Below, in pieces: positions 1 through 64,000 of a DNA stretch of 64,000 bases; positions within the stretch are counted from its first letter, which is position 1; each line of letters starts with the position of its first letter. Origin of the DNA: Clostridia bacterium (GTDB taxonomy: Bacteria > Bacillota > Clostridia > Oscillospirales > CAG-272). The position numbers and the translations under genes were made by a program. Location: the NCBI GenBank assembly GCA_017420755.1, contig JAFQOG010000032.1, forward strand, positions 5,013-69,012. Direction: 5' to 3'. The notes beneath the pieces were generated by a model. That model was not told where the DNA came from and did no database searches. It saw only the letters and a list, made by a program, of their open reading frames with translations.

Positions 1-52
1 GGGGCTGAAAATGGGTACAATAAAAATGTAAAAATTTTTTTTGAGGTGGAAA

Positions 53-295
53 ATGAATATAGGAGAAGCAACAAGGCTACGCATAATTCAGCTATGCAAC
101 CAAAAGGGCATAACGATAAACAAGCTATCGACCATTTGTGGCATTACCCAATCCACTCTTAATAATATTGTCAGTGGACGAAACAAAAGCGCCACTATAT
201 CAACTGTCAAGAAAATTTGCGACGGCTTAGAGATAAATATTCGTGATTTTTTTAATTCAGAGCTTTTTGACGGGCTGGAGCAGGAAATAATTTAG
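53..295 (+). CDS. XRE-family helix-turn-helix transcriptional regulator
   Basis: ORF 41..295. ATG at 53 follows a GAGGTGG RBS. Translation ...QKGITINKLSTICGITQSTLNNIVSG... has an HTH_3-type pattern. A hairpin terminator follows. Confidence 0.7.
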   Translation: MNIGEATRLRIIQLCNQKGITINKLSTICGITQSTLNNIVSGRNKSATISTVKKICDGLEINIRDFFNSELFDGLEQEII

Positions 296-320
296 GAGCA
301 GTAAAATCTGCTCCTTTTTT
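295..320 (+). terminator. Rho-independent terminator
   Basis: GGAGCAG-taaaat-CTGCTCC hairpin followed by TTTTTT. Confidence 0.6.
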
Positions 321-340
321 ATTGCACTTCTTGAAAAAGA

Positions 341-366
341 AAAACCCGACGCTGTGTCGGGTTTTT
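341..366 (-). terminator. Rho-independent terminator (bidirectional shape)
   Basis: CCCGAC-gctgt-GTCGGG hairpin flanked by A5 and T5, immediately 3' of the minus-strand ORF ending at 374. Confidence 0.6.
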
Positions 367-373
367 GTGTCTT

Positions 374-1648
374 TTAGTTAAGTCCTGCTATTTGGTCAAC
401 AGTTTGACCCTCGGTCCAGGTAATGCCTGTGTAAGTGATTTCGCCATAGCTCAAAAATTCTCTTGCAATGCCTGCCTTATGAAGCTCGTGCAGGTCGTGA
501 GGGGAAACGATGCCCTTGAATTTGTTATAATCATTTGTGTCCCAGTTATAATAGTCGGTCACAATGTATTTTATATCAGCCGAATAGGTCTTAACGCCAT
601 TGACCTCTGTAACTGTCAAATTGATAATATCAACATCGTCAAAATATGAGCCGATTGCGTATTGCCAGTTTTGAGTTGCGAGGCTTCCTTGCATTGGATG
701 CCCCTCAGCAAGCTGATTAACCGTTATTTCCTTGTTTTTTCTTGCAAGCAGCTCAGATGCCCTAAGCGCGTTATTAATCGCGTTATTTCTGCTTTTTAAG
801 GCTCCTGAGTCGTCTTTAAGAAAGCTTGCTACGTCAATATTGTAGGTTTCGCCGGTATTTTTTAGATAATGGCTCATAAGAGCTGATGCCGCCGGCATAT
901 TGATTAGGCTTCCGCCTGCTGCAATCATCTGAGCCTTGGTTTTTACGCCGAAAAGTCCGGTAAGCTCTGAGCTGCTCATCGAGCTGCCTGTGTTATAGTC
1001 TGCATTTGAATTGTTTTGTTGCTTTATTCTGTCCCAAGCCTGCTCGGTCACGCCGTTTACTGAATAAGTCATACCGCCGATTGTCACCTCGACAACTGGT
1101 GGAACGGCAGGGGTTGCCGGCTTTCCGAGAATAACATCGTTATAGGAGATAGATTCTGGGCCTTCGTCAGTGGTCTCCTCACCTATATACTTAACGCCAG
1201 TCGATTCTACAACAAAAAGACTCATTATGACACTTCTGTCAAAGTGTGCGTTAGTCATATTTGTAAACGAAACTGAGATTTTAGAGTATTTTGCGTTGCT
1301 AAAATCAATGACAATGACCTTGTCCTTGCTTTCTTCGGGAACTAATCCGTTGTCATCAAGAGGCTTTTCATCTTCAATCAAATCCTTAAGTGTGACAACA
1401 ATGCCATATCTTAAATCCTCGCCAGAGGTAGCTTCATAATTTTTAAGAGCTGTATGGTTAACGGTGTATCCTGCGCCAATTCCGCCGCTATCACTTGCCG
1501 AATAGCCCAGGAATGAGAAAATCGGGTCTTCTCCGTTTACACCCTGCTCTGTAAAATCTGAATATATATCGCTCGCACCAACTAAAAGCGCGAAAGCACA
1601 AAGGGTCACTGCCAAGGCTGATAGAAACAAAGTTATTTTTCTTTTCAT
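374..1648 (-). CDS. secreted protein of unknown function
   Basis: ORF 374..1759. Internal ATG at 1648 is preceded by an AGGAGC RBS and opens a signal peptide, MKRKITLFLSALAVTLCAFALLVGAS. I recognise no family. Confidence 0.55.
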   Translation of the reverse strand: MKRKITLFLSALAVTLCAFALLVGASDIYSDFTEQGVNGEDPIFSFLGYSASDSGGIGAGYTVNHTALKNYEATSGEDLRYGIVVTLKDLIEDEKPLDDNGLVPEESKDKVIVIDFSNAKYSKISVSFTNMTNAHFDRSVIMSLFVVESTGVKYIGEETTDEGPESISYNDVILGKPATPAVPPVVEVTIGGMTYSVNGVTEQAWDRIKQQNNSNADYNTGSSMSSSELTGLFGVKTKAQMIAAGGSLINMPAASALMSHYLKNTGETYNIDVASFLKDDSGALKSRNNAINNALRASELLARKNKEITVNQLAEGHPMQGSLATQNWQYAIGSYFDDVDIINLTVTEVNGVKTYSADIKYIVTDYYNWDTNDYNKFKGIVSPHDLHELHKAGIAREFLSYGEITYTGITWTEGQTVDQIAGLN

Positions 1649-2013
1649 TTTAGCTCCTTGTATGCTAATTTGTAATAATATGATTCTATCATAGCATAAA
1701 CAAAAAGCGTTGTCAATGCGTTTTTGAGCGCGCGCAAGATTTTTTCCTTGATGCAGCAACCAAGGTGAGAGATTGGTGTACAGATTAAACGAATGTTGGC
1801 GAAGGAGTATCTTTTGAGGCTCTTAAGCGGCGAAAATTTCATCGAAGCTCTTTTTTGCGAGTCAATCTGCCCGTGTCCGGCGATATCGCCCAAAAACAAG
1901 GGCAAAATGGGTGAAATGTGACAAGGGCGGGCAAAAGAGAGCTTCCTTCTCTCTGCCTATCTAAATAAATAAAGAGCCCACCCAAAAGGTGAGCTCCTTA
2001 TATTATACGCGCA

Positions 2014-2496
2014 CTATATTATAGCGTTCATCAGCATTGGCATTAGCCAAGCCATCAGGGCAGCACAGAAGATGGACAATACGATAAATATCGGCAAAAA
2101 TATCCATCTTTGTGGTTTACCGTAAAGAGACTCTGCTCTTTTTCTTTGGCTGTCCGGGATGTAAAATTTTGCGTTTTCCCAATCGAGAGTGACAGAGCCG
2201 TCGCTGTTCTCTTTTGTTGGGAAATGTCCGCCCTCAATGTAAACGATGTTGCGAAGGGATGAGCCTTCCTTTAAAACTACCTTGGATAAAAAGCTAACTT
2301 TTTTAAAGCCAAGCTCGTATAAGGTTCTGCCGGCTTCTTCCCCTTCGGGGAAGGAGAGCAAGGCTCTAACAATTTTACCTATAGTATTACGAGAAATGAA
2401 TGAGATAATGAAAGCAAGGTTAACTCCTATGCATATTCCCCAAACGATATAGCTGATGGGAACGAGATAAACTGCGTCTGCAAACAAATATTGCAT
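2014..2496 (-). CDS. membrane protein of unknown function
   Basis: ORF 2014..2502. The second ATG (2496) has proper spacing from the AAGGAG RBS. Hydrophobic segments at the N- and C-termini. Translationally adjacent to parB. Confidence 0.5.
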   Translation of the reverse strand: MQYLFADAVYLVPISYIVWGICIGVNLAFIISFISRNTIGKIVRALLSFPEGEEAGRTLYELGFKKVSFLSKVVLKEGSSLRNIVYIEGGHFPTKENSDGSVTLDWENAKFYIPDSQRKRAESLYGKPQRWIFLPIFIVLSIFCAALMAWLMPMLMNAII

Positions 2497-2506
2497 GGTC
2501 ATCTCC

Positions 2507-3388
2507 TTATTCTATAATTCCTTTTCCGCAAATCTTTACAAGGATGTCTTCAAGGTCGTCGTTGCCGTAGAAATCAATCTCCACAGTTGAAACCTTGCCA
2601 GTTGTTTTGATTTTAACGCGCTTGCCGGTGAGGTGCATTGCTTTCTTTTCAAGATCCTTTATGTAATCCACCTTGATTTCGTCGGTGCTTGGTGGAGTTA
2701 ACACGTCGCTTTTTTCAAAATCCCTGTTTAATTTTTTAACCAAATTTTCTGTATCACGAACGGAAAGTGATTTAACGAGGATTTGCTCTGCTGTTTCAAC
2801 AATAACGTCTTTGTTTTTAAGACCTAAGAGTGCACGTGCGTGACCTGCGGAAATGTCGCCTGTCTTGAGCATTTCAAGAACTTCCTCGGGTAGGTCGAGC
2901 AAACGCAAAGCGTTTGCGATGGCTGGACGAGATTTTCCAACCTTCTCTGCTACCTCTTCTTGGGTTAGGCTATATTGCTCTATAAGAGAATTATATGCGC
3001 TTGCTTCTTCGTATGCGTTCAAATCTTGGCGTTGAATGTTTTCAATAATTGCAATCTCTGCTGCCTTTAATGCATCAGCTTGGATGATTATTGCAGGAAT
3101 TTCAGTAAGACCTGCTAATTTTGACGCGCGCCATCTGCGCTCGCCCGCGATTATTTGATAATAATCTTTCGCGCTCTCGCGTACGATAATTGGCTGTAAT
3201 AAGCCGTGATTCTTTATTGAATCAGAAAGCTCAAGCAAGGATTCCTCGTCGAAATGCTTTCTTGGTTGATCCGATTTTGGTTCGATTTGTGAAATTCTCA
3301 ATGTTTGGATGCCCTCGTCTGCGGTGGCAACCTCAATATAATTGTCTGCAAAAATGGAATCAAGTCCACGTCCAAGACCTTTTTTCAT
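2507..3388 (-). CDS. parB: chromosome partitioning protein ParB/Spo0J
   Basis: N-terminal GLGRGLDSIF, ParB box IAGERRWRAS, and an HTH region LTQEEVAEKVGKSRPAIANALRLL. Directly downstream of parA. Confidence 0.93.
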   Translation of the reverse strand: MKKGLGRGLDSIFADNYIEVATADEGIQTLRISQIEPKSDQPRKHFDEESLLELSDSIKNHGLLQPIIVRESAKDYYQIIAGERRWRASKLAGLTEIPAIIIQADALKAAEIAIIENIQRQDLNAYEEASAYNSLIEQYSLTQEEVAEKVGKSRPAIANALRLLDLPEEVLEMLKTGDISAGHARALLGLKNKDVIVETAEQILVKSLSVRDTENLVKKLNRDFEKSDVLTPPSTDEIKVDYIKDLEKKAMHLTGKRVKIKTTGKVSTVEIDFYGNDDLEDILVKICGKGIIE

Positions 3389-3407
3389 GATTTTTTCTCC
3401 TTTTTAT

Positions 3408-4199
3408 TTATATTCCTTCGATTCTATATATTATTTCTTTGGCAACCTTCATATATTCGAGACTCGATTTTGAATATTTTGAGTAGTAATATAGTGGTTC
3501 TGCAAAGCTTGAAGATTCACTGATTACTACACTTCTTGAAATCTTTTGCTCGAAAATAATGTCAAAATAATAGTTTTCAAGTTCAGCCAACACCTCTTGT
3601 GACAGCTTGAATCTTGGTGTAAACATTGTGATTAGTATGCCTGTTATGTTTAAATTTGGATTATACCTGCTTTTTATCTGTTTTACACTCATCATCAGCT
3701 GCGTTAATCCTTCGAGTGCGAAATACTCGCATTGCGTTGGGATGATTAAACCGTTACTTGCAACTAATGCGTTGATTGTAATCATTCCAAGCGACGGTGG
3801 ACAATCAATTATAACATAATCGAAAAGATTTTCTTCGTCTAATTTTGACAAAATTCTTTTTAAGTATGATTCTCTTCCACCTTGCGTAGTTAGCTCTGAT
3901 TCAATGCTTGCGAGCGACATATTTGATGGAATCGTCCACAGGTTTTTGAAATTTGTTTCTACTATCGCTGCTTTTGCATCAATCTTTTGTGCTAAAACGT
4001 CGTAAACTGAGTGCTTAACCGAGTTTTTCGATATACCAAGAGCGCTTGTGGAGTTTGCTTGCGGGTCTAAATCCAAAAGCAAAACTCTCTTGCCAAGAAC
4101 TCCTAACATTGCAGCTGAGTTTAACGCAGATGTGGTTTTTCCAACTCCGCCCTTTTGGTTGGCAAATGAAATTACTTCCACGAAAGTGTTTCCTTTCAT
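3408..4199 (-). CDS. parA: ParA/Soj partition ATPase
   Basis: Deviant Walker A NQKGGVGKTT, plus DLDPQ and IDCPPSLG motifs. Confidence 0.93.
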   Translation of the reverse strand: MKGNTFVEVISFANQKGGVGKTTSALNSAAMLGVLGKRVLLLDLDPQANSTSALGISKNSVKHSVYDVLAQKIDAKAAIVETNFKNLWTIPSNMSLASIESELTTQGGRESYLKRILSKLDEENLFDYVIIDCPPSLGMITINALVASNGLIIPTQCEYFALEGLTQLMMSVKQIKSRYNPNLNITGILITMFTPRFKLSQEVLAELENYYFDIIFEQKISRSVVISESSSFAEPLYYYSKYSKSSLEYMKVAKEIIYRIEGI

Positions 4200-4295
4200 A
4201 TTGTTCTATAAAGAGTATATCACGCAATCTGCATAAAATCAATAGAAAATTTGCTAAAAACACCAAAAAATCGCGGGATTTTTGCTAAACAACCG

Positions 4296-4311
4296 TGTTT
4301 CACGTGAAACA
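4296..4311. promoter_or_regulatory. parS site (perfect TGTTTCACGTGAAACA)
   Basis: Exact 16-bp palindrome matching the Firmicute chromosomal parS consensus. Confidence 0.85.
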
Positions 4312-4374
4312 ATCGCTTTGTAAAGGCTTCCGTACCTGCTATCAAACCTCACCGTTTGGCTCTGATGATTTCAA

Positions 4375-4390
4375 TGTTTCACGTGAAACA
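4375..4390. promoter_or_regulatory. parS site (perfect)
   Basis: TGTTTCACGTGAAACA. Confidence 0.85.
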
Positions 4391-4475
4391 AAACGGACAA
4401 AGCAGAGAAGCAAACAGAAAAACATTTAGTGCAGAAAGATAAATTAAATTACTCGAGAGCACAATTGTTCCTCAA

Positions 4476-4491
4476 TGTTTCACGTGAAACA
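4476..4491. promoter_or_regulatory. parS site (perfect)
   Basis: TGTTTCACGTGAAACA. Confidence 0.85.
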
Positions 4492-4676
4492 AACAAAGAG
4501 AACACATCTTGTCCTCCTTTTTGATCAATCCGTCTTAAAAGCCTTAAGAATGAGGGGTGTGATGGCTACTACATGGCCGACTTTGCCTTGCGTGCGCTGG
4601 ATTGATATCATATGCTTGAAGCTGCGCGATTCGCAGCCTGCATTTTTTGCTACTTTCCAATAATTTAATCCTATGA

Positions 4677-4692
4677 TGTTTCACGTGAAACG
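4677..4692. promoter_or_regulatory. parS-like site (1 mismatch)
   Basis: TGTTTCACGTGAAACG. Confidence 0.7.
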
Positions 4693-4866
4693 CGCTTTAT
4701 GTATTTTCTTTGCGCTTTTTGGGCGTGGGTACTACTAATGGGGGAGCACAAAAACGACGGCAGAGAAGAGAGAATGGGCGCACTCTTTGTTCTTTTTGTT
4801 CTCTGCGCTCTGTTTTGTTACAGCAGTTGCTGTTTAGCCTGCTATTTCTGTTGATTATATATGACT

Positions 4867-4882
4867 TGTTTCACGTGAAACA
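4867..4882. promoter_or_regulatory. parS site (perfect)
   Basis: TGTTTCACGTGAAACA. Confidence 0.85.
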
Positions 4883-5078
4883 AAAAAGAGAGTCTTACGA
4901 CTCTCTCTTAATTTACACTTGGCTAATGTGTTTAGCTAATGGCGCCTTTGCGATGCGTTGCTTTTAGGCCTTTTGCTGATAACCCTGTTGAAAACTATTT
5001 GAAAAATGTCGAAAAATGGAAAAATATGGAAAATTCGCGAAGCGTTAGCATAGCTAATGCCGAGATTTATGCGTGTTT

Positions 5079-5906
5079 CTACTTTTCAACCTCTTCAAAC
5101 ACGGTTGGAACGAGGATTGTCATTTCTATGTGACCATCGCCCTCTATTTTCCTGCTTTTTATTCTTATTCCGCTGTTGCTTGCTGTTTCGATTGCCCTGT
5201 TTAGCGCATCAAAAAAAGCATCGGTGCTTTTGTATGTCTTTTTCGTTGCTTCCTTTTTACTTTCGCCGGCGATGAATCTTTCAACTAACGCTTCGGCCTG
5301 TGAAACATTTAGATTGCTTTCCAAAATGATGTGGAGAGCTTTTCTTAGTCTCTCCTCGTCTTTTAATCTTAAAAGCGCGCGAGCGTGCCGTTCTGTCAGG
5401 TTGTTTTTAGTTATTATATTCCTTGTTTCCTTGTCGAGGCGGAGAAGTCTGAGCTTGTTTGCAACATATGACTGACTACACGATAATTTTGAAGCGATTT
5501 CTTCTTGGGTTAGGGAATATGTATCGATTAGAGCTTGAATCGCTTCTGCTTCCTCAAACGGGCTTAAATCCTCACGCATTAAATTTTCTATTATGGCTAT
5601 CTCGGCGCTTTCTGATTCCTTCGCACCTCTTATAACACAAGGAACGTGTGTAAAGCCAAGCTCGCAAGATGCACGCAGCCTGCGCTCACCTGAAATCAGC
5701 TCGTATCCTTCACTTGTTTCTCTTACAACTAATGGCTGTATTATGCCATAGCGCTTTATGCTATCAGCGAGACGTAAAATGGCGCTTTCGGCGAAGATTT
5801 TTCTTGGCTGGTTGGGGTTGGTGGCGATTTTTGCTATTGGTATGCTGATTATCTCGCTTGTTGCTTTGTCGCTTTGATTTTCTTGTACTTTTGCTTCTTT
5901 TTTCAT
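5079..5906 (-). CDS. ParB-family paralogue (Noc-like position upstream of parA)
   Basis: ORF 5079..6215. ATG at 5906 follows a GGAGA RBS. Motifs: ParB box ISGERRLRAS and HTH LTQEEIASKLSCSQSYVANKLRLL. The upstream 103 codons of the ORF look non-coding. Confidence 0.8.
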   Translation of the reverse strand: MKKEAKVQENQSDKATSEIISIPIAKIATNPNQPRKIFAESAILRLADSIKRYGIIQPLVVRETSEGYELISGERRLRASCELGFTHVPCVIRGAKESESAEIAIIENLMREDLSPFEEAEAIQALIDTYSLTQEEIASKLSCSQSYVANKLRLLRLDKETRNIITKNNLTERHARALLRLKDEERLRKALHIILESNLNVSQAEALVERFIAGESKKEATKKTYKSTDAFFDALNRAIETASNSGIRIKSRKIEGDGHIEMTILVPTVFEEVEK

Positions 5907-6298
5907 CTTTTTTTCTCCTTTCGCTTGGAAAGTACATTTCCATGTATATACTATCATTTCTCGACTGCTAAAAGCGTCGAATTGCGCGCAATTTGGACGA
6001 TTTTTTCGACAAATAGAGCTAAAATAGCATAAGTGAGCCAAGTTTGCAACAAAATCTGTTATAAAGCACCAAATTTCGCCCGGATTGCGTTTTGTTGCGA
6101 GAAAAAATAAAAATTGATTCTTAAAAGTGGTTGGTATGTATAAATATTGATTTTTAGCGCAAGCGTAAAAAACAAAATTCGAATACAGGGTCAAACAAAT
6201 ATAATTTTGACACACTGTTTTGATGAATAATTATAAAAGAAAAATCTTAAAACGTAAATAAATATTCAAAAATTGATTAAAATTATCCACAGGGTGCA

Positions 6299-6326
6299 GA
6301 AAAGCCAAGCAATAGCTCGGCTTTTC
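6299..6326 (-). terminator. putative terminator after the capsid gene
   Basis: Imperfect hairpin GAAAAGCCAAGC-aata-GCTCGGCTTTTC 16 nt 3' of the capsid stop. The short U-tract is shared with the stem. Confidence 0.45.
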
Positions 6327-6341
6327 AAAGAATTTACTTGA

Positions 6342-7184
6342 TTATTGGTACTTTACGTTGATGTTGATAATCTCCTTTGGTCTTACAACCTTGCCGTCGA
6401 AAAGAGCATAGCCCTTAACTGCGTCTGCAAAGGATTTTTCGGGTCTATACGCCTCTGTATATGTAACGGGGTTTACAAAGGCGATGGCGCGCTTTGTTCT
6501 AATCATGATGTTGTCGGTTTCGCCGTTGTTAGTTTTTGCAACGTTGTTTGAAATTTTTACGGTTACGTTACCGTATGTTGCAACCTTTCCGTTCTTCATT
6601 GCTTCTTTGTTGTCTGTTGCTCCGGTTGCGTATGCTTGCTTAAAGAGCTTGTAGAAGCGCGGAGAAACTGTAACGGTAACCCCACTTGTCATTGAAACGT
6701 CGTTTTCTTGAAGTGCTTGAATTGCGTCATCGAGAATCGAGAGTACGTTTTCCTTTGTTACGGTTGTGTCAGCTTGTGTAAGCTTTGATACGTCTGAATC
6801 GAGCACCATGTTAGCAATATACTTGTCGATTTCGTTAGCAAGACCCTCGCTTGTTTCCTCGGAAAGTGCATCCATGAGGCCGCCAATTGCTTGCGCCTTG
6901 TCGATGTCCCCAACCTTGTAGTTGAAGTATCTGATTTGATTGATGCCAAGAATTACAGAGGTGTCGTTGATTTCCTCTGCCTCGTCAATCAAGCCACTTG
7001 CGTTTTCTCTCTCGAGTGACTTGATTGTTGGCTTGCCTACACCGAGAATGTGAACGCTGTCGCCCTTCTTTGAAACTTCGCCTTCGTATTGTCTATTGCA
7101 GTCCTCTGCGAAGACACAAGCTCTTTCGAGCTCGCGATTGATTGATTCCGACCAAACTGATGGAATGAAATTTGAATATGCCAT
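6342..7184 (-). CDS. phage major capsid protein-like
   Basis: 280 aa. N-terminus MAYSNFIPSVWSESINRELE and the central ...ILDDAIQALQENDV...VSPRFYKLF... pattern are typical of HK97-fold coat proteins. The position after portal and scaffold fits. Confidence 0.65.
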   Translation of the reverse strand: MAYSNFIPSVWSESINRELERACVFAEDCNRQYEGEVSKKGDSVHILGVGKPTIKSLERENASGLIDEAEEINDTSVILGINQIRYFNYKVGDIDKAQAIGGLMDALSEETSEGLANEIDKYIANMVLDSDVSKLTQADTTVTKENVLSILDDAIQALQENDVSMTSGVTVTVSPRFYKLFKQAYATGATDNKEAMKNGKVATYGNVTVKISNNVAKTNNGETDNIMIRTKRAIAFVNPVTYTEAYRPEKSFADAVKGYALFDGKVVRPKEIININVKYQ

Positions 7185-7450
7185 AATTTTCTCCTAACAT
7201 TTATTTGCGAGAATGCAGGATGAACTCTTTGTCGTTTTTTCACTCTATTCCGGCTTAAAGAGCCAACTTTTTGAACTTACGACGATAAATTATTTTTGGC
7301 GCGCTGAACACGCTGGCGTATGCCCGTGTGACACGCATAAAGGGCGAAAATCGAGGAGAAAGCTCTCGAGATGCGCAAATCCGTTTAATTAGCCGCAAAA
7401 CGCCCCAAAACGGCCTAATTTGCGTCTTTAGCGCTTGAAAAGAGAGAAGA

Positions 7451-8200
7451 CTACCATTTTTGTTGACTTTCTCGTATTGCGCTGTAATTTTTTGCAATCT
7501 GCTCGCGAGACATGCGTTTTACTTGATCTTTAGTAAAAAATGCGCCATTTATCCCTTCAGGACTGGAAAGTGCGCCCGGAGAGGCAGATTTATTGTTTTC
7601 CAATACTTTTGCGCGTATTTTATAGTCGTCAACGATTTTTTTAACCAAAGTTAGATAATTACCATAAATTTCACAAAAAGAGCTGCTTTTGCCCACAGCG
7701 CCGGCAAAAAGCATGAAATTCGGGTCGTTTTGGACTTTTTCAATAGAAACACCAGGGAAAACACGCTCAAACAAGGACTTTTCCTCATTGCTTGTTGAAA
7801 AAATGATGTTTTGCGAAGAATTTTTATAATCAAAACGAGAGCTAAACTCGGACACTCTATCAAGTGTAGCTTTTGAATTGTTAGAAATTTCTGAAATATT
7901 CTCATCAAAATTAGCCAAATTTTGCATATTTTTGTTAAAATTTTCTTTGTTTTTGACCTCGGATTCGGATTTTGAGCTGATTTTGCTTTCGTTTTGCAAA
8001 AATTCGATACTTCCTTCGCCAAAATTAGTTTCTTGTTCTTCTTTTTTGACTAAAAATTCCTCTTTCACGGAAGAATTATCAAAGAATTGTTCTTCTAAAG
8101 AGGCATTTTTGTGGTCGCTTGTATTGATTTTACTCTCCAATCGTGTCACCCCCCTCTTTTTTTGATGAATTTTGTGATAGAAGCTGAGTAAGATTTTCAA
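7451..8200 (-). CDS. phage scaffolding protein-like
   Basis: Acidic, low-complexity, helix-prone protein lying between the portal and capsid genes. The start is uncertain: GTG at 8149 or TTG at 8140, after a GAGGGGGG RBS and overlapping the portal stop, is more plausible than the ATG at 8200. Confidence 0.45.
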   Translation of the reverse strand: MKILLSFYHKIHQKKRGVTRLESKINTSDHKNASLEEQFFDNSSVKEEFLVKKEEQETNFGEGSIEFLQNESKISSKSESEVKNKENFNKNMQNLANFDENISEISNNSKATLDRVSEFSSRFDYKNSSQNIIFSTSNEEKSLFERVFPGVSIEKVQNDPNFMLFAGAVGKSSSFCEIYGNYLTLVKKIVDDYKIRAKVLENNKSASPGALSSPEGINGAFFTKDQVKRMSREQIAKNYSAIRESQQKW

Positions 8201-9830
8201 TTTCTTGGCGCAGCTTGGAAATCTCGAGAGACTTTTCTTCGCTTAGGTATTTTAAAATCTCGCTTTTATTGGTTACAGCTGAGTCGGGATATGCTTTAAT
8301 ATAGGTTTCGAGAGAAATTGCACCTTTTTCAAGACAACTGTCAAGCAGAGAAATGTCAGATGCGATACTTGCTTTTGCACCCGCATGTGCTTCAACACTA
8401 ACATCAATCGTTGCGTTTTCGTAAGGAAGAGAAGTGAATTCATCAAAGAATTCTTTCTTCTTTCCGTTTTCATCAACTCTTTCATTTATAAACAGATGCT
8501 TGTAATAAAAATGCTTCAAAAACTGAGCAACCACCATGCCCTGCTTGCGTTTTACGTATATAAAAGCATTTTTTAAATCCTCAATCGGAACCTCGGCTTG
8601 AGCTTGTAGGTATGCAATTGCAGTACCCGAAAGGTTTGTCGAAGCATCTCCAGTTATAATTGATGAAACACCGTTTACGGTTCTTGTTAAATCAGCCAAA
8701 GCGTTTGTGATTTCCATCGGAACCTTTGAAAGCTCCTCTTGTGAGAGTCTTTTTATTCCTTCTCCCGTGCCAGAGTAGTCAATCAGGACTTGACCAGGCA
8801 CATTTGAAATGCGCTGACCGTTAAGTGCGTTTGGCAAAGCAATGTATTTTCCCCATGCACACTGCTGAGCATTTAAAAGGCTCATTGCGATGTTGAAATT
8901 AATGGCTTTTTGGTTGGGAATTAAACCTTCAACCTCGCCGATTCCATATATTGAGCCCTCCTTTTTTTCGTAATATCCACAGACAATTGGGTAGAGGGTT
9001 TTCTTTTGGAACGGTAAGCTGAAATTTTCAATAGTATCTGCATTTTCCGTCAAATTGTCGACAACGGGGTCGAAAAAAGCGCTTGTAGGTATAATTTTAA
9101 ATGGATCATTAATAACACAGCGCTTGGTTGCTCTTTCACACCAAATATCTCCGTCCCTTTTGAAATATCTCGTTAAAAGCGTTGCCATATTACCGCCATC
9201 CTGCTCGTAGGCGCCGTTTAGGTCCTCGTCAGAGGTAAGCGTTGTCAAGCTTTTCCCTTTATCTGCCATATTTCTAATTTTTGATAGTTCTTTTCTTGAA
9301 GAAATCATAATCCAATCCTGCTTTTGCTCGTCAAGCTCAGAAGGATTTGCAAAAAATATGTTTAAAGGGTCGATAATTTCACATTTTAGACCACCAGATT
9401 CGCCGGTTGTTTGTGAAAACGCCTCGCTGTCCCAGTAATAATGATAGAAATACGACCCCTTTTTGATTGCATCTTCAATCGCTATTCTATCAAGCTCTGA
9501 TTGGTTCATCTCTTTGAAAACCCTTGTGGCAAAGGCGTTAAAGATATCCATATCTGCATATGGTGAAAAGCTTTTATATGAAATTTTAATTGGTGAAGAA
9601 AGAATCGCACCTTTCTTTTGTCGGCACACCATTTTGATAATGTTTACCACAGGACGCGGTAAATTTTTTGTGCTTTCAGTCGCTTGCGGCCATTGCCTTC
9701 CCTCATAAAAATCAATGCAAGTAGGTATCTTATCACGCAGACCCGATCTTATTTGATAATCAAGGGCATTTTGGTAATGCGACCAAAGCACAGTCTCATT
9801 TACTGAGAGCTTGTCTTGCCATTTAGCCAT
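8130..9830 (-). CDS. phage portal protein
   Basis: 566 aa. N-terminal ...DFYEGRQWPQ...NLPRPVVNIIK... pattern is typical of portal proteins. Immediately downstream of terL. Confidence 0.78.
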   Translation of the reverse strand: MAKWQDKLSVNETVLWSHYQNALDYQIRSGLRDKIPTCIDFYEGRQWPQATESTKNLPRPVVNIIKMVCRQKKGAILSSPIKISYKSFSPYADMDIFNAFATRVFKEMNQSELDRIAIEDAIKKGSYFYHYYWDSEAFSQTTGESGGLKCEIIDPLNIFFANPSELDEQKQDWIMISSRKELSKIRNMADKGKSLTTLTSDEDLNGAYEQDGGNMATLLTRYFKRDGDIWCERATKRCVINDPFKIIPTSAFFDPVVDNLTENADTIENFSLPFQKKTLYPIVCGYYEKKEGSIYGIGEVEGLIPNQKAINFNIAMSLLNAQQCAWGKYIALPNALNGQRISNVPGQVLIDYSGTGEGIKRLSQEELSKVPMEITNALADLTRTVNGVSSIITGDASTNLSGTAIAYLQAQAEVPIEDLKNAFIYVKRKQGMVVAQFLKHFYYKHLFINERVDENGKKKEFFDEFTSLPYENATIDVSVEAHAGAKASIASDISLLDSCLEKGAISLETYIKAYPDSAVTNKSEILKYLSEEKSLEISKLRQEIENLTQLLSQNSSKKEGGDTIGE

Positions 9831-9964
9831 TCGTCAAGTATCTCCTTATATGACATTTCATCCACAGGGTCGGTTATTTGACTCAATTTTATCTCTGAAA
9901 TCTTTCTTTCAAGTAAAATGAGTCTGTTTTCAAGTTCAATAAGTTTTTTCTTTTTAATAAACAT
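9800..9964 (-). CDS. small coiled-coil protein (54 aa), phage module
   Basis: ATG at 9964 sits 1 nt after the terL stop. The 3' end overlaps the portal start. Function unknown. Confidence 0.35.
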   Translation of the reverse strand: MFIKKKKLIELENRLILLERKISEIKLSQITDPVDEMSYKEILDEWLNGKTSSQ

Positions 9965-9965
9965 T

Positions 9966-11759
9966 TTACCACTCCATGTAGTTTTCTTCCTGCAAGGCTG
10001 GGGCTGAAAAGTTTTTGGAAATAAAAAATGCGTTCGAGTCCTTTTCTTGTGGTGCTTGATGATAATCAATAGAAATAAACCTTGCAATAGCGCTTGCCAT
10101 TACTAAATCATCGTGAGCACCATCAGCTGCTGCGCTTTTTCCGTCATTTCTTTTAATAAATGTACTCATTTCCATCAGAGTTTCACGGTCGGTTTCAAGA
10201 TAAATGTTTTCTCTCATAACAGAAACAAGATTAGAAATTATCAAGGGTCGTGTTATTGATGTGGTCAAAAAGCCAAAATTGCTCGGTGAAAGCTCACTTT
10301 GCTTAATATTTTGCTTCATTTTATATAAATTTGTATAACCAAGCGACCAAAGGACTCTTACCGGATGGGTAGAGTAGTTTACCTCGATTCCTATTAGAGC
10401 GTTATGGTAATATTTCCCCAGACAGTAAAGCTGATGGGCGAACAGATCCTCGTCAAAGTGCTTTTTGTGCAGGGTTGCAACACATTTTCCCGACTCGTTG
10501 TCGATAATTTTAGCACTGAAGTAATCTTCTCCTGTACCGGCGGTATCGGCGCCAATAACGTAAGGACACAAAATCCGTCTGCCTAACACGGTTAAAATCC
10601 GTGGTTCCTCAACAATTGAAATATAACCCGAATCGCTTTCGATAAAGCTAATGTCAGTTATTTCATTTCTGAAGGAAACAATCTCGTTATCATAACCATA
10701 AATTGCTTTTGGTACTATTTTATAGTCAAAATAACCGCGTTTAGACTTAACTTGAAAATTGCTCAAATAATTTGATATCTTCTCCTTATCAAATATTGAA
10801 TCTCCACTGGTTATAAACGCTTCCTCCGGTGAACAGGGATATTCTTGCCTAATTGAGGATTTGTCTATGTATGAATTGTATTTTTTTGCATACCACGTTA
10901 GCTGCTCCTTCGAAAGCCCTCGTTCTTTTAAAGTTAAAAGCCTGTTTTTTAGCCACGTGTCGCCACTTTTTAAATATTCATACTCAAATGACACATATTC
11001 CTTTGTTTTCCACCATTCATAGAATAAATTGTAGCAAGAGCCACTGTCCCAAAGTCTTTTTGCGTCGTTAAAGCCGTTTGCTGTTGTCTCGAAAATACAT
11101 AAAGCATCAGGTGAGGCAGCCTCAGCTATTGATCTTTGTAAATCTGAAATTGGACATTTGAAAAATGCTACCTCAGAATAGTGAATAAAGGAAAGCGTTC
11201 TACTTCTTCCGACGTTTGAGCTTGCTGACGCGATTCTCCACGATGAATTAAGCTTGTCAAAAAATAATTCGTTAACTGAGTTGAATTTTTCGGTTGGCTT
11301 TAACCTTTCCGGCAGAGAATTGTACATAACCTTTGCTTTGTCCATAAATATTGCTTTTACATTATCATCTCTATCTGCCAGAGTAAATCCAGAAAAGTTT
11401 TTCTTGACTATCGCATTTGCCAGCACTAAAGCAGTAATTAACGTGGTGAAGCCCTGTTGCCTTCCTTTCAATATGAAGTACGGCTTTTTAGTACCCATTG
11501 TCGATAATTTTGAGATAAAGTCCTTTTGCACTTCGTTAAAAAAGAAAGGCACGCACTCTTTTCTTTTATTAACAATTGTAAAGACTATTTCAATCAATTT
11601 CGTCGGGCACTCAATAATTTCCAAGCGCAAGCTTTCCGTGTCAAGAATGGTATCGGCGGCAAATTCTGTAAATGCTTTATCTTTTTCAATAGATTTATTT
11701 CTTCCCCAAAGCTCTATTCGCTTTTTTCTTAAATCTTCTAATGTGAATTTTCTTTTCAT
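9966..11759 (-). CDS. terL: phage terminase large subunit
   Basis: ATG at 11759 after a GGAGGAG RBS. ATPase region ...ILKGRQQGFTTL.... C-terminal RNaseH-like nuclease acidic motifs IGADTAGTGEDY and GAHDDLVMA. The size fits (597 aa). Confidence 0.78.
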   Translation of the reverse strand: MKRKFTLEDLRKKRIELWGRNKSIEKDKAFTEFAADTILDTESLRLEIIECPTKLIEIVFTIVNKRKECVPFFFNEVQKDFISKLSTMGTKKPYFILKGRQQGFTTLITALVLANAIVKKNFSGFTLADRDDNVKAIFMDKAKVMYNSLPERLKPTEKFNSVNELFFDKLNSSWRIASASSNVGRSRTLSFIHYSEVAFFKCPISDLQRSIAEAASPDALCIFETTANGFNDAKRLWDSGSCYNLFYEWWKTKEYVSFEYEYLKSGDTWLKNRLLTLKERGLSKEQLTWYAKKYNSYIDKSSIRQEYPCSPEEAFITSGDSIFDKEKISNYLSNFQVKSKRGYFDYKIVPKAIYGYDNEIVSFRNEITDISFIESDSGYISIVEEPRILTVLGRRILCPYVIGADTAGTGEDYFSAKIIDNESGKCVATLHKKHFDEDLFAHQLYCLGKYYHNALIGIEVNYSTHPVRVLWSLGYTNLYKMKQNIKQSELSPSNFGFLTTSITRPLIISNLVSVMRENIYLETDRETLMEMSTFIKRNDGKSAAADGAHDDLVMASAIARFISIDYHQAPQEKDSNAFFISKNFSAPALQEENYMEW

Positions 11760-11855
11760 GCTCCTCCTTTCGCCTTGCAACCTTATTATTGCATAAAAAA
11801 AGTGTCCTCGACCGGTACACTTTCACTAATTTGAAATTTTTTAAAAATGCCTTTG

Positions 11856-11884
11856 TTGACAACGTTTTTTCTTAGTGCTATAAT
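11856..11884 (+). promoter_or_regulatory. sigma70-type promoter
   Basis: TTGACA, 17-nt spacer, TATAAT, upstream of the 11899 gene. Confidence 0.6.
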
Positions 11885-11898
11885 ATATATAATTACGC

Positions 11899-13920
11899 AT
11901 GAAAGGAGCCAAGACGGTGAAGCTTAAAGAATTTTCTAAAAAATCCACGCCATATTTTTTGATTTTTGTCCTATCTCTTATTGGAACCTTCTTGGTTTTC
12001 AGAGCGGGTCTTAACCGTGGGGATGATTTTTTCTACCATATACCAAATATTCTTGACAAATATAATTCAATTTTAAGTGGTCGTGGGCTTGTTGGTATCA
12101 GCTCTGAGATAGGAAATGGCTTTGGATATGGCGCGGGGCTCTTTTATTCACCACTTTCGCATTTTACGGTAGCTGTTCTTGGGGTTTTTCTTAATCTTTT
12201 TGGAATCTCTCTCATGGCAACATACAAAATAGTTATCGTTCTTTCCGTTTTTGTTTCAGGCGTGTTTATGTATGGCTTTGCGATGAAATTTACAAATGGG
12301 AAAAGAGTAGCTTCTTTGCTCGCAAGTGCGTGCTTAGTCATCTATCCATACCGTCTGTTTAATCTTTTTTGTCGAATAGCCTTTGCCGAGGCATTTGCGT
12401 TTGTCTTTATGCCGCTTTTCTTTGCGGGCATATACGAGGTGACGCATTTAGATAAGGAAAAAATAAAAATAATGCCGTTTATAAAAATTGTAATTGGTGC
12501 ATCGCTCTTATTCTTGTCGCATAATATAACAGCGCTTTTTGCTTTTATTTTTGGATTTATATTATTTTTTGTTTATTCCAAAAGACTTTTAAAGCTCTTT
12601 TCCAATCCTAAATTTGGAATTTACTGCGCCGCCTCTGCACTTTTAATTATCGGAGTGAGCGCGATAGCACTTTTCTCACAGCTCGAGCTTCTTGGAATGG
12701 ACTATTATGCAGTTAGCAACGATGTTAGCATGCGAACAGATATTGACAGTGTCCTTAACCATGTCGGCAAGGAATGGAACTATTCAGGATTTTTAAATGT
12801 GAGCTTTCTTTCGGGTTATGGAATAACCTCATCGTTCCTTTATAGTGGAATATTTATATATCTTTTTGGTTGTGCAATATTTGTAATTATCGACACTCTA
12901 CTGGCAAAAATTCAAAAGCTCAAACATTTTCACTATGTGATATCAGCAACAACATTCTTTATAATAATCAGTTTGGTTGCGCCAAGGCTTGAGGGCTATT
13001 TGGGTGGTGCTATATTTGTTTCTCTTTATCTTTTTGTTTCTTTGGTTAAAGATGCCGGAACGGAAAACACACCAATTTATAAAAACCCTCTTTTCTGGTT
13101 TTCCCTTGCAGTAATATTTATTTCAATTTTCGCAATGCGAAGCGAAAAATTATGGCAAATGGTGCCTGGATTTTTACGAACAATCCAGTTCCCGTGGCGC
13201 CTTTGGTCGTTTGTTCAGATGTTTTTGTCGGTTGTGGTTGGTCTTGTGGCATCCCATTATGCGAGCAAGAAAAATGTACTCACTTTAATAGCAGCTTTTG
13301 TTGGCCTTCTTATGCTATTAAATATGCCAACGATTGAAAAGAGAAATGCTCCAGAGGATAAATGGGTTGGCGAAATTAGTCACACTTGTCTTGACAAAAG
13401 CAGTGCGATTGGGCACCAAAAGGAGTATTGTCCTCAGGTGTACCGCGAGGCAGAATACGTGCCAAGAGAAAATTCGCTCTACGATATTGTGAGAATGATT
13501 TTAAAAAGAAGCAATTACAGCCGAGAAGACAAGATATCTCCAGTTATTCTTAGTGGCGATGGAAAAATAGCAGTTAATTCTAACGTTGCACCAAAAATTG
13601 ATATGCGAGTTGAGCTCAGCGAAGTCTCTGAAATCCAATTGCCGTTGTTTTACTATCCTGGATATAGAATAATAGCAATTAGCGACAACGGGGAGCAAAT
13701 TGTTACACCTTACGAGGTCGATGGACTTGTTACATTTAAGCTTTTAAAGGGCGTATACACAATAAAAACCGAATTTGTTGGCAGTCCACTTCGAATTTCG
13801 GGAAAGGTTTTGACTATTGCCTCGTCGTTTGTGATGCTTGGCATTCTTTCGTATGCTGTTTGCACGGAAACGTCACTCAAGCGAGTCTTTACAAAAAACA
13901 ATAAAAAAGCGCGTACTTAA
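11899..13920 (+). CDS. polytopic membrane protein, GT-C-fold glycosyltransferase-like
   Basis: About 14 predicted TM segments. Acidic first-loop motif RGDDFFYH. Soluble C-terminal domain followed by a final TM. An alternative GTG start at 11917 is possible. Confidence 0.45.
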   Translation: MKGAKTVKLKEFSKKSTPYFLIFVLSLIGTFLVFRAGLNRGDDFFYHIPNILDKYNSILSGRGLVGISSEIGNGFGYGAGLFYSPLSHFTVAVLGVFLNLFGISLMATYKIVIVLSVFVSGVFMYGFAMKFTNGKRVASLLASACLVIYPYRLFNLFCRIAFAEAFAFVFMPLFFAGIYEVTHLDKEKIKIMPFIKIVIGASLLFLSHNITALFAFIFGFILFFVYSKRLLKLFSNPKFGIYCAASALLIIGVSAIALFSQLELLGMDYYAVSNDVSMRTDIDSVLNHVGKEWNYSGFLNVSFLSGYGITSSFLYSGIFIYLFGCAIFVIIDTLLAKIQKLKHFHYVISATTFFIIISLVAPRLEGYLGGAIFVSLYLFVSLVKDAGTENTPIYKNPLFWFSLAVIFISIFAMRSEKLWQMVPGFLRTIQFPWRLWSFVQMFLSVVVGLVASHYASKKNVLTLIAAFVGLLMLLNMPTIEKRNAPEDKWVGEISHTCLDKSSAIGHQKEYCPQVYREAEYVPRENSLYDIVRMILKRSNYSREDKISPVILSGDGKIAVNSNVAPKIDMRVELSEVSEIQLPLFYYPGYRIIAISDNGEQIVTPYEVDGLVTFKLLKGVYTIKTEFVGSPLRISGKVLTIASSFVMLGILSYAVCTETSLKRVFTKNNKKART

Positions 13921-14005
13921 AATTACGCGCTTTTATATTTATACTTGACTTTATAATATAAAGGTGATATACTTTATTATAATAAAAATGGCAAGGAGAT
14001 TTTTT

Positions 14006-14275
14006 ATGAAAGCAGTTGTAACAGTAATTGGTAAAGACTCTGTGGGAATTATCGCAGATGTTAGTATGGAGTGCGCAAAGCATAAGGTTAATATTGTTGA
14101 CATCACTCAAAGTGTTTTGCAGGACTATTTTGCTATGATTATGCTTGTTGAAATTGACAAGATGGAAACAAACTTCTCAAATTTCCAAGGAGAGCTCTCT
14201 AAATTAGGTGAGGAAAAAGGGCTTGATATTCGTGTTATGCACGAGGACATTTTCAATTCTATGCATCGCATCTAA
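14006..14275 (+). CDS. ACT domain protein (UPF0237 family)
   Basis: MKAVVTVIGKDSVGIIADVS.... AAGGAG RBS. Classic pairing with the downstream UPF0210 gene. Confidence 0.8.
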   Translation: MKAVVTVIGKDSVGIIADVSMECAKHKVNIVDITQSVLQDYFAMIMLVEIDKMETNFSNFQGELSKLGEEKGLDIRVMHEDIFNSMHRI

Positions 14276-14295
14276 TTAGTTGAAAGAGGTTTACT

Positions 14296-15654
14296 ATGGT
14301 TAATATTAACGATATACTTGAAACGGTCAATATGATAAAGCAGGAAAATCTTGATATCCGTACGATAACAATGGGTATCTCGCTTTTTGACTGCATTAGT
14401 GATGACCAAAAAAGACTTGAAACAAAAATTTATGACAAAATAACAAAGAGTGCTGAGAATTTGGTTTCAACTGCTGACCATTTGGAGACTAAATATGGCA
14501 TTCCAATTATAAACAAGCGCGTGTCTGTTACACCTATTTCACTTATTGGTGCAAACGCTGACAAGGACGGATATGTTCGTTTGGCGCAGGTGCTCGAAAG
14601 AGCAGCAGACCAGGTGGGAATTAACTTTATTGGTGGCTATGGTGCACTCGTTCAAAAGGGAATGACCAAGGGCGCAGCTAACCTTATTGATTCAATTCCC
14701 GAGGCACTTGCTACCACAAATAAGGTTTGCTCAAGCATCAACGTTGCAAGCACAAAGGCTGGTATAAACATGGATGCTGTTGCTCGAATGGGCGAGATTA
14801 TGAAGCAAACTGCATATCTAACAAGAGACAAGGACTCTATTGGATGTGCAAAGCTTGTTGTTTTTGCAAACATTCCTGAGGATAATCCATTCATGGCTGG
14901 CGCAATCCACGGTATGGGTGAATCTGATACCGTTATCAATGTCGGTGTTTCTGGACCTGGCGTTGTTGCATCGGCTATAAAAAGAGAAGGCTTTTGCGAC
15001 TTCTCACAGCTTGCGGATGTAATAAAGAAAACTGCATTTAAAATTACAAGAGTCGGTCAGCTGATTGCATATGAAGCATCCAAGAAATTGAATACTCCAT
15101 ACGGCATTATCGACCTTTCTCTTGCTCCAACACCTGCAGTTGGCGATTCTGTTGCCAGAATTTTAGAGAACATGGGACTTGAAAGATGTGGTACTCACGG
15201 AACAACCGCAGCTCTTGCAATGCTTAACGATGCAGTTAAAAAGGGCGGAGTTATGGCATCATCACACGTTGGTGGCTTGAGTGGTGCTTTTATCCCTGTT
15301 TCTGAGGATGCTGGTATGATTGAGGCTGCAGAAATGGGAGCATTGAGCATAGAAAAGCTTGAGGCGATGACAGCAGTTTGCTCGGTTGGTCTTGATATGA
15401 TTGCCGTACCCGGAGACACAAGCGCGTCAACCCTTTCCGGTATTATTGCTGACGAAATTGCAATCGGTGTTATCAATAATAAAACAACAGCCGTTAGACT
15501 CATTCCTGTTCATGGAAAGGGCGTTGGCGAGAGTGTAGAATTTGGTGGACTTTTGGGCCACGCACCGATTATGAAGCTCAGCGAATATTCAAGCGAGGAG
15601 TTTATTAAAAGAGGCGGCAGAATCCCTGCTCCTATCCACAGCTTGAGAAACTAA
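14296..15654 (+). CDS. UPF0210/DUF711 (PFL-like) family protein
   Basis: 452 aa. N-terminus ...[17 protein letters not shown]... is typical of the family. Confidence 0.8.
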
Positions 15655-15737
15655 TTTAATAAAAATTCGTGCCCGTTGTCGATAAAGTGACAATTTTATG
15701 CACATACGCGTGCGTAAATGTGCGCGAAGGAGGAAAT

Positions 15738-17006
15738 ATGAAAAAACTTGATACAATTTGCGTTCAAGGCGGATATAAGCCAAAAAGTGGCGAGCCAAGA
15801 GTTGTGCCAATAGTGCAGAGCACAACGTATTATTACGAAAAGGCTGGCGAAATGGCAGACCTATTTGATTTGAAGTCGGAGGGCTATTTCTACACTCGCT
15901 TGGCTAACCCAACGGTTGACGCCTTTGAAAAGAAACTAACAGAGCTTGATGGAGGCGTTCTCGGTATAGCAACTGCTTCTGGTATGAGCGCAACACTATT
16001 GGCTATATTAAATATTGCCGGTGCCGGTGACAACATTGTTGCTTCAAGAGCAATTTATGGTGGAAGCTACAATCTTTTCTCGGTTACCTTGCCAAAATAT
16101 GGCATACAGTGTAGATTTTTTGACCCGGATGACTCCCAAGAGGATATTGAAAAGCTTGTTGACGACAAAACAAGAGCAATCTTTGCAGAAACAATTGCTA
16201 ACCCAACGATAGTTGTTTTGGATTTTGAAAAGCTATCCAATATCGCGAAAAAGCACAAGGTTCTCTTTATGGTTGACAATACACTTGTTACTCCGGTGCT
16301 TTGCAGACCTCTTGATTTTGGCGCAAATATAGTTATATATTCATCGTCTAAATACCTTGATGGTCACGCGGTTGCACTCGGTGGTTGCATTGTTGACGGG
16401 GGCAACTTTGACTTTACAGCAACCAATAGATACGAGGAATTTTTAAAGCCAGACGAAAGCTATCACGGACTTGTTTATGCTTCTCTTGGAAAAACAGCCT
16501 TTGGCGTTAAGTGTAGAGTTCAAATGATGCGCGATCTCGGTGCTATTATGAGCCCAGAAAATGCATTCCTTACAAATCTTGGAATGGAAACCTTGGCGCT
16601 TCGTATGGAAAGACACTCGGAAAATGCAAGAAAGGTTGCAGAATATTTATCTAAGCATCCAAAGGTTGAATGGATTTTGCACCCATCACTTGAGGAGAAT
16701 AAGTACTACGATTTGGCGAATAAATATATGCCAAAGGGTCAAGGCGGTATGATGAGCTTTGGCGTTAAGGGCGGTAGTGAAAAGGCTTCTAAATTTATGG
16801 AGGCTTTAAAGATGATAGCAATTGTTACTCACGTTGCAGATTCAAGAAGCTGTGTTCTTCACCCTGCTTCAACAACACACCGTCAATTATCAAGCGCTGA
16901 CCTCGAGGCAATTGGCATAAAGGACAATCTTATTCGTCTGTCTGTTGGTATTGAAAATGCCGACGATATTATTGAGGATATCGAGCAAGCACTTGCCCAA
17001 ATTTAA
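15738..17006 (+). CDS. metY: O-acetylhomoserine sulfhydrylase (PLP-dependent)
   Basis: ATG at 15738 after GAAGGAGG. Cys/Met-metabolism PLP family pattern, with the SSSKYLDGH lysine site. Confidence 0.8.
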   Translation: MKKLDTICVQGGYKPKSGEPRVVPIVQSTTYYYEKAGEMADLFDLKSEGYFYTRLANPTVDAFEKKLTELDGGVLGIATASGMSATLLAILNIAGAGDNIVASRAIYGGSYNLFSVTLPKYGIQCRFFDPDDSQEDIEKLVDDKTRAIFAETIANPTIVVLDFEKLSNIAKKHKVLFMVDNTLVTPVLCRPLDFGANIVIYSSSKYLDGHAVALGGCIVDGGNFDFTATNRYEEFLKPDESYHGLVYASLGKTAFGVKCRVQMMRDLGAIMSPENAFLTNLGMETLALRMERHSENARKVAEYLSKHPKVEWILHPSLEENKYYDLANKYMPKGQGGMMSFGVKGGSEKASKFMEALKMIAIVTHVADSRSCVLHPASTTHRQLSSADLEAIGIKDNLIRLSVGIENADDIIEDIEQALAQI

Positions 17007-17063
17007 TGAAATTTAGACACTGGGGCGCTTGCTTTATAAAAAACATACATTAAGGAGAAAGAA

Positions 17064-17978
17064 ATGCCCATTATAATTCCAAAGGACATTCCCGCATATT
17101 CAACCTTGCTTGGCGAGAACATTTTCGTTATGAATAACGAAAGAGCAACGGCACAGGATATACGTCCAATTGAGATAGCGATACTTAATTTAATGCCCAC
17201 TAAAATTGAAACGGAGACTCAGCTGATTAGACTTTTATCTAATTCTCCTCTTCAAATTAAGGTGACGCTTATAGGTACTGAGAGCTATGTTGGCAAGCAT
17301 ACACCGCTCGGTCACCTTCAAAGATTTTATAAGACCTTCTCTGAGGTTAAAAATAATCACTTTGATGGTATGATTATTACCGGTGCGCCTGTTGAAATGA
17401 TGGAATTTAGCGAGGTTAAGTATTGGAAAGAGTTAACTGAGATACTTGATTTTGCAAAGACCAATGTTCAAAGCACTATCTTTATTTGTTGGGGGGCACA
17501 GGCGGCACTTCACTATTATTATGGTCTTAATAAATCGGTGCTTGATAAAAAGCTCTTTGGTGTATTTAAGCACAAAAAATTTGTCAATTTTGACCCGCTT
17601 TTGAAGGGTACGGATGAGGAATTCTATATGCCTCACTCTCGACACACAACAGTTGATATTGAGGACATCAGAAACGTTGATGATCTTTTGATTTTAGCAG
17701 GCTCTGAAAAAATCGGTGCATCAATTGTTCGCTCAAGGGATGGCAGACGTATTTTTCTAATGGGACACATGGAATATGATAAGGACACGCTTAAAAACGA
17801 ATATTATAGAGATTTAAACAAGGGACTTCCGATTGACCCACCTGAAAACTACTTTAGAGACGAAGAAAAAACCAAGGTTGTTCCAAACTGGTATTCTGTT
17901 GCAAATCTTATATACTCTAACTGGCTTAATTACTATGTATATCAAGTGACACCATATGATTGGCAAACACAAAAATGA
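17064..17978 (+). CDS. metA: homoserine O-acyltransferase MetA
   Basis: MPIIIPKDIPA...ILNLMP...ITGAP...FICWGAQA pattern of the MetA family. Confidence 0.85.
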   Translation: MPIIIPKDIPAYSTLLGENIFVMNNERATAQDIRPIEIAILNLMPTKIETETQLIRLLSNSPLQIKVTLIGTESYVGKHTPLGHLQRFYKTFSEVKNNHFDGMIITGAPVEMMEFSEVKYWKELTEILDFAKTNVQSTIFICWGAQAALHYYYGLNKSVLDKKLFGVFKHKKFVNFDPLLKGTDEEFYMPHSRHTTVDIEDIRNVDDLLILAGSEKIGASIVRSRDGRRIFLMGHMEYDKDTLKNEYYRDLNKGLPIDPPENYFRDEEKTKVVPNWYSVANLIYSNWLNYYVYQVTPYDWQTQK

Positions 17979-17985
17979 TAAAAAT

Positions 17986-18014
17986 AAAACCACCTAATTT
18001 TTAGGTGGTTTTTA
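17986..18014. terminator. bidirectional terminator
   Basis: CCACCTAA-ttt-TTAGGTGG hairpin flanked by an A-run and a T-run, between convergent genes. Confidence 0.7.
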
Positions 18015-18043
18015 TTTGTTTTATTTGATGCGTTGTCGATAAT

Positions 18044-19273
18044 TTAGTCATCCTCACCATAGAAATAGTAGTAATCAAGCTCGTTTGCTTTGACTGTGTC
18101 AAAGGTAATTTCGGTAGCCTTTTTTGTAAATTCTATTTTGTGTGCGCTTGTAGCTTCGTATTCCGTTAATACGTTGAAATAAACAGTGCTTGCTACAGCG
18201 GCCTCGAAGCTTGATTGGGGGAAGAAATCCCTATTTTCCTCTTTCACATATGGGCTTGGGTCAAGAGCTAAGCGCTTAACGAAAACTGTTCCATACTCAA
18301 AATAATCGCCGGGCTTTATTGTTGTGGTTCCACTTTCGCCTGTTATTTCTCCTGAACTGCCAAAATACCTTTTTGCAGTAACGGTTTTGATTTCTCCAAC
18401 CTTACTTTGGTATGCTGCTGAAAGAACGGAATTGTTTTGTAGCTCCTCTTTGGTTGGATTTGAAGTTTCGTAGCAACCACCTGGGTAAAATTTATCATCT
18501 GAATATTTTTCCCAAAGCTCATCATATGAAAGGTTTAAGTCGTCCTTCAAAAGTATATAGCTATAATCCTTATTTTTGTTTATTAGAAGCTCCTTGAGCT
18601 CTTTTGTAAGTAGCTCTTGGCGCTCCTTCTCGTCCTCGGTAAGATAAACAAAGGATTTGTTTCCTTCCGAGTCGGTGTGGATAGTATATACAGTGTTTAT
18701 AATAATTGTCTTATATCTTAAATAGTTATCAAGATAATAGTTTTCCTTTTGCTCAGATGTTATCTTTTCATTGTTTTCGCCTAAAATGTACTGGCGCACC
18801 TTGTTTTCCTTGTATTGTTTCTCATAAACTGACTTCAAGGTCTTTTTGTCAAAGCCGTAGGCGGAAAGCGCATCGTCCCCGTAGTAGTAAGCAATAGACT
18901 CCGCGGTTGCGTTAATATTCGCTTTTTCCTCCTCCGTTAGAGTAAGACCGTACTCGTCAAACATAAGCTGAGAATAGAGAAGAGATAAAATGCTTTGTTC
19001 AAATGCTGCGCCATATTTGTAGTTGAGATATTGCCCCAGCGTTACGCCACTTGAAATTTCAAGCGATAAATCATCGTCGGTTAGCATTTCATTCGGAGAA
19101 ATTGCCACCAATGACTGCTTTTTGTACATGCCGGCTAAATAAACATATTCCTTTTGGGTAAGAGAGTATTTTCCGAGCCTTATAACCTCCTTGTTGCCAC
19201 AAGCGGTTAAGAGCGGCAATGCCAAAATTAGCATTAAAATCAGACACAGGGTTCGGGATATTAGTTTTTTCAA
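18044..19273 (-). CDS. lipoprotein, possibly SurA/PrsA-like chaperone
   Basis: Lipobox LLTAC. The location downstream of mfd is where Firmicutes often carry prsA-like genes. I see no clear rotamase motif. Confidence 0.4.
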   Translation of the reverse strand: MKKLISRTLCLILMLILALPLLTACGNKEVIRLGKYSLTQKEYVYLAGMYKKQSLVAISPNEMLTDDDLSLEISSGVTLGQYLNYKYGAAFEQSILSLLYSQLMFDEYGLTLTEEEKANINATAESIAYYYGDDALSAYGFDKKTLKSVYEKQYKENKVRQYILGENNEKITSEQKENYYLDNYLRYKTIIINTVYTIHTDSEGNKSFVYLTEDEKERQELLTKELKELLINKNKDYSYILLKDDLNLSYDELWEKYSDDKFYPGGCYETSNPTKEELQNNSVLSAAYQSKVGEIKTVTAKRYFGSSGEITGESGTTTIKPGDYFEYGTVFVKRLALDPSPYVKEENRDFFPQSSFEAAVASTVYFNVLTEYEATSAHKIEFTKKATEITFDTVKANELDYYYFYGEDD

Positions 19274-19350
19274 GATGAAATCTCCTTTTTTAAAGGGTGA
19301 AATATTGCTTTTCTTTGTTCTAACACATTATAGCATAAAAATGTAAGGAA

Positions 19351-22300
19351 TTAAAGACGTTCTTTTGTTTTTTCTATATAAAATTTTAAAAGCTCAATTG
19401 CTTTTTCGTAAATTTCAAAGCCTCCGCCAGCCTTTACGCAAAAATATGGGATTCGTCCAACACCAACAACGCTAACGTGGCTTCTGTCAAATTTAGAAAC
19501 CTCAACAAATGCACCAAGGTCGATAATTTCAGGAAATAGTCTGATTTCTCCGCGAAGCTCCTCAACCTTTTTGATTTTGCATTTTTGGGAAAGAGCCTTT
19601 ATTAAAGCGATATAGGTGAGCACCTCTGCTTCCTTTGGCACCGTTCCGTAACGGTCGGTTAGCTCGGATATAATATCGCATCTATCCTCATCGGTTTCTA
19701 TGTGAGCGATTTTTTTATAAATTTCTATTCTTTGAGTTGAGGAAGGGATATATTTGCTCGAAATAAAGGCGTCGCGACACGAATTGATTTTCGTTTCGTA
19801 GATTTCCTTTGGTACAATACCTTTCTCCTCTAAGACTGCCTCGTTTAAAAGTCGAATGAAAAGGTCATATCCAACAGCATCAAGATGTCCATGCTGTTCA
19901 CTGCCGAGAAGATTACCGGCACCCCTTATTTCAAGGTCGCGCATAGCAATTTTAAAGCCAGCGCCAAATTCAGCAAAGTCGCGAATTGCGTTGAGTCTTT
20001 TTGATGCTATTTCCGAAATTTCCTTGCCACGCCTATAAGTGAAGAATGCATACGCACGGCGATGGCTTCTGCCAACTCTACCTCTGATTTGGTGAAGCTG
20101 AGCTAAGCCCATTTTATCTGCGTTTTCGATAATTAGAGTGTTAGCGTTTGGAATATCAATGCCTGTTTCTATTATTGTTGTGCAAATTAGAATATCAACC
20201 TCGCCAATAACCAAGCTGTGCCAAATTGACTCGAGCTCGTCGCGCTCCATTTGACCATGACCAACGGCAATTTTAGCATCCGGAAACGCTCTTTGAAGCT
20301 CGGTGGCTGTTTGATAAATCCTTTTAATATCATTTTGCAAATAGAAAACCTGACCACCACGGTGAAGCTCGCGCTTTATTGCATCTATTATGATTTTTTT
20401 ATCATGCTCTAAAACATAAGAGGCAACGCCAACGCGTCCCTCGGGCGCTTCGTCAAGAACGGATAGGTCGCGGATTCCACCAATCGCCATGCTAAGAGTA
20501 CGCGGGATTGGGGTAGCTGAGAGGGTAAGAACGTCAACATCTGGCCACGCCTGCTTGATTTTTTCCTTTTGTCCAACACCGAAGCGTTGCTCCTCATCGA
20601 TTATTAAAAGACCCAAATCCTTAAATTCAATGTTTTTTGAAAGAAGCTTGTGCGTGCCGATTATAATATCAAGGTCGCCACGACGAAGCGAGCGTAAGGT
20701 GGCATTTTGTTCCTTTGTGGTTCTGAATCTTGAAATCATTCCGATGTTAACACCGGTGCCTGCAAAGCGAGAAAGCGCGGTTTGGTAATGTTGCATTGCT
20801 AAAATAGTTGTAGGCACCAAGATTGCAACCTGCTTGTTGTTGGCGACCGCCTTCATAGCGGCACGGAATGCGACCTCGGTCTTTCCATAGCCAACATCTC
20901 CACAAAGGACCCTGTCCATTGGGTATGGCTTTTCCATGTCGCCAAAAATATCGCTGATTGCAATTAGCTGTGAATCTGTTTCTTCATATTCAAAGGACGA
21001 GGCAAATTCCTCCTCCATTAGTGGATCGGGCATAAAGGCGAAGCCGTCAATTCTTTGGCGTCTTGCGTACAAATCAATTAGCTCCTTTGCCATATCTTGA
21101 GCAGATTTTTTGGCACGCTGTGTCGATCTTTTCCATTCGGCGCCACCCATTCTTGAAAGCTTAACATCGCCATCAAGCGAACCCGAGCCAATGTATTTTG
21201 AGACCATATCGAGTTGCTCAACCGGCAAATATAATTTGTCCGTGCCAGCATACTGAATTGTTATATAATCCTTGTATGTGCCCATAACTGAAAGATTTTG
21301 AATGCCAAGATATTTTCCTATACCATAGCGAACGTGAACAACAAAATCTCCAACATTTAAATCTGCGCAGGAAAGGATTTTTTCGCCTGCGTTTTTAGAA
21401 AACGCCTTGTTTTTTTGAGCCTTTTTCTTTGATTTTGCCTCGTTTGAGGAAAGAATAAGTAAGGCTAAGTGCGACTCGGGTATTTCAAAGCCCTCAGGAA
21501 AAAATCCTGTGGTAACGGCAATTACACCCTCAGCTAAGGATTCAATAGTGTCATCAGTCTTTAGCACAGTTGCCGAAACGCCTATTTCGTTTAAAATCTT
21601 TACGGAGCGCTTAGCTTCAGGCACACTTTGGCAAACCAAAACAGCACGATAAGCATTGTCGTGATAAAAGCGAATCTCCTCGTAAAGGGCATTTATAGAA
21701 CGGTTGGTAAAGAAAGCGCCCTTAGTATTCAAATGATAAATTCCCCCAAGCTCATCGAAGGTTGACATGATGTAGGTGTCAATGTTTATGGTTTGGGTTT
21801 TCTTTCTAAAATCATCTATTATCGACAACGGGGCGCTAAATTCAGCATACTGTGTCGGCAAAAGATTGCTTTCTATTAAAGATGTGGCTGTTTCGTTTTC
21901 CTCTTTTTTTGCATCCTTTGCTTTTTTTGAAACAAGGTTCGTATCGCAAATTATCATAGTCGATGAGGGATCAAAATAGTCAAAAAGACATTCCTTTTCC
22001 TTGTATATTAGAGAAATGTATTTGTCAAAGAACGGATGTGAAAAGCCGCCTGCATTTATTGTGGCAAGCTCTAATTTTAATTGCTTGATTGAATCCTCGT
22101 CCTTTGCGTAGGAAATAAGTCTTTCGATTTCCTCGACAATTTTAGCGAGGCACTCGCCATTTGCAACAATTTCTCTTGATGGTGTGATTTTAAATGATGA
22201 CACCTTATCTTGTGTGCGCTGTGTTTGTGGGTCAAAGGTTGCCATTCTTTCGATATCATCACCAAAAAGCTCTATGCGAATTGGCTTTTCATCTGAAAGG

Positions 22301-22911
22301 ATTTTCTTGCCAACTGTATATTCACATTTTGTTGGGAAAATATCAATTATATCTCCGCGAACAGAATATTGACCAGGTCCCTCGACAAGCTCGGCTGGTG
22401 AATATCCCATATCCAAAAGCTTGCGTGAAAAGGTGGAAATTTCGAGGGGAGTGTCTAAGTTTACCCCTAAACAACTTGTTTTTAGATGCGCTTTGGGCAC
22501 GGTATATTGTAATGCTGCATCGGGAGTTGTAAATATAACGTCAGTAAGACCATAAAGAACTCCGGAAAGCACCTTTAGCCTCTCATGCTCTTGGTCATGG
22601 GAGGCGGTAACATTATAGAAATTGAAATCTCGGTACGGATAGAACTCACTTCTTATTCCACTTTTTTGGAAGAACTCGTTTAGCTTGTTCGCTCGACGCT
22701 CCTCACCGACCAAGACAAGAATTGGCTTGTTATATTCTTTTGTTATGTCCTTTGTTAAGGAAAAAAGAAGCGAATATAAGGCTCCGTCGGAAACACCATC
22801 AACCAAAAGAGGAAGCGGTTCATTCTTTTCCTTTAAATCCTTTAGCCTTGTTAGAAGCTTGCTATATTCGGGGCTCGCTTTAATAAGACTGCTTAAAAAT
22901 TCAGTACTCAT
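19351..22911 (-). CDS. mfd: transcription-repair coupling factor
   Basis: 1186 aa. Helicase motifs GDVGYGKTEVA and DEEQRFGV. Upstream of pth-side synteny. Confidence 0.93.
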   Translation of the reverse strand: MSTEFLSSLIKASPEYSKLLTRLKDLKEKNEPLPLLVDGVSDGALYSLLFSLTKDITKEYNKPILVLVGEERRANKLNEFFQKSGIRSEFYPYRDFNFYNVTASHDQEHERLKVLSGVLYGLTDVIFTTPDAALQYTVPKAHLKTSCLGVNLDTPLEISTFSRKLLDMGYSPAELVEGPGQYSVRGDIIDIFPTKCEYTVGKKILSDEKPIRIELFGDDIERMATFDPQTQRTQDKVSSFKITPSREIVANGECLAKIVEEIERLISYAKDEDSIKQLKLELATINAGGFSHPFFDKYISLIYKEKECLFDYFDPSSTMIICDTNLVSKKAKDAKKEENETATSLIESNLLPTQYAEFSAPLSIIDDFRKKTQTINIDTYIMSTFDELGGIYHLNTKGAFFTNRSINALYEEIRFYHDNAYRAVLVCQSVPEAKRSVKILNEIGVSATVLKTDDTIESLAEGVIAVTTGFFPEGFEIPESHLALLILSSNEAKSKKKAQKNKAFSKNAGEKILSCADLNVGDFVVHVRYGIGKYLGIQNLSVMGTYKDYITIQYAGTDKLYLPVEQLDMVSKYIGSGSLDGDVKLSRMGGAEWKRSTQRAKKSAQDMAKELIDLYARRQRIDGFAFMPDPLMEEEFASSFEYEETDSQLIAISDIFGDMEKPYPMDRVLCGDVGYGKTEVAFRAAMKAVANNKQVAILVPTTILAMQHYQTALSRFAGTGVNIGMISRFRTTKEQNATLRSLRRGDLDIIIGTHKLLSKNIEFKDLGLLIIDEEQRFGVGQKEKIKQAWPDVDVLTLSATPIPRTLSMAIGGIRDLSVLDEAPEGRVGVASYVLEHDKKIIIDAIKRELHRGGQVFYLQNDIKRIYQTATELQRAFPDAKIAVGHGQMERDELESIWHSLVIGEVDILICTTIIETGIDIPNANTLIIENADKMGLAQLHQIRGRVGRSHRRAYAFFTYRRGKEISEIASKRLNAIRDFAEFGAGFKIAMRDLEIRGAGNLLGSEQHGHLDAVGYDLFIRLLNEAVLEEKGIVPKEIYETKINSCRDAFISSKYIPSSTQRIEIYKKIAHIETDEDRCDIISELTDRYGTVPKEAEVLTYIALIKALSQKCKIKKVEELRGEIRLFPEIIDLGAFVEVSKFDRSHVSVVGVGRIPYFCVKAGGGFEIYEKAIELLKFYIEKTKERL

Positions 22912-22917
22912 TTTTAC

Positions 22918-23550
22918 CTACTTTGAAATTCCGTTAAAATCGCACATCGCCTTTTCGGTTTCTCCCTTTGTCATAAGGGAAAGAATATCCGGCACGCTTT
23001 CAAGAACAGAGAAGAAGCGCGGCTCCTCCTCCTTCGGGAGACGAGCAAGCACCCAATCGGCAATATCATAATCGGGATGCGGCTTTTGTCCAACACCGAG
23101 CTTTATTCTTGGAAATTTATCAGAATTCAGACACTCTATGACACTTTTTAGTCCGTTGTGCCCTCCCGCACTGCCATTTTTTCGAAATCTAAGCTTGCCA
23201 ACGTCAAACGAAGCATCGTCAGAAATCACTATTATGTTTTCGGGAGCAATTTTGTAAAAATCTGCCGCCTCCTTTATTGCTTCTCCCGATGCGTTCATAA
23301 AGGTTTGTGGCTTCATAACAAGGGTGCGAGCGCCACCGATTGTCGCTTCGCCAACAAGCGCCTTGAATTTGAGCCTGTCACACTTGAAGCCGAGCTTTTG
23401 TGTAAGATAATCAACGGCTAAAAAACCAGCGTTGTGTCTTGTGAATGTATATTTTTCGCCGGGATTGCCAAGACCAACAACAATGTGGGTGATTGGCGAG
23501 GGCGATTCCTTTTTTTCAATCTTTTTGAAAAGGTCAAAAATATTTGCCAT
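22918..23550 (-). CDS. pth: peptidyl-tRNA hydrolase
   Basis: ATG at 23550 after a GGAGAA RBS. Motif VGLGNPGEKYTFTRHNAGF. Confidence 0.9.
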   Translation of the reverse strand: MANIFDLFKKIEKKESPSPITHIVVGLGNPGEKYTFTRHNAGFLAVDYLTQKLGFKCDRLKFKALVGEATIGGARTLVMKPQTFMNASGEAIKEAADFYKIAPENIIVISDDASFDVGKLRFRKNGSAGGHNGLKSVIECLNSDKFPRIKLGVGQKPHPDYDIADWVLARLPKEEEPRFFSVLESVPDILSLMTKGETEKAMCDFNGISK

Positions 23551-23728
23551 AAAATTCTCCTTTAACGCGCAATAGCCCGACCAAGCGGGCGCACATATTT
23601 TATTAAAGTATATCACAAAAAATTTTTATATGCAACTAAAAATATAAAATACTTTACAAAATAATAAAATTCTGTTATAATATTATATATTTAAAAATTT
23701 AAGAATCTCTTTTAAGGAGGGCGTTCTT

Positions 23729-25732
23729 GTGAAGAATAAAAAATTTAAAAGATTACTCGCACTGTTTGGAATAGTTTTGCCACTTATATCGATTTTTTGC
23801 ATGGTATCTGGATTTGTGTTAATTGACGAGTTTCCCGGACAAAAGGGCATCATCATTGGTTCTTCCTTGTGTGGCTTTGCTGTTATTACTGGCATTTTTG
23901 CCATTGTTACTGCCTGCGCAAAATCAAAGGCTGAGGCGTTGGTTAAAAAAGGACCTCTGCTTGGCACTGTAATGTATGACAAGATCAACTACGCAAAGGA
24001 GCCTGCGTTTATTTGCGATTCAAATCGTAAAATCGTGTGGGCAAATGCTTTTGCTTCAACGGAGCTTTCAAATAAAAAAATTCTTGGCGCATCAATCGAT
24101 TCCGTTATCGATTATGATTTCTTAGAGGAAACCGTTGTTAGACGCGAAAGAGAAAACAAGCTCGAGCTTGACGGCGAGGTTTATCTCGTTGAGGAAACTA
24201 AGATTGAAGCATCGGATGATTCATATTATCTTCTTTACTTGCGCAACAAAACCAAGCAATCAGAGCTTGAGCAGTTAAGACGCGACAAGGAAAAGATTGT
24301 TGCCTACGTTGTTGTTGACAACCTTGAGGCGCTTTTGCAGTTTGAGCAGGAAAAGTATCGTGAAACTGCAGCAAAGGTAGAAAAAATCATTCGCTCGTGG
24401 GCAGAAAGCGTTAACGGTATTGTTAAGGAATATGAAAAGGACAAGTATATTTTCATTTTCAATATGGAGGACCTTGATAAGTTCATAAACGACGAGTTTT
24501 CTATTCTTGATAAAATCAAGGATATCCGTCTTGGCAGTGGTAGTATTCCAGTTACCTTGTCTATCGGTATTGCAAAGAAGGCAAGTGCAACCCTTGCTGA
24601 AAAGGAAAAGCTTGCACACGTTGCACTTGATATGGCGCTTCAACGTGGTGGCGACCAGGCTGTTGTTAAATTAGAGGAGGATGTTCGCTTCTTCGGTGGC
24701 AGAACAAATGCAATTCACAAAAGAACAAAGGTTCGTGCGCGTGTTGTTGCTAGTGCAATTGCAAGTCGCATTCAACAAGCCTCAAATGTTTTGGTTATGG
24801 GTCACGCATACCCCGACTACGATGCAATTGGTGCATCAATCGGTGTTGCCCGCTTAGCTAAGCACTGTGGTGTTAAGGTTAATATTGTTACCAACTTTAA
24901 GGACATCAACGCAATGAAGGTGGTTAAGATGTTCGACGGAATTGATGAATATAGAAACGTGTTTGTTGATTCTGCAAAGGGACTTGATCTTGTTAAATCC
25001 GACACACTTCTAATTATCGTTGACGTTAATAATGTTAATATGTTTGAGTCAAGGGATCTTGCAAAGATAGTTGATAATATTATTATTATCGACCACCATC
25101 GTCAAACGGCAGAGTTCCAAAAGGCTCCTATAATTTCATATATTGAAACATCAGCATCAAGCACATGTGAGATTGTTTCAGAAATGCTTGAGCAGGTGCT
25201 TCCGATTCAATCACTTCTTATTAAAGAGGCTAATGCTCTTTATGCCGGTATTTTGCTTGACACAAAGAATTTCCAAAAGGGCGCAGGACCAAAGACTCAC
25301 GGTGCAGCTATGTACCTAAAGGACAATGGCGCTTCCTACGAAAACGTACAGGATCTATTCAAGGCAAATATTGTTGACTACAAAAAAGAAGCATCGTTTG
25401 GCGAGAAAATCGAGATTTATCGTAACTGCATGGCAATTGCGCTAAATCCTTATGGCAAGGACACAACGGATAAAATTCTGGCTGCAAAGGTGGCTGACAA
25501 TCTCCTCGGTCTTGAGGATGTTTCGGCTTCGTTTGTTTTGGTTCAAATCGACAACGTTGTCCATATTTCTGCGCGCTCAAACGGCACAATCAATGTTCAG
25601 CTTATACTTGAAAGGCTCAATGGCGGCGGAAGATACGATGCAGCCGGAGCACAGGTTAGGGGATCGAATGTTGGTGACACTTTGATTACACTTAAAGAGG
25701 CGATTGACTCTTACATCAATCCGGAGGGTTAA
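23729..25732 (+). CDS. gdpP: GdpP-type DHH/DHHA1 phosphodiesterase (c-di-AMP PDE-like)
   Basis: GTG start after AAGGAGG. Two N-terminal TM segments, a degenerate GGDEF region, IIDHH and GGGRYDAAGA motifs. Synteny with rplI-dnaB. Confidence 0.8.
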   Translation: MKNKKFKRLLALFGIVLPLISIFCMVSGFVLIDEFPGQKGIIIGSSLCGFAVITGIFAIVTACAKSKAEALVKKGPLLGTVMYDKINYAKEPAFICDSNRKIVWANAFASTELSNKKILGASIDSVIDYDFLEETVVRRERENKLELDGEVYLVEETKIEASDDSYYLLYLRNKTKQSELEQLRRDKEKIVAYVVVDNLEALLQFEQEKYRETAAKVEKIIRSWAESVNGIVKEYEKDKYIFIFNMEDLDKFINDEFSILDKIKDIRLGSGSIPVTLSIGIAKKASATLAEKEKLAHVALDMALQRGGDQAVVKLEEDVRFFGGRTNAIHKRTKVRARVVASAIASRIQQASNVLVMGHAYPDYDAIGASIGVARLAKHCGVKVNIVTNFKDINAMKVVKMFDGIDEYRNVFVDSAKGLDLVKSDTLLIIVDVNNVNMFESRDLAKIVDNIIIIDHHRQTAEFQKAPIISYIETSASSTCEIVSEMLEQVLPIQSLLIKEANALYAGILLDTKNFQKGAGPKTHGAAMYLKDNGASYENVQDLFKANIVDYKKEASFGEKIEIYRNCMAIALNPYGKDTTDKILAAKVADNLLGLEDVSASFVLVQIDNVVHISARSNGTINVQLILERLNGGGRYDAAGAQVRGSNVGDTLITLKEAIDSYINPEG

Positions 25733-25733
25733 A

Positions 25734-26180
25734 ATGAAGGTTGTTTTATTACAGGATGTAAAATCGCAAGGCAAGAAAAACGATATTATTGAGGTTTCCG
25801 AGGGCTATGCAAGAAATTTCTTGTTCCCAAAGAAGCTTGCTGTCGTTGCGGATGCCAAGGCGGTTAATGATATAAAAAACAAAAAGAGCTCAGAGGCTCA
25901 CAAAATCGAGGTTGAAAGAGAAAATGCAAAGAAAACTGCGCAAAAGCTTTCAGAAACAACAGTTACTATTCTTGCCGATGGTGGACAAGATGGCAGATTC
26001 TATGGCGCTGTTACCTCAAAGGATATTGCAGAGGCGCTAAAAAGCCAAGCAGGCGTCGATGTTGACAAACGAAAAATAGTGCTCGATGCTCCTATCAAGG
26101 CGTTCGGCTCATATAAAATAGACGTGAAGCTTTACCAAGAAATTACTGGTAAGGTTACTGTTAGCGTTAAGGAGAAATAA
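25734..26180 (+). CDS. rplI: 50S ribosomal protein L9
   Basis: MKVVLLQDVKSQGKKNDIIEVSEGYARNFLFPKKLA. Confidence 0.93.
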   Translation: MKVVLLQDVKSQGKKNDIIEVSEGYARNFLFPKKLAVVADAKAVNDIKNKKSSEAHKIEVERENAKKTAQKLSETTVTILADGGQDGRFYGAVTSKDIAEALKSQAGVDVDKRKIVLDAPIKAFGSYKIDVKLYQEITGKVTVSVKEK

Positions 26181-27518
26181 ATGGACGTTTTACAAAAGAA
26201 AATGCCGTATTCCTTAAATGCGGAGCAAAGCGTTCTCGGCTCTATCATTATAGATCCAGAGTGCTTTGACGACATTGCGCAAATTATAAAGTCTGACGAT
26301 TTTTACCTTGAAATCCATAGAGAAATATATAGTGCGATGCTTGATTTTAAATATCACAGTAAGCCAATGGACGTTGTTACTCTTGTTAACGCCCTTGTTT
26401 CAAATGGAGTTTACGAGGATGAGGCAGCGGCGCGCTCATATATAAGACTTTTGGTTGACGTTATTCCAACCAGCGCAAATGCAAAGGACTACGCAAAAAT
26501 TGTATTTGATAAAAGTGTTTTAAGACGCTTGATTGACGCGGCAGATTCGATCCAAAAGGATGCATATAGCGAGGGTGACAAGGTTGAAAACGTTGTTGAC
26601 GCAGCTGAGCAGAGAATATTCGAAATTGCACAAAACAACGAAAAAAGAGATTTCGTTCACATCAAGGATGTTATCGTTCAAACATATAGCCGATTGAAGG
26701 AGCTTCAAGAGGAGGGCGCAGAAGAAAAGCTTGGCTTGAAAACCGAGTTTGGCGACCTCGACCGCGTTATTGTTGGCTTTGGCAAGGGCGACCTTGTTAT
26801 TGTCGGCGCTCGTCCTGGTGTTGGTAAGACATCGTTTTGCTTGAATCTTGCAACTAACATTGCAAAAAAATCAGGCAAATCTGTTTGCATTTTCTCGCTT
26901 GAAATGTCAAACGAGCAATTGGTTTCAAGAATTATTGCATCCGAGGCGCTCGTTGACTCGCAAAAATTGAGAACCGGCAAATTAGAGGCGCGCGACTGGG
27001 AAAACATCGCAAATGCGGCATCAACCCTGTCCGAGTCTAACATTTATATTGATGACACTACAAACATTTCAATTACAGCGATGAAGGCGAAGCTAAGAAG
27101 AGTCAAGAACCTTGGACTCGTTGTTGTTGACTACCTACAGCTTATGGAATCTGAAAAGGGACGCAAGGACGGCTCACGTGTTAACGAAATTGCCGATATT
27201 TCAAGAGGTCTTAAGATTTTGGCAAAGGAATTAAACGTTCCTGTTATCACATGCTCACAGCTTTCCCGTGGAACTGAGAAGGAAAAGGAAAGAAAGCCGA
27301 TGCTTTCAGATCTTCGTGACTCTGGTTCAATCGAGCAGGATGCCGATATGGTTATTTTTCTATCCCGTGACTACTATGGAAACGATCCTGATAGAGCCAA
27401 TATGGTTGACGTTATCGTTGCCAAGAATCGTCATGGTGAGCTTGGTACAGTTCAAATGAGCTGGCTTGGACAATATACAAAGTTTTCATCCTTGGAAACT
27501 AATTTAAGTGAGGAATAA
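26181..27518 (+). CDS. dnaB: replicative DNA helicase DnaB
   Basis: NAEQSVLGSII at the N-terminus, and Walker A GARPGVGKTS. Confidence 0.93.
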   Translation: MDVLQKKMPYSLNAEQSVLGSIIIDPECFDDIAQIIKSDDFYLEIHREIYSAMLDFKYHSKPMDVVTLVNALVSNGVYEDEAAARSYIRLLVDVIPTSANAKDYAKIVFDKSVLRRLIDAADSIQKDAYSEGDKVENVVDAAEQRIFEIAQNNEKRDFVHIKDVIVQTYSRLKELQEEGAEEKLGLKTEFGDLDRVIVGFGKGDLVIVGARPGVGKTSFCLNLATNIAKKSGKSVCIFSLEMSNEQLVSRIIASEALVDSQKLRTGKLEARDWENIANAASTLSESNIYIDDTTNISITAMKAKLRRVKNLGLVVVDYLQLMESEKGRKDGSRVNEIADISRGLKILAKELNVPVITCSQLSRGTEKEKERKPMLSDLRDSGSIEQDADMVIFLSRDYYGNDPDRANMVDVIVAKNRHGELGTVQMSWLGQYTKFSSLETNLSEE

Positions 27519-27519
27519 T

Positions 27520-27816
27520 ATGGCAAACGAAAAAAGATATATTGATAGATTTTTTGACGAAAACAATTTTGATAACGTTCATTTGGAGGACAACAGCGGT
27601 AAGGAGATTGAATTTGAGCAGGTTGCAGTTGTTGATTATGAAGGAAAATATTATGCAATACTTCATCCCGTTACGAAGCTTGAGGGCGTTAACGATGATG
27701 AAGCGCTCGTTTTTCTAATTGACGAGGAAAAGGACGAATTGGTTTACGAAGAGGACGAAAAAACCGCTATGGCAGTTTTTGAGGTGTTCTATTCAGACAT
27801 GGAAAACGAGGAGTAA
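27520..27816 (+). CDS. DUF1292 family protein
   Basis: Acidic 98-aa protein with the ...EFEQVAVVDYEGKYYAILHPV... pattern. Confidence 0.7.
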   Translation: MANEKRYIDRFFDENNFDNVHLEDNSGKEIEFEQVAVVDYEGKYYAILHPVTKLEGVNDDEALVFLIDEEKDELVYEEDEKTAMAVFEVFYSDMENEE

Positions 27817-27825
27817 TAAAAATGA

Positions 27826-27855
27826 TTTAGCCTTCCATTTGGAAGGCTAAATTTT
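27826..27855 (+). terminator. Rho-independent terminator
   Basis: TTTAGCCTTCC-attt-GGAAGGCTAAA followed by TTTT. Confidence 0.75.
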
Positions 27856-27907
27856 AAGAAAAGCCGACCCTGTGTCGTGGTTATTTAATTTTTAGCGTGG
27901 AGGAATT

Positions 27908-29932
27908 ATGGAGAATATGTTTTTACCTATAACGAAAAACGAGTGCCTTGCCCGCGGATGGGACGAGGTTGATTTTGTTTACGTAAACGGTGACGCTTAC
28001 GTTGATCACCCTTCCTTTGGCGCGTCAATTATCACAAGAGTTTTGGAAAACGCAGGCTTTAGAGTTGCATTTTTGGCTCAGCCTGATTATAAGTCGGCTG
28101 ATGATTTTAAGCGCTTTGGCAAGCCAAGGCTTGGATTCCTTGTTAGCGCAGGAAATATCGACTCAATGGTGGCGCACTACACGGCATCGAAGAAAAGGCG
28201 CTCGTATGATTATTATTCTGCGGGCGGAAAAATGGGAGCACGTCCCGACCGCGCAGTAATTGTTTACTGCAATAGAATTAGAGAAGCTTACGGAGATGTG
28301 CCAATTATAATCGGTGGACTTGAGGCATCGTTAAGGCGATTTGCCCACTATGATTATTGGGATAATAAAATTAGACGCTCGATTCTTGTTGACTCGCGTG
28401 CTGATATTTTGACATATGGAATGGGCGAGAGTATTATTTTGAGGCTTGCCACCCTGCTTGACCGAGGCGTGCCAATTAAGAAAATCAGAGCCGAGCGTGG
28501 TTGCGTTTATATGTCAAAAATTGAGGACGAGGTTCATTTCCCGATAGGCGCTGAGTTTGATTTTAATAAAATCAAGGAAGATAAAAGAGAATATGCTCGC
28601 GCCTTTGGAATTCAATATAAGAATCAAGATGCGATAAACGGAAAGGCGATAGTTGAATATTACGACAATAAGAAGCTTGTTCAAAACCCACCAGCTTATC
28701 CACTTGAAAGGGAGGAGCTTGACAAAATTTATGCCCTTCCATACGCAAGAACATATCATCCTATATATGAAAAGGATGGTGGCGTTCCGGCTATTTCAGA
28801 GGTAAAATTTTCAATAACACATAACAGGGGTTGCTTCGGTGGATGTAACTTCTGTGCGCTTGCCTTCCATCAAGGCAGAAGTGTGCGTTCAAGAAGCATA
28901 GAAAGTGTTGTAAGAGAAGCAAAAATCATAACCGAAATGAAGGACTTTAAGGGATACATACACGATGTAGGAGGACCCACCGCAAACTTCAGATATCCTG
29001 CGTGCAAAAAACAGCTCAAGGATGGCGTTTGTACATCAAGAAAGTGCTTAGCCCCGACCCCGTGTCCGAATTTAGAGGTTGACCACAGCGAATATATTGA
29101 GCTTCTAAAGCAAATCGAAGCGCTTCCAAAGGTAAAAAAGGTCTTTATTCGATCCGGAATTCGCTTTGACTATATGATTTACGATAAGAGCGATGCATTT
29201 TTCAGAAAGCTCGTTCGTGACCACGTTAGCGGACAGCTCAAGGTTGCACCCGAGCACTGCTCATCGAACGTGCTAAAATATATGGGCAAGCCGGACATTA
29301 AGGTGTATGATAAATTTAGAGAAAAATACTTTCAACTATGCAAGGAATATAATCTCGAGCAGTATTTAGTTCCGTATCTTATGTCGTCACACCCCGGAAG
29401 CACCATGTGTGATGCAGTTGAGCTATCGCTCTATCTTAAAGAGCTTGGCTTAAATCCCGAGCAGGTACAGGATTTCTATCCAACTCCGGGAACGGCATCG
29501 ACCGTTATGTACTATACAGGCATTAACCCGCTTGATGGTAAAGAGGTTTACGCTCCCGATGATTACAGAGAAAAGCTTATGCAGAGAGCACTTTTGCAGT
29601 ATAAAAAGCCGGAGAACAGAAACCTCGTTCGCGAGGCTCTTATGTTAGCTGGGCGCGAGGATTTGATTGGATTTTCCGGAAATTGTTTAGTTAAGCCTGA
29701 TATGAGAACGGGAGCCGTTCAACCTGTCAAGAATGATAAGCAAAAGGGCGCAATCAAGGCGTCGAGTAATACAAAAACCACCCGAAAAGGTGCAAAAAAC
29801 ACAAAAAGCAGAGAGGAAAACAGAGCAAAATCTCTGAAAAATAGGCCTGTGGCAAAGAAAACAGCTTTGGGACAAAAAAACGCAAAATCTGGACACTCCC
29901 TCAAGCGAAATTCGAAAAAGCCAAGAAGATAG
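27908..29932 (+). CDS. ygiQ: YgiQ-family radical SAM protein (UPF0313)
   Basis: N-terminus ...[18 protein letters not shown].... Radical SAM cluster CFGGCNFC. Lys/Arg-rich tail. Confidence 0.85.
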
Positions 29933-29998
29933 CAGGCTAAAGCGTGGCACGATTGTGAAGCTGTCAACACAAAAAACTACATTTGCCGAAAAAAATAC

Positions 29999-30027
29999 TT
30001 GACAAAGCTTTGTTTCGTGTGTATAAT
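29999..30027 (+). promoter_or_regulatory. sigma70-type promoter of rpmH
   Basis: TTGACA, 17-nt spacer, TATAAT. Confidence 0.65.
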
Positions 30028-30113
30028 ATAACTTGTCTTAAAATCAATCGAGATAGAATTTTCAGATTGCGTATGTAAATACGGCTTCCAATTTGAAACA
30101 AGGAGGTGCTATT

Positions 30114-30248
30114 ATGTTAAGAACTTACCAACCAAAGAAACGCCAAAGAAAAAAAGAGCACGGCTTCAGAAAGAGAATGAGAACAGCTGACGGCAGAAAA
30201 GTTTTAAAGAGAAGACGCGCTAAAGGCAGAGCAAGACTTACTTACTAA
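30114..30248 (+). CDS. rpmH: 50S ribosomal protein L34
   Basis: Not in the ORF track (44 aa). My translation is [53 protein letters not shown]. Confidence 0.93.
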
Positions 30249-30414
30249 TTTATTGCACATGCTTTAGATTCGGGACTGCATCTATTTGTGCGGTCCCGAC
30301 TTTTTCATTATCAAGGTAAAACCCAACGGCAGGGTTAAGTGCCGAAATAATCGTGATGGAAAAAAGTGCAGGGAGTTGCCTGCAGGCAGAAATGCCAAAA
30401 CGGAGGAAGCGGTT

Positions 30415-30786
30415 ATGAAGCATATAGCAATTGGTGAAAATCACCTATACTCGAAGGCTTACGCAAAAGGACAGAAATTTGTGGGAAGAAATGTAATAAT
30501 TTACGTATTACGTGATTTGAAAGCGAAAAAACTAATGACAGCTAATCCACAAAAGGAGTATGTCAATCGAATCGGTCTTACCGTGTCGAAGAAAATCGGC
30601 AAGGCACACATAAGAAACCGAGTAAAAAGAATTTTGCGCGAGGGATTAAGACAAGTAGAAAAAAATTATGACGTAAAGAAAGGACATTTGATTGTCCTTG
30701 TTGCAAGACCCTCAGCGGTTTTGGCAAAAAGCGATAATGTATCGCTTGATATTGAAAGAGCATTCAAGGCTCTTCTGTTAATTTAA
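30415..30786 (+). CDS. rnpA: ribonuclease P protein component
   Basis: ATG at 30415 after GGAGGAAG. Basic protein with [10 protein letters not shown]. Synteny rpmH-rnpA-yidD-yidC. Confidence 0.88.
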
Positions 30787-30788
30787 CT

Positions 30789-31025
30789 ATGAAAAAAATT
30801 TTAATTTTTTTATTAAAAGGTTATAAAAAGATAATCTCACCTATTTTGCCACCCTCTTGTCGATTTACCCCGACCTGCTCAGAGTATGCAATGGAGGCAA
30901 TAGGAAGATTCGGCGCAATTCGTGGTTCGTTGCTTGGCGCATATAGGGTTCTTCGCTGTAACCCCTTTTGCCGTGGAGGATATGACCCAGTGCCCGAAAA
31001 ATTTACCTTTAAAAGACAAAAATAA
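30789..31025 (+). CDS. yidD: membrane protein insertion efficiency factor YidD
   Basis: [15 protein letters not shown]...[11 protein letters not shown] motif. Confidence 0.9.
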
Positions 31026-31043
31026 AGGAGTTAAACGAAAATT

Positions 31044-32168
31044 ATGGATTTTGCATATCCCTTTGGCTTAGTACTAAAAGGCTGCCACTGGTTAACCAAC
31101 AACTACGTTTTTGCTATTCTTTTGTTTGCTCTTGCTATGCAGCTTTTGCTCTGCCCTTTTGGTGTTATCCAACAAAAAAATATGGTAAAGCAAGCAAAAA
31201 TGCGTCCAATGGAGTATATCATCCGTAAAAAGTATGCAGGCAGAAATGACCGCGCAACTCAACAAAAAATGCAAAATGAGATAATGGAGCTCTATCAAAG
31301 AGAAGGCTACAGCCCATTTAAGGGTTGCTTACCTATGCTTATTCAGCTTATCATTATCTTCCCAATATACAACGCAGTTGTAAACCCACTTCGCTACATT
31401 TCCGCTCTTCCAAAGGACGTTTGTAGCACAATAGAGCTTTGTTTCCAACACTTTAAGGATGCAAGCGGTGCTGGCACAGGCATGCCAAACTCGGCAAGAC
31501 AGGTTTGGCTTTCATCAAACCTTCCAAGCATGGATTATAATAAAGTTTCTGAAATTATCAAAGAGGTTCCAAATCCAAAGGGTGGCGACCCACTCGTTTC
31601 AGGTGATTCAGCCGTAAAGGCTTTAGATGCTTTGTTTGATGCTACAGCTGATGGTAAATTTGAGTATGCAGTTGACTTTGCAAACGTACCAGAAACTCTT
31701 GCAGAAAACCCATATGCAGCATTTGCAGCATTCGGTGCATTATGGTTCTTGCTCTTAATTCCAGTATTTAACTTAGGGCTTACCTATTTACAACAATTTG
31801 TTTCAAAGAAGCTTTCATACCAAGATCCAAATGCTCAACAAGCTGGCGGAATGATGGGTTCAATGAAGATTATGATGCTTGTTATGCCACTCATGACCTT
31901 CTTCTTCACCTTTACCTTCCCAGCCGCTATCGGTATTTACTGGATATTCAGAACCTTACTCGCTATGCTTCAACAGTTTATTTTGTCGCGTATTTTCAAG
32001 CTGCCAAAATATACGGATGAAGACCTTAAACGGATAGAAAAGGAAATGAAGGAAGCTAAAAACAATGCAATGCCTAAAAGGCGATCTCTTTTCCAAATGC
32101 CAACAAATGATGTGCTTGAGGAAAGAGGAATTCGTTCACTTCACCACATAGATGACGACGACGAATAA
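31044..32168 (+). CDS. yidC: YidC/Oxa1-family membrane insertase
   Basis: Polytopic. GCLPMLIQLIIIFPIY region. Synteny. Confidence 0.85.
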   Translation: MDFAYPFGLVLKGCHWLTNNYVFAILLFALAMQLLLCPFGVIQQKNMVKQAKMRPMEYIIRKKYAGRNDRATQQKMQNEIMELYQREGYSPFKGCLPMLIQLIIIFPIYNAVVNPLRYISALPKDVCSTIELCFQHFKDASGAGTGMPNSARQVWLSSNLPSMDYNKVSEIIKEVPNPKGGDPLVSGDSAVKALDALFDATADGKFEYAVDFANVPETLAENPYAAFAAFGALWFLLLIPVFNLGLTYLQQFVSKKLSYQDPNAQQAGGMMGSMKIMMLVMPLMTFFFTFTFPAAIGIYWIFRTLLAMLQQFILSRIFKLPKYTDEDLKRIEKEMKEAKNNAMPKRRSLFQMPTNDVLEERGIRSLHHIDDDDE

Positions 32169-32194
32169 TCTAATATATAAATAAGGAAAAAACA

Positions 32195-33097
32195 ATGAAA
32201 AGCGAATTTACACTACAAGCTAAAACAGTGGAGGAAGCATACGCTAAGGCGAATGACATTTATTCCTCGCTTGGTGATATTTCAATCGAGGTTGTTAATC
32301 CTGGCAAAAAAGGAATTTTGGGATTCGGCAGAGTTCTTGCTGAAATCAAGGTAATCGTTGATGACGGAAAGCCTGAACCAAAAGTGAAAAATCAGACACA
32401 GGATAAGCCAAAGACTGAAAACAAGCAACAAAATAAGGCTCCAAAAGCAGAGCCGAAGGCACAAAAGCAACAACCAAAGGAGCAAAAGCAAAATAAGGCT
32501 CCAAAGGCTGAAGCTGTGGTTAAGACAGCTGAGCCACAAAAAACACCAACAATGCAAGAAAAGGAAGAAAGCATCAATGTTACTGTAGAAGAAAAGACAT
32601 TGGCTGCAAACTTCTTAAAAGGATTTATTAAGGATATCGGCTTTAACTGTGAGGTAAAGGCTGATATGACCTTGAACGAAAAGGGCTTTGTTTCCCGCCT
32701 TATCACAATTGAGGGCGAGGGTGCAGCAAGTCTTATCGGACATAGAGGCGAAATGCTTGATGCACTTCAATACCTTTCAAATCTCTGCCTTGCTCGTAAA
32801 AGCGGTGGCGACCACAAGGAATACGTAAAAATAATTATCGATATCGAAAATTATAGAGAAAAGAGAGAACAAACCCTTCGCGCACTTGCAAGAAGAATGG
32901 CGTCGAAGGCTCTCAAATACCAAAGAAACGTTCTTCTTGAGCCAATGAATCCATATGAAAGAATGATTATCCACTCTGAAATTCAAGGAATTGAAGGCGT
33001 GTCAACTCATTCCGTTGGATATGATGATAACCGTAAAATTGTTATTACATGCGACAACAAAAGAAGAGCTCCAAGAAAGCAAGAAGCAAATAACTAA
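32195..33097 (+). CDS. jag: Jag/KhpB RNA-binding protein (Jag_N-KH-R3H)
   Basis: C-terminal R3H-type ...LEPMNPYERMIIHSEI.... K/Q-rich linker. Synteny after yidC. Confidence 0.85.
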   Translation: MKSEFTLQAKTVEEAYAKANDIYSSLGDISIEVVNPGKKGILGFGRVLAEIKVIVDDGKPEPKVKNQTQDKPKTENKQQNKAPKAEPKAQKQQPKEQKQNKAPKAEAVVKTAEPQKTPTMQEKEESINVTVEEKTLAANFLKGFIKDIGFNCEVKADMTLNEKGFVSRLITIEGEGAASLIGHRGEMLDALQYLSNLCLARKSGGDHKEYVKIIIDIENYREKREQTLRALARRMASKALKYQRNVLLEPMNPYERMIIHSEIQGIEGVSTHSVGYDDNRKIVITCDNKRRAPRKQEANN

Positions 33098-33100
33098 CAT

Positions 33101-33134
33101 AAAAGCACCCACTCAACCGAGTGGGTGCTTTTTG
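33101..33134. terminator. bidirectional terminator
   Basis: GCACCCACT-loop-AGTGGGTGC followed by TTTTT, between jag and the convergent XRE gene. Confidence 0.75.
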
Positions 33135-33136
33135 TT

Positions 33137-33355
33137 TCATTTTTTAGGAGTTGGGTTGTCAGTCAATCCTGCCAAATAGTCAGTTGAGACATTGTAGAAT
33201 TGAGCTATTTTTATAATGTAGTCGAATTTTATTGAAAAATGCTCGTTTTCCAATCTATTATATGTAACTCTATCTATGCCAATATAGTCGGCGATGGTTT
33301 GCTGATTAATTTCGTTGTCTATGCGAAGATTCTTAATTCTTTTGTGGTATGTCAC
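33137..33355 (-). CDS. XRE-family HTH regulator (72 aa)
   Basis: GTG at 33355, 8 nt after AAGGAGG. ...INQQTIADYIGIDRVTYNRLEN... and a DYLAGLTD tail. Confidence 0.7.
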   Translation of the reverse strand: MTYHKRIKNLRIDNEINQQTIADYIGIDRVTYNRLENEHFSIKFDYIIKIAQFYNVSTDYLAGLTDNPTPKK

Positions 33356-33381
33356 CTTTATCGCCTCCTTTTTATGAATTA

Positions 33382-33426
33382 TAACACAAGTGTAACAAAA
33401 ATATTGACTTTGTAACACAAGTGTTA
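33382..33426. promoter_or_regulatory. two operator-like palindromes TAACACAAGTGTTA
   Basis: Perfect 14-bp palindrome at 33413-33426. Near copy TAACACAAGTGTAA at 33382-33395. Each lies in the spacer of one of two back-to-back promoters. Confidence 0.6.
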
Positions 33427-33432
33427 TATAAT
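33404..33432 (+). promoter_or_regulatory. sigma70-type promoter of the plus-strand XRE gene
   Basis: TTGACT, 17-nt spacer, TATAAT. The spacer contains the perfect palindrome. Confidence 0.65.
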
Positions 33433-33465
33433 GTGTATAGCACTAATGTTACAAAAGGAGACTGT

Positions 33466-33684
33466 ATGAAGGAATACGAAAGATTAAGGGGTATCCGCAG
33501 GGAGAGGAATATGTCAGTAAACGACGTTTCAAAAATGTTGTGTGTATCTAATAAGAGAATTTATAATTGGGAAACAGGAAAGCATAAGATGCCAACTAAA
33601 TATTATATTAAATTGTCAAAATACTACAATTTGAGTCTTGATTATATTGTTGGATTATCTGATGATGATAAAAAGACCAAATAA
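33466..33684 (+). CDS. XRE-family HTH regulator (72 aa)
   Basis: ATG at 33466 after AAAGGAG. ...MSVNDVSKMLCVSNKRIYNWETG... and a DYIVGLSD tail. Confidence 0.7.
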   Translation: MKEYERLRGIRRERNMSVNDVSKMLCVSNKRIYNWETGKHKMPTKYYIKLSKYYNLSLDYIVGLSDDDKKTK

Positions 33685-33768
33685 ATACTGTAGGAGAGAG
33701 TAAAGCTATCTTCTTATTTAAAAAGAGGTATTGATACAATCAATACCTCTTTTGGCTTGGTGTTTCTT

Positions 33769-34143
33769 TTAAATTTCATTTTTTTCAAGAGCGTTGAGCA
33801 TAATCTCTGCACTCTTTGCGTTTGTTGCGAGTGGAATTGATTGCACATCGCAAAGACGGAGAAGGGCGGAAACGTCAGGCTCGTGTGGTTGAGATGTTAG
33901 AGGGTCGCGAAGGAAAATTATAAGGTCTAATTTACCCTCGGCAACCATAGAACCGATTTGCTGGTCACCGCCGAGAGGACCACTTTTCATTCTGTTTATT
34001 GAAAGACCGGTCTCTCCCATAACAAGGGTTCCGGTTGTGCCTGTTGCATAAAGCTCATGCTTTGCAAGGGTGTCTTTGTGATTGATTGCAAGGTTAATCA
34101 TCTCTGATTTTTTCTTGTCGTGTGCTATTAATGCTATTTTCAT
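33769..34143 (-). CDS. mgsA: methylglyoxal synthase
   Basis: [12 protein letters not shown]...LYATGTTG...[10 protein letters not shown]. Confidence 0.9.
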
Positions 34144-34160
34144 TTTTTGTCTCCTATATA

Positions 34161-36344
34161 TTATATGTTACATTTAAATGTAGATTTTTTCTTCTTTGTT
34201 ACAAGCTCCTCGCCATTTGGTAATGTGATATGCTTTGTAACGTTGTTCTTTTCGCTTTCGATGGTGATTTCAAACACTCCCCCGGACTTTTTCCAAGAAA
34301 CAGTGATGTTTCCGGCTATTGTAGAAACAGTTCCGTGAGCGCGTTTTCTACCAACTATGTATGGCTTGATTGCAACAGATTTTTCGCAAACATCATAGGT
34401 TCTAACGCCTAAAATAGTAGCGCTGAATTCATAAATTGCAAGAGCTCCCCAAGCGTGACAATCACTGCGTGAATATGTTGGCGTTTCGGGAACGGTTGTG
34501 CAGTTGAGCTTTAAAAGTCCACGATAGCTATTCATCATTTCGTTCGTGTATTTGTATAGACCACAAACCTCAAGGGCTCTAAAATAGAAGTAAGCAAATG
34601 CGTAGGTTGCCTTAGCCTCAAGATCTCTTGATTTTTTCATTATAGATTTTGCACGTCTGCCGGTTGCTGTGCCGGAAAGAACACACCATGCCTGCATATG
34701 CTGAGAATATTTTGTGTGATCAAGGTTGTCAGCATAAAGCCCCTTTTCCTTGTCCCAAAAATATTTCTCGGTATTTTTCTTTAGCATCTCGGCTGTTTCA
34801 AGATATTCATTTGCCACATCGATTCTGCCACAAACTGCGTTGAGCTTTGCTGCGCATTGTAAGAAATAAGCCATCATAGGGTTGTATAAACCAATAACGC
34901 CACCGTGGATTCCAACAGGAACACCACCGTCGTTTTCGTCCTTTTCATATCCCCAAGGCGTTGCCCAGTCAACAAAGTTCCAATATTTACTTTGACCAAC
35001 CACACCATCATCGTTTATGTGATTTGTGAACCATTCGCAAACTCCGTCAATTGCACGAAGATGCTTTCTGACAAGACCCAAATCTCCAAAGCGAGTGTAG
35101 TGCGCATATACCATAAATATAAAGTAGAATTGGAAGGTTGGGATATGCTGGTCGCCAACGCTTGGCGTTCTTGACGGCATTAGTCCGTTGGCGAGCTGAG
35201 CAGCGGCAAAATCGTCCATAGCCTTTCTTGCAAGACGGTCATCGTCTGTCAATTGGTAGTTGAAAACCATTTGAGTGGATGTATCCATGCAATATTGAAG
35301 CTGCTCGTAGAAAGGGCAGTCCTCGTATGTTTCGTGCATACATCTTTGAAGCGTGCGTACGCTGATTTCCCAAAGCTTGTTGTCGTCTTTTCTGCCAAAA
35401 TCATAGTCGGTGCGTGGGAACATTGGGTAGTTGACCTCGAGCATCTTTTCGAGCTTTATCGACACATCTCCTGTAATTTCAGGTTTAATAAAGCGGAAGC
35501 ACCTAAACCAGAATGGCTCAAATAAAACCTCACCGTCTATTGTTATCTCATCATACATTTCCTTCGTAAAGTCAAGGCTTCTATCTGTTCTTACATTGTT
35601 TGTCTTGCCTTGAATTTCAGTAAAGCATTCAAAATAATACAGTCTTACAGTGCCCTTGCCCGAAAGCTTGAAGGTGGGGAAGCCGAAGGTTAAATAGTCT
35701 GCCTCAAAAAATTCGCCATCGTACTTAACAATATCGGTTTTGTCCTTAAAATCAAGCATTGGAATCGGTCTTTCGTAAAGGAAGCACTTGTTGGTGCCAC
35801 CCCACCAATAGTGGTCAACCTCGGCGTTGGAAACACCGGTCTGAACAACCGCGTTTTCATACACAGGGTCGATTGTTTTGTCGTGAATTTCACGTGTAGC
35901 GGCAGAATAGCAGCTGCGTGCACTTATGTGCTTGACAGGTGCTTTTGCAACGAGCCAGCTCTCGTCTGACTGAAAAGAAAAATCACCACAATTGAGCTCA
36001 CAAGCAAGAAGCATAGCGCCCACACGCAAAACGCCTTCGATTGGCGACATTATACCTTGCATATCATCTGATACCAGCTGTAAAACCTCGATAAATATTT
36101 CGTTTTCGCCAGCTTTTAGATAGCTTGTTACATCAACCGCATCAAAATAGGTTTTCTCGCGTGTGCCCTTGCAGGGGCCGCAAGCAACAAACAAGCCATT
36201 TATGTATAGCTTATATCTCGCTTGTGCACTTATTTCAAAAAGAGCTGGCTTAACCTCGCTAAGAAAAAAACTCTTTTTAAAATAGTAGGTCGCGTTGTCT
36301 GATGCGCCTGCACTTTTGTGTGTGATCCATCTACAGTCTTTCAT
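34161..36344 (-). CDS. GH78-like (alpha-L-rhamnosidase family) six-hairpin glycosidase
   Basis: 727 aa. N-terminal rhamnosidase-type beta-sandwich pattern (YYFKKSF...) and the [11 protein letters not shown] motif. Confidence 0.55.
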
Positions 36345-36366
36345 TTTAACTCCATTCTGTCTATGA

Positions 36367-36855
36367 CTATTTAGTAATTACGTCTATAATTTCACAGGTA
36401 TAGGCTCTGTGGAAATCGTTGCTTTTGTAGTTTGAAAGTGGCTTTTCGTCGTAAAAGCAGTCGCTCTTTAAATTGTCGGCATACAGCTTTTTCAAGACAA
36501 GAGTAGTTTCTGCATCGTCGAAAATACAAGCGCCGTTTTTGAGCTCGTATTTTAGTCCACATACCTCAAATTTGTCCACGTCTCTGCCTGTTTTTGTTCC
36601 ACAATAGGCAAGAGTGTCCTTTCTTTCTTCACCGAAAAACGACAACGTCAGCGTGTCGCCATCCTCACAAAACTCAAAGGTGTATCTTTGCGGACGAACA
36701 AAAACGGTACAAACCTCCTTGTTCCAAAGGATGCCCGATGTTCCCCAGGAAACGGTCATAGTATTTATTTCGCCATTTTGCTTTGTCGCGGTTAAGAGCG
36801 CGCCCTTGCCAATTATTTCAGTAAAGTTGAAGCTCCTTAGGTCGGAAAATTTCAT
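36367..36855 (-). CDS. flavin reductase-like (split-barrel FMN-binding) protein
   Basis: ...NTMTVSWGTSGILWNKEVCTVFVRPQRYT.... Confidence 0.65.
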   Translation of the reverse strand: MKFSDLRSFNFTEIIGKGALLTATKQNGEINTMTVSWGTSGILWNKEVCTVFVRPQRYTFEFCEDGDTLTLSFFGEERKDTLAYCGTKTGRDVDKFEVCGLKYELKNGACIFDDAETTLVLKKLYADNLKSDCFYDEKPLSNYKSNDFHRAYTCEIIDVITK

Positions 36856-37036
36856 AAAACCACCTCACATTAATTATAAAATATATTTATGCGCGTGTCA
36901 ACGAAAAAATAATTATTTTTATATTTTCTATTGACATTGACACGCGTATATTATAAAATTATAATGTGTAGAAATTTGGTTTGGTCGGCTCTACGCTGAC
37001 TGACACCTTTTACATAGGAAAATCTATAAGGAGGTA

Positions 37037-38590
37037 ATGAATATGGACTGGTTACATTGGACACTCATTGGCGTATCGGCTGCATGTGCTGTGGTTGGCG
37101 TGGCTGTTGGCTTTATCATAAGAAAAGCAATGGCTGAAAAGCAGATTGGCTCAGCAGAAGCACAGGCAAAGAAGCTACTTGAGGATGCAATAAAGGCTGC
37201 GGAAACCAAGCGCAAGGAATATATGCTTGAGGCTAAGGAAGAAATCATGGCATCAAGAAAAGAGCTTGAGGCTGAGGTTAAGGAACGCCGTAGCGAGCTC
37301 ACCAGACAAGAGACCCGTCTTGCCAATAAGGAAGAAAATCTCGACCGCAAGGTTGATGCTATAGAGAAAAAAGAAGAAGCATTGGCAAGCAAGGTTAAGG
37401 AAAACGAAGAAATTAAAGAAAAATTAACACAAGCACACGAAACCCAACTTAAATTACTCGAAAAAATCTCTGGCTATTCAGCACAAGAGGCAAAGGCTGC
37501 ACTTGTGAAGGCGCTTGAGGATGACGTTAGACACGAGCAAGCGCAAAAGCTTGTTGAGCTTGAGGAGGAGTTTAAGGAGGAAGCCGACAAAAAGGCGAAA
37601 AACATCATTTCTCTTGCTATTGCAAGATGCGCATCTGACCACGTTTCCGAGGCGACAATTTCCGTTGTTGCTCTCCCTAATGACGAAATGAAGGGCAGAA
37701 TCATCGGTCGTGAGGGACGTAATGTTCGTGCGATTGAAAACTTAACAGGTGTTGAGCTTATTATTGACGACACCCCAGAGGTTATCACAATTTCAGGATT
37801 TGACCCAGTAAGACGTGAAATTGCAAGACTTACTATCGAAAAGCTAATTGCTGATGGCCGTATCCACCCAACACGTATTGAAGAAACCGTTGAAAAGGCT
37901 AAGCGCGAGGTTGAGGCAACCATCAAGCAAGCCGGTGAAAAGGCAACATTTGAAACAGGCGTTCACGGTCTTAACCACGAGCTTGTTAAGCTTCTTGGTA
38001 GACTTAAGTATAGAACAAGCTATGGTCAAAACGTATTAACTCACTCAACCGAGGTTGCAACACTTGCAGGTGTTATGGCAGCTGAGCTTGGTGTTGATGT
38101 TACTCTTGCTAAGCGCGCGGGACTTTTACACGATATCGGTAAGGCGTTGACTGCTGAAATTGAGGGCTCACACGTTCAAATTGGCGTTGATGTAGCGAAG
38201 AAATACAAGGAATCAAAAGAGATTATTCACGCAATTGAGGCACACCACGGTGATGTTGAGGCACAATCAGTTATCGCTGTTATTGTACAAGCAGCAGATG
38301 CAATTTCTGCGGCTCGTCCAGGTGCACGTCGTGAAAACCTTGAAAACTACATAAAGAGACTTGAAAAGCTTGAGGAAATCGCAAAGAGCTTCAACGGTGT
38401 TGAAAAGACATTTGCAATTCAAGCTGGTCGTGAGATTCGTATCATGGTTAAGCCGGAGCAAATCAACGATGATACAATGGCACTCGTTGCTCGTGATATT
38501 GTTAAGAAAATCGAGAGCGAGCTTGAGTATCCTGGTCAAATTAAGGTTAACCTCATTCGCGAGAGCCGTGTAGTTGACTACGCAAAATAA
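37037..38590 (+). CDS. rny: ribonuclease Y
   Basis: N-terminal TM, coiled coil, KH ([13 protein letters not shown]) and HD (LLHDIGK) domains. The start may be the second ATG at 37043. Confidence 0.92.
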
Positions 38591-38603
38591 TATTTACACA
38601 AAC

Positions 38604-38636
38604 AAAGCCTTGGGTTCTGCTTCCCAAGGCTTTTTT
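38604..38636 (+). terminator. Rho-independent terminator of rny
   Basis: GCCTTGGG-loop-CCCAAGGC followed by TTTTTT. Confidence 0.75.
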
Positions 38637-38670
38637 GATTGAATGAAAAAGATAGATTGCCATAGGAAAG

Positions 38671-38770
38671 ATGGATTCTCGGCAAAGCCGAGCCTTTTGC
38701 TTACAAGTGGACAACGGCTTTCGGCGAGCTTGCGAACCACATTTTCAATAAATTGAAAAGGTTGGTCGCA
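38671..38770 (-). repeat. tRNA-distal structured repeat, copy C3
   Basis: The reverse complement aligns with 54268-54380: GACCA..hairpin..AAATGTGGTTCGCAAG..AAAGCCGTTGTC..CTTG..AGCAAAAGGCT..CTTTGCC. Confidence 0.6.
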
Positions 38771-38829
38771 CTCACACCACCCTAAGACCACAAAAAAGGA
38801 CACCCAAATTGGCAACAAAGCTTCGGCAA

Positions 38830-38860
38830 GGCTGGATTCTCGCCTTTGGCGAGGCATTTG
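38830..38860 (-). repeat. palindromic unit GGCTGGATTCTCGCC-ttt-GGCGAGGCATTTG
   Basis: Reverse-complement match to the AAAAGCCTCGCC-tNt-GGCGAGAAGCCAGCC units at 54526 and 57631. Confidence 0.6.
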
Positions 38861-38941
38861 CCAACGCTCTCGCTTGCAAGCAGACTCTGCCGTGAACAAA
38901 AAAACCAATGTTCCCAATGAAGGATGTGCAAACAAAGCCAA

Positions 38942-39049
38942 GGCTGGATTCTCGCCAAAGCCGAGCTTTTTCTCAAGCCTTATGCTGACAAGTCGACAAC
39001 GGCTAATCGAAAAAGAACGAACCAGATTCCGATGCGTCGCATCGAAATC
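38942..39049 (-). repeat. tRNA-distal structured repeat, copy C4
   Basis: Reverse complement: hairpin GATTTCGATGCG/CGCATCGGAATC, then TGGTTCGTTCTTTTT..AGCCGTTGTCGACTTG..CTCGGCTTTGGCGAGAATCCAGCC. Confidence 0.55.
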
Positions 39050-39075
39050 TTGTCCGAAGACTCATCCCTCACCAC

Positions 39076-39105
39076 AAACAAAAAACCCAATGCTTTCGCA
39101 TTGGG
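39076..39105 (-). terminator. terminator of the tRNA-Thr/Tyr operon
   Basis: CCCAATGC-gaaa-GCATTGGG followed by TTTTTTGTTT on the minus strand. Confidence 0.75.
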
Positions 39106-39112
39106 TCGTTTG

Positions 39113-39197
39113 TGGTGGGGGATGCTGGATTCGGACCAGCGAAGTCGTTGACAACAGATTTACAGTCTGCCCCCTTTGGCCGCTCGGGAAATCCCCC
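39113..39197 (-). tRNA. tRNA-Tyr (GTA), long variable arm, encoded CCA
   Basis: Hand-folded: acceptor GGGGGAT/ATCCCCC, anticonon loop read as cTGTAAa with GTA at positions 34-36, T-loop GGTCCGAATCC. Confidence 0.85.
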
Positions 39198-39218
39198 ATT
39201 ATTAAGTTGCAGGACACT

Positions 39219-39293
39219 TGGAGCTGGTGAACGGAGTCGAACCATCAACCTGCTGATTACAAATCAGCTGCTCTGCCATTGAGCCACACCAGC
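39219..39293 (-). tRNA. tRNA-Thr (TGT), encoded CCA
   Basis: Hand-folded: acceptor GCTGGTG/CACCAGC, anticodon stem GCTGA/TCAGC with loop TTTGTAA, T-loop GGTTCGACTCC. Confidence 0.85.
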
Positions 39294-39315
39294 ATATTGT
39301 CCTGCAACGCACCTT

Positions 39316-39344
39316 ATTCTATCACATAAAAAATAGTTTGTCAA
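39316..39344 (-). promoter_or_regulatory. sigma70-type promoter of the tRNA operon
   Basis: Minus strand TTGACA, 17-nt spacer, TAGAAT, about 20 nt upstream of the tRNA-Thr 5' end. Confidence 0.65.
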
Positions 39345-39389
39345 CAGTTTTTTTAATTTTTTTCAAAATTTTTAAAAGGGCAATTTTTG

Positions 39390-40310
39390 TTATGGTAAAT
39401 TAAGGTTTTTCGTCATTAGCCTTTTGGTCACGAAAAAGAAAACAACACTAATCACTATTGAGCCAAGGAAAGAGAATAGAAGAGGGATGTTTGTTATTAT
39501 GAATGGGTCAATAGGATTATATGGGAGCCATACATCCGTTGTTTCGGGTGTTAGATATGTGTAAATTACTACGATAAATCCAAAAGAAAGTATTTGCTGT
39601 AAAATATAGTACGCTACATGACCGCCAACAATAATACCTGCACTTGCAAGAAGCTTTCTCTTTTTTGCAACAATTCCACCAAGGAAAATTGCAAAGAAAT
39701 AGAAGATTTGATATGCGATAACGCTGAAAAATGAGCTTTCAATAGCAAGCACGATAAAGAGAACAAGATTCATTTTATTATAGCCCTCGAGGCTGAGCAT
39801 AACAGCAAGCAATCCGTTTTCATTTATCGTCACCGAGGGGATAACAAGCATAGCTGTACCGAGTGCAAAAAGAGCCATAATAATCGCGTTCCAAATAATA
39901 GCGTTTACTATTTTGGAAAGCAAAATTTGGGATGGCGCAACAGGCAAGGTAAATGTCAAATACCCCTCGTCTGTTATTAAGGTTTTATAAAAGTTAACGG
40001 CTAATAAAACCATAATTGTTAGACACGACGCACACAAAAGCATAAAGATAAAGAACATCATAAATGCCAAGACTGTGCCGCCGAAGGAGAGGGTTGAATA
40101 TAGGTCGGAAAGCGATTCGGAAAGCTCAAAATCACCGTTTGCATATGCCTCAGCTGAACGCTCGATGATTTTATATGATTGAGTCATAATCAGCGAGTGT
40201 CCAATCGACGAAATAAGCCCTAATATTCCAAGGATAAATGAGCCAATAGCAAGAGGCTTGCCAACACGTGAGAGGCTCCTTAGGTCGTGCTTTAAAAGCT
40301 TAGCGAACAT
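39390..40310 (-). CDS. ABC-2-type transporter permease
   Basis: Polytopic 306-aa protein overlapping the upstream ABC ATPase gene by 11 nt. Confidence 0.55.
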   Translation of the reverse strand: MFAKLLKHDLRSLSRVGKPLAIGSFILGILGLISSIGHSLIMTQSYKIIERSAEAYANGDFELSESLSDLYSTLSFGGTVLAFMMFFIFMLLCASCLTIMVLLAVNFYKTLITDEGYLTFTLPVAPSQILLSKIVNAIIWNAIIMALFALGTAMLVIPSVTINENGLLAVMLSLEGYNKMNLVLFIVLAIESSFFSVIAYQIFYFFAIFLGGIVAKKRKLLASAGIIVGGHVAYYILQQILSFGFIVVIYTYLTPETTDVWLPYNPIDPFIITNIPLLFSFLGSIVISVVFFFVTKRLMTKNLNLP

Positions 40311-41073
40311 ATTTGAACACCTCCCTAAAGCGCAAATCGAGGCTTTCCTCGTGGGCGTTGCGAAAATCCTTCATTGACTCGTGCTCTAAAATAACACCAT
40401 TTTTAATAAAAATGTATTCATCAAGCACATTCTCAACATCGGAAATCAAATGCGTTGAAATAATAACTGTAGCATCATCGCCTCGTCCTTTAATTATTGT
40501 GTCAAGAATGTAGTCGCGCGCTGCTGGGTCAACGCCGGCGATTGGTTCATCAAGCAAATAAAGACGCGCGCGTCTTGACATAACAAGAATAAGCTGCACC
40601 TTTTCCTTTGTTCCCTTGGAAAGAGTACGAAGCTTTGAATCCGTGGAAATATCAAGGTCTAAAAGCATTTTTTCTGCAATTTCACGGTCGAAATCCTTAT
40701 AAAAGTCCTCGAAAAAGTCAAGGCACTCTCCAACCTTCATCCAAGAGTTAAAATATGGACGCTCGGGCAAATAGGAAACGATGGCTTTGGTGTCAACGCC
40801 AATTTCGAGCCCATCAATCAAAGCGCATCCGTCGGTTGGGCAGAGAAGACCAGCTAAAATTTTAATCATTGTTGTTTTTCCACTTCCGTTTGGTCCTAAA
40901 AGACCAACGATTTTTCTCGGCTTGATTGATAATGAAACGCCAGAGAGTGCCTCAACCAATCCATAGCTCTTTCGTAAATTTTCAATATAAACAAGTGGCT
41001 TTTGGCTTTCTTTATTGTCGCCTGAAGCTTCTTTTTCTTCAAGTTGCCAGGGCTCAATTATTTCTTCCGTCAT
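40300..41073 (-). CDS. ABC transporter ATP-binding protein
   Basis: Walker A GPNGSGKTT, signature LSKGTKEK, Walker B LYLLDEP. Confidence 0.85.
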   Translation of the reverse strand: MTEEIIEPWQLEEKEASGDNKESQKPLVYIENLRKSYGLVEALSGVSLSIKPRKIVGLLGPNGSGKTTMIKILAGLLCPTDGCALIDGLEIGVDTKAIVSYLPERPYFNSWMKVGECLDFFEDFYKDFDREIAEKMLLDLDISTDSKLRTLSKGTKEKVQLILVMSRRARLYLLDEPIAGVDPAARDYILDTIIKGRGDDATVIISTHLISDVENVLDEYIFIKNGVILEHESMKDFRNAHEESLDLRFREVFKYVR

Positions 41074-41112
41074 AAAATCCTCCTTTTAGAATAAAAGCAT
41101 AAAGGAAATCCT

Positions 41113-41484
41113 TTATGCCTCTTTAGATTTTAAAAATTCTTTAATTTTGGCAAAGGTTTCGTCGCTGATAACATGTTCAATCTTGCAGCTGTCCTCAAGG
41201 GCGGTTTTTTCGTCAACGCCGAGCGCCATCAAAGCCTTTGAAATAACCGTGTGTCTTTCGTAAACGCTTTGAGCAATCAAAAATCCCTTTTCTGTCAAAT
41301 CGATGTTGCCATCAGAATCAACTGTTATATAGCCCTCCTCACGAAAGTTTTTCATAGCGACAGAAACGCTCGGCTTAGAAACCTCTAAGTCGTTTGCAAT
41401 ATCAATAGAACGAACAAAGCCCTTTTGGCTCTTGATGACCAAAATTGATTCAAGATAATTTTCTGCAGATTCCTTGATTATCAT
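41113..41484 (-). CDS. DtxR/MntR-family metal-dependent repressor (short form)
   Basis: ...ENYLESILVIKSQKGFVRSIDIANDLEVSKPSVSVAMKNF.... Confidence 0.8.
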   Translation of the reverse strand: MIIKESAENYLESILVIKSQKGFVRSIDIANDLEVSKPSVSVAMKNFREEGYITVDSDGNIDLTEKGFLIAQSVYERHTVISKALMALGVDEKTALEDSCKIEHVISDETFAKIKEFLKSKEA

Positions 41485-41585
41485 ACGCTAATCTCCTTTC
41501 GTTAGATATATATGTATTATATCATAAATTATTGCTTTTGTCAAATAAAAAACGCACTCGCTTGAGTGCGTTTAATATTGGTAAA

Positions 41586-44084
41586 TCAAAGAGTAGCCTT
41601 GTAGCCCTGAGCCTCTATTGTAGAGATAAGAAGCTGGGTGTCGACCTCCTTTGAAAGCTTAATAACAACATTTGATTTTTTGTGACTTGGAGTTGCAGTC
41701 AAAACGCCATCAAGGGCTTCGAGCGCTGTCTTGACTCTTGCCTCACAGTGTGGGCACATCATGCCCTCAACCTTAATCTTTAATTCCATTTTTTCATTTT
41801 CCTTTTCTATATTAAATAAATTTTTCCTTCTTTTATATTGACGCTTTTCGTTAAACAGATTCAAGCGCAATGCGTTTGTAACAACAGAGAAGCTTGAAAA
41901 GCTCATTGCAAGAGCGCCAAACATTGGAGATAAGGTAAGGGCGCCGTTTGACACATAAATAAATGCACCGGCAGCTAACGGAATTCCTATCCCGTTGTAG
42001 ATAAATGCCCAAAATAGATTTTGTTTTATATTTCTAAGCGTGGCGCGACTTAGCTTTATAGCCGTACAAATATCACTTGGATTGCTTTTCATAAGAACAA
42101 TATCTGCTGTATCAATTGCAATATCGGTTCCGTTGCCGATTGCAATGCCGACATCAGCCGTGGCAAGTGCTGGGGAGTCGTTGATTCCATCGCCAACCAT
42201 GATAACCTTACCGTGCTTTTTCATTTGGCTTACAATTTCTGCCTTGCCGTCTGGCAAAACCCCTGCAATAACGTCATCAACTTCAACCTCGCGGGCAACA
42301 GCAGTCGCTGTTTTTTCGTTATCGCCAGTTAGCATAACGACATAAAGTCCCATTTCCTTCAATGTTACAACAGATTCGCGCGCGCCGGCCTTTAACGTAT
42401 CTCTAACCGCAATTATACCGAGGGGAGTGTCGTTTTTTGCAAAGAACAACGGTGTTTTTCCCTGCTCGGCAAGTAACTCAAAGTGGTTTTTCAAGAGCTC
42501 GCTTTCACCTAAGCGCTCGGTTATGTATTTGTAGCTTGCTCCAAAGAAGATATCATTGTTAATTTCGCCCATAACACCACTACCACTAAGTGTTTTAAAA
42601 TGCACAAGTGGGAGCTTGGTTACGCCTTCTTTTTCGGCTTTTTTCTTTATAGCGGAAGCAAGTGGGTGCTCGCTTTTTTCCTCAAGAGAATATGCGTACT
42701 TTAACAGCTCTTCGCCTGTGATTCCGAAAGGAATAATGTCGGTCACCTCCGGCTCACCCTTGGTGATTGTGCCCGTTTTGTCGAGTAAGATTATATCGCA
42801 TTTGCCACAAGCCTCAAGCTTTATAGCGTCTTTAAATAAAATGCCCTTTTTTGCACCAACGCCGCTACCGACCATTATCGCAACGGGAGTTGCAAGACCA
42901 AGTGCACACGGACAGCTAATAACTAAAACTGAAATTCCACGCGCAAGGGAATAGCCAATATCTGCTCCACATAAAAGCCAAATTATTGTAGTTATAAGTG
43001 CTATTAAAATTACAACCGGAACGAAAAATCCAGACACAGTGTCGGCAATTTTTGCAATAGGTGCCTTTGTTGTAACCGCATCGGATACAGTTTTTATTAT
43101 TTTTGCAAGAGCCGTTTTTTCACCGACCTCGCTCGCTCTTGCCTTTATATATCCAGACTTGCAAGAGGATGAAGCAAAGATTTTATCGCCAACACCCTTT
43201 TCTGCCGGTACGCTCTCGCCAGTAAGTGAGGATTCGTCAAGAAAACACTCACCCTCAATAATAATCGCATCAACAGGAACGGAAGCGCCAGCCTTTACAA
43301 TAAATATATCTCCGACCTTGATACTAGATATGTCAACCTCGGTTTCCTTATCGTCTATCAGTAAAACGGCGCTTGTTGGCTTTAGCTTAACTAAGCTTTT
43401 TAGTGCATTTTTTGTTTTGCCCTTTGAGAATGCCTCAAGCATTTTGCCGATTGTTATAAGAACTAAAATCATCGCTGCCGATTCAAAATATAAATCTGAA
43501 TGGGCAAGCTCGGCTAAATATGATGGCTTGTCTGTGTTAAAGCACATAACAAATAAAATTACTGTGCTATAAATAAACGAAGCACCCGAGCCGATAGCGA
43601 CTAATGAATCCATATTAGGGGAAAGCTTAAAAATCCCCTTGAAGCCGTTTATAAAGAATTTTTGATTTATTACTAAAATAATGGTGCAAAGAAGCAGTTG
43701 AGAAAAAGCAAGAGCAATTGGATTTTTCTCAAGCGGTGGAATTTGCGGAAGTCCCATGTGTGCGCCCATTGAAATATACATAAGAGCCAAAAGAAACGAA
43801 AGAGAAATGAAGAATCGTCTTCTTAAAATTGGGGACTCATTGTCGATAAATAAATCTGTTTCCTTAAAAGAGACATTTTCTGAGGCACTTTTTAGAGAAG
43901 CGCCATAGCCGGCTTTTTTAACTGCGTTTATTACATCAGTTTCACTTGTCGAGCCTTCAACATTCATCGAGCTTGTCAAAAGATTGACAGAGCAGGATTC
44001 TATTCCGTCAAGTGACTTAACAGCCTTTTCAACGCGTGAAACACACGCGGCACAGCTCATGCCAGTTATATAGAAGCTTCGCAT
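41586..44084 (-). CDS. copA: copper-translocating P1B-type ATPase with N- and C-terminal HMA domains
   Basis: GMSCAACV (N-terminal HMA), CPC in SCPCALGLATP, DKTGT, GDGINDSPAL, and a C-terminal HMA with GMMCPHC. Confidence 0.9.
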   Translation of the reverse strand: MRSFYITGMSCAACVSRVEKAVKSLDGIESCSVNLLTSSMNVEGSTSETDVINAVKKAGYGASLKSASENVSFKETDLFIDNESPILRRRFFISLSFLLALMYISMGAHMGLPQIPPLEKNPIALAFSQLLLCTIILVINQKFFINGFKGIFKLSPNMDSLVAIGSGASFIYSTVILFVMCFNTDKPSYLAELAHSDLYFESAAMILVLITIGKMLEAFSKGKTKNALKSLVKLKPTSAVLLIDDKETEVDISSIKVGDIFIVKAGASVPVDAIIIEGECFLDESSLTGESVPAEKGVGDKIFASSSCKSGYIKARASEVGEKTALAKIIKTVSDAVTTKAPIAKIADTVSGFFVPVVILIALITTIIWLLCGADIGYSLARGISVLVISCPCALGLATPVAIMVGSGVGAKKGILFKDAIKLEACGKCDIILLDKTGTITKGEPEVTDIIPFGITGEELLKYAYSLEEKSEHPLASAIKKKAEKEGVTKLPLVHFKTLSGSGVMGEINNDIFFGASYKYITERLGESELLKNHFELLAEQGKTPLFFAKNDTPLGIIAVRDTLKAGARESVVTLKEMGLYVVMLTGDNEKTATAVAREVEVDDVIAGVLPDGKAEIVSQMKKHGKVIMVGDGINDSPALATADVGIAIGNGTDIAIDTADIVLMKSNPSDICTAIKLSRATLRNIKQNLFWAFIYNGIGIPLAAGAFIYVSNGALTLSPMFGALAMSFSSFSVVTNALRLNLFNEKRQYKRRKNLFNIEKENEKMELKIKVEGMMCPHCEARVKTALEALDGVLTATPSHKKSNVVIKLSKEVDTQLLISTIEAQGYKATL

Positions 44085-44114
44085 TTTAGCCCTCCTTTTT
44101 TCTTTATCAATTTA

Positions 44115-44142
44115 ATTATACCCTTAAAAAGCGTTTTGTCAA
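44115..44142 (-). promoter_or_regulatory. sigma70-type promoter of copA
   Basis: Minus strand TTGACA, 16-nt spacer, TATAAT. Confidence 0.5.
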
Positions 44143-44278
44143 CCCTGCTTTTGACTATGCAAAAGCAAAAAAGCTCATTTTTCGAAAACCTTCCTTATTA
44201 AATATTAATAGGAAATCAGTAAAAATTTTCGGCAAAAAATATTCCCAAAAAAAATTTCAAAAATTTTGGAAAAATCAC

Positions 44279-44307
44279 TTGACAAACTCGGTTAGTTATG
44301 CTAAACT
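44279..44307 (+). promoter_or_regulatory. sigma70-type promoter of feoAB
   Basis: TTGACA, 17-nt spacer, TAAACT. Confidence 0.55.
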
Positions 44308-44333
44308 AACTGCGTAGTTAGTCAAGACTAACT
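44291..44333. promoter_or_regulatory. two DtxR/IdeR-box-like palindromes
   Basis: GTTAGTT-n6-AACTAAC (44291-44310) and the perfect AGTTAGTC-aa-GACTAACT (44316-44333). They overlap or follow the -10 element. Confidence 0.55.
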
Positions 44334-44363
44334 CTAAGCTGTTTATGAAGGAGAAAAGCAAAA

Positions 44364-44591
44364 ATGACTTTAAAGGACGCAAAGGTCGGCGAAACCGTTA
44401 AGGTTCTAAAGGTTACGGGCGAAGGACCGATAAAAAGACGTATCATGGACCTTGGCATTACTAAAGGCGTTGAAATTTATGTAAGAAAGGTGGCGCCTCT
44501 TGGGGACCCATTTGAGCTTACAGTCAGAGGCTACGAGCTTAGCCTAAGAAAAGAAGACGCTAAGATGATAGCGACAGAAAAAATCAGTTAA
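44364..44591 (+). CDS. feoA: FeoA family protein
   Basis: 75 aa, ...VKVLKVTGEGPIKRRIMDLGITKG.... Confidence 0.88.
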   Translation: MTLKDAKVGETVKVLKVTGEGPIKRRIMDLGITKGVEIYVRKVAPLGDPFELTVRGYELSLRKEDAKMIATEKIS

Positions 44592-44627
44592 TTTTGCAAA
44601 TAGCGTGGAGTCGCTTTAGGAGGAAAA

Positions 44628-46886
44628 ATGTCAATTAAAATCGCTTTAGTTGGAAACCCCAATACGGGTAAAACAACGCTTTTCAATGCGTTAACCGGCT
44701 CAAACCAATATGTTGGCAACTGGCCAGGCGTTACAGTCGAGAAAAAAGAGGGAAAAATAAAGTGGAACAAGGAGGTTATTTTAACAGACCTTCCGGGTAT
44801 TTATTCACTTTCTCCATATACACCTGAGGAAATTGTTGCAAGAAACTATTTGGTTGATGAGCACCCAAGCGCAATAATCAATATTGTTGACGGCACAAAT
44901 CTTGAAAGAAATTTATATTTGACCACTCAGCTTCTTGATTTTGGGATTCCGGTTGTGATTGCAATCAACTTTATGGACGTTGTAAGAAAGCGTGGCACAA
45001 AATTAAATCTCAAAAAAATTGAGAAGGAGCTTGGATGCAGGGTTGTTGAAATCTCTGCCTTGAAGGGCGATGGAATTGAGGAGGTCGCAAGGGAAGCAAT
45101 CGCCATCTCAACCAAAAAGCCTTTCTTTAAAAAAGATATCTTCTCCCACAAGACTGAGCAAGCAATTGAGAAAATAGAGAAGATAGTTTCTGGTGGCTAC
45201 ATAGAGGAAAGAGAGCTTCGTTTTATCAGTGTTAAGCTTCTTGAAAGAGACGAGGAAATAGTTTCCCACATTGACCTTAGCGAAAAAGGCAAGAAAGAAA
45301 TAGAAAAAATAATCAAAGCGCTTGAAGAAGAATTCGATGATGACAGTGAAGGAATTGTTATAAGTGAGCGATACGATTATATAACATCAATTGTTGAAAA
45401 AAAGGTGTCAGGTAAGGACAAAATTTCCACCTCTGACAAAATAGACAGAATAGTAACAAACAGATGGCTTGCAATCCCAATTTTTGCCCTTGTTATGTTC
45501 TCTGTATATTTTATTGCAATAGGAACTATTGGACAATGGATGACAGATTTTGCAAACGAAACATTGTTTGGCGAATGGATTGTGCCGGGTGCGGTTTCGC
45601 TTCTTGAGGGCTGGGGTGTTTCACCTTGGGTTGTTGGACTCGTTGCTGACGGAATAATCGGCGGAGTTGGCTCTGTGCTTGGCTTTGTGCCACAAATGGT
45701 AATACTTTTCTTGCTTCTTTCACTCCTTGAGGATTGTGGATATATGTCAAGAATAGCCTTCATTATGGACAGGGTTTTCCGTCGCTTTGGTCTTTCGGGC
45801 AAATCATTTGTACCAATGCTTATAGCCTCTGGCTGTGGCGTTCCCGGTATTATGGCAAGCCGTACAATTGAGCAACAAAATGACCGCAAAATCACAATAA
45901 TGACAACAGGCTTTATTCCTTGCTCGGCGAAAATGCCAATAGTTGCATTTGTTGCTGGTGAAATCTTTGGCGGAGGAATTTGGGGCGCAGTTGTTGCAAC
46001 CGGTGCATACTTTGTCGGCATAGGCGCAGTTATTTGCTCAGGCATTATCTTAAAGAAATTCAAAGCATTTTGGGGACATCCAGCACCATTTGTTATGGAG
46101 CTTCCCGAATATCATGTTCCTGCACCAAAAAACGTATTTAAATCAACATTTGACCGTGCTTGGAGCTTTATTAAGCGCGCGGGTACAGTAATTTTGCTCG
46201 CAAGCATTCTTATTTGGACATTCCAAAACGTTTCACTCGATTCAACTAAATCCGAGGTCGTTATGGACGTTGAAACCGGTGAAGCCATTCACGGCGTGCA
46301 CGCCCACGAGATATACGACGAGGACGGCAACGTAATTGACTACGAGATGGCGAACCACGATGGTCCTCACTTTATAAAAGAGGGGTGTACATCAAAATCG
46401 GTTCTTCAAGTGCTTGGAGAGGGACTCTCAATAGTGTTTAAGCCACTTGGCTTTGGAGAAAGCTGGGAAACAAGTGTGGCAACTGTTCTTGGCTTAGTAG
46501 CTAAGGAGGAGGTGCCTGGCGCTCTCGGCACAATGACAGAGGGACGCAATCTTTCCTCCGCCGCAGATGAGTTCTTTGCGCATAGCCGTTTAAAGGGCCT
46601 TTCATTCTTGATTTTCAACCTCCTTTGTGCACCTTGCTTTGGTGCTATCGGAGCTATAAAAAATGAAATGAACAGCAAAAGATGGACTTGGCTCACGCTT
46701 GGTTATATGACCGGACTTGCGTATGCATTGTCGTTGATGGTTTATCAGTTCGGCAGACTTGTGCGATATGGTTCATTTGGATTTTTCACGGTAATTGCAT
46801 TTATTTTACTGGCGATTTTCCTATACCTACTTTTCAAGCCTGCAAAATTTTCAATTTTTGGAATTTTCAAAAAGAAAAAAGCGTAA
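44628..46886 (+). CDS. feoB: ferrous iron transporter FeoB
   Basis: G-domain GNPNTGKTTLFNALTG, then a polytopic permease domain. Confidence 0.93.
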   Translation: MSIKIALVGNPNTGKTTLFNALTGSNQYVGNWPGVTVEKKEGKIKWNKEVILTDLPGIYSLSPYTPEEIVARNYLVDEHPSAIINIVDGTNLERNLYLTTQLLDFGIPVVIAINFMDVVRKRGTKLNLKKIEKELGCRVVEISALKGDGIEEVAREAIAISTKKPFFKKDIFSHKTEQAIEKIEKIVSGGYIEERELRFISVKLLERDEEIVSHIDLSEKGKKEIEKIIKALEEEFDDDSEGIVISERYDYITSIVEKKVSGKDKISTSDKIDRIVTNRWLAIPIFALVMFSVYFIAIGTIGQWMTDFANETLFGEWIVPGAVSLLEGWGVSPWVVGLVADGIIGGVGSVLGFVPQMVILFLLLSLLEDCGYMSRIAFIMDRVFRRFGLSGKSFVPMLIASGCGVPGIMASRTIEQQNDRKITIMTTGFIPCSAKMPIVAFVAGEIFGGGIWGAVVATGAYFVGIGAVICSGIILKKFKAFWGHPAPFVMELPEYHVPAPKNVFKSTFDRAWSFIKRAGTVILLASILIWTFQNVSLDSTKSEVVMDVETGEAIHGVHAHEIYDEDGNVIDYEMANHDGPHFIKEGCTSKSVLQVLGEGLSIVFKPLGFGESWETSVATVLGLVAKEEVPGALGTMTEGRNLSSAADEFFAHSRLKGLSFLIFNLLCAPCFGAIGAIKNEMNSKRWTWLTLGYMTGLAYALSLMVYQFGRLVRYGSFGFFTVIAFILLAIFLYLLFKPAKFSIFGIFKKKKA

Positions 46887-46914
46887 TTCAAAATATTTAT
46901 AAGGAGGACACAAT

Positions 46915-47124
46915 ATGATACCCACAATAATAGCAATAGTAGTGATTTTGGCAATCGTTTTGGCGATAGTAATCAAAATGATAATAAACAAAAAGCAGGG
47001 AAAAACCACATGCTCCTGCGGCTGTGGTGGATGTGCAATGAAGGATATGTGCCACTCCTCGAAAAGCGAAGATGAGAGGGCTTTGCCAAATGAGCAAGAA
47101 AATGGCGAAGCAAAAACAGAATAG
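46915..47124 (+). CDS. FeoB-associated Cys-rich membrane protein
   Basis: One TM followed by CSCGCGGCAMKDMC. Immediately after feoB. Confidence 0.75.
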   Translation: MIPTIIAIVVILAIVLAIVIKMIINKKQGKTTCSCGCGGCAMKDMCHSSKSEDERALPNEQENGEAKTE

Positions 47125-47181
47125 ACCCCATAAATTTTTTACATAAGATTTTCCAAAGACTAACCAAGGGGAACGGTTAGC

Positions 47182-47213
47182 AAAAAAAGAGTGCCAAATG
47201 GCACTCTTTTTTT
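47182..47213. terminator. bidirectional terminator
   Basis: A7-GAGTGCC-aaat-GGCACTC-T7 between convergent genes. Confidence 0.8.
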
Positions 47214-49002
47214 ATTCAAATAATGTCCAAACCTGCATATCGTTTTCGCCTCTGTTTGCAAATGCGTAGTAGGGAATAAGCTTTGCCTGTGTTTTCTGTC
47301 GTTCATATGACATTGGAGAGTAAAGTGCGCCGTTGCCCTTCTTCATGTAGGCGTCAACCGTTATTGTAGGAACACCAAGCTCCTTGTCAAAGCCGTGTAT
47401 AAAATCGGTGTCTTTATTTATGCGAATATTAAATAATTCACCTTCGTTGTCACACCCTTCCATACAGTAAACAACAGGTCCGCGCATAATTGCAACCTTG
47501 CCGGCAGTTGACAAAATAGCAGGATTGCCCTCAATTAGCATAGTTGGCATTTCAAACTCGATTGTTTTCTCAATTCCTGCCGTTAAATTAATTGGAACAT
47601 AGCTGTTTCCTAAATATTCTGGCACGCGCACAAAAACAGTAACGTCCTCGCTTGAAACAAGCGAAATCTTGACGTTTTCGGGATAAGACGTTTTCTCTAC
47701 AAGCGTAATTTCCTTGCCGTTTATATTGAATTTTGCTTCGCTGGACGCAAATTGCTGTAAATAAATTCCATCGTCATTATAGGTGTAGAGAAGTGAGCCA
47801 AAGGAACCGAGGAATCTAACGATATTCGGTGGACAGCAAGAGCACTCAAACACCTCAAATCTTGTCATTGGTGGGAGATTGTCGCTATAATTAACAGAAA
47901 CGTGTCGAGTGTGGTTTTTCTTAACTATTTCAAGCGGGTTGACGTAGAAAAACGACTTGCCGTCAAGAGAAATTGAGGATAAAAAGCCGTTATATAAAAC
48001 CCTTTCAATAAGATCGGCATACTTTTTCTTTCCTGTTAAAGCGAGCATTCTTTGTGCAAAGAAGACAAGGCCGATAGCGGCACAGGATTCTGAATATGCT
48101 GTTTCGGTTGGCAAATCGTAGTCGATTGTAAAAGCCTCACCGTGTCTTGTTGAGCCAATTCCACCTGTAATATACATTTTATGTGTGATAATATCGTCAA
48201 ATATTTTTTCACACGCACCTTTTAACTCTGTATCGCCATCTAAAAGAGCGATATCAGCCATCGAGGAATAAAAATATGTCGCACGTACACTATGACCCAT
48301 CGCGGTTTCTTGTTTTTTTGCCTCAATATGTGATTGAAGATAAGATTCGTTTGACCAATCAGTAAGTGCGTTTTCACATTCCTTTCCACGCTCTAAAACA
48401 AAGAAGCGGGCAAGATCTAAAAATTTTCTTTCACCTGTAAATTTATAAAGACGGACAAGTGCAAGCTCTATTTCCTCGTGACCTGGCGTTTTAAAGCCTG
48501 TGTCGCCCTTGATTTTAAAGCGATATTCTATATAATCTACATATTTAATCATCAAGTCAACGAATTTTGTCTTGCCTGTCGCCTCAGCATAAGCAACAGC
48601 TGCTTCTATTAAATGACCGGCACAGTAGAGCTCGTGACAGTCGCGATTTTTAAAGATGTTTTGTGGTTCAATAGCAATATAAAAGCTATTAAAATATCCA
48701 CAGGGTAGCTGATTTTTCTCAATATCATCAACAACTCCGTCAATGATTTTTTCAAGCTCCGGCTCTGGCGATTTTTTAATAAGATAAGCAGCACCCTCAA
48801 TCCACTTGGCAACATCGCTGTCCCAATAAATATGAGGCTTAATTTTGGCGTTTTTGTCGCATTTAAAGGCATCAAAGCGACCTGTTTCCTTAAATCTTTT
48901 GTAAACAGCCCAAACGGTTGTTTCTCTTAAGATATTTTGCCTTGCATTCCAAAAGCCACCGGTGATATTTACATTTTCAAAGCTTAAAACCTTATGTTCC
49001 AT
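47212..49002 (-). CDS. GH127 (beta-L-arabinofuranosidase, DUF1680) family protein
   Basis: N-terminus ...ITGGFWNARQNI...TGRFDAF.... Cys-rich site ECSCCPPNIVRF. Confidence 0.8.
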   Translation of the reverse strand: MEHKVLSFENVNITGGFWNARQNILRETTVWAVYKRFKETGRFDAFKCDKNAKIKPHIYWDSDVAKWIEGAAYLIKKSPEPELEKIIDGVVDDIEKNQLPCGYFNSFYIAIEPQNIFKNRDCHELYCAGHLIEAAVAYAEATGKTKFVDLMIKYVDYIEYRFKIKGDTGFKTPGHEEIELALVRLYKFTGERKFLDLARFFVLERGKECENALTDWSNESYLQSHIEAKKQETAMGHSVRATYFYSSMADIALLDGDTELKGACEKIFDDIITHKMYITGGIGSTRHGEAFTIDYDLPTETAYSESCAAIGLVFFAQRMLALTGKKKYADLIERVLYNGFLSSISLDGKSFFYVNPLEIVKKNHTRHVSVNYSDNLPPMTRFEVFECSCCPPNIVRFLGSFGSLLYTYNDDGIYLQQFASSEAKFNINGKEITLVEKTSYPENVKISLVSSEDVTVFVRVPEYLGNSYVPINLTAGIEKTIEFEMPTMLIEGNPAILSTAGKVAIMRGPVVYCMEGCDNEGELFNIRINKDTDFIHGFDKELGVPTITVDAYMKKGNGALYSPMSYERQKTQAKLIPYYAFANRGENDMQVWTLFE

Positions 49003-49564
49003 AGAATAAAACTCCTAAAACTCCCGAAAAAACAATTAAAATAATAGGGGAAATGGCTTTTTTCTTAAATTTTTGCCAAGCAAAATAAAGAATTGCCACA
49101 AGACCCAAAATTAAAGCACTCTTTAAATCAAATGTAAAGCCGTCCATAATTGAATACATGCCAAAAATCAAATTGAAGATTAAAATAACTGACATTCCAA
49201 TTATAAGACCGACAATTGCAGGACGCATACCATTTAAAACGGCTTTCACAGCCTTAAATTCAAGAAGATTTTTAAGCAGAGCCGCAATTATCAAAATTAT
49301 AATAAGCGATGGCAAAACAACACCAAGCGTTGCTAAAAACGCACCGAGAATTCCACCCTGACTTGAGCCAACAAAGGTTGCAATATTTATTGCAATAGGA
49401 CCGGGGGTTGATTCAGCAACTGCAACAAAATTAAGAAGCTCACCTTCAGTCAGCCACGCATTTGAAAGACACTCGTCACGTATTAAGGAAATCATACCAA
49501 GCCCGCCACCGAAGGAAAGAGCGCCTATTTTAAGGAAGGATAAAAATAAATTTAAATAAATCAT
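48992..49564 (-). CDS. chromate transporter family protein (half-size)
   Basis: FGGGLGMISL...ESTPGPIAINIATFVG. Confidence 0.8.
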   Translation of the reverse strand: MIYLNLFLSFLKIGALSFGGGLGMISLIRDECLSNAWLTEGELLNFVAVAESTPGPIAINIATFVGSSQGGILGAFLATLGVVLPSLIIILIIAALLKNLLEFKAVKAVLNGMRPAIVGLIIGMSVILIFNLIFGMYSIMDGFTFDLKSALILGLVAILYFAWQKFKKKAISPIILIVFSGVLGVLFYGT

Positions 49565-50148
49565 TTCTTGCCCTCCTCATTCTTTTCCTTTATATATTTA
49601 ACCATAAAGATAATAAGCCCAACAAGGCCACTGATTAGAATATATAAAATAGCAGAGAAGCTAACACCGGTAAAGCTAAACAGCACCATAAAGAAAATAG
49701 TTACACATAATATAATAGTATTTACAAGCGTTCCCTTCAATTGCTTTAGCATTTTAAAGCCAGCAGATAAAATAAGGAAAATGACACACACCTGAATCCC
49801 ACGAAACGCAGAATAAACCCAAGTGATTTCAAGGAATCTGTCAAAAAACAGGGAAATTAAAAAGATAATAACAAAGGAGGGCATGCACATACCAATGGTG
49901 GAGAGAAGTGCGCCCAAAAATCCAGCACGCTTATAGCCAACATATGTTGACATATTTATAGCGATTGGTCCGGGTGTTGACTCAGCAACAGCGACAACAT
50001 CCATAAACTCGTCGTGTGATAAATAATTCTTTCTTTCTACAAATTCGCTGTGCAAGAGTCCAATCATTGCGTATCCACCACCAAAGGTGAAAAGTCCGAT
50101 TTTCATCATTTTCAGCATCAAAGAAAGAGACGAAAGAAGACGCTTCAT
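49561..50148 (-). CDS. chromate transporter family protein (half-size)
   Basis: FGGGYAMIGL...ESTPGPIAINMSTYVG. 4-nt overlap with its partner gene. Confidence 0.8.
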   Translation of the reverse strand: MKRLLSSLSLMLKMMKIGLFTFGGGYAMIGLLHSEFVERKNYLSHDEFMDVVAVAESTPGPIAINMSTYVGYKRAGFLGALLSTIGMCMPSFVIIFLISLFFDRFLEITWVYSAFRGIQVCVIFLILSAGFKMLKQLKGTLVNTIILCVTIFFMVLFSFTGVSFSAILYILISGLVGLIIFMVKYIKEKNEEGKK

Positions 50149-50243
50149 ATATACCCCCTTTTTAAAATATGTTAATTAAATTATATCATTGCTAAAAGAA
50201 AAATGCAATAAAAAAGCACCCTAAAAGGGTGCTTTAATTCTAA

Positions 50244-50615
50244 TTATTGAGCTTTTTGATAATCCTTTATTTCAAGCTCGCGCATTTTTTGGTCGTAGGT
50301 GTATGAAATAACGCTTTCTTTTCCGTCCTCTGAGGTGGTTTTAATTTTTCCATTGAAAATAGAGAAGGTTCCCTTTTCAACAGTCTCGCCCTTTATTGAT
50401 AATGTCGTTTTTTCATATGTATCATCATCGTTAAAGGTGTAGGAGGTCATAACCTGTTCTTCAATTGGAGTATTTTCATCAGGTAAAGCAACCCAAGTGC
50501 CCAAAACGGCATAACGATGTGTTTTTGCACCAACGAAAACAACAGTAAACACGCTTAACACAATCAAAACAACTAATGCGCACGCGAGAGAAATTATAAA
50601 TTTTTTAGTAGACAT
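50244..50615 (-). CDS. membrane-anchored protein of unknown function
   Basis: N-terminal TM. No recognisable motifs. Confidence 0.45.
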   Translation of the reverse strand: MSTKKFIISLACALVVLIVLSVFTVVFVGAKTHRYAVLGTWVALPDENTPIEEQVMTSYTFNDDDTYEKTTLSIKGETVEKGTFSIFNGKIKTTSEDGKESVISYTYDQKMRELEIKDYQKAQ

Positions 50616-50740
50616 AATGTCCTCCTTGATAAAACAGTAAAAACTGCAAATTCCGTTCTATACGGCTCTACATTTATATAATAACACATTATTTTTAAAA
50701 GTGCAAGAAAAAAGTGGCGCAAAAGCACCACTTTTAAAAA

Positions 50741-51697
50741 TTACATCTCCCAGCTTGAAATCCAAGCGGTAAAATCTTTATAAAGAGAGTTCATCTCGTC
50801 CTTTAATTCCTCACCCTTGTTTATTGTGTAAACAAAGTCGTAGTTGTCAAACTTTTCAAGGTATTCAGGCTGCTCGGAGCGTGTGTAGTTTCCTGATTCA
50901 AGCTCATATAAAGCCTTTTTAGCAAGAGTCTCTGCGTCTTTTACATTCTTCACAAGAGATGAGAGCTTTTCCTTGTCGATTGATTCGATTTTTGAAACGA
51001 GAGAATCAAAATATCCGTCCTCGTATCCGTAGTTGAACTGTGCACCCTTCTTTGTTATGTAATTCAGTGCATCGGTTGGATAGAGATAGTAGCCCTTTAC
51101 AAGATTGCCGTTTGAATCTGTATAGGTGTTAACTGTATATGTGTTCCAAGCGCATAAGAAGTTGACATAATCATACATATTATAAAGGTCGGAAACAATA
51201 CCGCTTTCAGCAATCTGTTGCCAAAGCGCTAAATCGCTTGAAATCTCGTCAGCGCTGAGAATAGAGTAGGAAGCGTCAACGATTTTAAAGTTAAATTCAT
51301 AGCCGAATTCGTCAGTGAAAAACTGGTCCTCACTTGGCGCAACCATAAGAGTACCTGTAACCTTGATTGCTTGCGTTGTGTATTCAAACGATTTCCCCTT
51401 TTCTGGGTAAACCTCCAAGGTGTTTGAAAGCTGTGAGGTGTTTGGCAAGCAGAATGGACAGCTTTGATATGGCATGTTCATAAGGAACATAAACGAGCCA
51501 TCAACAGGCGAGGATGTTGCCATATAGCCGTTTATTGTGACAGCCTGTCCGTCGATTGTTTTTAAGTAATCGTAGGTTGAGGCAGATTTAAAGCTCAGCT
51601 TCACAGGGTCAACATTCTTCTTTCCACAGCCGATAACGGGAAGAAAACACAAAAGAGCAAGCGCTAAGCAAATGATTTTTAAATAAATTCCTTTCAT
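50741..51697 (-). CDS. lipoprotein of unknown function (CxxC-containing), ABC-operon associated
   Basis: Lipobox PVIGC. YQSCPFCLP motif. Directly downstream of the FtsX-type permease. Confidence 0.5.
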   Translation of the reverse strand: MKGIYLKIICLALALLCFLPVIGCGKKNVDPVKLSFKSASTYDYLKTIDGQAVTINGYMATSSPVDGSFMFLMNMPYQSCPFCLPNTSQLSNTLEVYPEKGKSFEYTTQAIKVTGTLMVAPSEDQFFTDEFGYEFNFKIVDASYSILSADEISSDLALWQQIAESGIVSDLYNMYDYVNFLCAWNTYTVNTYTDSNGNLVKGYYLYPTDALNYITKKGAQFNYGYEDGYFDSLVSKIESIDKEKLSSLVKNVKDAETLAKKALYELESGNYTRSEQPEYLEKFDNYDFVYTINKGEELKDEMNSLYKDFTAWISSWEM

Positions 51698-51706
51698 GTT
51701 TCCTCC

Positions 51707-52945
51707 TTATGAGTTAATTGAGTCCTTCTTTGACATAACGAAGGTCCAAATCGCAGTTGGCAAAACACTGATGACAAAGACACCAACCAAAATTATAATT
51801 TCAAGTGGATAAATTCTTCCAATATTCAAAACAACGCCCATTGATGAAACATAGTCGTTCATTAAAGCCAAGCAAATTCTTGAAAGACCAAATGCTAAAA
51901 TGGTGGAGAACAGTCCGATAATTGAGTTTTGAATCAAGTAAAGAAGATTGATTTTTTTCATGCTTATGCCAATCAAGCGCATAAGCGATATTTCCTTTGA
52001 GGAATGGTACATATTAAGCAGAGTGATAATAGAAATTATCATTATGTTCATTATAAGAATAACTGCGCAAAGCACAAAAACAATATATTTTGTGTTGTCA
52101 GCGTCATTTAAAACATCTCTTACCGCGTCCATTGGGGAAATTGCCTGCAAGGAAATCGGGTTTTCGCCATCCCCCTCTATAACCTTGCCGTTATATTTTT
52201 CAATAATTGACATAGCAACTGAGGGGTTCTTTGCGCGAACCAAAACAGCACAAACTGTTTTTGAGTGATTGTGCGCTTCCTCGCCTTGGTGTGAGTCGTG
52301 ACTCTCGCTTGCGTGTTCATTTTCCGACTCGTGTTCTTCACCGTGGTCGTGTAAATCCCAAAGACTGCGAATCTGCGTGAAAACAACAGTATCAAAGGAG
52401 GAGTATGTTCTTTCTAATATACCAACAACAGTAAGACCCTTTTCGTGGGTTTGTCCCCCTGTTGCTGAGTGGCTTGTGTAAAGGGTGTCACCAACCTTTA
52501 AGCCGTTTTCCTTAGCCACGCGATAACCAATAACCGCTTCAAAGGAGCCGTGTTCTTTAAACATTTCTCCGCTGGAAAGCTCCTTGTCCTTTAAATAGGT
52601 TGGGGTTGTTCCAACAACGCTTGAGCCGTTATAGTTGTCAGCCATAGCAAATGGAACAGCCTCGCGCACGTTATTATCTTGGCTTAATTCTGTAACCACG
52701 GAGTAGGGAATAGTGCCAAGAGGCGCATCAGAAAAATACATCGAGTTCATAGCAAGCTGAGTCTTGCTACCAGACGGGCCGACAATAACTGAATAGTATT
52801 GAGCATTTTTTGAAATTCCATCGCTAACCTGATTTGAAACATTGAAGGCAAGCACGGCAATTCCGGCAGAAAGTATAATTGAAATAACGACCAAAATAAT
52901 CTGCACCTTTTTGATTGCCATATTTTTAAGAGCGAAGCGTATCAT
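51707..52945 (-). CDS. FtsX/MacB-type ABC permease with a His-rich extracytoplasmic insert
   Basis: TM1, large loop, then three C-terminal TMs. Insert HDHGEEHESENEHASESHDSHQGEEAHNHS. Confidence 0.7.
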   Translation of the reverse strand: MIRFALKNMAIKKVQIILVVISIILSAGIAVLAFNVSNQVSDGISKNAQYYSVIVGPSGSKTQLAMNSMYFSDAPLGTIPYSVVTELSQDNNVREAVPFAMADNYNGSSVVGTTPTYLKDKELSSGEMFKEHGSFEAVIGYRVAKENGLKVGDTLYTSHSATGGQTHEKGLTVVGILERTYSSFDTVVFTQIRSLWDLHDHGEEHESENEHASESHDSHQGEEAHNHSKTVCAVLVRAKNPSVAMSIIEKYNGKVIEGDGENPISLQAISPMDAVRDVLNDADNTKYIVFVLCAVILIMNIMIISIITLLNMYHSSKEISLMRLIGISMKKINLLYLIQNSIIGLFSTILAFGLSRICLALMNDYVSSMGVVLNIGRIYPLEIIILVGVFVISVLPTAIWTFVMSKKDSINS

Positions 52946-53607
52946 AAGAGCGCCTCCCCCTCGGGCTTAATATCAAAAAGCCCGCTTGTCATTTTGTTCA
53001 TATCAATAACGCAGTCGAAATACTTAGCCAAGCGCTCATCATGCGTTACAGCAATTAAGGTTTTGCCCCTTGAAATTTCGGAAAGAGCCTTAATAACCTC
53101 CTCGCCAACCTCGAAATTCAAGTTACCCGTTGGCTCATCAGCAAGAATTATGTCTGGCATTTTTACAATAGCGCGAGCAATAGCAACCCTTTGCTTTTGT
53201 CCGCCGGAAAGATGCTTTATTTTTGCATTTCTTTTTTCGTAAATTCCAAGAGCTTTAAGAATCTCTGGTGCGCGCGAGGTGTCAACACCCTCAAGACGCA
53301 AAATATTTATGTTATCCATAACGTTCATATCGTTAATGAGCTTGAAATCTTGAAAAATGTATCCGATTTTTTGGATTCTGAATTTGTCCTTTTCCTTTTG
53401 GCTCTTGCTTGTCATATTGCTTCCGTCAATGATTATAGAGCCTGAGGTGGGCGACAAAACGCCCGCAATAATGTTCAAAAGAGTTGATTTTCCACAGCCG
53501 GATGCACCAAGGAGCATATAGGATTTACCGTTTTCAAAGGTGATATCGCTATAATTGATGGCTGTCTCATTTTGAAACTGCTTTGTTAAATTTTTTACCT
53601 CTATCAT
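52942..53607 (-). CDS. ABC transporter ATP-binding protein (MacB/LolD-like)
   Basis: ATG at 53607. GASGCGKST, LSGGQKQRVAIARA, ILADEPTGNLN. Confidence 0.88.
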   Translation of the reverse strand: MIEVKNLTKQFQNETAINYSDITFENGKSYMLLGASGCGKSTLLNIIAGVLSPTSGSIIIDGSNMTSKSQKEKDKFRIQKIGYIFQDFKLINDMNVMDNINILRLEGVDTSRAPEILKALGIYEKRNAKIKHLSGGQKQRVAIARAIVKMPDIILADEPTGNLNFEVGEEVIKALSEISRGKTLIAVTHDERLAKYFDCVIDMNKMTSGLFDIKPEGEALL

Positions 53608-53649
53608 TTTTATTCCTTTCTTTGTTTTAAATTTGAAAAACAAAGAAAA

Positions 53650-53937
53650 TCAATTAGATAGCTTTACCCTTAGCTTTATAGGGGATGGTTTTGTTATTAT
53701 TACAAAAGCTAAAGAGAAGGCAACGCACAAAAATGCACAAGCTGTGAAAAATAGAGAAGCAGAAGACACAAAGAAAAATTCGCCCTTATTATTGCTTGAA
53801 AGCAATGCGCAAAATTGACAAAGCTCATTGTCACAACAGCAAGCGTGCCCAATTTCCAAGAAAATAGAGAAAACAGAAAAAGCCATAGCAAAAGCTAAGA
53901 CAAGCGCAATGATAAGTAAAATACGATTGCGTTTCAT
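53650..53937 (-). CDS. small Cys-rich membrane protein
   Basis: 95 aa, 2-3 hydrophobic segments, GHACCCDNELCQFC cluster. First gene of the ABC operon. Confidence 0.45.
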   Translation of the reverse strand: MKRNRILLIIALVLAFAMAFSVFSIFLEIGHACCCDNELCQFCALLSSNNKGEFFFVSSASLFFTACAFLCVAFSLAFVIITKPSPIKLRVKLSN

Positions 53938-54139
53938 AATACTCCTCCATTTTTTAGAATTTTATAAGCAATTTTTGCAATAATATATATTATATGATAG
54001 CACATTAAAAAGAAAAGTTCAAGAATAAAGGATAAAAAGTAAAAAAATCTCAAAAAATGAAACAAAAGCATAATTTTCAAATTTTTTAATAAAGTGCTTG
54101 ACAAGTAAAATAAAATGTGATACAATACTAACGCAATAT

Positions 54140-54215
54140 TGGGATGTAGCCAAGCGGTAAGGCACCAGACTTTGACTCTGGCATTTCGATGGTTCGAACC
54201 CATCCATCCCAGCCA
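54140..54215 (+). tRNA. tRNA-Gln (TTG), encoded CCA
   Basis: Hand-folded: acceptor TGGGATG/CATCCCA, anticodon stem CCAGA/TCTGG with loop CTTTGAC, T-arm GATGG-TTCGAAC-CCATC. Confidence 0.88.
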
Positions 54216-54285
54216 AAACAAAAAGGACACCAAATCGGTGTCCTTTTTGTTTTGCCCGGAACGTAGTGTTTGACCACTTTGTGTT
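54208..54285 (+). repeat. direct repeat, left copy (last 8 nt of tRNA-Gln, terminator, 35 nt)
   Basis: 78/78 identity with 57479-57556, aligned by hand. Confidence 0.85.
54219..54250 (+). terminator. terminator of tRNA-Gln
   Basis: GGACACC-aaatc-GGTGTCC followed by TTTTT. Confidence 0.75.
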
Positions 54286-54305
54286 GCGTCGCAACACAAA
54301 TGTGG
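54274..54305 (+). repeat. conserved hairpin of the repeat family (copy C1)
   Basis: CCACTTTGTGTTGC-gtc-GCAACACAAA(T)GTGG. Confidence 0.6.
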
Positions 54306-54503
54306 TTCGCAAGTCCGACTAAAGCCGTTGTCGGCTTGCCAGCAAAAGGCTAGTCGAGACTCTTTGCCAAAGGCAAAGCCTCCATCCATCCCAGCGGGTG
54401 TTAGCACCATACTAAATTGAGAGGGCGCATGCTCAAAGGACACCACGCCGCACTTGCGTCAAGGGGGTCCTCAAAACGAAGTATGAGTTTTGGGGATCAC
54501 AAA

Positions 54504-54555
54504 TTGCAAGGATACGCCGTGGCCAAAAGCCTCGCCTGTGGCGAGAAGCCAGCCG
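54504..54555 (+). repeat. palindromic-unit repeat (module P)
   Basis: TTGCAAGGATACGCCGTGGCCAAAAGCCTCGCCtgtGGCGAGAAGCCAGCCG. Near-identical copy at 57610-57661. Confidence 0.7.
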
Positions 54556-54824
54556 TAGAATATCTCGTTCTGCTTAGGCGAAGCCGAGCCGACTTGTATA
54601 AGACAAGCGCACGCCCTGTTTACACGTTTCACACAAACATTGACTCAATGCTTTCAAAACCTTTTTCATTGTTAGCACGTTGTTTCTTATTATGAAAACA
54701 TTGCAAAAATCGGTTTCTTTAACAGTTGAATAAATTTTTGAAATAAGACAAAATCAAATGCTCCAGTTTTTTATAATTTTTGATGTATTTTTCATGAAAT
54801 TTGGGCATAATTTTAAAAAAACTA

Positions 54825-54853
54825 TTGATTTTTTCTTTTTTTTAGATTAAAAT
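54825..54853 (+). promoter_or_regulatory. sigma70-type promoter of the cassette
   Basis: TTGATT, 17-nt spacer, TAAAAT, about 20 nt upstream of the first RBS. Confidence 0.55.
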
Positions 54854-54872
54854 ACAAAAGGAGGATTACTTC

Positions 54873-56036
54873 GTGAGATCCGAAGAAATAAGCAAAAGGA
54901 GAACTTCCATGATTGTTTTAAATGTAAAACTAAACAATTTATATGCATTTAAAAATTTCAATGCAAACTTTACTTATCCAAAAAAAATTGTTGGCTCTAC
55001 AATAAAAGATGAATTTTTGCCTGAGCGCCCTAATTTTAGGTATAAAAAGATTAATGTTTTTTTGGGAGCAAATGCTTCTGGTAAAACTACATTTGGTGTA
55101 ATATTGAGAAAGATTTTCAATTTTATTGATAAGAAAAACTACGAGCTTATTACAGATGCAATTTGTGACAAAAGCAAAGAAGCAACTTTTGTGATTGATT
55201 TAGCATCTAAAAATAATATTTTTTATCGAGTAATTTGTAATATTGAACCATGTATAGATACAAAATACTCATTTGAAAACATAAAACTTGAAATTCGAAA
55301 AGAAAACATATCGTTGAAAGATAGTTACGAATCGTGTGTTAAAAGAATTGAGAATCGCGAGTTTAATCCTGCAGAAAACTATATTACTGAATTGGAACAA
55401 ATCGAAGAACTCGCATGGTTGTTTGTTCATCCACGTTCCAATCAAATAGTATTTGATCTTCCAAATAAGGATCAAAAATTTTGTTTTCTCCTTGAAAAGG
55501 TTTTGAAATCACTAGATCCATCTATACAAAGTGTAGACGTTTCAAGTGAAGTTGACAATGCTTATGTAATTAGATTTCAAGAAAAATCAATTGTGTTACA
55601 AAATGATCAAAGAATAGACGATACATCTTTTTTATCAAGTGGAACGCGATCTGGTATAGTTATATCTCAAACATTGTACTCTCTTATGCAAGGACGTAAT
55701 AGTTTTTATTATTGTGATGAAAAGTTTTCGTTTATTCACAGTGATATTGAAAAAGCTATATTATCCCTTATGATCGACTTCGTTGGACCATGTGATCAAT
55801 TATTCTTTACCACTCACAATACCGATGTTTTAGATATGGATTTGCCCAAGCATACATTTAGTTTTCTTAGGAAAAATGTGAATAATTTTGAATGTCCCAT
55901 AACTTATGTAGAAGCATCTTCACTGTTAAAAAGAAGTACAGACTCGCTAAGAAATGCAGTTGAAAATGATTTATTTTTGTCTGCTCCTTCTACAGAACTG
56001 ATTTACTCCATTGCAAATTTGAAACGTAAGGAGTAA
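54873..56036 (+). CDS. ABC/SMC-type (AAA_21-like) ATPase, defence-associated architecture
   Basis: Walker A GANASGKTT, signature-like LSSGTRS, Walker B FYYCDE, H-loop FFTTHN. GTG at 54873 or, perhaps better, ATG at 54909 (AAGGAGA RBS). Confidence 0.75.
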   Translation: MRSEEISKRRTSMIVLNVKLNNLYAFKNFNANFTYPKKIVGSTIKDEFLPERPNFRYKKINVFLGANASGKTTFGVILRKIFNFIDKKNYELITDAICDKSKEATFVIDLASKNNIFYRVICNIEPCIDTKYSFENIKLEIRKENISLKDSYESCVKRIENREFNPAENYITELEQIEELAWLFVHPRSNQIVFDLPNKDQKFCFLLEKVLKSLDPSIQSVDVSSEVDNAYVIRFQEKSIVLQNDQRIDDTSFLSSGTRSGIVISQTLYSLMQGRNSFYYCDEKFSFIHSDIEKAILSLMIDFVGPCDQLFFTTHNTDVLDMDLPKHTFSFLRKNVNNFECPITYVEASSLLKRSTDSLRNAVENDLFLSAPSTELIYSIANLKRKE

Positions 56037-56041
56037 TCAAA

Positions 56042-56566
56042 ATGAAGAACACAAATATTCTATACTTCGTTGAAGGGGAAGATGAGAAAAAACTTGTAAA
56101 CGTTTTAAAAGCAGAGCTTAAACTGATTAAGGCAGGAAAGGTTCAAGTGTTAAATGTAGTTGAAGAGATAATTACAGATGCCATGCTTAGACCTTTAAAA
56201 AAAGATACCACTGTTGTGTTGGTGTTTGACACGGATACAAGAAATGTTGGCATTCTAAATTACAATATTTTAAGGCTGAAAGAATGTAATGCTGTGTCTA
56301 AAATAATTACAATTCCGCAAGTTGCAAACTTGGAAGACGAGTTGATACGCAGTTGTAACATCAAAAAAATTACAGACCTATTAAATAGTCCTTCTTTAAC
56401 TGATTTTAAACGTGATTTTATTAGGATCAATAATTTGAATGCTAAACTGATAGAACGCAAATTCGACATTGATGTTTTGTGGAGTCAAAAACCACCTATT
56501 TTATATCAAAATATTGATATAGAAAACAATTCAAAAGAAATAAAATTGTTTAAAAACAAAAAATAG
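56042..56566 (+). CDS. minimal TOPRIM-like protein (RloB/OLD-type motifs)
   Basis: 174 aa. ILYFVEGEDE (TOPRIM Glu) and VVLVFDTDT (DxD). Starts 5 nt after the ATPase stop. Confidence 0.6.
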   Translation: MKNTNILYFVEGEDEKKLVNVLKAELKLIKAGKVQVLNVVEEIITDAMLRPLKKDTTVVLVFDTDTRNVGILNYNILRLKECNAVSKIITIPQVANLEDELIRSCNIKKITDLLNSPSLTDFKRDFIRINNLNAKLIERKFDIDVLWSQKPPILYQNIDIENNSKEIKLFKNKK

Positions 56567-56613
56567 AAAAGTTGCTCTTGTGAGGAGCATCATTTAATAG
56601 ACAAGGAGAGATT

Positions 56614-57447
56614 ATGCCTATTTTTAATAAAACAATTCAATTGTTTATTTTTGAAGGGAATCCTAATGGCAGAATAATGTGTGAACTTTCAAATTGGAAT
56701 GGAAGAGTTTATAAAATTGCACGTAACCAATTATCAGAGTTTTCACAACGCACAGACAGTACATATACGGGAGTTTATTTTTTATTTGGGAAAGATGAGA
56801 ATAATACCACTACTATATATATAGGCGAAGCAGAAAACATTTTAACTAGATTAAAGCAACATTTGAATGATGATGTTTATTGGAATGAATGCGTTATTGT
56901 AATCAGCAACAATGATAGTTTAAACAAGGCTCATGTAAAATTCCTTGAAAATAAATTTTACCTTCTTGCCAAAGATGCCAACAGATCTAAAATTATTAAC
57001 GGAACAATTCCCACATGTTCATCAGTATCGGAATACGATCAAGCTATGCTTGAAGAGTTTATAGATAATGCAAAGTTACTTGTTGCTACATTGGGTTACA
57101 AATCTTTTGAAACGTTAGAACCTCAAATCGAAGAAACTATAAAGTTTTATATTTCTGCTGCAAGAGGAGCCGAAGCTGTTGGAACCATTGTAAGTGATGG
57201 CTTTATTGTTTTTAAAGGATCTACCGTTGCTTCATCTACTACATCTAGCATGTCTGATAATTTGAAAAACTTTAGAGCTAAACTTTATGCTGATGGAATT
57301 ATAGATTCTAATAATAAATTTGTTGAAGATTATCTGTTTTCAAGCCCATCCTACGCAGCAGCCATCGTTATGGGTCGCAATGCAAATGGCAAAACCGAAT
57401 GGAAAACGTCTGATCGTCAGAATATACACGATATAGAATCACAATGA
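56614..57447 (+). CDS. GIY-YIG nuclease with DUF4357-like C-terminal domain
   Basis: GVYFLFG...TIYIGEAENILTRLKQH...KFLENKF. C-terminal FSSPSYAAAIVMGRNANGKTEWK. AAGGAGAG RBS. Confidence 0.7.
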   Translation: MPIFNKTIQLFIFEGNPNGRIMCELSNWNGRVYKIARNQLSEFSQRTDSTYTGVYFLFGKDENNTTTIYIGEAENILTRLKQHLNDDVYWNECVIVISNNDSLNKAHVKFLENKFYLLAKDANRSKIINGTIPTCSSVSEYDQAMLEEFIDNAKLLVATLGYKSFETLEPQIEETIKFYISAARGAEAVGTIVSDGFIVFKGSTVASSTTSSMSDNLKNFRAKLYADGIIDSNNKFVEDYLFSSPSYAAAIVMGRNANGKTEWKTSDRQNIHDIESQ

Positions 57448-57478
57448 ATCTAATTCGGTTCAAATTACAAACAAAATG

Positions 57479-57556
57479 CCCAGCCAAAACAAAAAGGACA
57501 CCAAATCGGTGTCCTTTTTGTTTTGCCCGGAACGTAGTGTTTGACCACTTTGTGTT
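57479..57556 (+). repeat. direct repeat, right copy
   Basis: 78/78 identity with 54208-54285. Includes a second copy of the tRNA terminator hairpin, which would terminate the cassette. Confidence 0.85.
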
Positions 57557-57578
57557 TGCTCTGCAAACGCAAATGTGG
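57545..57578 (+). repeat. conserved hairpin of the repeat family (copy C2)
   Basis: CCACTTTGTGTTTGC-tct-GCAAACGCAAA(T)GTGG. The extra T/A pair relative to C1 is compensated. Confidence 0.6.
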
Positions 57579-57609
57579 TTCGTTCTTTTGCCCATAAGGC
57601 GTTCTCTGC

Positions 57610-57661
57610 TTGCAAGGATAAGCCGCGGGCAAAAGCCTCGCCTATGGCGAGAAGCCATCCG
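57610..57661 (+). repeat. palindromic-unit repeat (module P)
   Basis: TTGCAAGGATAAGCCGCGGGCAAAAGCCTCGCCtatGGCGAGAAGCCATCCG. Confidence 0.7.
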
Positions 57662-57718
57662 CCTTGTATCTTTTCTTTTTGCAGCGCAAAAAGCCTCCAT
57701 CCATCCCATCTAATAGAT

Positions 57719-57745
57719 AAGCCACTCGTTGCGAGTGGCTTTTTA
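57719..57745 (+). terminator. Rho-independent terminator
   Basis: GCCACTCG-ttg-CGAGTGGC followed by TTTTT. Confidence 0.65.
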
Positions 57746-57748
57746 AAT

Positions 57749-58486
57749 TCATTTAAACACAATCTCGTTTACGATGTCGCAGATTTTAGCGCACAGTGTT
57801 TGGTCTAAGTCCTTAAATGGCGAAGGGGATACTGGCTTATTTGTTAGGGTGGCAAGCCAGGTAAGGGCAACGGCATATCTTCCGTAGGTGCGTGACATAT
57901 GGAAGCCGTCGAGGCAGAGGGACTCACCGCCGTTTTTATAGTCAAACTCGGGCAAGCGTGTGCGCAGTGCTTGGATTACATCGCCTGATAAAATAGGGGA
58001 AAGCCCTGTTTTTTCGCGCACTATCTTCGCAACATCGCAAATTGAGGCGTACATTTTTTCCTGATTGCAGTCGTAAAGATAAAACTCACTATGAGTTGAG
58101 TCAATTTCATACGCCCAGGTTTTGTGGAAATAAAGCTTAGCCTCTGGCTGATGCTTTTTTACGTAGTCAATTAGGTTATTTAAGTAAGGCTGATAAGTTT
58201 CGTATTGTCCTGAAAAATGGCTCACCTGCTGAAGCGTTACCACGTCAAATTTTTCACTCTTTATTATTTCGTCAACGGTGACAAGTGGGTCGCCCCAGCC
58301 GTTGTCGTTTATTAAGTGGAGATATTTTGGGCTGTTTGACTCTATGTTTTCCCAGTGCGTTTGTAGGCTACAACCACCGATTGCAAGGTTAACCGCAGTT
58401 ATTTCGTATCCTGCCTCCTTTGCAAGCATGCTCAAATACGCATGTGCGTCAACTGAAAAGCTGTTGCCAATAGATAAAATTTTCAT
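57749..58486 (-). CDS. DUF4886/SGNH-hydrolase-like protein
   Basis: MKILSIGNSFSVDAHAYL... N-terminus is typical of the family. Confidence 0.65.
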   Translation of the reverse strand: MKILSIGNSFSVDAHAYLSMLAKEAGYEITAVNLAIGGCSLQTHWENIESNSPKYLHLINDNGWGDPLVTVDEIIKSEKFDVVTLQQVSHFSGQYETYQPYLNNLIDYVKKHQPEAKLYFHKTWAYEIDSTHSEFYLYDCNQEKMYASICDVAKIVREKTGLSPILSGDVIQALRTRLPEFDYKNGGESLCLDGFHMSRTYGRYAVALTWLATLTNKPVSPSPFKDLDQTLCAKICDIVNEIVFK

Positions 58487-58631
58487 CCTAAATCCCTCCG
58501 TCGGTTTTTATTAAGTTTATCACGTTTTCTTGCGCTTTTCAACAATCAAATTTATAAAAGCCTTTCTTTTTTCATTTCATTGAAAAATATATTCCTGTAT
58601 GATATAATATTTAAAAGAAAGGCGGTGCTTT

Positions 58632-59876
58632 ATGAAAAAATACGATGTTGCCGTTATAGGTGGTGGCTTTGCTGGTGTCTCAGCAGCTATCGCGGCAAAA
58701 AGGATGGGCGCAAGCGTTTTGCTCATTGAAAAAGGGAACAGCCTTGGTGGAGCAGCGGTGAAATGCCTTGTAAATCCGTTTATGCCATTTACAACCAAAA
58801 TAAATGGGAAAGAAACAAAGCTTTGTGGTGGAATTTTTGACGAAATTTGCCAAAGGCTTGAAAAGAACAGCGCTTTAAAATACCTCTCGTTTTTAGAGGA
58901 GGAGCTAAAATTTATTTTGAACGATATGGCGCAAGGCGAAGGCGTTGACCTTCTTTTTCATTCCTATATTTTCAAGGCGGAAAGAGAAGGGGAAAGGATA
59001 GAATCTATTTCCTTGGCGACCAAAAGCGGAGAAACAAAAATAGAGGCTGACTACTTTATTGATGCAACGGGAGATGCACAGGTGGCATATCTTTCCGGAT
59101 GCCCATTTGTCCTTGGCAGAGAAAAGGATGGCCTTTGTCAACCGATGACCCTTTGCTTTAGACTTGGCAATGTGGATACCGATGCGTTTATGTCAAGCCT
59201 TGAAAGCCTGCAAACAGAATATAAAAGGGCGCGCCAAAGAAACGAAATTAAAAACCCACGCGAAAACATTCTTGTTTTTAAAACGCCAGTTGAAAATGTG
59301 CTTCATTTCAACACAACAAGGGTTATTAAGCTAAATCCGACGGACGCAGAAGACGTAACAAGTGCAGAGCTTATAGCAAGAGAGCAGGTTAAAGAGCTAT
59401 ATGAATTTATGAAAAAGCACGCAAAGGGCTTGGAAAACAGCTTCCTTATGATGACTGCTCAAGAAATAGGTGTAAGGGAAAGCCGTATGATTATAGGCGA
59501 CTATAAGCTGACCGAAAATGACTGCCGAGCGTTTGCAAAATTTGATGACGGAATTGCCGCGTGTAATTATGATATTGATATTCACAACCCAGAGGGAAGT
59601 GGAACAAGTCACTATTATTTCCCTGAAGGAAAATACTATGAGATTCCATATCGCTCATTGATTCCGCAAGGGGTAAATAATATGCTTGTAGCGGGAAGAT
59701 GCATTTCCTCCGACCACGCGTCGCAAGCATCCTACCGAATAATGCCAACCGTCAGCACAATAGGTGAGGCGGCAGGAACGGCAATTGGCTTGGCTGTCAA
59801 GGGAAAAACCGACACCCGAGGGATTGATATTAAGGAGCTACAAAAAATACTAAAAAGCAACGCACCAAAATCTTAA
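58632..59876 (+). CDS. FAD-dependent oxidoreductase
   Basis: Rossmann motif DVAVIGGGFAGVSAAIAA. Confidence 0.75.
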   Translation: MKKYDVAVIGGGFAGVSAAIAAKRMGASVLLIEKGNSLGGAAVKCLVNPFMPFTTKINGKETKLCGGIFDEICQRLEKNSALKYLSFLEEELKFILNDMAQGEGVDLLFHSYIFKAEREGERIESISLATKSGETKIEADYFIDATGDAQVAYLSGCPFVLGREKDGLCQPMTLCFRLGNVDTDAFMSSLESLQTEYKRARQRNEIKNPRENILVFKTPVENVLHFNTTRVIKLNPTDAEDVTSAELIAREQVKELYEFMKKHAKGLENSFLMMTAQEIGVRESRMIIGDYKLTENDCRAFAKFDDGIAACNYDIDIHNPEGSGTSHYYFPEGKYYEIPYRSLIPQGVNNMLVAGRCISSDHASQASYRIMPTVSTIGEAAGTAIGLAVKGKTDTRGIDIKELQKILKSNAPKS

Positions 59877-59894
59877 GTATAAAGAGGGAAGTTT

Positions 59895-60218
59895 ATGGAA
59901 AAATACGCATGGAAGGGCAAAATTGTTGATGGCGCCCTTGACGAATATATTAAAAGGCACGACGCTATTTGGGACGAAATGAAAGAGGTTTTAGAAAGCG
60001 CCGGCATTGTTAATTACACAATTTGGAATGTAGGCAATGAGCTTTTTGGCTATTACGAGTGCGAAAAGGGAATTGAATATGCTGCCAAGGTGCAGAAGGA
60101 AAGCCCAGTGGTTGACCGATGGAACGAATATATGAAGGATATTTTAATAATGGAAACTGACCCAAAAACTGGTGCTCAGCCATTGCTTACAAAGGTTTTC
60201 TCGTTTAGAGAAAATTGA
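59895..60218 (+). CDS. rhaM: L-rhamnose mutarotase
   Basis: ...YIKRHDAIWDEMKEVLESAGIVNYTIW.... Confidence 0.8.
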   Translation: MEKYAWKGKIVDGALDEYIKRHDAIWDEMKEVLESAGIVNYTIWNVGNELFGYYECEKGIEYAAKVQKESPVVDRWNEYMKDILIMETDPKTGAQPLLTKVFSFREN

Positions 60219-60247
60219 TTGACATTTTATAGCTACCTTGCTATAAT
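60219..60247 (+). promoter_or_regulatory. sigma70-type promoter
   Basis: TTGACA, 17-nt spacer, TATAAT. Confidence 0.6.
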
Positions 60248-60280
60248 GTTAATATATAAAATATATTAAACGGAGGCACT

Positions 60281-60964
60281 ATGGACCGTTTTATTGAATT
60301 TTTGAATTCATATGTTGTTGACCTTAGCTGGGTATCAATTATTTTAAGAATAATCCTTGCTGTTATCGTCGGTGGACTTATCGGAAGCGAAAGAGGCAGA
60401 AGCGGACGTCCGGCAGGACTGCGCACACATATTTTGGTTTGTCTTGGCTCGGCAATGACAGCGCTAATCAGTGTTTATATTGCAAAAATGGGTGGCTTTG
60501 ATGATATAGCAAGAATACCGGCACAGGTTATCTCTGGTATTGGCTTCCTCGGTGCCGGAATGATTATTGTTAAGAAAAACAGTGTAATAACAGGCTTAAC
60601 CACCGCAGCCGGTATGTGGGCAACTGCAACAATCGGTATTGCAATCGGCTATGGATTTTATCTTGGCGCGCTTGTTGCAATGGGCGCATTAATCTTCACA
60701 GCATCGGTTCTTACAATACTTGAGCGCAAGAGTAAGAAATCAGTTCACATATATGCAGAAATATCAAGGGTGGAGGAATCCGGCAGAATTACCGAGGAGG
60801 TAAGGGAAGTGCTCGGCCACGAGGCGCATGTTGAGGTTTCCTCGGCAAGAAGTGGTATAGTTGGCAATCTTGGCTTATATATCACCACGACCACACAAAG
60901 CGCAGAGAACACTCGCCAAGAAATAGAAAAGTTAGAGGGCATTTCATTTGCAATAAGAGAATAA
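60281..60964 (+). CDS. MgtC/SapB family membrane protein
   Basis: ...GGLIGSERGRSGRPAGLRTHILVCLG...TAAGMWATA.... Confidence 0.85.
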   Translation: MDRFIEFLNSYVVDLSWVSIILRIILAVIVGGLIGSERGRSGRPAGLRTHILVCLGSAMTALISVYIAKMGGFDDIARIPAQVISGIGFLGAGMIIVKKNSVITGLTTAAGMWATATIGIAIGYGFYLGALVAMGALIFTASVLTILERKSKKSVHIYAEISRVEESGRITEEVREVLGHEAHVEVSSARSGIVGNLGLYITTTTQSAENTRQEIEKLEGISFAIRE

Positions 60965-60990
60965 AAAAGCACCCAACCGGGTGCTTTTTT
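60959..60990 (+). repeat. 32-bp direct repeat (stop codon plus terminator), copy 1
   Basis: GAATAAAAAAGCACCCAACCGGGTGCTTTTTT, identical to 61577-61608. The hairpin GCACCC-aacc-GGGTGC followed by T6 is a terminator. Confidence 0.8.
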
Positions 60991-61057
60991 CACACTTGAA
61001 AGCATAAACACTTTGTGTTATAATTAAATTGAAATAAGCAAAGAAGGGGAGAAGAGT

Positions 61058-61582
61058 ATGAACGATAGACCAAAGGTTAACTGGCGTGGCGGACTTCTTT
61101 ATTTTCTTTTTATTGAAATAGAGGTTTTACTTGTTGCATTTTTCCTTGGCTTTGCAATTTATCCTATAAGAATGGCTGTTGATGAGGGCGCTTTGCGCAC
61201 GCTTTTAGAAATAGTTGTCTTTATGGCTCTTGAGCTGGTAATTAGATTTTTCGTTTTCTATAACTTGTTTAAAAATAACAGAAGATTAGATTTTGGTTAT
61301 TTCGCACAGGGCTATGCTATTACCTTCGGAATAAGACTTATTTTCTCGCTTATTACCAGCTTTGCTGCATTTTCGGCAGGAATGGCGGTTTTGGAAATCG
61401 GTGTAACATTTGCGCAGGAATTAATAAATCCTGAGATAAAAACAATGCAAGAGGTTCCAAAGCTTTTATATATAGTAGTTTTTACAGCCTTTGAGGGCAT
61501 TTCCTTGCTCATAGCATACCTTGGCTTTAGGCTTAGCGAAAGCAAAAGAGAAAAGGAAAGAAAAGAGCTTATAGGCGAATAA
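61058..61582 (+). CDS. membrane protein of unknown function
   Basis: Four or more hydrophobic segments. GGGGAG RBS. Confidence 0.5.
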   Translation: MNDRPKVNWRGGLLYFLFIEIEVLLVAFFLGFAIYPIRMAVDEGALRTLLEIVVFMALELVIRFFVFYNLFKNNRRLDFGYFAQGYAITFGIRLIFSLITSFAAFSAGMAVLEIGVTFAQELINPEIKTMQEVPKLLYIVVFTAFEGISLLIAYLGFRLSESKREKERKELIGE

Positions 61583-61608
61583 AAAAGCACCCAACCGGGT
61601 GCTTTTTT
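61577..61608 (+). repeat. 32-bp direct repeat (stop codon plus terminator), copy 2
   Basis: Identical to 60959-60990. Confidence 0.8.
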
Positions 61609-61610
61609 GT

Positions 61611-62000
61611 TTAGTTGTAAATATAATCGTGCGTTTCAAAATAATACCAGTTATTTTCTATTTTCTTAACAAAGGACCAGTCACTCTCGTCACTCGCCTC
61701 GCCAAAATAGTAGCCACCGTCGCCCTCGGTATAGGTCTTTGGCAAGCTCATTTTGTCTTGTTCGCAAGGGAGAATTACACCCTCTTTTGAATAGTAATAG
61801 CCGTAATATGTATTTTCGTTTGTGTCATTAACCGCATCGTAGAAGAAGTATTCTATCTCACTTGAAGGAGAAAGGGAGCTTTTGTGCTCAGCTACGTAAT
61901 TAGAAACCTCCTCGTAGTAGCTTTTAGAGAAGGAAGCACTACAACCAACCAGCATTAAAACAAATGTTATTAGAACAAAAAATGCAATAATTTTTTTCAT
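61611..62000 (-). CDS. lipoprotein of unknown function
   Basis: Lipobox LMLVGC. Confidence 0.5.
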   Translation of the reverse strand: MKKIIAFFVLITFVLMLVGCSASFSKSYYEEVSNYVAEHKSSLSPSSEIEYFFYDAVNDTNENTYYGYYYSKEGVILPCEQDKMSLPKTYTEGDGGYYFGEASDESDWSFVKKIENNWYYFETHDYIYN

Positions 62001-62011
62001 TTTATCACCTT

Positions 62012-62731
62012 TTATTCAAGTATATTTGAGGTAATATAGTCAATGCCCCACTCGGCAAATTTTTCGCCCTCTTCCTTTGTGTCAACTGTCCAACAGTTTA
62101 CAGTTAACCCTGCCGCGTGACATTTTTCAATTTGCTCCTTGGTAAGCTCACGGCACCAAACGTCAACATCGATTTTATCACGGACTAAACGCGCAATTTC
62201 CTCGTCGGTTACCTTCCAAAAGAGATATTGTGCGCTTTGGTTTGGCAAGATAGCCTTTATCTTTTGCAAATTCTCGTAAATAAATGAAATAAACGTTGTA
62301 TTTTCAAGGTAATCATAGCTTTTTACTATCTCGATTATTTTTGCAATTTCTTCCTCGGTAAAATCGGACTTTAATTCCAAAATTGCGTGCTTTTCGTACT
62401 TTTTAACTATTTTTATGTAGTTTTCAAGACGGCTTGGACGAAGGTCAACCCTATCCTTTTTTCCGTCCTTATCAAAGAAAACAACGTTTTGAAGCATACC
62501 AAGTGAACTCTTTTCAAGATAGATTTCCTCGCCTGCTATTCTTTTATAGTTGTCGTCGTGACCGATAACGAATTTGCCGTCGGCTGTTTTATAAACGTCA
62601 GTTTCTATTCCATAATATGAGCGATTACCGGCGGCAACAAATGCTGAGTTTGTGTTTTCCACCTCAATGCCTGAAAGTCCTCTGTGTGCAATAACTTGTG
62701 TGTTTCTTTTGTTAAATTTAATAGTATTCAT
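62012..62731 (-). CDS. glycerophosphodiester phosphodiesterase family protein
   Basis: VIAHRGLSG...ENT...GIETDV.... Confidence 0.8.
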   Translation of the reverse strand: MNTIKFNKRNTQVIAHRGLSGIEVENTNSAFVAAGNRSYYGIETDVYKTADGKFVIGHDDNYKRIAGEEIYLEKSSLGMLQNVVFFDKDGKKDRVDLRPSRLENYIKIVKKYEKHAILELKSDFTEEEIAKIIEIVKSYDYLENTTFISFIYENLQKIKAILPNQSAQYLFWKVTDEEIARLVRDKIDVDVWCRELTKEQIEKCHAAGLTVNCWTVDTKEEGEKFAEWGIDYITSNILE

Positions 62732-62871
62732 TTTTCCCTCCCAAAGGTATTAAATTTATTTTATCATACAGTGGAAATATTGTCAAGAAATGTAAGATCA
62801 TCTTGTAATATATATTGAAATTATGATGCAAAGCTGGTATTATAAATGTATAAAGCAATAAGGAGAAGCCA

Positions 62872-63573
62872 ATGAAAATAATGACCTTTAACACCCAGCA
62901 TTGCCTAAATTTTTTGGAAAAGAAAATTGATTATCAAATTATGGCAGACTTAATTTCAGGTGAAGGCGCTGATATTTGCGGCCTTAACGAAATGTACTCT
63001 AATCGCATAGAGGGAGATGACTTACCAAACCAAACAAAGATTCTTTCTGAGCTTTCGGGACTTACAAATTATTATTTTGCAAAGGCTATATGCCTTGACG
63101 GTGAGGGCTCGTATGGAAATGGATTTATCTCAAAAATTCCAATTTTATCGGCAGAAACAATTATTATTCCCGACCCGAATCCAAGAAAATATAACGGCTA
63201 TTACGAAACAAGATGTCTTTTAAAGGCAAAGCTTGCGGGCGGAATCACCGTGCTTGTTTGCCACTTTGGTTTAAACCCTGACGAGGAGGAAAATGCGGTA
63301 AAGACAATTCTTGAAAATTTAGAAGACGAGAAATGTATTTTAATGGGAGATTTTAACGTAACCCCCGATAATCCCGTATTAAACCCTATAAAAGAGAGGA
63401 TGAAGGATGCGGCAGAGAGCTTTTGCCAAAGCTCCCCAACTTTCCCAAGCGACAAGCCGGAAATTAAGATAGATTATATTTTTGTTTCAAAGGATATAGA
63501 CGTAAAATTTGCCGAAATTCCCGAAAAAATCGCCTCTGACCACAGGGTGCATACGGCAGTTATTGATTTATAA
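62872..63573 (+). CDS. endonuclease/exonuclease/phosphatase family protein
   Basis: MKIMTFNTQHC...GDFN...SDHRVH. Confidence 0.75.
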   Translation: MKIMTFNTQHCLNFLEKKIDYQIMADLISGEGADICGLNEMYSNRIEGDDLPNQTKILSELSGLTNYYFAKAICLDGEGSYGNGFISKIPILSAETIIIPDPNPRKYNGYYETRCLLKAKLAGGITVLVCHFGLNPDEEENAVKTILENLEDEKCILMGDFNVTPDNPVLNPIKERMKDAAESFCQSSPTFPSDKPEIKIDYIFVSKDIDVKFAEIPEKIASDHRVHTAVIDL

Positions 63574-63605
63574 AAAGAAAACCACGGAAAAATCCGTGGT
63601 TTTTA

Positions 63606-64000
63606 TTATTCATCAAGTAAAGCCTTCTTTTTTGCGCGCAAATGGCGAACAAGGAAATAAATTCCATAAAATATCGCCATGTATAGAACAAAAAGCAGCA
63701 TAACAACAATAGGATATAGAACCTTGTTGCCACCAACCATAGCGGTCACTATTGTATATGGGGTTCCGTCATCTGCCATTAAGAACATATAGTTTGGTGA
63801 ATCATCGAAAATATTTCCACCATAAGAAAGCCCACATATTACATTAACGATATACGCTAAGACTCCAAAAACACCTAAAATAGCATGGCTAATCCAAGCA
63901 TTTTTCTTTTTCACGCTTGCCATACCTGAAATTATTATGTAAAGAGAGGTAAAGCCGGAGATTGAGTGTGTAATCGCAGAAACAATGTTGTGGAAGCAAA
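63606..64000 (-). CDS. membrane protein, possibly truncated by the window edge
   Basis: The track gives 63606..63923. My reading shows the frame stays open, with hydrophobic residues, up to position 63998, so the true start may lie outside the window. Confidence 0.4.
   Translation of the reverse strand, partial: CFHNIVSAITHSISGFTSLYIIISGMASVKKKNAWISHAILGVFGVLAYIVNVICGLSYGGNIFDDSPNYMFLMADDGTPYTIVTAMVGGNKVLYPIVVMLLFVLYMAIFYGIYFLVRHLRAKKKALLDE

Follow-up and report, generated by a model that had tools for sequence, protein, structure and literature searches.

Three co-oriented genes, referred to here as g1, g2 and g3, occupy an AT-rich islet of 3.3 kb adjoining a tRNA-Gln gene in a 64,000-nucleotide stretch of DNA from a Clostridia bacterium (this whole stretch is called the window below). 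The question raised by this locus is whether the three genes make up a single anti-phage system. An earlier note, made from the sequence alone, had hesitated between a divergent member of a known family and a new three-gene combination; the first option holds for g1 and g2, which are a divergent pair of a known class, but the second is contradicted by the surveys of homologous loci presented below. It seems likely that the locus is a mobile islet carrying two functionally independent defence-type modules, namely a g1-g2 pair of the AbiL/PARIS class and g3 as a PDC-S14 candidate. The defence role of both modules is suggested by homology and genomic context.

The islet and its slot beside tRNA-Gln

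An ORF check of the window recovered g1 (54873..56036), g2 (56042..56566) and g3 (56614..57447) on the + strand, separated by 5 nt (g1-g2) and 47 nt (g2-g3), with all the motifs that had been quoted for them. They are real genes and not chance ORFs, since g1 has 1979 homologues in sequence searches, g2 has 684 and g3 matches a PADLOC model at 1e-103. The GC content of the cassette is 0.310 vs 0.398 for the window, which places it in the lowest 0.8% among equal-sized windows. The adjoining tRNA-Gln gene (anticodon TTG; 54140..54215, + strand) was identified with ARAGORN and Rfam (tRNA, 63 bits, E 1.4e-12), and its final 8 nt are the start of the left copy of a perfect 78-nt direct repeat (54208..54285, + strand), delimited by repeat search and pairwise alignment. 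This left copy reads CCCAGCCA, followed by a terminator-type hairpin (arms 54209-54231 / 54237-54259) and then by the flank. The right copy (57479..57556, + strand; repeat search, sequence and alignment) carries the corresponding hairpin (arms 57480-57502 / 57508-57530) followed by a T-run, 32 nt past the g3 stop, and this hairpin is probably the operon terminator. In the pairwise alignment the likeness between both copies runs about 25 nt beyond the perfect 78 nt, so that a repeat of about 100 nt overall brackets the islet at tRNA-Gln. The description of the region as a tRNA-linked, repeat-bounded and AT-rich islet was thus accurate.

The left repeat is followed by a non-coding leader without assigned strand (54286..54824), defined by repeat search, alignment and comparison with relatives. 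Its GC-rich part (54286-54620) has a 90% partial copy at 57610-57661, a piece resembling a tRNA 3' end lies within it at 54380-54396, and from about 54519 onward the leader travels with the cassette in relatives. The Rfam search of the leader matched no family. Next comes the promoter-like site TTGATT-17 nt-TAAAAT (54825..54853, + strand, 5' of g1; 9/12 matches in a consensus scan). The site proposed in the earlier note is therefore present, but the AT-rich stretch contains 26 promoter-like sites vs 13.5 +/- 4.1 in shuffles, so it is not statistically distinctive. At this locus, g1, g2 and g3 are probably co-transcribed.

On the right, the variable slot is bordered by a flanking core gene of the DUF4886 family (57749..58486, - strand; Pfam DUF4886 1.3e-63) that is syntenic in three related loci (L161, L205 and L207). 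In one of them (L161), the same tRNA-Gln slot holds unrelated, defence-type cargo, including PDC-S31 at 4e-31. The cassette is also more conserved than its flanks in relatives (97.4 vs 84.8% and 85.6 vs 68.8% nucleotide identity). Most probably, a small mobile islet occupies a variable slot that extends from tRNA-Gln to the DUF4886 gene.

The ATPase and its small TOPRIM-like partner

The start of g1 is ambiguous: the protein has 387 aa from the GTG at 54873 or 375 aa from the ATG at 54909, Shine-Dalgarno sequences precede both codons and gene callers give both lengths. In the numbering of the 387-aa protein, the profile matches examined start at residues 7-13, and a phage homologue starts at the residue equivalent to M13. 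Motif searches on the + strand located the Walker A GANASGKTT (aa 65-73; 55065-55091), the signature-like LSSGTRS (aa 254-260; 55632-55652), about 180 residues further on, the Walker B FYYCDE (aa 278-283; 55704-55721) and the H-loop TTHN (aa 313-316; 55809-55820). An alignment of 48 g1 homologues shows the residues of Walker A, of the signature and of Walker B as invariant and the H-loop histidine as nearly so. The assignment of g1 to the AAA_15/AAA_21 type of ABC ATPases, in keeping with the AAA_21 style named in the earlier note, agrees with the Pfam match (AAA_21), with a PDB profile match to the SMC3 head (4.8e-4) and with the AF2 model (pLDDT 82), for which Foldseek returned 125 matches at E 1e-3 or better, among them PtuA (7e-10) and SMC and Rad50 heads (1e-9 to 1e-10). 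The PADLOC library ranks AbiLi (PDLC02335; E 2e-24, 84 bits) above mad3 and AriA as the best of 21 matches, and the alignment pairs g1 residues 7-372 with positions 43-285 of the 326-position model. Hence, g1 is an ABC/SMC-type ATPase with every ABC ATPase motif and an ABC head fold.

The g2 protein, of 174 aa, has a TOPRIM-like core that covers residues 1-105 or so and is followed by a short C-terminal part of helical nature. It contains VEGEDE (aa 10-15; 56069-56086), VFDTDT (aa 61-66; 56222-56239), IPQVANLEDEL (56312-56344) and the conserved K123 (inside 56405-56416), all on the + strand. Its family counts 684 homologues, or 829 clusters at 50% identity, and the homologues listed are all small, most of them about 170 aa; no Pfam domain covers it. 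Nine residues are invariant over 68 diverse members (E11, G12, G32, D63, D65, E98, E100, K123 and W147) and E15 is near-invariant. The series E11, (E15), G32, D63xD65, E98xE100 and K123 parallels in order E400, E404, a Gly, D455xD457, T506/E508 and K562 of BpOLD, whose active-site residues and TOPRIM domain definition were used for the comparison (PMC6755086). In the alignment, the acidic residues and the lysine of g2 thus succeed one another as they do in the two-metal TOPRIM active site of OLD. The AF2 model (pLDDT 93.7) has an alternating beta-alpha core in which E11 is predicted directly after the strand formed by residues 5-10 and D63xD65 at the end of the strand 56-63, as expected for the TOPRIM superfamily.

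Profile matches point in the same direction. The Pfam model OLD-like_TOPRIM_1 was matched by 27/45 close members (best 4e-4) and OLD-like_TOPRIM by 6/68 diverse members (2.8e-4), all of them sub-threshold, as were matches to Toprim_2. In PADLOC, AbiLii was matched by 23 of the 68 diverse members (best 2.3e-6) and by 4/45 of the close ones, and several members matched the HEC-01B (best 1.2e-4) or GajA models. The copy in the window gave no significant match to Pfam TOPRIM models or PDB sequence profiles, and its alignment with AbiLii is poor and not significant (E 0.022). Foldseek searches of the g2 model against PDB and BFVD likewise gave no significant match (best E 0.017 and 0.009, respectively): the top matches are generic alpha/beta folds with a TM of about 0.3, and a few are primase TOPRIM domains with probabilities of 0.7-0.8. 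An hhalign comparison with P2 Old placed VEGEDE on VEGKTE and FDTD on ADCD, though not significantly (E 0.053). Motifs and weak but consistent profile matches, without a significant fold match, thus argue for a minimal OLD-type TOPRIM-like protein, which would be a nuclease effector.

Contrary to the link with g3, that between g1 and g2 is highly conserved. A g1 relative lies directly upstream of the g2 relative in 79/80 species-level loci, the sole exception being interrupted by a contig end; the gap ranges from -11 to +36 nt (median 17) and both are separate genes in 79/79 loci. Clustering of the flanking ORFs of the 80 loci revealed no conserved third partner. In a phage, the pair sits between the terminase and portal genes, and in a prophage it precedes the terminase. 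Further copies are carried by elements with an integrase or recombinase and by a mobilizable plasmid of Acinetobacter, or have genes for a Type I HsdR, a KAP NTPase and Fic as neighbours; for some (L199), the surroundings are housekeeping genes and no mobile-element gene is close by. Therefore, g1 and g2 form an obligatory, tightly spaced two-gene pair.

The GIY-YIG nuclease and the interpretation of the locus

The third gene encodes a stand-alone protein of 277 aa in which both domains that had been recognised by eye were matched above their Pfam gathering scores (GIY-YIG 1.2e-4, C-terminal DUF4357 1.2e-16). The GVY...YIG motif lies at aa 53-71. The PADLOC model PDC-S14 PDLC04925 is matched at 1.2e-103, with residues 4-275 aligned on model positions 15-295 of 301, and four further PDC-S14 models also match; other similarities are to phrog_12629 (1e-77) and, weakly, to the RAMA domain (0.0028). 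The catalytic set of GIY-YIG nucleases comprises the Tyr of GIY, the Tyr-x-Gly of YIG, an Arg, a Glu and an Asn. The 70 aligned sequences, which share 46-76% identity with g3, all keep Y55, Y69, G71, R79, E112 and N129; judging from this alignment, g3 retains the full catalytic residue set. Flanking ORF clustering over 79 loci found no conserved partner of g3 homologues. Consequently, g3 is a full-length member of the catalogued single-gene candidate PDC-S14 and an independent module. The literature searched contained no paper reporting a test of PDC-S14.

Several scenarios may explain the association of these genes. In a genuine three-gene system, the ATPase would sense infection and jointly control the TOPRIM and GIY-YIG nucleases. 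The co-orientation, the short gaps and the lack of a strong terminator in the g2-g3 interval are consistent with it, as are the relatives in which the trio is intact with the same spacing (L205-L207; g2 at 99% and 88% identity): within this narrow clade (g2 identity of at least 88%), the three genes travel together as one islet. Yet, no g3 homologue was found at the g1-g2 loci (0/80) and, in the reciprocal survey, no g1 or g2 homologue at the g3 loci (0/79). A conserved third partner is missing from both modules, the pair is found by itself in phage, prophage, plasmid and integrative elements, and g3 belongs to a single-gene candidate family. Moreover, g3 is truncated in a close relative (L208) in which g2 persists, as does g1 as far as it is visible, namely its C-terminal two-thirds. 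These observations lead us to reject a new three-gene system, which appears very improbable. The three-gene novelty considered in the earlier note fails by that note's own refuting condition: g1-g2 fall in a described two-gene class and g3 is an unrelated neighbour. The juxtaposition of g3 and the pair is recent and lineage-specific, and the three genes do not make up a functional trio, although some local functional interplay may exist inside the clade at or above 88% identity.

The function of the pair may also be read in other ways. One possibility is that g1-g2 works mostly as a selfish module, for addiction (toxin-antitoxin-like) or for competition between elements, and that it would stabilise or arm the phages and mobile elements bearing it instead of defending the host. 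Its carriage by phage, prophage, a mobilizable plasmid and elements that encode an integrase or recombinase would be congruent with this, and PARIS formally behaves as a toxin-antitoxin pair and is often encoded by phages or satellites (PMC13064643, PMC11464382). Nevertheless, such a module is compatible with a defence role, for which the molecular mechanism would be identical, and the copies among housekeeping genes do not fit it well; as the main function of the pair, it seems unlikely. Another possibility is that g2 is not a nuclease but a small, catalytically unrelated alpha/beta adaptor, flavodoxin- or Rossmann-like, and that the pair is non-nucleolytic, acting for instance in recombination as a RecF/RecR-like mediator or as a regulatory ATPase complex. 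RecF, the partner of RecR, is an ABC/SMC-like ATPase. The generic Foldseek matches of g2 and the silence of sequence profiles for the window's copy agree with an adaptor, RecR is a TOPRIM-domain protein (PMC10568477, PMC6755086) and g1 has a match to RecF (0.022), albeit a trivial one limited to the Walker A. On the other hand, the nine invariant residues include five acidic ones and a lysine in the OLD two-metal order, family members repeatedly match OLD-like TOPRIM, AbiLii, HEC-01B and GajA models, the partner ATPase is AbiLi-like and the patchy, mobile-element-borne distribution is unlike that of housekeeping repair genes, all of which makes an adaptor quite improbable.

The two-module interpretation is therefore retained. 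By analogy with PARIS, a g1 ATPase oligomer would keep the small g2 nuclease inactive and sense a phage product in an ATP-dependent way; g2 would then be released or activated, cut nucleic acid (tRNA or DNA) and stop the infection, probably at a cost to the cell. This mechanism is an extrapolation from PARIS. Independently, the DUF4357 of g3 may serve as a nucleic-acid recognition module and its GIY-YIG domain, with intact catalytic residues, could cleave foreign DNA. More tentatively, the g2 family might represent a distinct minimal OLD-type TOPRIM effector lineage that, together with its dedicated 375-aa ATPase, would make up a subtype of its own in split ATPase-TOPRIM immunity, having a particular trigger and target, and the tRNA-Gln slot might be a site of integrase-free exchange of small defence cassettes bounded by hairpin repeats. 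Taken jointly, these proposals are possible rather than probable; if they were true, a separate ATPase-TOPRIM subtype would be widespread in gut Clostridia and their phages.

Relationship to known systems

The comparison is simplest for g3, which has the same GIY-YIG and DUF4357 architecture as PDC-S14, with no difference detected. The DUF4357 domain also occurs fused to GmrSD and McrB-type Type IV restriction proteins (PMC4619093, PMC11090510), with which g3 shares this accessory domain; in contrast to them, its nuclease is a GIY-YIG and not DUF262/DUF1524 or McrC, and it is devoid of GTPase or NTPase. The domain and its weak RAMA likeness suggest a recognition module coupled to the nuclease; a dependence of g3 on DNA modification could be proposed purely by inference from this analogy.

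The g1-g2 pair probably belongs to the known class that combines an ABC ATPase with a stand-alone TOPRIM nuclease (AbiL, PARIS, HEC-01, RloAB). In the OLD nucleases of Class 1 (P2 Old) and of Class 2 (GajA of Gabija), too, an ABC ATPase acts jointly with a nuclease of the TOPRIM type. The invariant residues of g2 correspond to the catalytic set of BpOLD (including the DxD and E508), and the g2 family weakly matches OLD-like_TOPRIM and GajA. However, both domains reside there in one protein of about 580 aa, whereas g1 and g2 are separate genes, and neither the clustering of the 80 loci nor six Pfam-annotated neighbourhoods revealed a UvrD-like GajB or helicase gene recurring beside the pair. 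Membership in OLD/Gabija was rejected on these grounds. In HEC-01 (Hma-embedded candidate), the ABC ATPase HEC-01A and the TOPRIM protein HEC-01B, with a conserved OLD-like metal site, are likewise separate, and no protection was seen in published assays (10.1101/2024.01.29.577857). Several g2 members match HEC-01B, but g1 matches HEC-01A only marginally (0.0066-0.03) and the Pfam-annotated g1-g2 loci are not inside Hma systems.

PARIS (AriA and AriB), a proposed Class 4 OLD-like system, resembles the pair in having an AAA_15/21 ABC ATPase together with an effector nuclease of the TOPRIM type in separate genes and in its frequent location on phages and satellites (PMC13064643, PMC11464382). 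Its ATPase scaffold senses the trigger in an ATP-dependent way and releases the nuclease, which cleaves tRNA (PMC11464382), a plausible mechanistic template for g1-g2. Nevertheless, g1 matches the AriA models far more weakly (3.5e-7 to 7.5e-6) than AbiLi, and g2, as small as the earlier note had stressed, is far below the 35-kDa AriB (PMC11464382), about half its size. Neither AriB (PADLOC) nor DUF4435, the AriB domain (among the Pfam matches listed), was found when g2 and the sets of 45 and 68 family members were scanned. With AriA not the best match and AriB/DUF4435 absent, membership in PARIS was rejected.

The closest catalogued relative is AbiL, an analogy that the earlier note had drawn and that the AbiLi match of g1, spanning most of both sequences, bears out. 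The AbiLii model, with 170 positions, is near the size of g2. RloB, which we take to be the Pfam family that includes AbiLii, was absent from the Pfam matches listed for the g2 members scanned (45 and 68). AbiL of Lactococcus lactis is a two-gene operon encoding an ABC/Rad50-like ATPase and then a small TOPRIM/OLD-like protein, and has been grouped with PARIS as an ABC ATPase and TOPRIM system (PMC13064643). The published AbiLi/PARIS-i superposition covers 453 aa (PMC13064643), more than the 375-387 aa of g1. Since the AbiLii match of the g2 copy in the window stays short of significance, a two-gene call in the style of PADLOC would probably miss this system and, as far as these alignments indicate, g1-g2 is a divergent relative of AbiL and not a textbook AbiL.

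Organization of the islet and variability of its tRNA-Gln slot

Three co-oriented open reading frames are present at 54873-57447 of the window, as an earlier note describing a candidate anti-phage cassette had claimed, and all the motifs attributed to them were found in their translations. The first (g1, 54873-56036) encodes an ATPase of 387 aa from a GTG codon, or of 375 aa from an in-frame ATG at 54909, each start codon (GTG 54873 and ATG 54909) being preceded by its own Shine-Dalgarno sequence. It contains GANASGKTT (aa 65-73), LSSGTRS (254-260), FYYCDE (278-283) and TTHN (313-316); some 180 residues separate the Walker A motif from the signature. The second (g2, 56042-56566) starts 5 nt past the g1 stop and encodes a 174-aa protein with the motifs VEGEDE (aa 10-15) and VFDTDT (61-66). 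The third (g3, 56614-57447; 277 aa) starts 47 nt past g2 and includes a GVY...YIG pair. The promoter proposed for the three genes (TTGATT, 17 nt, TAAAAT) does exist at 54825-54853, but it carries little weight on its own because the AT-rich stretch is so full of promoter-like sites (26 versus 13.5 +/- 4.1 in shuffles, about twofold).

The description of the context as tRNA-linked, repeat-bounded and AT-rich also holds. A tRNA-Gln gene lies at 54140-54215, a perfect 78-nt direct repeat (54208-54285 and 57479-57556) brackets the genes, and the GC content of the cassette (0.310 against 0.398 for the window) is within the lowest 0.8% of equal-sized windows. Of the tRNA, the right copy of the repeat retains just the final 8 nt, together with a terminator hairpin and some 25 additional nt. 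No exact occurrence of the bounding repeat turned up among species-representative genomes. When the islet and its flanking DNA were scanned with Rfam, the tRNA was the sole match; nothing thus points to an RNA antitoxin or a retron-like non-coding RNA.

Some features around the genes deserve separate mention. The left repeat is followed by GC-rich (about 50%) non-coding DNA (54286-54620), of which a partial copy is found on the right, within 57557-57702 (54504-54555 versus 57610-57661, 90% identity); no Rfam family corresponds to this DNA. Pieces resembling tRNA 3' ends occur on both sides (CCTCCATCCATCCCAGC at 54380-54396 and CCTCCATCCATCCCATC at 57686-57702); the copy and these pieces may be scars of earlier insertions. 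Directly upstream of the tRNA, the minus strand of 51707-53937 carries an ABC-transporter-like pair, judged by eye from the translations to be an ATP-binding protein and a large membrane permease, and a small ORF (53650-53937) for a Cys-rich membrane peptide without Pfam match. These are ordinary-looking neighbours outside the islet.

The closest syntenic genome (L161) shares with the window both the tRNA-Gln and the DUF4886 gene, whose product is 88% identical. The slot between them (54140-58486 in the window, 8001-12630 in L161) is occupied there by about 3.5 kb of unrelated DNA bounded by a 31-nt hairpin repeat and encoding a PDC-S31/DUF2971 protein (4e-31), a wHTH-HATPase_c-DUF4325 protein and a 189-aa unknown protein. 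A recombinase gene is absent from both the islet and the L161 version of the slot. The tRNA-Gln to DUF4886 interval is a variable hotspot; its swappable defence-type cargo and lack of a recombinase make it a modest yet clear-cut case of a defence hotspot.

On metagenomic contigs whose g2 is 99% or 88% identical, the three genes are kept in the same arrangement; two of these contigs (L205 and L207) also show the same slot, and another (L206) ends just past g3. When 372-3373 of L205 and 146-3077 of L207 are compared with 54519-57525 of the window, nucleotide identity is higher in the cassette than in the adjacent core gene (97.4 versus 84.8% and 85.6 versus 68.8%), which suggests that related genomes have recently exchanged the whole islet horizontally at this same position. 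In a further relative (L208, g2 at 80% identity; 1304-1576), a rearrangement junction cuts the g3 homologue short after some 60 residues; g2 is complete there, and the C-terminal two-thirds of g1 are retained, the rest being cut by the contig start. The three genes are hence a lineage-specific juxtaposition, transferred together as a single DNA segment, and not a conserved functional unit.

Neighbourhoods of the pair and of the nuclease

The association between the genes was surveyed in both directions. The forward survey comprised 80 loci from species-representative genomes with a g2 relative at 43-63% identity, most of them from Clostridia (Acutalibacteraceae, Oscillospiraceae, Lachnospiraceae) and a minority from a few Bacteroidaceae, Succinimonas, Sphaerochaeta, Phascolarctobacterium and Melainabacteria. 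A g1 homologue lies directly upstream of g2 in 79 of these loci, the remaining one ending at a contig edge, and the gap between both genes ranges from -11 to +36 nt (median 17). Not one of the 80 has a g3 homologue within 7 kb, and the clustering of all flanking ORFs revealed no conserved third gene. A tyrosine-integrase family recurs in 8 loci; the other recurring clusters, where example coordinates were checked, correspond to antisense ORFs inside g1 or g2. Reciprocally, homologues of g1 and g2 are missing from all 79 loci with a g3 relative, flanking-ORF clustering found no conserved partner for g3, and a different tyrosine-integrase family recurs in 7 of them. The ATPase and g2 form one module and g3 is outside it. 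The possibility of a new three-gene combination, raised in the earlier note, must consequently be abandoned: what was found is essentially the outcome that the note itself had named as contrary to it, namely that g1 and g2 belong to an already described two-gene class and that g3 is an unrelated neighbour. The attractive but wrong reading of a two-nuclease trio is corrected to two independent modules sharing an islet.

The pair occurs on its own in diverse and often mobile settings. In the human-gut Caudoviricetes phage NatCom_17901 (PV036423.1), it is a reverse-oriented insert (4905-6504; 40% and 39% identity) between the large terminase and portal genes, and a prophage copy (L201/L202) is located just ahead of the terminase. 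Other copies are found in elements with an integrase, Xis, a resolvase or a serine recombinase, adjoining a Type I HsdR, a KAP NTPase and Fic, in the vicinity of a C5 methylase and a HepT/MNT pair, and once amid housekeeping genes. A tblastn search of plasmids with g2 gave no match. A distant pair, in which the ATPase has 416 aa (30% identity) and the partner 174 aa (25% identity), is present at 3001-4788 of a mobilizable 12.7-kb plasmid of the gammaproteobacterium Acinetobacter piscicola (NZ_CP048664.1), and the module therefore crosses phyla.

The nuclease g3 is a plain member of PDC-S14, a PADLOC single-gene candidate, which it matches over its whole length (1.2e-103). It also matches phrog_12629 (1e-77) and, in Pfam, DUF4357 (1.2e-16) and GIY-YIG, and the GIY-YIG catalytic positions (Y55, Y69, G71, R79, E112 and N129) are invariant in 70 aligned sequences. 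DUF4357 has been recorded as accessory to Type IV restriction proteins of the GmrSD and McrB types, and to GIY-YIG and T5orf172 nucleases (PMC4619093, PMC11090510). In g3, DUF4357 would recognise nucleic acid and the GIY-YIG domain would cleave it in the manner of a restriction enzyme. A weak RAMA match had suggested a role linked to restriction-modification, but this was rejected because the annotated recurrent neighbours are not methylases: apart from the integrases, they are guaA, an ABC-F ATPase, HTH proteins and a 23S-rRNA-IVP protein. Among the papers searched, those that mention PDC-S14 describe a genome, relate phage resistance to the defence systems present by correlation, or deal with the ecology of the gut virome, and none appears to be a functional test.

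The ATPase and its small partner

As the earlier note stated, g1 is an ABC/SMC-type ATPase resembling those met repeatedly in defence systems, which both profile and structure matches show. In Pfam, it matches AAA_21 just over the threshold as well as AAA_15; in PADLOC, it matches AbiLi (PDLC02335) across nearly its full length (2e-24) and, more weakly, mad3 (2.8e-8), AriA (3.5e-7) and then HEC-01A, NsnB and PtuA. Its 1979 homologues are mostly 370-390 aa long, and an alignment of 48 of them shows invariant Walker A Gly and Lys, SSGT signature and Walker B D-E, and a nearly invariant H-loop His. The family profile matches SMC3 heads in the PDB from the signature to the H-loop (4.8e-4), and the AlphaFold model (pLDDT 82) has 125 structure matches at E 1e-3 or better, including Septu and retron PtuA, SMC heads and Rad50 (7e-10 to 1e-7). 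It also matches phrog_5836 (1e-41), yet the match spans just positions 3-410 of the 1071 in that profile, and some phage relatives may thus be much longer fusion proteins.

The nature of g2 is less immediate. The window protein has no significant match in Pfam, NCBIfam or PADLOC (AbiLii, 0.022 only) and matches the unannotated phage family phrog_10204 (8e-14). The family is large (684 homologues in a 90%-clustered collection, 829 representatives at 50% identity in an exhaustive profile search); the homologues listed are all small, about 165-185 aa when full-length, and none has a precomputed Pfam domain. Across 68 diverse members (25-56% identity to the window protein), an acidic and lysine constellation is conserved: E11, G12, G32, D63, D65, E98, E100, K123 and W147 are invariant, and Y8, E15, N38, T64 and N75 nearly so. 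In the AlphaFold model (pLDDT 93.7, pTM 0.88), whose core alternates strands and helices, E11 comes right behind strand 1, strand 3 ends with D63xD65, and the helix that succeeds strand 4 opens with E98xE100. This order matches the catalytic set of the Burkholderia OLD nuclease, made up of the TOPRIM glutamates E400 and E404, an invariant Gly, D455xD457, T506/E508 in the following helix and K562 in the helical domain (PMC6755086).

Sequence support for the TOPRIM assignment is weak but consistent. OLD-like_TOPRIM_1 is matched by 27 of 45 close members (best 4e-4) and further ones match DUF3226 and Toprim_2, while 23 of the 68 diverse members match AbiLii (best 2.3e-6) and several match HEC-01B (best 1.2e-4), GajA and OLD-like_TOPRIM. 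The alignment of the family with P2 Old by hhalign is not significant (E 0.053); its best pairing, in the C-terminal region of Old, places VEGEDE on VEGKTE and FDTD on ADCD. The family HMM consensus reaches only Toprim_2 at 0.071 in Pfam, the family profile gives only spurious matches to PDB sequences (ribosomal protein L38, mannose-phosphate isomerase), and Foldseek searches of PDB and BFVD with the model yielded no match reaching E 1e-3, the top matches being generic alpha/beta folds. A homologue search with the divergent Acinetobacter partner returned only 7 close unannotated relatives and no bridge to RloB. Taken together, these data make a minimal OLD-type TOPRIM nuclease the very probable identity of g2. 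The family is noteworthy for its size, its compactness and its absence from Pfam, and g2 for its missing fold match.

Possible mode of action and relation to known systems

In PARIS, AriB is bound by a hexamer of AriA; ATP-dependent sensing of the phage protein Ocr by AriA leads to the release of AriB, which dimerises and cuts tRNA-Lys (PMC11464382). By analogy, g1 could act as sensor and scaffold and g2 as the released or activated nuclease, with tRNA or DNA as its potential target, a tentative reading that we regard as somewhat doubtful. If the 174-aa g2 is indeed an active nuclease restrained by g1, the pair would offer a compact model of how an ABC ATPase controls the OLD-type effectors of the AbiL, PARIS and HEC-01 group.

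Among known systems, PARIS, Gabija/OLD, Septu, MADS and Menshen were rejected as the identity of the pair, since their ATPase matches are far weaker than that of AbiLi and their partner proteins are absent. In particular, the AriB/DUF4435 effector of PARIS is lacking, and the parts that are fused in OLD/Gabija are encoded here by separate genes, with no recurring helicase neighbour. HEC-01, a related ATPase and TOPRIM candidate, gave no protection in published assays (10.1101/2024.01.29.577857). AbiL has been grouped with PARIS as ABC-ATPase and TOPRIM systems (PMC13064643, PMC11464382), and g1 clearly matches AbiLi, whereas AbiLii is matched only at the level of the g2 family. Since g2 has no Pfam domain and the window copy falls below the AbiLii model, this large family is mostly missed by current annotation, and AbiL-like systems are probably under-counted in gut Clostridia and their phages. 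The g1-g2 pair is most aptly placed in the known ABC-ATPase and TOPRIM class, as a divergent member of its AbiL-like branch.
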